A stretch of 64,000 bases of DNA from Heterodontus francisci (taxonomy: Eukaryota), in contig NC_090403.1 of NCBI RefSeq assembly GCF_036365525.1, positions 43,029,095-43,093,094 of the forward strand, read 5' to 3'. The position numbers were made by a program, and so were the translations under genes. This document shows, piece after piece, positions 1 to 64,000 of this stretch. Position 1 is the stretch's first letter; every line of letters starts with the position of its first letter. The notes under the pieces were generated by a model. It was not told the DNA's origin. It worked only from the letters and a program-made list of their open reading frames with translations, and did no database searches.

Positions 1-650
1 CTTCCTAAAGAGGTGTTGTCCAGAACTGCTCACAGTACTCCAGGTGTGGTCTAACCAGGGCTTTGTACAGCTGTAGTATAACTTCTCCCTCCTTGCATTC
101 TAGTCCTCTAGGTATAAAAGGCCTTTTTGATTACTTTTTATACTGGTCCATGGGATTTTAATGATCTATGTACATGGACACCAAAGTCTCTTTGGATCTC
201 CACTATCTCTAGCTTTTTGCCATTTAGAAACTACTCTTTTCTACCCTTTTTAGGTCCAAAGTGGAGGACCTCACGTTTGTTTACACTGAAATCCATTTGA
301 CAGCTTTATACATTTGCCTAACCTATTATCTCTTTGTAATTTTATGCTAGTCTGCATACCCCAATCTATACAAAAGTTAAAATTCCCCATTAAAACCACG
401 CTGCCTTTGCTCCATGATTATCTAATCTCTGCATTTATATATTCTACCACTTCAGGAGGCCTATACACAACTCCCCCTAGTTTTCAATCTATCCATACAA
501 TCTGCATTATCTGCTTTACTCTCATTTATGCTCTCTGTCATTGATGTGATTACATCCTTAATCAATAAGGTGACTTCTCCCCCTCTACCGTTTTCCCTAT
601 CTTTCCTGTAGACTTTATAACTTGTTATATTTAATTCTCAGTCCTGACCT
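1..650 (-). mobile_element. Degraded CR1 LINE fragments
   Basis: CR1 RT/3' region motif CAGTACTCCAGGTGTGGTCTAACCAGGG (reverse = LVRPHLEYC), plus endonuclease-region remnants. Confidence 0.7.
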
Positions 651-2199
651 GGCATCAATTTGCTATTTTGGATCTACTGGAATAGTAACAATAAATGCAT
701 TGCTCTCCTTTGGATTGCTGATAACATCTTCCAGAAGGGAGTGCAATGGATCCCAAGGAATACAACAATATTTCTTGGGGTCACCCATAGATTTGAAAAT
801 CACTGTAGTATATGTAGTACCTTAGAAGCTGCCACCAATATAAAAAACACATGATAATGGCATAAGTATGACACATCTAATCTAATCTAATCTAATCATC
901 TCAGGGTTTTAGAACAGTTTAGAGTTCATTCTTTATATGGGAGATGGTGCTCATCCTAGAGTGAACATATGTGACATCCCTAAAATAAAAACAAATGTCT
1001 GGGGCAATTAATAAATTATAGTGATTTGTACAGGCAGTGTTAAATGGCCAAACAGTTGTTTAAATACTTGCGAATATCAAATACTTCTGCAAATTTATAT
1101 ATTGAGTTTTGGAGCAACAGAATGCTGAAAGTGAGGAAAAACTGCAATCAGTTTACGAGAATCAAATGCAAATATTTGAGACACAAAAACACTAATGCAG
1201 AAGATTTGGTATTATAACTAGAGCTATAGGATTAAGTTGAAGTTTTTTTGTCTTACAATTTTGCGACAGGCACAGTTCTTTGAATACTGATTTAGGATTT
1301 AACATAGGAACTTTACCACAAAATCCAGAAATGGAACCATCATCTTGAAGCATGGTATGCAAGTTACATCTGTGTACTACCCATAACCCATACCAACATT
1401 TTAACAAGACATATATAAGTCTAATTATTTTTGACTAGAGTAGGAATGCAAGCAATTCAAGCAATTTTGTTTGTGTTTATGATGCCTGAAGTCTTGAAAG
1501 AGTAGTCTTTAAAACTCAGGGGAATCAGAAATGGCGAATAAGGAAAAGCCATCACCACAAATTACTTGCCCTGACACGCTGCCTTGTTCTAACAAAACAC
1601 CATGACAAATAATCATACTGTATCAGTGAATCTACACATTGAAAGTAAATGAGAATGATTCAGTATATTATCTGGGATCAAATATACATTCATTTGCAAT
1701 TAATTGCCTTAAAGTTAGAGAATTACATAGAATTTACTGTACATAAACAGGCCACTCAGCATAAAGGACTTGTTAGTGTTTATGCTTCATACAAGCCTCA
1801 TCTGCCCCTATTTCGTCTAATCCCATCAAATCCTTCTGTTTCTTTCAGTAATTACCATCTTACTTCTTAAATGCATCTATGCTATTCGTAACTACTCCAT
1901 ACAGTAACAAGTTCCACATTCTAACATTCTCTGGATAAACAAAGTTTCTCCTGAATTCCTTACTGGATTTATTCGTGACTATCTTGTCTCCTAACTTTGG
2001 ATCCCCCAATTGCTTTACAATTCCCTCACCCTTAATAATTATAACATATCCTTTGGTCTGGTCCCATTTTACATCTGGCACCCCCTCCATACCTACATTC
2101 CAACTTGCAATCTTACCTCCCACATCATTCACCACCACATCCCTGCACTTAATTAATTTCCTAAATTCATGCACCATGTTTCATATCTCTATACAAACG

Positions 2200-2440
2200 T
2201 AAAAATTAGGTGCAGGAGTAGGCCACTCGACCGTACTCCACCATTCAATAAGTTCATGGCTAAACTGATTACTCCACATTTCTATCTACCCCCCGATAAC
2301 CTTCCAACCCTTTGCTTATCAAGAATCTCTGCCTTAAAAATATTCAAAGACTCTGCTTCCACCGCCTTTTGAAGAAGACAATTACGAAAACTCACGACCC
2401 TCAAAGAAAAAATTTCTCATCTCTGTCTTAAATGGGTAGG
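2200..2440 (-). mobile_element. CR1 LINE 3' end
   Basis: GCAGGAGTAGGCCACTCG...CCATTCAATAAG tail shared with the other CR1 copies in the window. Confidence 0.75.
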
Positions 2441-3277
2441 TTGTTCCTGAAACACACTGTCTAGACTCAGAGGGAATATTTATATTGGGCAAAATGCCAG
2501 CAGGAGTTAACTCCATCTCAGCAAGAAGTCAAAACCTAGATTCCTTGAGTGTCTGGGCAATGAGTGTTGGCAACAACTTAGATTTATATTGTTGATTTAA
2601 TGTACTTTTGTGAGATTGAGTTTTGACACTGAGCAAGAATGGGGGTTTGTGGGGGGGGGGGGGCGGGGTGTGGGGGTTATTAGTTATATTTTGAGGACAC
2701 TTCTGAAAGTAGAGAGATGGAGTAAAGGTGAGAAATATGCTAATACCAATTATGCAACCACAATGATGAAGAAAAAAGTGAAGCCTGGTCCCATTTCAAT
2801 GGAACTCCAAACCGCCATGCAATTCAAAAGCTTGTGGCTCATGGAAGTGTCAAGATTTAGTTGGTTGACAGTAAGTAGGTTGGAGTATAGACTAAATGAA
2901 CAAACTATAAAACGTGATGCTATTCTAGATCAATTATAAAAGCAGTGTAATAGCGTTCTGGGCTGCAGCAATCACCCCACAGACAGCAGGCCGCCTGAAC
3001 TACATGGAAGAGGCTGAGAAAGGGGGGAGGGAGGGGGCGGTTGAGGAGGGCAAATTAAAACCCAGGCCCATGTGGATGGAGTTTGAGGTCAAGCAGCCGC
3101 GTGTTTAAAGCCGGTTGGGAGGGGGACGGGAAACAAGGGCATCGGCTGGGGTTTGGGAGGGGGGGGGAGGATGTACCGGGAGAGAGTGGGGGGTCTGAGC
3201 CTGAAGCGGCCTCTCCCTGACTCTGTGGGGGTGTTGAGCCCGGGGCGGGAGCAGCGCCGGTTCCGGGCCGGCCTTAC

Positions 3278-3319
3278 CTTGGTCCTGAGCGCATTGTCCA
3301 GCTTCAGCAGCCCCGACAT
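3278..3319 (-). CDS. PSME3: Proteasome activator subunit 3 (PA28-gamma), first coding exon; remaining exons not found and probably left of the window
   Basis: ATG at 3319 gives MSGLLKLDNALRTK, then a GTAAGG donor at 3277. Resembles human exon 1 MASLLKVDQEVKLK (14 codons, phase 0). Divergent from BECN1 as in mammals. Confidence 0.8.
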
Positions 3320-3339
3320 GTTGCAAATCCTCCAGGCCG

Positions 3340-3470
3340 AAGCCTCGCGAGCCCAGCGTTGACGTCACGCGCCGCCTCCCCATTGGCTGCCGGAAAGTAG
3401 CCAAAAAAAAGTCTCAAGCCAGCCGGAAGTGCCGTCATTTTCCGGCTTCCTTCCCCCTCTCCCAGGGTGG
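3340..3470. promoter_or_regulatory. Bidirectional CpG-island promoter of PSME3/BECN1
   Basis: CpG-rich ~3090-3510. CRE TGACGTCA 3360-3367, ATTGG (CCAAT box) 3382-3386, ETS/GABP CCGGAAGT 3423-3430, further CCGGAA motifs at ~3390 and ~3440. Confidence 0.75.
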
Positions 3471-4596
3471 AGGGAAAATAAACATCCCCAAGTGAAAGGA
3501 GGGCGAGACGACAGAAAGTTTCCAGCCTTCTGCTGATTTTATAGCTGTTGGAGAGTTAAAGCCTGGGCTGAGGATTGAGCAGCTTGTTCAGCATCAGCTG
3601 GGCAGCAGGAGGTACTGGGTCTCTCTCTCTGCTCCTGGGCTGCCTAGGAACTAAATAAGGTGTGTTACAACTGGGTCTTTGCACGCTTGCTTTGTTTCCC
3701 AACGCAGTTCATGCTCAGTGTCTCCATGAGACTAGTTAAATGGGGTTAAGTCTTCCCCTTTAACAGAACTGGAAATAGCTCCTTTTACTGAAGGGGAAAA
3801 CCAGTAAGGGGGATGAAGAAACACAATGCATCTGAGTGCACTGTAGGTTAGTATTTTAGGTGGATCAGTTATTAGGCAAGGGGATGGGAGAACATTTAAA
3901 GGTCAGTTATTTGGGTGTGCTAAGTTGGTTTAGCAACGAATTCTGATGTTAACTGAGCAGTGCGTTGTCAGCATTTTTTAAATTTATATTTTAAAATTCC
4001 AGCAATTATGATCTTGATTTCTTTTTACCTCTTAAATAATGACCTTAAATAAGGTAACAGTCCCTTATTTTTGAGGCACTTTGTAGCCAACTGGTTTTAA
4101 TGTTGACTTTAATAGCTTCTGAGCTTTAATTATAGTACCCACTTACTCTCCATCATCAGAAATTGCTGGTGGTGTGGGATGGTTGTGACGTGTTTTGAGG
4201 GAGGGAGGGAGGGGATGGCGATCTTCTGTCGGAACATCATGCTGGGAGGCTGGATCTGCATCATGGGTGCTCTGCTTTGTCAGTTTATCCCACTTCTCTT
4301 TCTATCTGCTTTACCCCCTGCCCAACTGCCTTAGCTGTTCACATGTTCTCTGTCTCAAAAATGTCTTGTATTTTTCTAATTGTGCCTCCTATTGTTTCAT
4401 GTTAATATCACTTCAGGCATTTAACCATTTGCTGTTTTCCATTTAAACCCATGATAGGTTATTCTACTTTGTGTGCATGCATGCATATGATTTATTCACT
4501 TCTTTCCCTTTGCTTTGTCCATTTTTTTAGGTGCTCTGCAGCTGCAATCTCATAGATTTGATGAAGTGTCTAGAAACGAAATTGTTAATTTATCAC

Positions 4597-4822
4597 AACA
4601 AAAACAAGATATGCTGGAATCACTCAGCAGGTCTGGCAGCATCTGTGGAAAGAGAAGCAGAGTTAACGTTTCGGGTCAGTGACCCTTCTTCGGAAGAAGG
4701 GTCACTGACCCGAAACGTTAACTCTGCTTCTCTTTCCACAGATGCTGCCAGACCTGCTGAGTGATTCCAGCATTTCTTGTTTTTGTTTCAGATTTCCAGC
4801 ATCTGCAGTATTTTGCTTTTGT
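4597..4822. mobile_element. Palindromic non-autonomous element, probably derived from Penelope-like termini
   Basis: 95-bp inverted arms centred on 4692. Same ACAGATGCTGCC(A/T)GACCTGCTGAG family as the fragments at ~41590-41690 and ~56100-56430. Confidence 0.7.
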
Positions 4823-5097
4823 TAATTTATCTGTTCTGCCACAGATAATGACTTGACCTGTTACGTGCCTCCAGCATTTTCTGTTTGTTTCAAATGTACA
4901 GTATCTGTGCACTTTTTTCCTTTGTGTTATGGTTGAATATTCTGTAGCGTTGATTGTAATTAGGGAGAATTCATGTAGAACTTTGCTGCAGATTAAATTG
5001 GTCAAGGTTAGTCCATGATAGGGCAAATTGTATTTGGTCTGTGGTAGGGATGGTCTTCTATTATTCCATGCTTTCTCATCATTATTCTTTCATAGAT

Positions 5098-25737
<20,640 letters not shown>

Positions 25738-25884
25738 TTATAACCTTATCGAATCTGTACTCCTTTTGCTGAGCATTGTTCCAAGGTTTATCCCAACGTT
25801 ATTGCCTGTATGAGGTGATTCACTGTGCTTTTATGTATGCTTTCTTTGAGAAAAAACATTAAATCTTCAGATGCAACAAACTGG

Positions 25885-26232
25885 AGAGCCTTTCACCTCT
25901 GGACCTAGCTCCAAATCTGATGGGATGTAAGTGTTCTATGTCTGTTGGCTATGAAGGTCTTGTGTGAAAGGGGTTTGGATAGTTTAACTGCAGTTCTTAA
26001 TGAACATGAGTCTGTCGCTCAAAGCTGTCCCCAGTTCTACGTTAGTTGGCAACCTCGCACGAAGGCCACGGGATGACTGGTGTGAGAAAAGGCGGAGGAA
26101 TGCCACACTGGTACAGTAATGGGGTGCTGGGGCATATAGTTCCAGCAGAGTGCTTTCCTTGCACCTGATCTGAGACTACCTGATGCTGACAAGAGTCCTG
26201 AAATGGAAAAAGATCTATTCCGCAGCACTAAT
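25885..26232 (+). mobile_element. Ancient SINE remnant resembling LF-SINE in the BECN1 3' UTR
   Basis: Collinear motifs GAGCCTTTCACCTCT...TGTGAAA...CAGTTCTTAATGAACA...TTGGCA...GAAGGCCA...GCAGCACTAA, recalled from the LF-SINE consensus. Confidence 0.45.
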
Positions 26233-27303
26233 GCTTGATTCACCTTGATGAGCACAAATGGGGAGAAAAAAGCCTAAAAAAAAACTTGTCTACTTTTTTT
26301 ATTTGTGATTGACATGTACACCTAGATCTTGAGATTGTGATATACTGAATCACCGTGTACTGCACCAATGCAGTAAATTACTAGATCTTTGAACTGATTG
26401 GGGAAATTTTATGTTTGCTTTTTCAATAGATGTAAAATGACTATTTAATAATTGAGTTGTGGAGGACTTCATTTCTAACTTTGTTCCCTGTGATGCTACA
26501 TTTCAACAGTGTGCAGGTGGCCAGATACAGATAGGTTTTTGTTGTGTTAGTCCACAATTTATTGGTGCCTTGGCCTCGATCACATTGGATTGAGTTGAGG
26601 TGAGATTTCACAAACCAGGTATGTTTTGGTGTTGAGATACTGGAATGAAAGTAAATGTTATCTTTTAAGTATTAGATTTTATTTCAATGCACTGCATTGC
26701 GAGCTTTCATCACTTAACCTGCAGCTGGGCTGGAGTATGTTACATAGAGGGTTGGCGTGGTTACAAGAAAATAATAAGGAATTCAGAAAATGTGAACCAT
26801 AAAGCAAAGTGCAAGCAATTTGTTATCCAAACCATGGGTTAAGATTACTTCTATTATAATTACACTCAAACACACTTTTTAATTGTCTGTGTGTATAATA
26901 TATATATAGCAGTTTTATTTATAACAAATTAAACCTGGCATGTTGTGCTACAGTTGTAGAAGATGGAATGGGAAGAATGTTTCTTATACACTGGTGTAAT
27001 TGCTGACTGTGGGCAGGATGCTCTATTCAGTAAAGACATGATGATGTCCACACTGAAGTATTAAATTTACAATGTAATCATTGCATCATTTCCAGCATCT
27101 AATCGATAGTGGATTACTGTACAATAACTGCAGTTTATAGCCTAAGTATGTAATCTGCTTCTGTGAAAGTGAGTATATTATTTCTCAGTAAAAGCCTGTC
27201 TACTGATCTGTTATACACCTGGTCTAGCTTTGAAATGTTGTAAAACAGTTCCTTTTTACATTGTATCATTGAAAAACAAGTGAAAACTCAAATGGATTTA
27301 CAA

Positions 27304-27324
27304 AATAAATATGTATAAAATAAA
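27304..27324 (+). terminator. Candidate BECN1 polyadenylation signals
   Basis: Two AATAAA hexamers (27304-27309, 27319-27324) about 1.6 kb after the stop, followed by TG-rich sequence. Confidence 0.55.
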
Positions 27325-27355
27325 CTTGAGTTTGTCTAACGCTGTAACACACTCT

Positions 27356-28026
27356 GCTGGATTTTATTAGTGCGCCACTCATTTAAATGACGTTGAGGGG
27401 GTGACCACTCCATTCCCGGCAATGTGTTCGGCGCCACAGCCGTTTTTAAAGGGCTTCAAGCCCTGAGCAAAAATTTTAATTTTTAAAGTAACATTACTGT
27501 GGGTTTTGTTGAAAAAAATAATTAAAAGCTGGAGGTCCTTTCCCAAGCCCCCCAATGTTTTTTTTTTATTGGCCTATATCACGAACATTAACTTTTTATT
27601 CTCACCCCCAACATCACGTTTGCCCTTCAACTCCTTCCCACCATCCCCACATCCAATAAAAATTGTTTTCCCTGCTCCCCGCATCCCCTGCCCTGATAAT
27701 TTCACTCCTCCCCCCCCCCCTCCCCACCAGTGTCTCACCTTGAATCCCCAAACGGGGTTTAGAAGGCGCAGGACTTCTGGCCACCAGCTGCAATATCAGT
27801 GTGGGACGGCCACCTTGTCCAGGTAAGTTCATTAACACTTTTTTGGATAAGTTTGAGTAGGCAAATGAAGGGGGGGATGGGGGCTGCACCAAGGCCTTGA
27901 TGCCGCCTGTGAAATGCGGCAGGGCCTTCTCAGCGTTGGAGGTTGTGGCGGGCCTCTCTGGCAAGTATTTTATGGCCCCCCCCCCTCCCCGACCCTTGAT
28001 ATCAAGGGGCTGGTAAAATTCAGCCC
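27356..28026. mobile_element. Non-autonomous DNA transposon with imperfect TIRs
   Basis: GCTGGATTTTA (27356-27366) / TAAAATTCAGC (28014-28024) with a GC-richer interior. Confidence 0.55.
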
Positions 28027-30144
28027 ACTGTCTCTGAACACTGGATAAGTTTGAGTTAAAGCAAACACCTTGAATATATTCAAGACATTGCTTAGTTGAA
28101 AGTTCAATTTTGCCAAAACTCAAGCATTTTATGTGGCCAGAATCCCAAATTTGTTAAGAGCCCAGCTGTTTTTATGGTATATCATTTGTTCACATGAATG
28201 GAGTAGAATTTTGTTGACGTACTTTGAGGATTAAGGACCCTGCTATGATCGTTTGAAGACAGAAGAGTTATGATGTTGTATGACCAGATTTGAGATTTAC
28301 CCATTTATGATTAAAGTCTTGGCTACATCACATCTTGTAAGAAAGGACAGTGTCTGGGAAAACATTTTAATCATTTAATATGTACACAAATATATCAGTT
28401 TTCTTTAGCACCAAGCATTTTTTGTTATATGTATCCTCGAAACGGTGTCCCATTAAAAATTCAGCAGTTGAGATCCAGTGCCTTTACAGCACAAATAATA
28501 TTGGACCAGAGCTTTCACAAGGGTGATGGTGTGTTCTTTAAATGTTAGCAGTTGTAGTCATATACTGCATCGCTAATGAGTATTAGTAAGTTGATCTCAG
28601 TAGTTGCACTACTGAAAAAACTGCTGGAGAAGGTGTTTCGCATCAGAAGTTGAGATGACTTTTCATTACGATAGGCTGAAGGGCCTGTTTCTGAGCTGTA
28701 TGACTATTACATCTGTAATTGGTGCCATTGTGTTGATGACTCAGGAACTTTGGAAATTGTAATGATGTATTAATGTGCAAATATTCTTTATCACTACTTG
28801 CTGCAGTGTATTGCTGTATATTGGTGTGCTGATGCAATCTTTTACAGTTTACTACATGATAATTGTATTCAGTACTTTGAATTGCTATGTACAATAAAGA
28901 GTGACCATAAATTAAAATATTTCTGGATTTGAGTTGTAGAATTATTATAGTTATGTTTATCTGCCTTCTCTTTCCTCCAGTGATTGGCCAGTACTTCAGA
29001 AGAACTGTCATGACAAATAGCAGACAGTATAAACATGCTATCACAGGAAATGGTGAAATTTGATTTCATTCAGTACAACTTTGGATTTACTAGTTTTAAA
29101 CTCTACTTCGAGATGTGCTGCCTTGGCCAACAGCCCCTTTTTATTCTATTTATTGGGCCGAGTAGATTAACTTGGCTGTTTAAACTGTCATTCTATTGAA
29201 CATTGTAAACAAGCCCTCTGGCTTAAAGCCAGAAACCTGCTCCATGTGATGAACATTGATCTAATTTCTGGTTGCAGCTAGTTTTCTCAACCATAACCTA
29301 GCAACTTAAAAAAAATCAAAACATCTTGTGCTATGTTGCTATAATTATGAAGTGAAAAAACAAAACCAGGTTTGCTTGAGTAAATCTTCAATCTATAGGT
29401 GCTAATGCTATATTGAGCAAAATGTTCAGTTCCAGCATGAGGTCCAGCTATGTAAGAGTACTGAGCTGCAGTCTGTTCTCTGCAAGTTATGTATAATTTA
29501 AAATTTTCTATTTTGGATTATGAAAGAAACAAATACACTAAGAAAAGTACTGGTGAGTTCTTAGTTTGTGATCAAAATCTTACCAATGTTCGTGCAGCAT
29601 CGAGCATCTTTCTCTGCACAATTCAAAGCTGCATCACCCTGAAGTATGAAGACATTATACCTATGTTGCTGTTTTATTAACTTTAGCTATAATTCAGTTT
29701 ATACAAGAAATGCATTAAAACATAGCATCAGTCAAAAACGGAGGAAAAAAATAATGAATTTAAGGTTAAATTTGCACCTGTCGGCTTTTGCAAATCTACT
29801 TGAACAGATCACGACCACGTTTGAGTAATTACAGAAAAGTACTACAAATATGTTGGAGCTTGTGGAAATAATTGCAACTAAGAAACTTTGTGGAATGTTG
29901 CTTGTTATCCTTTCACCAATTGAGTTTCAAAGCAAATTGGTGACTTCAGACACTCCTTCACTGGTATACCACAAAATTAGGACCATAACCAATGATGTTT
30001 CCAGTCTTCAACAGGGCATGCCATTCTACTATTGAGAAAATAACCTTTTGTAGCAAGCCCTATGAGTCACTGGATTGGCAACAATTTCTTAATTAGAAAT
30101 AAATCATGACAACTTATTACATTAAAGACAGTATAGAAATTCTT

Positions 30145-30400
30145 CAGGTCAGGTGACCAAAAGCTTGGTCAAAGAAGTAGGTTTTAAGGAGCATCTTAAA
30201 GGAGAGGGGTGGGGATGTTTAGGGAGGGAGTTACAGAGCTTGTGGACAAGGCAGTTGAAGGCATGGCTGCCAATGGTGGAGCGATGATAATTGGGGATGG
30301 ACGAGATTGAAGGAGCACAGAGATCGCAGAGGGTTGTAGCGCTGGACAAGGCTGCGGAGATGAGGAGGAGCAAAAGCCATGGAGAAATTTGAAAAGTGTA
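30145..30400 (-). mobile_element. L2-type LINE 3' fragment
   Basis: GGTGACCAAAAGCTTGGTCAAAGAAGTAGGTTTTAAGGAGCATCTT motif shared with copies near 9700, 21870 and 42040. Confidence 0.65.
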
Positions 30401-30730
30401 TAGTGTATTCAAGTAATTTGGTTATGGAGGTGAGATGAAATGGATAATAACCATTTCCCTTTTATTTACAGTACTTTATTTTTAACCATTACATTTTATT
30501 TTCTTACCTGAAAAACTCTTTATATTTCTAAGAAGATTGTATAAAGCATTAAAACAAACCTCTGTTATGAATGTGAATTTAAACATTTAATAAGTATTTG
30601 TGATGTAATTTATCTGTACAAGTTTACAATTTTTTCCACAAATTATTTTAAAACTAACTGTATACCTCAGATTAGTGCTGTAGAATTTACAAAACCACTA
30701 CCATTACTGCACTCAAAAGTACAGTATCAA

Positions 30731-30847
30731 TTAATATTGGAACTTAGCATGATTTGCTCCTGGAAAAATGTGTTTTAATATTACTTGAGAAAACTCAGAG
30801 ATGCTTTCTTCTGTTACACCACTAATTGAGGCCAGCTGCTGCACAAC
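30731..30847 (-). CDS. CNTD1: CNTD1 exon 7 (last)
   Basis: aaag|VVQQLASISGVTEESISEFSQVILKHIFPGANHAKFQY TAA. Confidence 0.93.
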   Translation of the reverse strand, partial: VVQQLASISGVTEESISEFSQVILKHIFPGANHAKFQY

Positions 30848-33800
30848 CTTTTTAAAAACAAAAACAAAATTAAGATAATTTTTGAGACAATCTATTGCTA
30901 ATCTTTTCTGTTAGGAATACAGTTAAGATGCTTGAGAAGGACAAAAATAAATTAATTTAATTAACTGACTTCTAGTACGGTATTACATTTATAATATAAT
31001 TTGTATTATTTACTACCTTGAGCCATGGTGTATAGTTCAGTATAAATGCACTTGTTCCAATGACTCCCACAGCTAGAAGCATGCAGTCTTCCTTTACGGA
31101 CAAAAATTTTGCTCTATGAAAAAGTAAAATGTTATTTGACTTTGTATTTGTTTTAAAACAAATGTAAGGGAAAATCTGGACTTCTCACAAATTATAAGTG
31201 CCTCCCATTTTTAACTTGCTGACTGCGAGTGTTAGCTCTCAACCAGAGCGTTGGATGAAGTGCTGTGCATGAACAAGGTGTTTCATTATGGGGGTGAAGG
31301 CAACTGCTAATTTTTTTTTCTCTGTACTTATAGTAGATTGAGCAGAACTTGAGATTTTTTCTTATTTATCTGAAAATTAACTCCTATTTAAGGAAATTAT
31401 ATATAAATAATGCTTTGATGCAGGTATGAACATTGTAAGTTCCATGCAGAAATCGTACACTATAAAAAAAAATCACAAAATAGCCTTGACTTTACCCTAC
31501 TTTTATCTTGTGTGTTTCATATTCCCTTCCCCGGTTTTTAATAGTAAACATTTCCTCCACAGATACATCTTCAATTGCCAACAATGTTTATTACTATGGT
31601 ATTATTAAAATAATCATACTGCCATATACCTTCTGGTGCTGCACCACTGCCTAACAGAAAGGAGGCATCAAAACTGAAAGGCTTTTTTGAAAAAGGATTT
31701 CAGTAGCAGAATGACTTAAGCTGAAGTCAAGAAGACTTGACTTATGAGCTATTGGAACTATTGGACTAAATTAACTGCCTATCTTAGTGTTCAAGCAAGT
31801 GATTATTAAAAAAAAAATTTGTTGCCAAGCTTAATTTGTTGGAGCTAAGTTTACAATTTTTGAAATATAAGCTGTAACCATCTTCAATTCCCTATTTACT
31901 ATTTTGAATTTTAAAAAAACTAAGAATCAAAAATCATTTTTTTTGAAAAAAAGACTTGATTCTAAATGCGACAAACAAAAATACTCACCTTTGGAGTTCA
32001 TTAGGTGTAGAATTTTCAATAGCAATTTTTAATAAGTTTTCATAGATGGTATTTCTCATGAGGTAAACAAATTTCAGCACCTTAAGGGAAATACTGTGTA
32101 GGTGCTTAATAGGAACTGATGGATCATTGTACCCTTAAAAAAAAAAGTATCATAAAATTATTTGTTTTGAACATTGTTTAAATTATCAGATTTTAATAAA
32201 GTGCACAGGAATTAAATTTGTTTTTTTTTTAAAAGTACATTTGGGTGAAACTATTCCTGTTTTAAAAAGAATTACTATGAATTTTGTCAGTTAAGTTGTC
32301 GCTGTTGAAACTGACAAATTTAGTAGTAATAGTACTAACTAATTGAATTTGCCTTTGTTCAATCAAAATATGCACATTTGGTTTTTCAGCGGCTCACTTG
32401 GTAAAGGTGGCAGATAACTAAGCCACACATCGTCATTTTGACTCAGTTAACAGCACTGAAGTATTATTTTCATTAATTCATAAACTGTTAACAGACAAAA
32501 CTGAATTTGCATGCTTATCAGATTCCAGTCTCCTAGGTTTGATATCTGGCTACAATACAATCTCAATTGCTATTAACTAGGGATTACATTTTTTCTCACT
32601 CACCCATGACTTCTAATAGTATTTCAGTGTGAGTGAATGGGGAAGGGACATTGACTTGAAAACTCAGAGTTTCAAGGACAAGGAGTTCTGAATCCAGAAA
32701 ATCTTCTCTTTTATATGAGTGACCAAGAGATTGGAGAAATTTCAGGGCCATACTATTGTTAACAATCTGGAGAAAGAGATAAAGAAAAAATGGGTTGCAT
32801 TCCTTGTTCCATTGAATAATTAAGATGGAATTTGTATTTTACGTAATACCTATAACATTGCACAAGAAAGGTTCTGATGATGATGCTATCTTTACCTGGT
32901 AATGAAATGAGATCTTGCTTGCTATTTGAACACAAGACATGATCCGTAGTACAAAATGATCTTGGATTCTAACCTGTAATTGTCCCCAAGCATACTTTTC
33001 TGTGTTTTTCTCAGAACCTGTGCATGTAGATGAATAGAGTTTTTCAATGTATCGAATCATAAACCTGTGAAATAGAACAAATAACATGTAAGGTACATTG
33101 TAGCTGGTCTCACGATGAAAGTTTTTTTTAGGAAGAACACTGGCAGTTTCTTTAAAAATTATTTTATAAAGGAGCCTGAAATCTGGCTTAATTATATAAA
33201 TAGTTACCTGCTCAGTATTTTCCTCCAAATAGTTATGCAGTTTCCACTAAAAATCTTTTCTGGTACCTTTGGAAAAAAAACTCCAAACAGTCTGTGGTGC
33301 CGAACACAAATGGCACCTTAAATGGAAGAATTTTCTGTTGTGGGTACAAACTGAACTTAATGTAACTCATGTTTTAGCAGTAAGGAAATTAAAAAGTAAT
33401 TTTAAAACTAAAGCCGCAAAATGACCATGCTCACCGCTGACCTCATAGAAAGCTGCCCACAAAGGTCTAGTGATATCTGTGGCATGGATTTCACTTTTCC
33501 CACCATTAATTTGATTCTGGTGCCAACTGTGGGAGCTTTCTGATGTCTGGCAACAATTATGTCATCAAGTGCATTAAGCAGCCAATCACACTGAAGTATT
33601 CTCTCAACCAGCAAACCAGGAAGTAAAATGCAATCCTTCACTTTTTAATAGTTTTAGAACGAAATAAAGACTGGGCCATATACATGGGAGTAAGGCAGAA
33701 GATGAAATATCAAACTTGTATAAAATTAACCGATGGAAATTTCCAATTGTAATGAAATAATTTGACATTCTACAAATATAAAATTAGTTTTTCTAGGGTC

Positions 33801-36800
33801 AGAAAAGTTGTTCAGTAATTATGAGTTTAGTATGCTGTTTAAAAACTCCATTTCACCTCATTCAACAATGTGTAACTTTTTCAAGGGTTTTTACAGCAAG
33901 ACTAATAGTGTAAAAGTGGAAGATCACGTCAATTCAAGTGATTTCAAGACTTCCTTCTGTGGAGACTTCAAAAGCACAACCTGTGAGGGAGTAGGGAATC
34001 AATAACAGCAACTTCTACATCTCCACATTTAAATGCATCCGTGTGGATATCAGAAGTTGCTGTCAGTTTCACAGTTGTTATTATGGTGAATGCTAAAAGT
34101 TTTGCCATCATTGCAACCACAAAATCCAGGCCAATAAACTTTACATTTGCAAAGTGAAATATTCTTTTAAGTAATGATCAATATATTTTGATCAATATAT
34201 TAAAAACTATGCATCTTCTATAAATAACAAATGAAAATGATTCATTAAATGGGAGTAATTTAAAGATAGTGATGGCATCAATGATTTCAAGTTATATCAT
34301 AAAACATGAGTAAAATGCAAGTAATTTATCATAGTGATGAGAACATAACAAAAGGGAAGGATGAGAATAGGCTATTTGAGCCACTGAAAGTTGTTTCTCT
34401 CCAGCTCCTGCAGTTTGGGATCTATAGTAAAATTTCTACTGCACTGAACACATCAATACGATTCCTGGCTTGAGATCACTATTGTATATGGATTTTGTGA
34501 TTTTTTTTTTGTCTTCCATTTCCTGGTATTGGACGTTATGGTAGACATTGCGAGGAAGCTTCATGTAGCTGGTGTATAATATTCACATTGGAAGATTAAC
34601 AATATGTACATTGTAATACAATAATAATGACAATCCACATTTAATTTCAGAAAGAAATAATTTTAATTCTACTGATAGAGTGGAATCTTAATGAGCATTT
34701 GTTTGCTTGTGAATCATCTCCTTTGGCCTCCTTGTCTCGAGAGACAATGGGTAAGCACCTGGAGGTGGTCAGTGGTTTGTGAAGCAGCGCCTGGACTGGC
34801 TATAAAGGCCAATTCTAGAAGGACAGACTCTTCCACAGGTGCTGCAGATCAAATTGGTTGTCGGGGCTGTAACTTTTTTTTATTCATTCAGGGACGTGGG
34901 CGCCACTGGCTAGGCCAGCATTTATTGCCCATCCCAAATTGCCCTTGAGAAGGTGGTGGTGAGCTGCCTTCTTGAACCGCTGCAGTCCATTTGGGGTAGA
35001 TATACCAACAGTGCTGTTAGGGAGTTCCAGGATTTTGACCCAGCGACAGTAAAGGAACGGCGATATAGTTCCAAGTCAGGATGGTGTGTGACTTGGAGGG
35101 GAACTTGCAGGTGGTGGTGTTCCCATGCATTTGTTGCCCTTGTCCTTCTAGTTGGTAGAGGTCGTGGGTTTGGAAGGTGCTGTCTAAGGAGCCTTGGTGC
35201 ATTGCTGCAGTGCATCTTGTAGATGGTACACACTGCTGCCACTGTGCGTCGGTGGTGAAGGGAGTGAATGTTTGTAGATGGGGTGCCAATCAAGCGGGCT
35301 GCTTTGTCCTGGATGGTGTCGAGCTTCTTGAGTGTTGTTGGAGCTGCACCCATCCAGGCAGGTGGAGAGTATTCCATCACACTCCTGACTTTTTTTTTAG
35401 ATTAGAGATACAGCACTGAAACAGGCCCTTCGGCCCACCGAGTCTGTGCCGAACATCAACCACCCATTTATACTAATCCTACACTAATCCCATATTCCTA
35501 CCAAACATCCCCACCAGTCCCTATATTTCCCTACCACCTACCTATACTAGTGACAATTTATAATGGCCAATTTACCTATCAACCTGCAAGTCTTTTGGCT
35601 TGTGGGAGGAAACCGGAGCACCCGGAGAAAACCCACGCAGACACAGGGAGAACTTGCAAACTCCACACAGGCAGTACCCGGAATCGAACCCGGGTCCCTG
35701 GAGCTGTGAGGCTGCGGTGCTAACCACTGCGCCACTGTGCCACCCTTACTTGTGCCTTGTAGATGGTGGATAGGCTTTGGGGAGTCAGGAGGTGAGTTAC
35801 TTGCCTTAGGATTCCTAGCCTCTGCGCTGCTCTTGTAGCCACGGTATTTATATGGCTACTCCAGTTAAGTTTCTGGTCAATGGTAGCCCCTAGGATGTTG
35901 ATAGTGGGGGATTCAGCGATGGTAATGCCGTTGAATGTCAAGGGGAGATGGTTAGATTCTCTCTTGTTGGAGATGGTGATTGCCTGGCACTTGTGTGGCG
36001 CGAATGTTACTTGCCACTTATCAGCCCAAGCCTGGATATTGTCCAGGTCTTGCTGCATTTCTACACGGACTGCTTCAGTATCTCAGGAGTCACGAATGGT
36101 GCTGAACATTGTGCAATCATCAGCGAACATCCCCACTTCTGATCTTATGATTGATGGTAGGTCATTGATGAAGCAGCTGAAGATGGTTGGGCCAGATGAT
36201 TGACCTCCAACAACCACAACCATCTTCCTTTGCGCTAGGTATGACTCCAGCCAGCGGAGGGTTTTACCCCCTGATTCCCATTGACTCCAGTTTTGCTAGG
36301 GCTCCTTGATGCCATATTCAGTCAAATGCTGCCTTGATGTCAAGGGCAGTCACTCCCACCTCACCTCTTCAGTCCATGTTTGAACCAAGGCTGTAATGAG
36401 GTCAGGAGCTGAGTGGCCCTGGCGGAACCCAAACTGAGCCTCACTGAGCAGGTTATTGCTAAGCAAGTGCCGCTTGATGGCACTGTTGATGATGTCCTTT
36501 AGGACTCAGCCAGCTCAGTCAGTAGTGGTGCTACCGAGCCACTCTTGGTGATGGACATTGAAGTCCCCCACCCAGAGTACATTTTGTGCCCTTGCCACCC
36601 TCAGTGCTTCCTCCAAGTGGTGTTCAACATGGAGGGGTACTGAGTCATCAGCTGCGGGAGGGCGGTAGGTGGTAATCAGTAGGAGGTTACCTTGCCCATG
36701 TTTGACCTGATGCCATGAGACTTCATGGGGTCCGGAGTCAATGTTGATTCTCAGGGCAACTCCCTCCCTACTATATACCACTGTGCCACCACCTCTGGTG

Positions 36801-39725
36801 GGTCTGTCCTGCCGGTGGGACAGAACACATCTGGGGATGGTGATGGCAGTGTCTGGAACATTGTCTGTAAGGTATAATTCTGTGAGTATGACTATGTCAG
36901 GCTGTTGCTTGACTAGTCTGTAGGACAGCTCTTCCAACTTTGGCACAAGCCCCCAGATGTTAGTAAGGAGGACTTTGCAGGGTTGACAGGGCTGGGTTTG
37001 CCGTTGTAGTTTCCGGTGCCTGGGTCAAGGCCGGGTGGTCTGTCCGGTTTCATTCCTTTTTATTGACTTCATAGCGGTTAGGAACAACTGAGTGGCTTGC
37101 TAGGCCATTTCAGAGAGCATGTAAGAGTTAACTACATTGCTGTGGGTCTGGAGTCACATGTAGGCCAGACCAGGTAAGGACAGCAGATTTCCTTCCCTAA
37201 AGGACATTAGTGAACCAGATGGGTTTTTACAACAATCGACAATGGTTTCATGGCCATCATTAGACTAGCTTTTAATTCCAGATTTATTAATTAAATTCAA
37301 ATTCTACCTTCTGCTGTGGTGGGATTCGAACTCATGTCCCCAGAGAAATACCCTGGGTCTCTGGGTTACTAGTCCAGTGATAATACCACTACACCACTGC
37401 CTACCCCGTTGGTTTACACAGTCGGCTCTCCCCTTGCGCTTGTCTTTTTTCCTGCCAACTGCGAAGTCTCTTCGACTCGCCACTCTTTAGCCCCGCCTTT
37501 ATGGCTGTCCACCAGCTCTGGCGATCACTGGCAACTGACTCCCACGACTTGTGATCAATGTCACAGGACTTCATGTCACGTGTGAATCACACTGCAGTAA
37601 TCAATGTGAATTATAAAACCAATCTTAAAGGAGCAAAACTAAGTACAATTTCTAAATCAAAACACAGACTACACAAATACACAAAAATGCAATGAATCCA
37701 GAGAATTTTAATCAATGGCAGGAAAATCTATGCTAAAAGATGGAAGCAGGAATATTTCTAAGTAGGACATGTTAGATTTTTGATCTCCGATGGGTTGTGG
37801 ACGTTTTATATTGAAAGCATTGTAAATCGTCCTACATTTTTTTTCTTGAAATACGATCCTATCTGTTTGTAACATTAAAATTTATACAAAGGAATAATCG
37901 ATTTACTGAATATTGTGTGTCCTTCATCCCTGCACCTGACTAGCTCAAATTTATTCATAAAATGCCAAATTTAAAATGAAAACAGATTGGTAGTATCACA
38001 ATCAATGACTAACATTTCTTTTAAAAAGGAGAGAGAATTAGCCTTTGATTGACTTTTAAGAATAGCAGTAGTAAATGGAACACTGTAAATACCTACAGGT
38101 CAAAAACCATGCAGTGGTAATTAAAGAACAACTTATCTACAGATGATTCAAAAGCAAGATTTGATTACCATACTCAATTTCAAGTTGCACTCTCTGCCTA
38201 GTGCAATGCAATTCACTTTGCAGGTCATATTACCTCTATACACTTTTCAAGATAGTTACGCATAATTTTATCTAATAACAAACCTGGATGAATCCATCTG
38301 CCATATCCAGCACGTCTTGAATACTTTGGCTATCTGCAACACCTGATGGTGGTGGTTGTTGGACTTTGTCTCCTTTCTGCTTGCCTTTTTCAGCTACTTT
38401 CAGGAATTTCTATCTCAGCTGCTCTCCCTCTCTGGCTGTTCTGAACTCCTCATTCTTTTCAGCTGCTCTCACTTTCCAGGTTGTCTCAGAGCTTTCTCAT
38501 TTCTCTAGGTTGTTCTCCCATAGCATTGGGTTTCTCAGCACCACTTTGTGGTCCAGGCACTCACTCCAGCTTGAGACCTTGGACACTGATAGGAAGATGT
38601 AGCAATCTCCAGTTTGGCCTCCTGCCCCTCCCATTTCCACATACTTACCATACCACTCTTAACTTTCTGAATGGGTCTTTCACACCAGCTCTTGTCACTT
38701 GCTCTTGCTTTCTGGTCCTCAGCTTTCATCTCCTTGACTCCCGCCTGCTTTGTCTTTTTCTGTATCTCTCTATCAATCTACCCTTAAGTCACTTCTTACA
38801 TTCTAACAATAATCACACAACCAATTTATGTCATTTTTCCCCACACGCTTGGTGCTTTTGTTGAGCCATTGTACTTCCCATCAGCTTTGGCTTTTATTTG
38901 CAGTTCAGAAACTCAAATCGGGTAGGGTGAATTGTTCTGGCTCCATGAACAGATGTTTGGCTTCTTGGGCACAGATTTTATGCACTGCTGCTTCCTTCTA
39001 CATTTAATTTTCTACGGGAATAAATCAGGACCTAAGAATGAAGTGGGCCTGCAGTGTTAACAGACTTTAGACTTTGTGGTCTTAAAAGAACAAGACTTTT
39101 AAACACATCTCTATTTTAGCAGCAGAATAAGCCAGCGCATCGTCTATTGCATGGTATACTGCTGAAGAAAAATAAAATCAACTGGGTCAAATAAACATCA
39201 AGCAAGTAGTGAACTGTGTATTTTGTTTTATAATTCTGGGACTGGCCAGTTGGGCTTAAATGGTATTTTCCCAGTCCCTTTGCATTCCTATACTCCTATT
39301 TAATAAAACTGCCTCTCATTTTCCCAAAATATCCACCAGTATAATTTGATTTACCTTTCCAGTATTTCCACGGCTTGATATCTTGTAACCTGATGAAGCC
39401 CCAGTTGCTCACAAAGGAGGAAAACAAATTCTGTGATGCAGAATAATAAAAAGAAAATGAACAGGGACATTAATTGCAAGTGAGGTTTACACGAAGTTGG
39501 CTTCAAACACGGCAAATACGCCGTACGCACACCTATTAATCTTAATTTTTTGAAACTGCCTGCGTGCTGGGAGAGGTTGATCAGGTTATTTTCATTCTCC
39601 TTGGCCACATCGACCAGAAACTCTTCCAGCATGTCCGGCGAAACGGCGCTGAACGCCAGCTCGGGCGTCTTTTTGCCGCAGCTCCGGCTTTCGCCCGTTT
39701 TTACCACCACCACTTTATTCATCAT
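30731..39725 (-). CDS. CNTD1: Cyclin N-terminal domain-containing protein 1 (meiotic crossover factor), complete CDS complement(join(39533-39725,39355-39430,32896-33064,32604-32766,31989-32133,31017-31113,30731-30847)), 960 nt / 319 aa
   Basis: GT-AG introns with consistent phases. Peptides EFVFLLCEQLGLHQVTRYQAVEILERFM, LRIMSCVQIASKISF, IENSTPNELQ, KFLSVKEDCMLLAVG match CNTD1. Start codon is either ATG at 39725 or 39722. Confidence 0.96.
31017..31113 (-). CDS. CNTD1: CNTD1 exon 6
   Basis: catag|AKFLSVKEDCMLLAVGVIGTSAFILNYTPWLK|gtagt. Confidence 0.95.
31989..32133 (-). CDS. CNTD1: CNTD1 exon 5
   Basis: taag|GYNDPSVPIKHLHSISLKVLKFVYLMRNTIYENLLKIAIENSTPNELQ|gtgagt. Confidence 0.95.
32604..32766 (-). 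CDS. CNTD1: CNTD1 exon 4
   Basis: ccag|IVNNSMALKFLQSLGHSYKREDFLDSELLVLETLSFQVNVPSPFTHTEILLEVM|gtgagt. Confidence 0.95.
32896..33064 (-). CDS. CNTD1: CNTD1 exon 3
   Basis: cacag|FMIRYIEKLY...FVLRIMSCVQIASKISFHYQ|gtaaag. Confidence 0.95.
34873..37407 (-). mobile_element. Non-LTR retrotransposon (CR1/L2-superclade-like) with APE-EN + RT, internal deletions and a tRNA-derived 5' head
   Basis: EN TNIWGLVPKLEEL...PDIVILTE...GDFNVHH (36515-36965), RT IRSEVGMFADD (~36120-36150), LDNIQAWADKWQ (35720-36058), C-terminus ...SFTVAGSKSWNSL, A-tail at 34873-34881, A/B boxes at 37386-37396 and 37321-37333. Confidence 0.88.
35390..35745 (-). mobile_element. HE1/V-SINE-type tRNA SINE inserted in the LINE
   Basis: Head GGGTGGCACAGTGGCGCAGTGGTTAGCAC, V-domain TGTGTGGAGTTTGCAAGTTCTCCC, CR1-like tail GGGCCGAAGGGCCTGTTTCAGTGCTGTATCTCT. 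Confidence 0.88.
39355..39430 (-). CDS. CNTD1: CNTD1 exon 2
   Basis: cacag|EFVFLLCEQLGLHQVTRYQAVEILE(R)|gtaaat. Confidence 0.95.
39533..39725 (-). CDS. CNTD1: CNTD1 exon 1
   Basis: MMNKVVVVKTG...FSAVSPDMLEEFLVDVAKENENNLINLSQHAGSFKKLRLI G|gtgtgc. Confidence 0.9.
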
Positions 39726-40420
39726 CGCACAATCCGTTGGGCCTCCCGAGCTGAGGGTCAGGCTGCGGCTGAGCGCCAAAGGTGCGAGGGCCTGGCCAAA
39801 TTTTACAGGGGCGGCTTTGGGTTGTCACAAATCCTTAACCTATTCCGTTGAGTGCAAAAGTGTGCCACTAAATATGACGCGCAAATGCACATTAAATATT
39901 TCGCAAACGAGTCGCGAAACCCGCACAGCCAAGCGTCTTTCCTTTTGGGAGGGTCTGAATAAAATGGCGGCGCCCCAGCCCGCTCCGCGTGCTCTGGAAC
40001 CCGCCACAACCCACCCGAACCCGCCTGCGCACTGCGCCGGCCCTCGCCGACGGCATTCCGCCTGCGCCCGGCATACCCTACTTCACCTGCGCACCGTGCC
40101 GGCCGCCGGCCCTCACCTACCCCCACTCCGCCTGCGCCTTGTGCCGGTCGCCGGCCCTCGCCGCCACCACTCCGCCTGCGCTCGGTGCCGGCACCCGGCA
40201 TACCCCACTTCACCTGCGCCTTGTGCCGGCCCCCGGCTGCAGTGTTCAGTCCGTTGAAGCGCTTTACATCCAATGAATTTATTTTTGTGCTGAAGTGCCG
40301 TCGCTGTTTGCAATGCGGGAAACGCGACCGCCAATTCTGCGCTCAGCAAGATCCCACGAGCTGCAATGTGTTGGTGGCCGGCTAATCCGCCCTAGCGCGA
40401 TGTTGGTTTTGGGGGTAAAA
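39600..40420. promoter_or_regulatory. CpG island / CNTD1 promoter, possibly bidirectional toward COA3
   Basis: High GC and CpG density. YY1-type AAAATGGCGGC at ~39961, CCGTTG (MYB-type) at 39734, 39845 and 40251, E2F-like CGCGAAA at ~39913. Confidence 0.7.
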
Positions 40421-40620
40421 CATTGGTCAGGACACCAGGGGAGATCGTGTATAGAGCGCCCCGGGGTCTTTCAGGCCCATCTGGAGAGGGAAGATGGGGC
40501 CCTGGTTTAACATCTCATCCAGAAGGCGTTACTCACTCAGGCCTGCACTGGGGAGTCAGCCTAGATATTGTATTCAAGTGGGACTCGAACCCAAAACCTA
40601 CTGATTCAGCCAGTGAGCCA
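40250..40620 (-). mobile_element. DeuSINE-like SINE remnant
   Basis: Reverse-strand match to the 5262-5700 SINE (GGGACTCGAACCC B-box complement, GTTTAACATCTCATCC, TTGGTCAGGACACC). Confidence 0.55.
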
Positions 40621-41132
40621 GTAAAAACCATATAAGCAGTCTTCTCTCTCCCTCTCTGAGCATTCATTGTTGCTTCCATAACAAAGCTTACAGGGGAGAG
40701 CAATAACAAGGGACACAAGTATTAAAATTTGTCTCCCAACTTTGAGAAACCACATGAGCATCACACCGTCCCCTATCTTGTCATTAACATTTTTAAACGG
40801 GCACCAGTTTTAACTTTATTGCTGTTAATTTCCATTTGTTTTTATTGCTTCATTGTTTGGATTTATAAATGCTGCAAATTATGCAGTTGAAGAGTCATAA
40901 CCTACGAGGCTACAAGGACCAGGAGCCGGAAAGTGGGATTAGGCTGGATGGTTATTTGTCGGCTAATGCAGATACGATGGGCTGAATGGCCACCTTCCAT
41001 GCTGTAAATTTCTATGATTCTATGAATATTTCCTGGCGCTATTGAAAAATGCCACACTCTTGGCTCACATGTAACCCCTGGCCGTGGACCCAGGAGCTTG
41101 GTTTCATATTAGTTGCATTGCAGGTGTCAGCC

Positions 41133-41514
41133 GGGAAGGTGGTGGTGTAGTGGTAATGTCACTGGACTAGTAATTCAGAGGGCCACGCTAATGCTGTGGG
41201 GATATGGGTTTGAATCCCACACGGCAGATGGTGAAATTTGAAATCAGTTAAAATCTGGAATTAGACGGGGGGAAAAAGCTAATGCTGACCATGAAACCAC
41301 TGTCGATTGTTGTAAAAATGCACCTGGTTCACTAATGTCTGCTGTCCTTACCTGGTCTGGCCTATATATAATCCTAGACCCACAGCAATGTGGTTGAGTC
41401 TTAAATGCCTTCTGAAATGACCTAGCAAGCACTCAGTTCAGGGCAAGTACGGATGGACAATAAATGCTGGTCTACATCCGCGACGCCCACATCCCGTGAA
41501 CGAATGACAAAAAA
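41133..41514 (+). mobile_element. tRNA-derived SINE made of the 5' head and 3' tail of the 34873-37407 LINE
   Basis: GGTGGTGTAGTGGTAATGTCACTGGACTAGTAA...GGTTCACTAATGTC...CACTCAGTT matches the LINE head; CAGGGCAA...AATAAATGCTGG...GCCCACATCCC matches the LINE tail. Confidence 0.85.
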
Positions 41515-42569
41515 GCCGCACTATTGAAGTAGCATATAGCAAGTTTTATCAAGTGCTTGAACTAACTCATATGGCTAATACAAAAGCAGTCTGGACGAAA
41601 GGTCATTGTTCTGAAATGTTAGCTCTGTTGTTTTTCCCTCTACAGATGCTGCCTGACTTGCTGAATATTTCTAGCATTTTCTATTTTTAATCTGCATGGC
41701 TAATGTTTATTGATAATATTTCATAAAGGGTTAGTTTTTATTCAAAGATGGCTACACTCCTTGTTCCATACCTGCCTTTTCTTTAGGCTTTGAAATCAGC
41801 ACTCAACTTTTTGATGGTTTTACATGTTCCATCTGAACAAGAATAGCTGTGTTCCATGTTTTATGGTCCTTTAGTGCCACCAAGTGGTTAAAGATCACAG
41901 GAAACATTAATGGCCTCATGATTTAAATTACTCAACAATAATTTATATGGTACACTAAATATCAAAAAATGTCCCAAAGTGCTTCACAGAAGCATAATTC
42001 AAAAAAAGAAGCTAAGTGATGTAAATACAAGTAGAAGTGACAAAAAGCTTTGTCAAAGAGGTGTGTTTTAAGCAAAGTCTTAAAGGAGAAGAGGGAGATG
42101 GAGAAGCAGAGTCTTTGCATCAGATCCATGATCTTTGAAGTCTCTTGCCAATATTATCGATTTTAATCATTGTCACTCTTATTAATTTTGCATCATAGGT
42201 ATATGATACAAACACCTTGACGAAAGAGTTTCTTTTCATTTGGCTGGTTGCAGCCCACATATCGTGGAACAATTTAGAATGCTTCTGCACTGTCTCACCA
42301 TATTCTGTCAGGAAGTCGAATTTTCCATTCTGTAGAACTGTAATCTTTCATTCTCATGGTTTAGGGAAATGCCACTCTCTTGCTAGCAGGCTTGTTGAGA
42401 TTAATGCTAATCACTTTTCTGTTATTAAGCTTGATGAACAGCGCCTTATCTTTCTACTAGGCACTTTACAGCTTTCCATTACGGCCTTAACATTGAGTTT
42501 AACAACTTTAGTCCTTAACCACTGCTCCCATATTCTCTCGGACAGTAGGTTGCACCAGAGCCACTGGGA

Positions 42570-43990
42570 ACATGAGAAGTATGAGCAGGAGTAGGCCATT
42601 CAGCCCCTCGAGCCTGCCCCACCATTCAATAAGATCATGGCTGATCTGTCCCAAGCCTCAATTCTTTCGGGCCTGCTCCGCATAATCCTCAACTCCCGGA
42701 GATTTCAAAAATCTATCTACCTCCTCCTTCAATACAATTAATGACCTGGCCTCCACAACTCTCTGAAGTAGAGAATTCCAGAGATTCACCACCCTCTGAG
42801 AGAAGAAATTCCTTCACATCTCAGTTTTAAATGTGTGACCCCTTATTCTGTAAATATGTCCCCTAGTTCAAGATTCTCCCACCAGTGGAAACATATTCTC
42901 AACATCTACCCTGTCAAGCCCCCTTAGAATCTTATATGTTTCAATAAGATCACCTCTCATTCTTCTAAACTCCAATGAATAGAGGTCTAACCTGTTTAGC
43001 CGTTCTTGATAAGACAACCCCTTCATCCCAGGAATCAGCCTCGTAAACCTTTTCTGAACTGCCTCCAATGCTAGTATATCCTTCCTTAAATACGGGGACC
43101 AAAATTCTACCCAATACTCCAGGTGTGGCCTCACCAACACCTTGTACAGTTGTAATAAGACTTCCCTATTTTTAAACTCTAACCTCCTAGCAATAAAGGC
43201 AAAAATTCCATTTGCCTTCTTGCATGCTAACTTTTTGTGTTTCCTGTACAAGAACACCCAGATCGCTCTGTACTGCAGTATTTTGTAGTCTTTCTCCATC
43301 TAAATAATAATCTGCCTTTATTCTTCCTACCAAAGTGGATTACCTCACACTTGCCCACATTGAACACCATCTGCCAAGTTTTTGCCCACTCACTTAACCT
43401 ATCTATATCCCTTTGCAGATTCTTTGTGTCCTCCACAACATGCCTTCCCACCTATTTTTGTATTGTCAGCAAATTTGGATACTCTACACTCTGTCCCTTC
43501 CTCCAAGTCATTAATATACATAGTAAATAGTTGAGGCCCTAGGACCGATCCTTCTGGCACCCCACTAGTTACGACTTTCCAACCTGAAAAAGACCCATTG
43601 ATCCCGACTCACTGCCTTCTGTGTGTTTGCCAATCGTCAATCCATGCCAACACATTACTCCCAATACCCTGAGCTCTTATTTTGTGTAATAACCTTTTAT
43701 GTGGCACCTTATCGAACGCCTTCTGAAAATCCAAATATACTACATCTACCGGTTGCCCTTTATCCACTCTGTTTGTTATATCCTCAAAGAACTCTAACAA
43801 ATTTGTCAAACATGATTTGCCTTTCATAAAACCATGTTGACTCTGTTTGATAGCATTATGTTTTTCTAAATGTCCTGCTATTTCTTCCTCAATAATGGAC
43901 TCTAGCATTTTCCCAATGACAGATGTTAAGCTAACTGGTCTATAGTTTCCTGCTTTCTGTCTCCCTCCTTTCTTGAATAGGGGTATCACA
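42570..43990 (-). mobile_element. CR1 LINE RT fragment
   Basis: ORFs 43609-44022 (NYRPVSLTSVIGK...YLDFQKAFDKVPH), 43227-43451, 42868-43299, and a CR1 tail at ~42575. Confidence 0.93.
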
Positions 43991-44019
43991 TTAGGAGTGG
44001 AAATTTGTAGAGGGTGTGA

Positions 44020-44980
44020 CATAGATGTTGAGAGGCTGTTTCCCCTGGCTGCAGAAATAGGGTTTATAGTTTCAGGATAAAGGGTTGTCCATTTAGGACA
44101 GATGAGAAATTTCTGTATTCGGAGGGGTGTAAATCTTTGGAATTCTCTACCCCAGAGGGTTGTGGATACTCAGTCAATGAATATATTCAGGACTGTGATT
44201 GACAGATTCTTGGGCACTGAGGGAATCAAAGGCTTTGGGGATAGGGCAGGAAAGTGGAGTTGATGTCGAAGTTCAGCCATGATCTTATCAATTGGTGGAT
44301 CAGGCCTGATGGGCTGTATAGCCTACTCCTGCTTCTAATTCTTCTTATGCTTGGGGTGGATCCTTCATCAGCACACAGCCAGTGGGGTGCTTGCACCCCT
44401 GCATTTTTTCTGATTCTCCTGTAACCATTTACACCTCTGAACCCATCTTTCGTACCTTGCACCCTCCATAAACATGAGCTTATCCAAAACTCTGCTGCCC
44501 GCATCCTAATTTCCATCAAGTCTTGTTCTCTCACCACCCCTGTGCTCCACAACTGACCTTGGCTCCTGGTCTGACAATTCCTCAATTTTTAATATTCTCA
44601 TCCTTGTTTTCAAATCCCTCCATGGCCCTCACTATTGCTACAATCTTCTGAGATTTCTACGCTCCTCCAATTCTGGCCTCCTTTCCCTAATTTACATCAC
44701 ATCACCTTTAGCGACTGTGGAGGCAGGTTCAATTGAAGCATTCAAAACAGGATTAGACTGTTATATGAGAAGGATTGTGCAGAGTTATGGGGAGACGGCA
44801 TTAATTGAATTGCTCGTTCGGGGAGCTGGTGCAGACATGATGGGCCGAATGGCTTCCTTCTGTGCTGTAACAATTCTGTGATTCTGTGAACTGCCCCTTG
44901 GACTGCCTTGGCCCCAAGTTTGGAATTCCCTCCCGAAACCTCTTCAGCAGTCCTCCCTTAAGACACTCCTTAAGCCATAC
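44020..44980 (+). mobile_element. CR1 3' fragments interleaved with an L2 fragment
   Basis: CR1 tails at 44020-44350 and 44720-44890; L2 motif CATCCTTGTTTTCAAATCCCTCCATGGCC at ~44600. Confidence 0.65.
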
Positions 44981-45226
44981 TTGTTGGCTGTACTCTGCAA
45001 ATATCTTTTTAAAAAATATGTAAAATGATTTCTGGTGATATTTCATTCTGTAATTACTGAAATAGGAAAGTGTAATTTCCCCGTATCTGGGGTTATTTCA
45101 TGCCTGGATACATCTTTTCCTCTTTTTCCAATTATGATGAAACTAAGGAATTGGAACAAAGCGCGTTGCTGGTTTCATACGCCCTCTTCAGCCCCCGTAC
45201 TTACTCTTCCGCAGGCCATTAGAAAG

Positions 45227-48200
45227 ATGGCGGAGATGAATTCGCCTGGAGATTCGGAGTTTGCTAAACGCATAAACCCGAAGAAGGACAATCTGACAAC
45301 AGAACAGATTGAGTTCATGCGGAAAGTGGAGTTGGCTCAGTGGCAAAAAAAACTGCAGAAACGGCGCGGGAGGAATGTGTTTACAGGCTTAACTATCGGG
45401 GCCATTGTCTTGGGCATCTGTATCCTTCTAACGTGTTTAATGCTTTGGTGGAGATTTAAGTATGGCTTTATATCATTTAGCTTGGGCGTCTTTATAGATA
45501 TAGTTGCTTGGCTGTTGATTAACAGACTGTGTGATCAAATGAAATTGTGTGGTGGACCATTTCTATGCAGTAGCAGAATTTGTCTCAAGTTTTCTTAATT
45601 ACATAGAAACAGGAGGAGGCCATTCAGTCCCTGGAACCTGTTCTGCTATTAAATGAGAATCATGGCTGATCTGCATCCTAACTCCATCCACCCTTAATAC
45701 TCTTAACTAACACAAAAATCTATCGATGACCGAGCTAAAATTATTAATTGAGCTAGTCTTCTTCTTTGGCCTCCTTATCTCGAGAGACAATGGGTAAGCG
45801 CCTGGAGGTGGTCAGTGGTTTGTGAAGCAGCGCCTGGAGTGGCTATAAAGGCCAATTCTAGAGTGACAGGCTCTTCCACAGGTGCTGCAGAGAAATTTGT
45901 TTGTCGGGGCTGTTACACAGTTGGCTCTCCCCTTGCGCCTGTGTTTTTTCCTGCCAACTACTAAGTCTCTTCGACTCGCCACACTTTAGCCCCGCCTTTA
46001 TGGCTGCCCGCCAGCTCTGGCGGACGCTGGCAACTGACTTCCACGACTTGTGATCAATGTCACAGGATTTCATGTCGCGTTTGCAGACGTCTTTAAAGTG
46101 GAGACATGGACGGCCGTCCATCAGCAAGTATTTACTGCTTTTTGTGCGAGTTTCACACTTCTACCACACTTTGCATGTAGGAGTCTTTCCTAACTTCTCA
46201 CAGTTCAGAATTTAAGCATTACACCTGATGCTACACACTAGTCAGTATAGAAATGGTAAGGGGGTATAAATAAGTGGCTATAGTGGTAACTGCTGGGAAA
46301 TTTGGGACGAATGCTGGGAGTTCTACAGGATGGTAGGGCTTCACCTGAACAGGGCTGGAACTGATGTCTTTGCTAGCAGGATAATAAGTGCTGTGGGTGT
46401 AAGTTTAAATTAATATGGTAGGGAGGAAAGACAAATAAAAGATGGCCAAGCAGGAAGGAAAGAAAAAAATGACAAAGGGGATAGAAAAGGGTCAGAAGGA
46501 GGAGGGATTACAAACAGCAAGTTAGTTTGGGACAGAGGGAAATTTGAATTTTATGTACATCAATGCACAAAGTATTGGTGAGCTGGAGGCACAAATTGCT
46601 TTGGGCTGGTATGAATACAGCAAGACCGGGGCTTTGCATTCTTATTTACAAAACATTAAGTAGGTGTTTGCAGTATTAATGGAAGATCCTTTTATACCAC
46701 TAGATGTAAGATGAAATGGGGATCAATGAAAAATATATTTTTGGTGTGAGTTAAGGCATTTAGAGAAAAAGACGTAAATAACAGTTATGATAATGAATGA
46801 CTTTAATTATCTGTTCTATTGTAAATGATGTGGAGCTGTTCCCACAATGTGTCCAGGACTGCTTTCTAGATTAGTATGTTCTTCATACAAGGAAGGTGAT
46901 GGTGCTGGATCTAGACCCAGAAAATTAAATGGGACAAGAAGGTAATATAAGGGTAAGGGGACATTTAGGAAATAGCAATCATATCATAATTGGGTTTGAT
47001 ATAAAAAATGGAGAGGTAACAGTGACTGGAAAAAAATAGAACTGGTCCAGATAAATTGGAAAGAAAAAGTTGCAGATAGGACTGTTGGCAAATAAGGGGA
47101 AATGTCAAATGAAATGATTGGGGTACAAGCTAGATATATTCCCAGAAGTAGTAAAAGGAGTGCAGCAGAAATTGGAGATCCTTGGATGTTTCTAGAAAGT
47201 AAAATTAGCCTGAGACTGAAGTAAAGAGAATATGACAAATCTAGTACAAAATCAAATGGAGTATAGAAAATATATCAGGAAAGTAAAATATTAACTAGGT
47301 CAAGGGTAGGAAGAAAGAAAGACAAGGAGCTTGAAATAAACTAGATCAGGATTGTATGAACACATAAAATGCAAAAAAAAAGCCAGAAAAAAGGGAGTGC
47401 TGTATCGAGGTGAAAGAAATTTCCTCAGAGAATGAAAGAACGGTAGAGATACGAAAGGGTATTTTATTTAAATTTTACAACTGATTGGTATGGTGGGATT
47501 GAAGAAGTATGAAGCTATTAGAATAACTATAAAGAAGTAACACTGGAAGACTGGTGAAAACCAGATGTACTGGGCCCCAATGGCATGGATCCTAGAATGT
47601 TGAGGGAGGTCAGTGATGATGTAGCTATGACCACAATCCTTCAATTGTCCATGGAGATGGTATATGTGCCAGAGAACTGCCATTGGAATCCTTTTGTTCA
47701 AGAAAGGAACATAGCATAGAGAAGTCAGCTTAACATTGGTAGTGGGTAAGCTTCGAGTAGCTATATTAGGGCATGAATTTAATATTTGCATTGAAAGTTG
47801 TTAATTAAGGATGGATTTGTAAAAGGCATGTCATGTTTGATATTTAAGTGGAGTCTTTTGAGGAAGTAATGGAGTGTATTAATGAAATATGGTAGATGTA
47901 TATTTGAATTATTTAAAATGTATTTAAGTTGTTACATAGGAGGCTTATTACTAAAATTAAATTACACAGAAGAAATGTGGCAGCACGGGTATGAAGTTAG
48001 CTGAAGAACAGGAGAGCGGTACTTAATGAAAGCTTTATGGCTTGGAATTTAGAAGAGTAAGAGGCGACTTGATTGAAACATATAAGATCCTGAGGGGTCT
48101 TGACAGGGTGGATGTGGAAAGGATGTTTCCCCTTGTGGGAGAATCTAGAACTGGGGGTCACTATTTAAAAATAAGGGGTCATCCATTTAAGACAGATGAG

Positions 48201-49527
48201 GAGAAATTTTTTTCTCTGTGGGTCGTGAGTCTTTGGAATTGTCTTCCTCAAAAGGCTGTGAAAGCAGAGTCTTTGAATATTTTTAAGGCAGAGGTAGATA
48301 GATTCTTGATGAGGGTGGAAGGTTATCGGGGTTGGTGGAAATGTGGAGTAATCAATTCAGCCATGAACTTACAGAATGGCGGAGCAGGCTCGAGGGGCCG
48401 AGTGGCCTACTCCTGCTAATAATTCATATTCATATGTTCATATGGAAGGATATAAACAGTGGTGTCTGCTAGCGGTCGTATTAGGACCATTCCTCCCCAT
48501 TGTGTGTGTATATTTTTATATATATATATATATATATATTATACACATACTCACATAAATATGTGAGGAATGGTCCTAACACGACTGCTAGCAGACACCA
48601 CAGTTTATATCCTTCCATATGAATATGAATTAGTAGCAGGAGTAGGCCACTCGGCCCCTCGTGCCTGCTCCGCCATTCTGTAAGTTCATGGCTGAACTGA
48701 TTACTCCACATTTCCACCTACCCCCGATAACGTCTCACCCTCTTGCTTATCTGCAAATTCTGATATCATGCAAATTTATGATCTGATCTAGGGTATAGGT
48801 GCATGATATCAGAATTTGCAGATAAGAATCTGCAGTCTCGGGAGCATGCTTAACTGAGAGGACTGTGCAATTTCAGGGATCATATATATGTTAGTAGCTG
48901 GGGTAGATAGATGTTAGATGACATGTAATGCAGAAAAATGTAAGGTAAATTTCATGGGAAGAATAAGCGGAATTGTGCAATAAATGGTAAAACCTTAAAA
49001 GGATTGGGTTCAGATACACAAACCTTTAACAGCGCGAGGAACACATCGATAAAGCTGTGCTTTAAAAACAGCATGGAAGAAAGTACAGAGAGATTCAGTA
49101 AGTTGATCCCTGAGATGTGAGGCTTTAGTTACCTGTCTTTTCTCCGAGAACAGATCTATAATTTTCAGCATTTTTAAAAAGTTTTTCTTTCTCTCTCTCT
49201 CCACTTTGCTTATTTATGAAATTGCAGAGGTTAAGACTTTGTGCAACAAGTTATTTTCATATGACTTATAACTAAATGCACCATATATTTGACTTTTATT
49301 TAGCCACAGAACAGTAGTGGGGAATTTTTTTCATTATTTCAAAATTTGATTTACAACAAAGCTTTAGCTTTTGAACAGATTTGTTCAGATGTATATATAT
49401 TTCCTTAATAATCTCTCTAGATGGATACACATTTTATTCAGTGTCACAGGAACGTTTTTTGGATGACTTGGAAGACGAAGCCAAAGGTATTAGAGCAAGA
49501 AATGATTCCAAGACTTCAGTAAACTGA
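45227..49527 (+). CDS. COA3: Cytochrome c oxidase assembly factor 3 (CCDC56), join(45227-45419,49421-49527), 99 aa
   Basis: [99 protein letters not shown] matches COA3. Confidence 0.97.
45758..46125 (-). mobile_element. RTE-type LINE 3' end inside a CR1 tail
   Basis: ORF remnant [34 protein letters not shown], typical of RTE C-termini. Confidence 0.85.
46260..49130 (+). mobile_element. Old, heavily degraded CR1 LINE with a younger CR1 3' end inserted at ~48040-48435
   Basis: Collinear remnants from the ORF1 end (CTTCACCTGAACAGGGCTGG) through EN and RT (AGAATTTGCAGAT); younger copy ORF 48042-48419. Confidence 0.7.
48311..48826. repeat. Compound inverted repeat: ~180-bp arms around (TA)n plus a perfect 27-bp inverted repeat
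   Basis: 48311-48495 vs 48565-48742 reverse-complementary; 48746-48772 is the exact reverse complement of 48800-48826. Confidence 0.93.
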
Positions 49528-49787
49528 AACTTAGTTTATACAGCTTGTGTGCTGCTGCTTTAGGATTGGTCAAACTGAACATTATGTAGTAAAGAATTCA
49601 ACATGCTGGATCAAGATGCACATTTTTCCCAGAGAGCACAGAGGCTTTTATTTTCTGTCACTGTCTGCCTTGATCTAGGAATAATTTTGTGGCAGTGCAG
49701 CTGAAATGTATAATTTACTAAATTCATTACTTGTGATACCCGCTGTAATGTATGGCAACATTGAATGCATAGACTTGATGCACTATT

Positions 49788-49918
49788 AATAAAATTTGGA
49801 ACTTTGATTATAATTATTCTTGCCAACTATAAGGTTTGAAAAGAATCGTACAAAATTATGATTTTGTATTTCAGGTCCTATTAATTCCATAGCCTTGAAA
49901 TCTGTATTGTAAAATAAA
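49788..49918 (+). terminator. Candidate COA3 polyadenylation signals
   Basis: AATAAA at 49788-49793 and 49913-49918. Confidence 0.45.
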
Positions 49919-52900
49919 TCTTCATAAATTGTGAAATCTAACATGATTCCTTGTGTAAAAATGATATATAGATATTTAGAGAAAGCATAAACTTTAATGG
50001 TTCATGTTTTCAATGTCATGACTACAGGAAAAAAGAAATCTGTATAGTGCTCTATTCGTATCATATCCTGGGTATTGTATCCACTTCTGGTTTCTGAGAC
50101 ACGAAGGAGATGTTTGTGTCTTGGAGGTGGAGACAAAAGTGATGAGATTGATCGCCAGTATCAGAGTCACGAAAAGATTTTCAACCTTAATAGGGGACCT
50201 CAGTTATGCAAAATGGTAAGAAGCATGGAAAAAGATACATCCAGACATAATTTCAAATTGGATCATGACAGTAGGAGAGGGGCACAAGTTCAAATTAGCA
50301 AAGGCACAATTAGGAGTGATATGAGGAAGTTCTTCACAGTAATCACTGTATGCAATAGTCTTCCAGGTAAGATAGTAGAGACAATAATCCTGCACTCAGC
50401 AGTTGGATGTTATGATGGCAAAGTATAGGTTGTTTCTGGATGGATAGACTGGCTCTCCTTCATATGTATATTGTTAATATGTAACATTAAAACAATGCAT
50501 AAAGTGTTTATATCTATATATAACATTTTATGTTGCTCAAGGTGACCTGTGTCTTAAAACACAAACATATCAATGGGCTAATTCATGGAACATTTGTGAT
50601 GGCAAGATTTGCAAGTGATCATTACTACTTTTATACAATGTTATATATTTCATCACACTTTAGCTTCCAAAAGGTCAAATTAAGAATACTTTTTCTCCAC
50701 ACCCTCTGTTTAATGAGATCTCAAAGGGTTTTAGGGCTAGAGGAGGTTAGAGATTGGGAGGGGTGAGGCCATGGAGAGATTTGAAAATCAGGATGAAGAT
50801 TTTAAAAATCAATAAGTTGTGGGACTGGAAGCCAATGTAGGTCAGTGAGTATAGGGGTGATAGGTGAACAGAACTTGGTGCAAGCTAAGATACAGGCAGT
50901 AGGGACTTGTGTACAGCATTATATAACAGGATCTTTCAAATAAACTCCAGCCAGTTATATAGAGAAAAGCATATATTTAATACTAAATGGGAACTGTAGT
51001 ACAGTGCAACAATACAACAGCAATAAGCCTTTTGTCTCTTCCTTAAAACTACCACCGGTCTTTTGCTCAAATGGCCAGTTTCCCTCTCTGCTTCCGCCCC
51101 GCCAAGATGGAAAGACCCACAGCCTAACCTTTCGACAGCCCAATCCCTCAGGATTATTACAGCACTGAATGAAGTGGGACGCTATTCCTGCTAAAATTGA
51201 GATACTAGGTGAACAATTCTCAAGTTTTACAATCATAATGAACTAAAGAAACTTGAAATATTTTGGTGTTGAACATGTCCTTCATTGGTGAATACATCAA
51301 TTATAGAGTATATTTAAACAATTCTAGCATTGTATTCTGTGGATTATGAGTTAAAGTTAAAAACCCAAATGCTTTTTAAGCATTACATTCAAGAAAATAA
51401 TTGCATTATTTTTACACAAGTAAATCAGGCAATTTATTGCACAGTCTTCCTCACATATGAATATATTCAGAAACATTTTGTAGATTTAAGGCAAAATGCT
51501 ATTTGTACAATTTTCATAGTGGTTTATGATTTTTTCCCCCCAAAATGTGCAGAATCGCAGCTACAAAGTCATATATAGCTTTAAAATGATATTGCTCAAC
51601 TAATGCACATTAATTTAGATGGAGAGTTTTATTTTAGCTACAAACTGAAATAATTAATAGTTTTATGTTTAAGAACCTTTGTGGAGATTATTTTAAATAA
51701 ATTGTGAGGTAAGGCACCTACCAAAAATGGCAGAAAAATAACTGATTCACTCATTTAATGTTTAGAATATACCATAATTGCAGTAGATTGTTAGGATATA
51801 GTAAAATTTCTTGGATATGGAAATGGGGAATAGTTCCTTTCCACTGGGTCTAAATACTGTACATGCATTTATAAACATGTTCATGATTTTGCTATACCCT
51901 GCATGCCAGGAAAATTTCCCCCTTTAATGTCATCCTGATACATATAAAGGAGCTCTAGCACATGGTCAGTTATATGATTCAACTCAATAACCGACCCCAC
52001 AATTTTAACATGGTTGCCTTTGTGTCACAGTAGGTAGGTACAGTCTGCAATCTTTTTCATACAGTTATTACCTGGGAGAATTAGAGATAATAAGGACTGA
52101 TGAAGCTGGTGTTATTGAAATAGACGGCAACACTGAAGTTTTAATTATTTTGTGGAAAGCAGTAAAATTAAATGCACACTAAGAAAATATACCTATTTTA
52201 CATCAGTAATCTGCAGAAGTTCTACAAGAGCTTTTTTGGTATCACTCTTGCTTGATAGACACCTTAATTGTCCTGGTCCTGTGATTTTAGTCCTAGTAGG
52301 TTTGAAAACTTACATTAACATTTATTTTAAGTGACTTGCCTACATTTGTGATGTTACAAAAGGGTTGACCCAAAACAAAGATGTTGTTTGGTTCAAAGTT
52401 GTTGCAGGTAAATGCCAAGCGTAATGTTTTGTAGTTTGTTAAAGTAGACATTATAGTCCAAAAGGCATTATTGAATAATTTATACAAAATTCAATTTCCA
52501 TTATGAAGTGTGAAATTTATATAACTTCCCATAAGATGAGAACATTTACAGTCAATAAACTGAACCATAAGGATTTAGAAGGTCACCATCCTTTTAGTAA
52601 CTAACATCTTGTCCAAATATAGATAATATTTTTGCATTACTCGTATATTTATCAGTCGGTTTTGGGATTCGTACTACAAAATATTTTACAAAATTAAATA
52701 TATTTTGATAAAATAATTCTTTGGCATGTAATGTGTATGTAGAAGAATTAATGCATTGAAATCATTTACAACAGATTACACTAAACCTTCCATTGAGAGT
52801 TGCTTATATATCTTGTTTTAAAATTAGAGATCTCCGTATCAATACAATCCTTCTACAATTTACTGTTTGAACACTGCTATATATATATACGCACATATTT

Positions 52901-53689
52901 ACACAGTTAATAGTTTTTTTTTAAAACAGTGAGACAATGGAAGGATATATTTCAATACAAAAATACATATGATTTATATTGGTTGCTTAGCACATAGCAC
53001 TCTCATTGATTCGGAGTTGCCTTTACATTGCAGGGTTAACAAACTTACTCAAAAAAGATATTGTTATCTAATCCATTTACTTGCATTTGATTTTAAATCT
53101 GATTTGATCAGATTTCCTTAAAAATAAATTACCATGAATAGTATATTTTAATAAACTATCAGCAGTAACAAAAATAGATCTTTGTACCTGATTGAAACAG
53201 TTTAAGTATTGTCAAGCCAGAGAATGTGATCTGATTTAAACTGTGCTGATGCATTTCCTTGTTATGTATTTTACTGTTTCCAGAAATAATAGTATTTGGA
53301 AGGAAAAACAAATTGTAGTTATGTATCCTAATGTGATGTGACAATGGTAAAGGATGTTTCATCCCTTACTATAATAGAATTCCTGATAGGGATCATGCAG
53401 AATATTTCTGAACATCTGTCTGAAGGTCATAGATTTACATAAAATCAAGACTTTTATATGAAAATGGCTATAGTGCTGACTGTTTACATCATATAAATCA
53501 AGTCCAAATGGTTAACTGCAGCATTGGATCCATAAATCTACCAACAATGGACGATTTCTGCAGGTCATGCACTCGAGATACAACAGTGACAGATCTTTGT
53601 TGCAGCTGGAACAGTATGCATTTCTCTGTTCCATTTATTATGCAGTGCCTTAGTTTCTGATGACCAACTTTGAGCACAATTTAGAAGCC

Positions 53690-53778
53690 TTAGGAAAAGT
53701 AACCCCCAACAGTAGACGGTGTTTGCCGTTGATCCTGTGAGCTGCAGCTGCCAGTTAAGGAATTTCTTCTACTGAATC
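53690..53778 (-). CDS. WNK4: WNK4 terminal coding exon (as read; see frameshift finding)
   Basis: tgcag|GFSRRNSLTGSCSSQDQR... homologous to human GIMRRNSLSGSSTGSQEQR; in-frame TAA at 53692-53690. Confidence 0.85.
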
Positions 53779-54610
53779 CTGCAGACATTCAGCATAAGCA
53801 GGTTTATCATTAGAATATTGCATGTAAAATACAATCTTTTCAAAAATTGTAGCTGTGATCAAACCTCGTAATAGCTCAAATGAGTGAAAAAAGTAATCAT
53901 CTGATTTGATTCTGACTGTACACACCATATAAAAATACTCAGCACAATAATTTTGCCAATCCAAAATAAAGTCCATTTAATTAGTAATGAGAATGTAATC
54001 CCAAAATGTTTTCCAAATGTTATAAAGATCTCAAGTCAATCAATGGATCTTTTGTACTAAAAAGGAGATTCAATACACATAATAGGTACAATGGCCCATT
54101 CAGTCTCCCTTGCTGAGTGTAAAAAGTATTCCAGTCCTTTATAGTGAAGAGTTCATATGATTGCTTAACTCAACTATGTGTTCCATTTTGCTATTATTTA
54201 CACTATTCGGCATTTATGTCTGTGGTAAAGGAGTGATAGAATCGTATCTGGATGGGCCAGGATTGATCATATTTTCCCATATATTTTAATTATTTATGTG
54301 TGTCAAAATGTATTGATGCATTTTATCTCAAGGAAGGAAAGCAGGCTATCTGGCATATTTATTTAAATTGAGTCTCGTGTTGGCTGATTGTGGAGCACCA
54401 CAGATGATAAATCTGTTATCTACAGCTGTCAGAATGACAAGGGAGGAGTTCTGTAATATTAATATTTAAATATTTCAAATTACTTAATATTTAACTTAAT
54501 AGTAGGGAACACTTAATGGTAAACAAAGTTTCCATTAATTTCCATGTTCCTATGAAGTAAACACTGAAACGGTGTGTAATAATCTGGAACATTATTTCAA
54601 ATTAAATAAT

Positions 54611-54935
54611 GGGCGGCACACTGGCGCAGTGGTTAGCACCGTAGCCTCACAGCTCCAGCGACCCGGGTTCAATTCTGGGTACTGCCTGTGTGGAGTTTGC
54701 AAGTTCTCCCTGTGTCTGCGTGGGTTTCCTCCCACATGCCAAAGACTTGCAGGTTGATAGGTAAATTGGCCATTATAAATTGCCCCTAGTATAGGTAGGT
54801 GGTAGGGAAATATAGGGACAGGTGGGGATGTGGTAGGAATATGGAATTAGTAGGATTAGTATAAATGGGTGGTTGATGGTCGGCACAGACTCGGTGGGCC
54901 GAAGGGCCTGTTTCAGTGCTGTATCTCAAACTATA
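54611..54935 (+). mobile_element. HE1/V-SINE-type SINE
   Basis: GGGCGGCACACTGGCGCAGTGGTTAGCAC...CCGGGTTCAATTC; near-identical to 35390-35745. Confidence 0.88.
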
Positions 54936-55149
54936 AAAACTAATGAAAGTTAGCAAAGAAACATGTTCAAACTAATAAACAGCAACTTAAGACTGATGTC
55001 AAGATGCTGTTCTTCACTTGGATCAACATGTGGAATTGACTGATGGGTGCAGTAGTGGAGACAAAATTCCAAAATCATTTAAGAAACAGTTGGATACTGC
55101 GATGGAGTTGGAGGACTAGGGTTTTTATATGAGCTTTTATAAGTTAAAT

Positions 55150-55640
55150 GTTCCAACACTTTCCTGGCCAATCTGCCATCCTTCACCTTTCGTAAGTTTC
55201 AGTTCATCCAGAACTCTGCTTCCTGCTTCCTAAGCTGCGCCAAGTCCCACTCACCCATCACACCTGTTCATGCTGACCTATTTTGGCTCCCATATCTTCA
55301 ACACCCCATATTTAAAATTCACATCTTGCTGTTTAAATCCCTTCATGGCCATATGACTCCATATCTCTGTAACCTCCTCCAAGCTCGACATTTCCCTACC
55401 CTACATCTCACTGTTATTTTCTGTTCATCTGACTGCGTTCCCCCTCGCCATTTTGCTATAGGATTGCCTACCTAAACTCTCTGCCTCCCTACCCCTTTTA
55501 AAACTCCCCATAAATCCACCACTTTCACTAAGTTTTCGGTTACCATTCCTGGTATCTTAGCCCAGCCTCTAGTTTTTGATTATATTTCTGTGAAGCATAT
55601 TGGAATGTTTTGCTTCGATAAAAGTACTACATAAATACAA
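55150..55640 (+). mobile_element. L2-type LINE 3' fragment
   Basis: CAGAACTCTGCT...CACCCATCACACCTG...GCTGACCTA...TTTAAATCCCTTCATGGCC motifs and tail. Confidence 0.65.
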
Positions 55641-55864
55641 AAGTTTTGTTGAATGCCATTCCTAACCTCTATCTGTGCTGTGTTCTTACAAATGTATTTT
55701 GTATCATTCATGCATAATGATTAAACATTTTTGGTCTCTTCATTTTTTAGGTTACTGAATAAAATTAGATGTAATTGTGTTTACAATGTAAAGCTCTAAA
55801 ATATCAAGGAAAAGTAAATTTTCTTGTCATAAAATGTAGTTGTTCACTAGGTTATTATAGATAC

Positions 55865-56067
55865 CTGCTTGCTGTAAAGGCTCAAGTCGTTGCAGGCTGT
55901 TACGACGGGACTGGTTAAAATTCCCCTTAGATAAACGCCTTTGCCTTCCAGTCAAGATTGTAGCTGGTGATACTATTCCAGCAGGAGGTACTTTGCCCAT
56001 CTTTTCGTAGAGCTCCTCAATCTCTTTCTTCTGTATTGCCTGCAACCTCTGAACCTCTGCCATATGT
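55865..56067 (-). CDS. WNK4: WNK4 C-terminal coiled-coil exon
   Basis: aacag|[67 protein letters not shown]|gtatc; RRxS sites conserved. Confidence 0.95.
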
Positions 56068-56099
56068 CTGTTGAATTAACACAAATACTTCAGCCACTA

Positions 56100-56430
56100 A
56101 AACAAAAAGGAAAATATCATAGATACTGGAAATCTTAAATAAAAACAGGAAAATGCTGGAAATACTCAGCAGATCAGGCTCCATCTGTGGGGAGGAAAGC
56201 AGAGTTAACGCTTCAGTTGTTGGCCTTTTGTCTGTCCCAAAATTTAGCTTAGCTTCCAGGCAATGTATTATCCCCCTCTGTATATGTCCAGTAGGGAAAT
56301 TTGGATTTTGCACATGGACTCAAGTACCAATGTTAGGTCAATGACCTGAAACAGTGACTCCATTCCTCTCTCCACAGATGCTGCCTAACCTACTACGCAT
56401 CTCTGGCATTTTCTGGTTTTACTTCAGCGA
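56100..56430. mobile_element. Diverged copy of the palindromic Penelope-derived element with a ~120-bp spacer
   Basis: AATGCTGGAAATACTCAGCAGATCAGG...CATCTGTGG / CCACAGATGCTGCCTAACC...GCATTTTCT arms. Confidence 0.6.
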
Positions 56431-57267
56431 CTATTTTGGTTTCAGCAAAACCAATTTCCAAGTTTATATTTGTACTTTTATCAGTCTGTTTACCTACTGA
56501 TATGGCACAGCCAGTTTTTACTGAAATATAAGGATGCTGTTGCCTCTACACAGAGAATTGTGACAACAGCATAACTTTTTATTGTTCATGCCATTCAACC
56601 AGAAATCATGTTAGGAATCGTAAAGCCATGTCATATAAAATGAGAAGGATTTTTCCTCCTCTTGCATCTCACAGGACTATGCCAACTCCTAGGAAATGCA
56701 TTATCTCTCTATGTAAGCAAGCAATGGCCCTACACATCCAACAGGAAAATTTGGATTTTGCACATTACATTTCAGATGTCAGACTTCAAAGAGTCAAAAG
56801 TATAAAAAGAAGTGAAGGCAGTCAAATAATGGGTGTTTTTTTTTGACTGGCAACTGGAAATTTGATCACCTCCCAAACTTATCTTACCAAACAGCAATGC
56901 AACTAAAACAGAGCTCCATACTACATTTTACATCAGTATAATACCCCGCCATTATAAAACAGCCCATCATGCAACGTACCATGACAACTCCATGGGAGAT
57001 CTGCTAATATATATTATTAGCATATATATTTAGTACTGATCTCAACTAATGGTAGACTGATAGAAAAAATAGCAGTTTAGTATGACTGATTTTTACTGAA
57101 AAATCAGTAACCAAAAACAAAAAATGAATTAAAATTTCATTACGTAAATTAAAATGCAAGGCAGGTTTGAACTTAACTTTATAAAACATCTTTCAAAATA
57201 TAAATTCTGGTCCAATAAAATTGGGTACTGCACCACGAACTGCAAATAGTTCATAGCCATAACTTAC

Positions 57268-57832
57268 TTTTCCCTCAGAGTTTGCAACTCTTCAAATATC
57301 TCATCGCCATCACTTTCTGAATCGTCACTGCTTATGTAGACTGTTGACCGTGAATATTGAATCCATCCGTGCACAGGGACTGAATCAGTGTGCTCATCTG
57401 ATAGTTTGGAATCAGTATTTTGTTTTTCATCTCCTGAACTGACCATTACTTTGTTACTATCTAGAGTGTGATTGCCAGCAGCAACCTCAGAAATTCCTAA
57501 AGAATACGGCACAACCGGGTTGAACGAATTTGGCACCGAGTTGCTGTCTTGCTGATTTCCTACTGCAATACTTATTCCATTGTCCAACACTGAGTTGCTG
57601 TCTTGCTGATTTCCTAATGCAATACTTATTCCATCGTCCAACACTGATTCCCTGAGAGTCATAGTTGGTCTCAAAGAAGTGCAGTTGCCTGGAATCAACT
57701 GATCTCCTGTTTTAGTGTCATCCTGATTTGTCAGCTGAGAAACTTCTTTGATTCGATCTTGAGTTTTCAAAACCTCAAAGCGTCCTACTGTATGGGGTTG
57801 GGCTGAACCAGATTGCTGAAAATTCTTGGACT
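57268..57832 (-). CDS. WNK4: WNK4 exon with RFxV (SPAK/OSR1-binding) motif and acidic patch
   Basis: tgcag|ESKNFQQSGSAQPHTVGRFEVLKT...WIQYSRSTVYISSDDSESDGDEIFEELQTLRE(K)|gtaagt; phase matches the next exon. Confidence 0.93.
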
Positions 57833-58175
57833 CTGCAAAACGTTTTTAAAAATGTTAATATGTTTGAATGTTTATCATATTTCATACAACAGTATTCTCA
57901 GAACATAAGCAATTTACTTCCACCCATTCTGCCAGTTTTTCTTGAATAGCACAAAAAATCCATTGAATCAGCCAGTCAATCATGTTCATATTATCCACAT
58001 GTAATTTGAATGTAAAATCTAATTATTCTCTGAAGTAATAAATAGAAACAGTTTTGTAATATGTTTTTAGTTTTTACTATTCCATGAACTGGATTTTTTC
58101 CCCCTAAAATGAGGCAATTTAAATACAAGGCTAGTTCCAGATTTTCTGACATCTGCTCTCTTTAGAAAAAAAATT

Positions 58176-59072
58176 TGTCATGCAGACTCCCAACTGCCAA
58201 GAATGAAGCATATTAATTTTGTCATATGAACATTGATTTTAAACTGTTGCTGGAGTGAAAAAATGACTTGTTTGAAGATCACCAGACACTGGGCTGGAAG
58301 GATATTTGCATACTAAGAGACGCTGCTTGTGGTGACAATGGACGATTCCCTGCTCCAATTAACCCAAATGGATTTTGATCACCAGACATTGAAGGTGTAA
58401 CGAAGCACATTCCAGGGCCTAAGACAATTCAATCCACAAACGCAGAAGCGGTTAAGCCAGTCAGTCAGTCACATGACTGACCTGCTGGCCAACTTGGGTT
58501 TTTATTTGCGCCACGCAGAAAAGAATATAGAAGGCAGTTTAGCAACTGAAGCTGGAACAAGCAAGCCTCTCTCCTGGATTTCTCTCTCGCTTTCTCCCCA
58601 AGCACCGGACCCATGGAAGACACGTACACCTTGAGAGAGAAAAGACTCCGATCTCGAAACAAGTTGTAGCGTAAACTGAGCGCCAACGAAAGGCAGGACT
58701 TACTGGCAACGAAAGACTCTACATTGAACTCAAAGGACAGTAAACAACTAACAAATATTTCCTCAAACTTTTCCCCTTTATTCTTTCCACTTTTTCTGTC
58801 TCTATCTGCATGTTTATTTATCGTGTATGCATGCTAGTGTGGTCACGTCGCATATTCGTTAACCGGATAAAGTTTAAGATTAATAAACTTCTACGTTTCT
58901 TGTTTAAATCGAAGGAAATCTGTCTGATTTCTTTGCCTTACCATTGGAGCAGTGAACAAGGATTCACTGAAGGGGGAGCTAAAACATAGTTTCTAAAATT
59001 AAACCCTGTTACAGTTAAACCAGGCAAAGGCTGAGAGGGAACCCCTAGACCCCTTCTCACCTGGTCATAACA
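58176..59072 (+). mobile_element. Probable solo LTR (~900 bp)
   Basis: Termini TGTCATG...CATAACA, internal AATAAA at ~58882, imperfect 4-bp flanks AATT/AACT. Confidence 0.65.
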
Positions 59073-60049
59073 AACTGTAAAACTAATCTTGTTGGAGCAC
59101 TGAATCCACAAAACAGCATTATTGAAGCATTCCAGCCCGTTATTTTGCTGGTCAGGCTCTTCCAGCTCACTCCTCCAATTTCCTGAACTGAGCCAACATC
59201 TTGCCTAGTTGCTCTTCCAGCCCCAGCATACAGCTACTGACAGCCCTGACTCTGAAGCCTTATTCTTCCAGCCGAGTGATCCTCCATCTTGCGCCTCACT
59301 GAACAGATCCTGCTAACTCACTTGCCAGATTTTTCACCTAATCAGCTTGCTAGTTGATCAGTAAGTTGATGGGGTGAGAAGACTGGCAAGTTAGTTGGCG
59401 GGATTCATATAGCACCTCCTGTCTCACTGCTGTAACCACTAAACTATGATAATTTCCTATTCCAACCTGATAATCAAACTGATTACCTTGCTATATCACC
59501 TTTTTCCAGATCTAGATTCAAATCATGCATGGGGTTATTTTTGACTGCAAAATATGTTATATATATCTGCCTGTTTAAAAATAACACATTTAAAAAAAAT
59601 AAATGTCATTTCGGTTCCATCAACTATCCACTTACATTATTTGAAGGGTACTATTATGACAGTAATAGTCGATCGATTCCAATAAGATCAATCTGATTTT
59701 AACATCAAGATATGTGAATGTACAAAACATCCCATTCTGTGCAAATTAACTCAGGAGCTTGTCAGATTCATTGTTTTCAAGTATCATTTAAGGTTAATTT
59801 ATTTCTAATATTAGTCTTGGTTTCTTTCGTGGACTACAGATGTTTGCTAATGGCTACAACTAATGAGATCAGTATTTCTACTCACACAAACACCAGCAAA
59901 TAAGAGAACCTGTTACTCAGTACGTTAACAGTGAAGGGAGAAATTGATGATTTTACTTTTGCATACTGAAATAATGTATCTTAGCTTTTAAAATACATCA
60001 TTGTTTGTTTCCAGTTACATGGTTTAAATGCTTTTCCTTTAGATTTTTG

Positions 60050-60305
60050 GGAACACAACCTCCTGCAAGTTCCCCTCCAAGCCACACACCATCCTGACTT
60101 GGAACTATATCGCCATTCCTTCACTGTCGCTGGGTCAAAATCCTGGAACTCCCTTCCTAACAGCACTGTGGGCGTACCTACACCACATGGACTGCAGCGG
60201 TTCAAGAAGGCAGCTCACCACCACCTTCTCAAGGGCAATTAGGGATGGGCAATAAATGCTGGCCTAGCCAGCGATGCCCACATCCCAGGAGTGAATTTCA
60301 AAAAA
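60050..60305 (+). mobile_element. 5'-truncated 3' end of the same LINE family as 34873-37407
   Basis: Near-identical to the reverse complement of 34880-35125 (CTGACTTGGAACTATATCGCC...CTCAAGGGCAATTAGGGATGGGCAATAAATGCTGG). Confidence 0.88.
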
Positions 60306-61369
60306 TTGTACTGTTGTAATATTAAAATGTAGAAAAGAACATTTCTTAACTCATAAGTTTCTTAAAGTAACTAGTATGATTAATTTTACAATTTGCCCAA
60401 AATGGTTGGCCAATCCTCTAGAGACTAATGTGCCATCAAAACAATTACACATAATTTGCAAAGCTTGTGTATTACCTTTTATTATTCTAGTCATGTTTAT
60501 TGCTTATTTTAAAAGTTTTTTTCTTCTCTATTACATCCCCCTGTTCCATATACCATGCCTAATCGATTTACCATGAGGAGCTGCATAGAAATGGTTGGAG
60601 CACAGTTGCTGTCCAACTTTTCCTCCTTCCTAGAGGGTAACTGCTTGCTTCTATTTTGTACCCTCTCTTGACGTGATGGCCAAAATTAGTAAGTGATCAT
60701 GTTGGAATTTGCAGACATAAAATGCATCTGAAACTGTATCCCCACAACTTTGCATCACAGCACAATGGACAACGACACTGCTTACATATCAGGAGTGTTT
60801 ACAAAGCACACTATTAGTAACAGAAGAAAACAGTCTTGTATTGCTATTTTCCCTTATACTTGTTTTTGTAATGTTACCTGTACTTTGGCAAATTGAAATG
60901 AATTTTCTGTAGCTACACCACTATTTATTTTATACAGGTTAACACTATTAAAATAGACAGAAATGTATTAATGGATAGCTAGTATTAAAAGTTAAACTCA
61001 GTGCCTGGTGTTGCCCGATATAGGATGCCAGGAATAGCGGACATATTGGCAGGAAGATCATAAACACAAACATATGGCAGAAATTCCAATATACTTTAAA
61101 CATATACCACATGCAAAGGTTTGCAGCCTCTATCTTGCCTATAAGATAAATGTGGCACATTGAGGAATTTCCAGCTAATAATGACCAAAAAGAAAAAAAA
61201 ACATTCAGAATAATGTTAACATGTTTGCTCCTCCTTCATAAAGTATATATCGAAATATTTATGAGAAATTAGCCTTGTATGGATGTTTTGCTGTTGCACC
61301 TTCTGAGCCATTGACTCTGAATAGCAAGTTCTTCTGCCGCAGCCACCGGTGCAGGATTCATGCACTTGA

Positions 61370-62375
61370 AAAAGGGTGACGCCTCTTGTACAGCATCTTA
61401 CGAAGCTGCTGTTACCCTTCACTTAGTCTAGCACACCAGCCGAGGAGAGGTCCAAGGGTGTGCCCGCTGGCGTGCACAATCAGCTCCTTGGAAGCTGAAG
61501 TAAGAGTTGCAAGGCAGTGGGAGACCAGTGATCCTTGTCCACACCCATGCTGTGATGGATGTGTGGCTGACAAGGGTGAAAAGGGATCACTACTCACATA
61601 CTGCCCCATACACCTTGAGATACGCAGATGACACTGCACTGATTGCAGAGTCAGAACAGGCACTACAGGAAATAGTGAACAAGGAGTGTGGAATATGGAT
61701 TATGAATGTGAAGACGACCATGACAATGGTGATAAACAGAGATCTAACCCCGGAAGTGAAAATTGACGTAAATGGACACTCCCTGGAACAAGTGCAAAGG
61801 TTCACATACCTCGGACAGATAATCACAGACGATGGGAGATGTGACTGTGAGACCCGAAGGAGAATTAAGGAGAGCCAAGACCAGAATGAAGGATGTGCTA
61901 ATGAAACTGAACCTGAATCTTAGGAAATGAATGCTGAGGTGCTATGTTTTGTCATCTATGTTATATGCTTTGGAGTCACAGACAACAATCAAAGAGACGA
62001 ATAAGCTGAATGCATTCGAGATGTGGACATATAGGAGGATGTTCTGCATATCCTGCAGAGACAAAGACTAATAAGGAAGCACTGGAAATGGCTGGAGAAA
62101 AAAAAAAGGAGTAAATTAGTGCATAACATCTAGGACAGAACAATATTTTGATTACATCATTAGAGCAGAAGGTAGACAGAGACAATTATTGAAAGGAAAG
62201 GTTGACAGAAAACGTAGGAGAGGGAAGCAGAAAAGAAAATGGATGACGGATATAATGGACTGGATGCAGTTGATCTATGCAGAATGTGTAAGGGCAGCAC
62301 AGGACCGAGAGAGGTGGAGATCCGTGACAGTCAACCTTCTGGGAAGAAGATGGCACAAACGAACAAACAAGCAAC
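61370..62375 (+). mobile_element. RTE-clade LINE, internally deleted
   Basis: RYADDTALIAESEQALQ...LEQVQRFTYLGQIITDDGRCD; C-terminus GKVDRKRRRGKQKRKWMTDI...AQDRERWR; (AAAC)n-like tail. Confidence 0.88.
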
Positions 62376-62677
62376 GGGTGCTGTACTTATTTAGTTTCAT
62401 AATTATTTTGAAATTAGTTTGTTTCAGTAAAAAGATTGCTAATAAACCATACCACATTGGTTGGTTGGCTAATTTTATGTTTCTTAAATTTGGGGAAAAT
62501 ATTGCTGTCGCTTTATTGATCCATCGCAGAAATTACAAATGGCACCAACTATGAATGAAAGGAAGAATCAAACGGTAGGAGCAATTGGTTGGAAGTTGAA
62601 AACGCCGAGTAATTAATTCACAAAAAATAAAGCACTGCAACTTTCCAAAGCATATTGCAATTGTAGTGGTTACTTAC

Positions 62678-62774
62678 CCTCAGTAATAGCAGGCAATGGT
62701 GATTTTCCCGAGTGTGATGTTAAGGCTTCAGTTATAATCAATGATGATATATTTTTGTTACTTATATCCAGCAA
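62678..62774 (-). CDS. WNK4: Possible small WNK4 exon (uncertain; overlaps a MITE-like end)
   Basis: taacag|LLDISNKNISSLIITEALTSHSGKSPLPAITE G|gtaagt. Phase 0 to 1 bridges the flanking exons, and LPAITE(E) resembles human LAPISEE. Confidence 0.35.
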
Positions 62775-62945
62775 CTGTTAAAGAGTTTCACATAAATGTA
62801 AATCAAAATTGTGCAACATAATTATTTTTCATTTTTACAGCACATTCATTAAAATATAATTCTGAATGTAATTGATTCATAAGGCACTGGTGTAACCAAA
62901 CTGACTATTAAAATGTTGCATTGTTGTCATTTCAATAAACATGAT

Positions 62946-63628
62946 TTTTTTTTTTATTTATTTGCAAGATGTGGGCATTGCTGGCAAGGCCAGTATTTAT
63001 TATTTATTTATACAGCACTGAAACAGGCCCTTCGGCCCACCGAGTCTGTGCCGACCATCAACCACCCATTTATACTATTCCTACACTAATCCCATATTCC
63101 TACCACATCCCCACCTGTCCCTATATTCTCCTACCACCTACCTATACTAGGGGCAATTTATAATAGCCAATTTACCTATCAACCTGCAAGTCTTTGGTGG
63201 TGGGAGGAAACCCACACAGACATAGGGAGAACTTGCAAACTCCACACAGGCAGTACCCAGAATTGAACCCGGGTCGCTGGAGCTGTGAGGCTGCAGTGCT
63301 AACCACTGCGCCGCCCTATCCTTACTTGCCCTCAACTGAATGGCTTCCTTGGCCATTTCAGAAGGCAGTTAAGAATCACCCACATAATCGTAGATCTGGC
63401 GTCACATATAGATCAGACTGGGTACGGCCAGCAGATTTCCTTCCCTAATGAGCTTTTATGAACTAGATGGGATTTTACAACTGATACTAGCTTTTTATTC
63501 CAGATTTATTTATTAACTGAATTGAAATTCCCCAGCTGCTAAACTGGAATTTCAACTTGTGTCTCGATCATTAGTCCAAGGTCTCTGGATTACTAGTCTA
63601 GTGTCATAACTGCTATGCTACTGTTCTC
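62946..63628 (-). mobile_element. Diverged copy of the head+tail SINE, split by an HE1-type SINE (63005-63316)
   Basis: Tail GATGTGGGCATTGCTGGCAAGGCCAG at 62968-62993. Body 63320-63628 has the same junction TTGCCCTCAACTGA and head GGATTACTAGTCTAGTG. Confidence 0.75.
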
Positions 63629-63777
63629 TTTAATTATGAGCCATTGTCAGTGAATAAATGGTAATATAGCATTACAGATTATAATGGGGAATTACTTATC
63701 TTAATTATGCATGAGAAATTACAGAGATTAGTTTATAGAATTCTAAATCAATTGTACTTACTAACAATTCTACTTAC

Positions 63778-64000
63778 TGAGAACTGTGCATTCTCTAGCT
63801 CTTTCGTGGAGGCGTTTATATGATCTGTGACAATAATTTGAGGCACGGAAGGTGAAACTGATGTGCTGCCATAGAAACCAGTATTCACATAATTTCCTAG
63901 ATTAACATTCTGTGGTGGTGGAAGGGAACCTGCAAGATCAAATATCGGACTGGGATGAGAATAAAATGGAGGGTTTGCTGATGACGGAGAGCACATGTTA
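63778..64000 (-). CDS. WNK4: WNK4 Ser/Pro-rich exon, 3' part (runs off the window)
   Basis: Open S/P-rich frame (...SPSSANPPFYSHPSPIFDL...SPSVPQIIVTDH...AQFS) ending at GTAAGT (63777). Position and strand fit WNK4; homology is weak. Confidence 0.65.

Follow-up and report, generated by a model that had tools for sequence, protein, structure and literature searches.

The 3.3-kb LINE family represented at positions 34874 to 37406 of the window bears a tRNA-derived, SINE-type head at its 5' end, and this head is a real trait of the family. (The window is the whole stretch analysed, 64,000 nucleotides of Heterodontus francisci contig NC_090403.1, positions 43,029,095 to 43,093,094 of the forward strand.) The element in the window, which lies on the minus strand, is a dead, broken copy of an abundant shark-and-ray LINE with a single ORF; as judged by sequence likeness, this LINE is the elasmobranch form of Zenon, a member of the CR1 group. 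In the textbook split, LINEs are coding and transcribed by Pol II, and SINEs are non-coding and transcribed by Pol III. We consider it probable (about 0.7) that the family is an autonomous LINE transcribed by Pol III. If this is true, a shark and ray LINE with a Pol III-type head and a coding sequence purged of terminators would break the LINE/SINE split, and it would provide a natural model for the translation of uncapped Pol III RNA.

In the process that we favour, active source elements would be transcribed by Pol III from the internal A and B boxes to give one 3.3-kb RNA, which would encode a single endonuclease (EN)-RT protein. Pol III would read through an element from which terminator-like runs have been purged, and would stop at the A-tail or past it. 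Translation of this uncapped RNA would proceed without an AUG, from an in-frame start between 37099 and about 37070, for which an anticodon-mimic pseudoknot like that of the dicistrovirus IGR IRESs would be the most likely site. The EN-RT protein would then retrotranspose both the LINE and a partner SINE via their common 3' tail. The head itself would go back to an older SINE, from which the LINE took it in an early elasmobranch, and would since then have been exchanged with the SINE.

The window copy and its family

Table 1. Features of the LINE copy, its flanks and its partner SINE, in window positions
Feature	Positions	Strand	Basis
Decayed single-ORF Zenon (CR1-group) LINE copy with SINE-type 5' end	34874..37406	-	Identity to family majority sequence
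tRNA-derived head; the A box lies 10 nt from the family 5' end (37406)	37312..37406	-	ARAGORN; copy starts
A box	37386..37396	-	Sequence
B box, one G>A change in the window copy	37321..37333	-	Sequence
Non-coding SINE body, common to the partner SINE	37087..37311	-	Family comparison
Predicted hairpin with 7-nt anticodon-like loop (AGC 37101-37099)	37088..37113	-	Folds
In-frame GCU codon complementary to the loop AGC	37073..37075	-	Candidate pseudoknot / putative non-AUG start
ORF 5' part: basic leader and APE endonuclease	36492..37099	-	Pfam PF03372, E 1e-10
RT remnant 3' of a 1,058-nt deletion, MFADD near 36130	35744..36492	-	Pfam, family comparison
Second, different tRNA-headed SINE, later insertion	35392..35743	-	ARAGORN 35669-35741; absent from family
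C-terminal coding part, 3' UTR with AATAAA, A-tail	34874..35391	-	Last ~75 nt common to SINE tail
Host repeat, 5' flank	37414..37584	-	Contiguous with 34801-34873 in empty copies
Host repeat, 3' flank	34801..34873	-	Contiguous with 37414-37584 in empty copies
Partner SINE: nt 1-320 of the LINE fused to its final ~75 nt	41133..41514	+	78% and 81% identity to the two LINE ends

Relative to the majority sequence of the family, the window copy is 96% identical in its first and last blocks and 90% identical (gapped) in the middle, and it is without 1,058 nt at 36492 as well as pieces of 45 and 13 nt. ARAGORN reads the head as a tRNA-Thr-like gene (37312-37400); an Rfam search of the window element gave no tRNA match at E<=1 and nothing relevant. 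The A box (37396-37386) and the B box (37333-37321) lie exactly where the initial annotation had placed them, and the EN frame, RT and A-tail that it named are borne out by Pfam matches (Exo_endo_phos, E 1e-10, for the frame at 36515-37024; RVT_1, E 0.007, for the RT remnant) and by an A-tail that ends at 34874. It had the head followed by a body of about 320 nt; in fact head and body together make up 320 nt. It overlooked the 1,058-nt deletion and the second SINE. This second SINE, which is presumably of the HE1/V-SINE type, entered the LINE with a short duplication and holds the sole T4 run of the block. The flanking segments belong to a host repeat that we take to be an RTE-type 3' end; because they are contiguous in empty copies of that repeat, the LINE unit inserted as one block, as had been proposed for the head and the ORF. 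No clear target-site duplication was found at the window LINE, and one is clear in just 2 of 10 full-length loci examined. Exon-like frames occur on the minus strand at 32596-33246 and 39351-39824 (Pfam Cyclin_N at just E 0.098), which we presume, from resemblance, to belong to the meiotic cyclin-like gene CNTD1. The LINE seems to be sense-oriented within an intron of that CNTD1-like gene, below a GC-rich 5' region near 40000.

In the 6.0-Gb genome, a 401-nt query across the head-ORF junction returned 6,681 candidate loci, and all 40 hits that were scored span the junction at 94-100%. An exact junction 20-mer has 3,325 genomic matches, an EN 21-mer 10,867 and a 3' 20-mer 51,122 (each with a control of 0), and 21 of 29 other fetched loci begin at the tRNA 5' end. 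An unbiased sample was made of the first 100 EN hits in genome order on one chromosome, of which 99 were orientable. Seventy-four of these run into the tRNA head/body, 39 starting within the first 20 nt and 35 inside the head/body; the other 25 start further down, 3 of them keeping head/body with a deletion. The 5' ends of copies pile up 10 nt before the A box. No other shared 5' module continuous with the junction was found in the 99 sampled copies; the remaining flank similarities are scattered, and several of those at 5'-shortened copies are pieces of the same LINE family. (Three sampled loci look like tandem duplicates, and a small 5'-truncation hot spot, with 6 of the 99 copies, lies at the A-rich majority positions 343-350, window ~37064-37057.) The initial annotation had reckoned with a one-off chimera at this locus, or with full-length copies that have a conventional 5' UTR and ORF1. 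The former is ruled out by the 3,325 exact matches, which put head and EN side by side at many loci, by the 40 spanning hits and by the 99-copy sample; the latter were looked for among the 99 copies and none was seen. A hidden subfamily with another 5' end, hinted at by the difference between EN and junction matches, was dropped, because the junction base differs between subfamilies and copies are 5' truncated. An older family with a conventional 5' end was also discarded, the 71%-identical fragment in question (L032) having ordinary family members as its next-best hits. Assembled contigs bridge the junction in 7 of 7 sequencing runs (six organisms and one metatranscriptome; one run of the seven is recorded as RNA), as assemblies from which start, strand, cap and transcription are not readable. 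Among dead copies, the variability of the A and B boxes (0.058 and 0.044) is not clearly less than that of the body (0.041).

When 20 top hits were extended, 14 proved to cover 3.1-3.5 kb from the head or body as far as the tail, and the majority sequence of 14 copies, to which copies are 94-97% identical, is 3,297 nt long with one 975-codon frame starting 307 nt from the 5' end. Both domains are well recognized in one copy, L038 (Pfam RVT_1, E 3e-37; Exo_endo_phos_2, E 2e-12). Homologous ORF pieces occur at 87% and 84% in predicted proteins of Heptranchias and Mobula; in these gene models (P0014, P0099) the LINE pieces are spliced into unrelated proteins, probably as annotation errors. A mutational signature of this genome, and an unusual one, is also present family-wide: on both strands, T in CTA and A in TAG undergo transversion about 10 times more than in other contexts (T>G 3.2%, A>C 4.0%), for example at window 37102 and majority position 2184.

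Zenon has been described in sharks, rays, coelacanth and hagfish, in all cases without ORF1 and with a poly-A tail; from chimaera none was obtained (Stuart et al. 2026, PMC13343379, in the part accessible). The present family has the same traits, namely a single ORF with APE and RT domains, no ORF1 and a poly-A tail. Like it, the five main elasmobranch consensuses in that paper are 3.24-3.31 kb long with a single APE-RT ORF and poly-A, and the first 400 nt of CarCar, HypSab, RhiTyp, ScyCan and SquAca Zenon are, by eye, near-identical to it. By eye, the seven published consensuses from five shark and ray species have the same head, body and junction at their start, with an A-box-like motif in all five species; the head is absent from the start of the two hagfish consensuses and the one coelacanth consensus. 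The 'CR1-Zenon like LINE' of a whale shark preprint (10.1101/443036) is the same family. In a quick RT tree (SH-aLRT only, labelled Zenon RT being absent), a 24-row clade (91) holds the family together with a butterfly protein and environmental sequences, and six other shark LINE pieces fall apart from the family's clade (100). The missing ORF1 that the initial annotation singled out is indeed missing from this 975-codon single-frame family; since Zenon elements are all without ORF1, this is ordinary for the clade, and the unusual part is the head. Other Zenons have an AUG-started ORF and a non-tRNA 5' end, and the family departs from them in both, although this is not a defining trait in PMC13343379.

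The clade is known, and the head-bearing consensus sequence is already public in the supplement of PMC13343379, but the architecture is apparently unremarked, and it is surprising. In the main text of that paper 'tRNA' and 'promoter' each occur 0 times and 'SINE' once, and in the accessible text of the whale shark preprint 'tRNA' occurs 0 times; in both sources, as far as that text extends, the head, the T-run depletion and the missing AUG apparently go unremarked. No description of an autonomous or Pol III-headed LINE was found in the literature searched, which included few subscription papers, and a prior remark in Repbase or Dfam is possible.

T-run depletion and the promoter

The shortest Pol III terminators are TTTT and TVTTT, of which the latter is weak (PMC8466645, accessible part). 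The family ORF has 0 TTTT and 0 TVTTT, the whole 3.3-kb majority sequence has 0 T4 runs compared with 15 A4, 13 C4 and 8 G4, and the window copy has no T4 in 2,181 nt of its own sequence. Against synonymous codon shuffles, the ORF has 4 T3 runs where 12.9 are expected (0 of 2,000 shuffles were as low) and one 4-of-5-T word where 8.7 are expected (p 0.003). At the consensus level the absence of T4 alone is not significant in codon shuffles (p 0.07-0.085), and that of TVTTT has p 0.046. The TT deficit is taken up by a first-order Markov null, under which p is 0.17 for T4 and 0.15 for T3. A-runs are not depleted in the family.

Across 99 ORF pieces of the family, T4 has an observed/expected ratio of 0.14 and T3 one of 0.46 (the copies are not independent, and one lineage counts as one evolutionary observation, not 99). 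The corresponding ratios are 0.84 and 0.97 in 23 pieces of other LINEs of the genome (a set that counts one locus twice and probably includes two old pieces of the family itself), and for 90 pieces of invertebrate-type metagenome relatives they are 1.04 and 1.00. (CR1-type LINE controls with normal T-run content are found at 42868-43299 of the window, minus strand, at 4451-7048 of L040, reverse strand, and at L133.) Among 77 relatives of at least 400 aa, the lowest T3 ratio is 0.69, and each has at least 2 T4 runs. Phe makes up 1.85% of the family ORF, its share in 15 homologues being 2.8-6.8%. In seven close metagenome relatives a Met precedes the EN and T4 runs number 6-28; a search of the 261-700 nt upstream revealed no A/B box in any of the seven. 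tRNA heads were sought in the invertebrate-type relatives and discarded there, ARAGORN giving 0 in the 60 metagenome loci scanned (of 80), many of whose contigs are short upstream. Since the relatives and the other LINEs are without a T-run deficit, the depletion is specific to the lineage with the head, and it speaks independently for Pol III. In one subfamily, a weak terminator-like word lies between the A and B boxes.

Of the LINE ends that could be scored, 16 of 55 have a short T-run (2-6) directly ahead of the A-tail, and so do 8 of 17 SINE ends; the LINE and SINE copies concerned include L031, L037, L159, L268, L272 and L284. These runs are remnants of terminators, like those of T+ SINEs, or else the product of slippage at a later time. 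The LINE ends are like those of the T+ SINEs B2, Dip and Ves, which have AATAAA near the 3' end and variable T-runs before the A-tail (PMC8466645, accessible part); those SINEs, however, are short, non-coding and reported in mammals only, and the LINE T-runs may be slippage.

The AATAAA signals and the strong-context AUG of the LINE are compatible with Pol II too, and for Zenon and other LINEs a Pol II promoter in the 5' UTR is assumed (PMC6740152 and PMC5786205, in the parts accessible). The SINE-derived 5' end might then be a Pol II promoter and 5' UTR, or the RNA might arise by read-through from host genes, with T-poverty reflecting an avoidance of splicing or 3' processing, or a quirk of composition. 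The A-tail fits such a reading, as does the apparent sense orientation of the window copy within a gene intron, and much of the T-run deficit is absorbed by the Markov null. We nevertheless regard it as rather unlikely, because the deficit is found neither in the genome's other LINEs nor in relatives of the same clade, because read-through would not give 5' ends piled up 10 nt before the A box, and because sharks and rays have retained both boxes despite changes in the stretch that separates them (by eye, in the consensuses of PMC13343379). Far more improbable is a reading in which the head-ORF unit would be non-autonomous, a chimera that a conventional Zenon master with a different 5' end copies in trans. 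In favour of it, none of the copies seen is fully intact (the three longest frames in single copies have 926, 756 and 661 codons), and the accessible table in PMC13343379 gives few or no intact ORF2 for stingray and white-shark families. Yet the majority sequence keeps its 975-codon frame open, third codon positions are the most variable in all four ORF windows, an alternative 5' module was seen in 0 of the 99 copies, and 7 of 7 elasmobranch Zenon consensuses in that paper bear the head.

The start of translation

The LINE frame reads AUG-GCC-UAG and is then open, with no further in-frame AUG before the endonuclease. The AUG (37108) and the in-frame UAG (37102-37100) thus form a two-codon uORF inside the predicted hairpin of Table 1, and the GCU codon lies 12 nt downstream of that hairpin. 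The initial annotation stated that no in-frame ATG opens the EN frame in the window copy. An in-frame ATG is in fact present there at 37072-37070, as a CpG decay of the family's ACG, and its frame is closed by a TGA (37027-37025) that is not the family state. The ACG was rejected as a conserved start, since it is ACA or AAA in the published consensuses of 4 of 5 species (PMC13343379, accessible part).

Given Pol III, a start by tRNA mimicry at the GCU is a tentative candidate, modelled on pseudoknot I of the dicistrovirus IGR IRES. There, an anticodon-like loop, a variable linker and an in-frame codon-like triplet lead to a non-AUG start, a layout that is matched here, and three base pairs can suffice (PMC3517527, accessible part). 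It is the predicted last hairpin alone that is alike, which makes the resemblance a lead as to how the element might work and not a sign of membership. The leader folds better than shuffles (z -2.6), and in four runs from other organisms no major variant occurs at the GCU bases, while three linker bases vary. One stem base is lost in 13 of 19 alignable young SINE copies, as against 1 of 72 LINE copies. No compensatory change in the loop-GCU pairing was found among family copies or runs of other organisms, GCUA is not better conserved among genome copies (0.098), and the odds of a chance in-frame match to the loop are about 5%. Past the GCU, the consensuses from Squalus seem by eye to have left the frame (PMC13343379, accessible part). 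Most of the indels that follow directly on 37073 and precede the second AUG are -3 (14 of 23), those in two non-coding controls being mostly +/-1; this places the start above about 37070, with the reservation that the -3 excess may be one inherited event.

Pol III could also be right with a start at AUG 37108 followed by read-through of the UAG, with re-initiation, or with the out-of-frame AUG 37053 and a frameshift, which we hold to be possible if somewhat doubtful. AUG 37108 shares the frame of the ORF and lies in a strong context, conservation of the second AUG is good, and the T of the UAG is gone from 24 of 109 copies. These losses, however, fit the strand-symmetric CTA/TAG hot spot seen throughout the ORF and lie on many haplotypes, which argues that the source elements had the UAG; master elements with an open AUG frame were ruled out as a product of this context hypermutation. 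The -3 indels between the GCU and the second AUG also speak against an AUG start, and another in-frame stop lies between AUG 37108 and the GCU in the Squalus consensuses, as does a 1-nt shift in that of the whale shark (both by eye, PMC13343379, accessible part).

The full combination of Pol III transcription with cap-, AUG- and initiator-tRNA-free translation, via a tRNA-mimic IRES that the SINE body would form, is unlikely as a whole. If such an IRES were real, the SINE body would be a ribosome-binding RNA that parks SINE RNA where it can catch nascent LINE protein, and this would explain the persistence of such domains in SINEs.

The partner SINE and related elements

The initial annotation had paired the LINE with the SINE at 41133-41514, and the pairing is upheld at both LINE ends: the SINE matches LINE nt 1-321 and 3225-3297, its tail beginning inside the last ORF codons. 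The junction of the two parts has 6,968 genome-wide matches with up to 1 mismatch. A SINE majority sequence, built from 20 copies selected by that junction and the window SINE, is 96.7% identical to the LINE ends, young copies being at 93-95% and older ones at ~83%. From its resemblance, the partner is likely to be SacSINE1, presumably with a Deu domain, and the LINE body at 37087-37311 presumably is of the same SacSINE1/Deu type. Head variants are common to young SINEs and the LINE of the H. francisci genome, and older SINEs resemble, by eye, the Squalus LINE head (PMC13343379, accessible part); the sequences suggest repeated exchange or re-derivation between SINE and LINE. SacSINE1-type SINEs occur in chimaera and coelacanth (Luchetti et al. 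2017, PMC5499810, accessible part), where Zenon was not recovered (chimaera) or is, by eye, headless (coelacanth), so the likelier direction of capture would be that the LINE took the SINE head.

Several known systems have part of this architecture. The Deu-SINEs of the SacSINE1/LmeSINE1 type, which are abundant in sharks and skates, have a tRNA head, a body and a LINE-like tail, as does the partner SINE; they are non-autonomous and have been assigned to L2-2_CM or 'CR1-4_DR-like' partners by the tail alone, whereas here a coding LINE bears the whole head and body (PMC5499810 and PMC3747384, accessible parts). Bipartite or internally deleted LINE derivatives, such as the SIDEs (Persaeus from Zenon, PMC6740152; Kojima 2018, PMC5786205; accessible parts), join Zenon 5' and 3' ends, again like the partner SINE. 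However, Persaeus is without a tRNA head or Pol III promoter, and in the model of Kojima the head is added only after the deletion; here the full-length LINE has the head. The A/B-box tRNA-like head is that of a tRNA-derived SINE (SINE2), but the 3.3-kb length and the EN-RT frame do not match the short, non-coding form of such SINEs.

Through this family, the role of conserved SINE bodies and the exchange of modules between SINE and LINE are directly testable, and a compact 3.3-kb retroelement with a single ORF lends itself to easy cell assays. Elsewhere in the window, a LINE 3' fragment lies at 60048-60305 (plus strand), and an older, interrupted copy of the partner SINE lies on the minus strand at 63333-63603 and 62948-63001.
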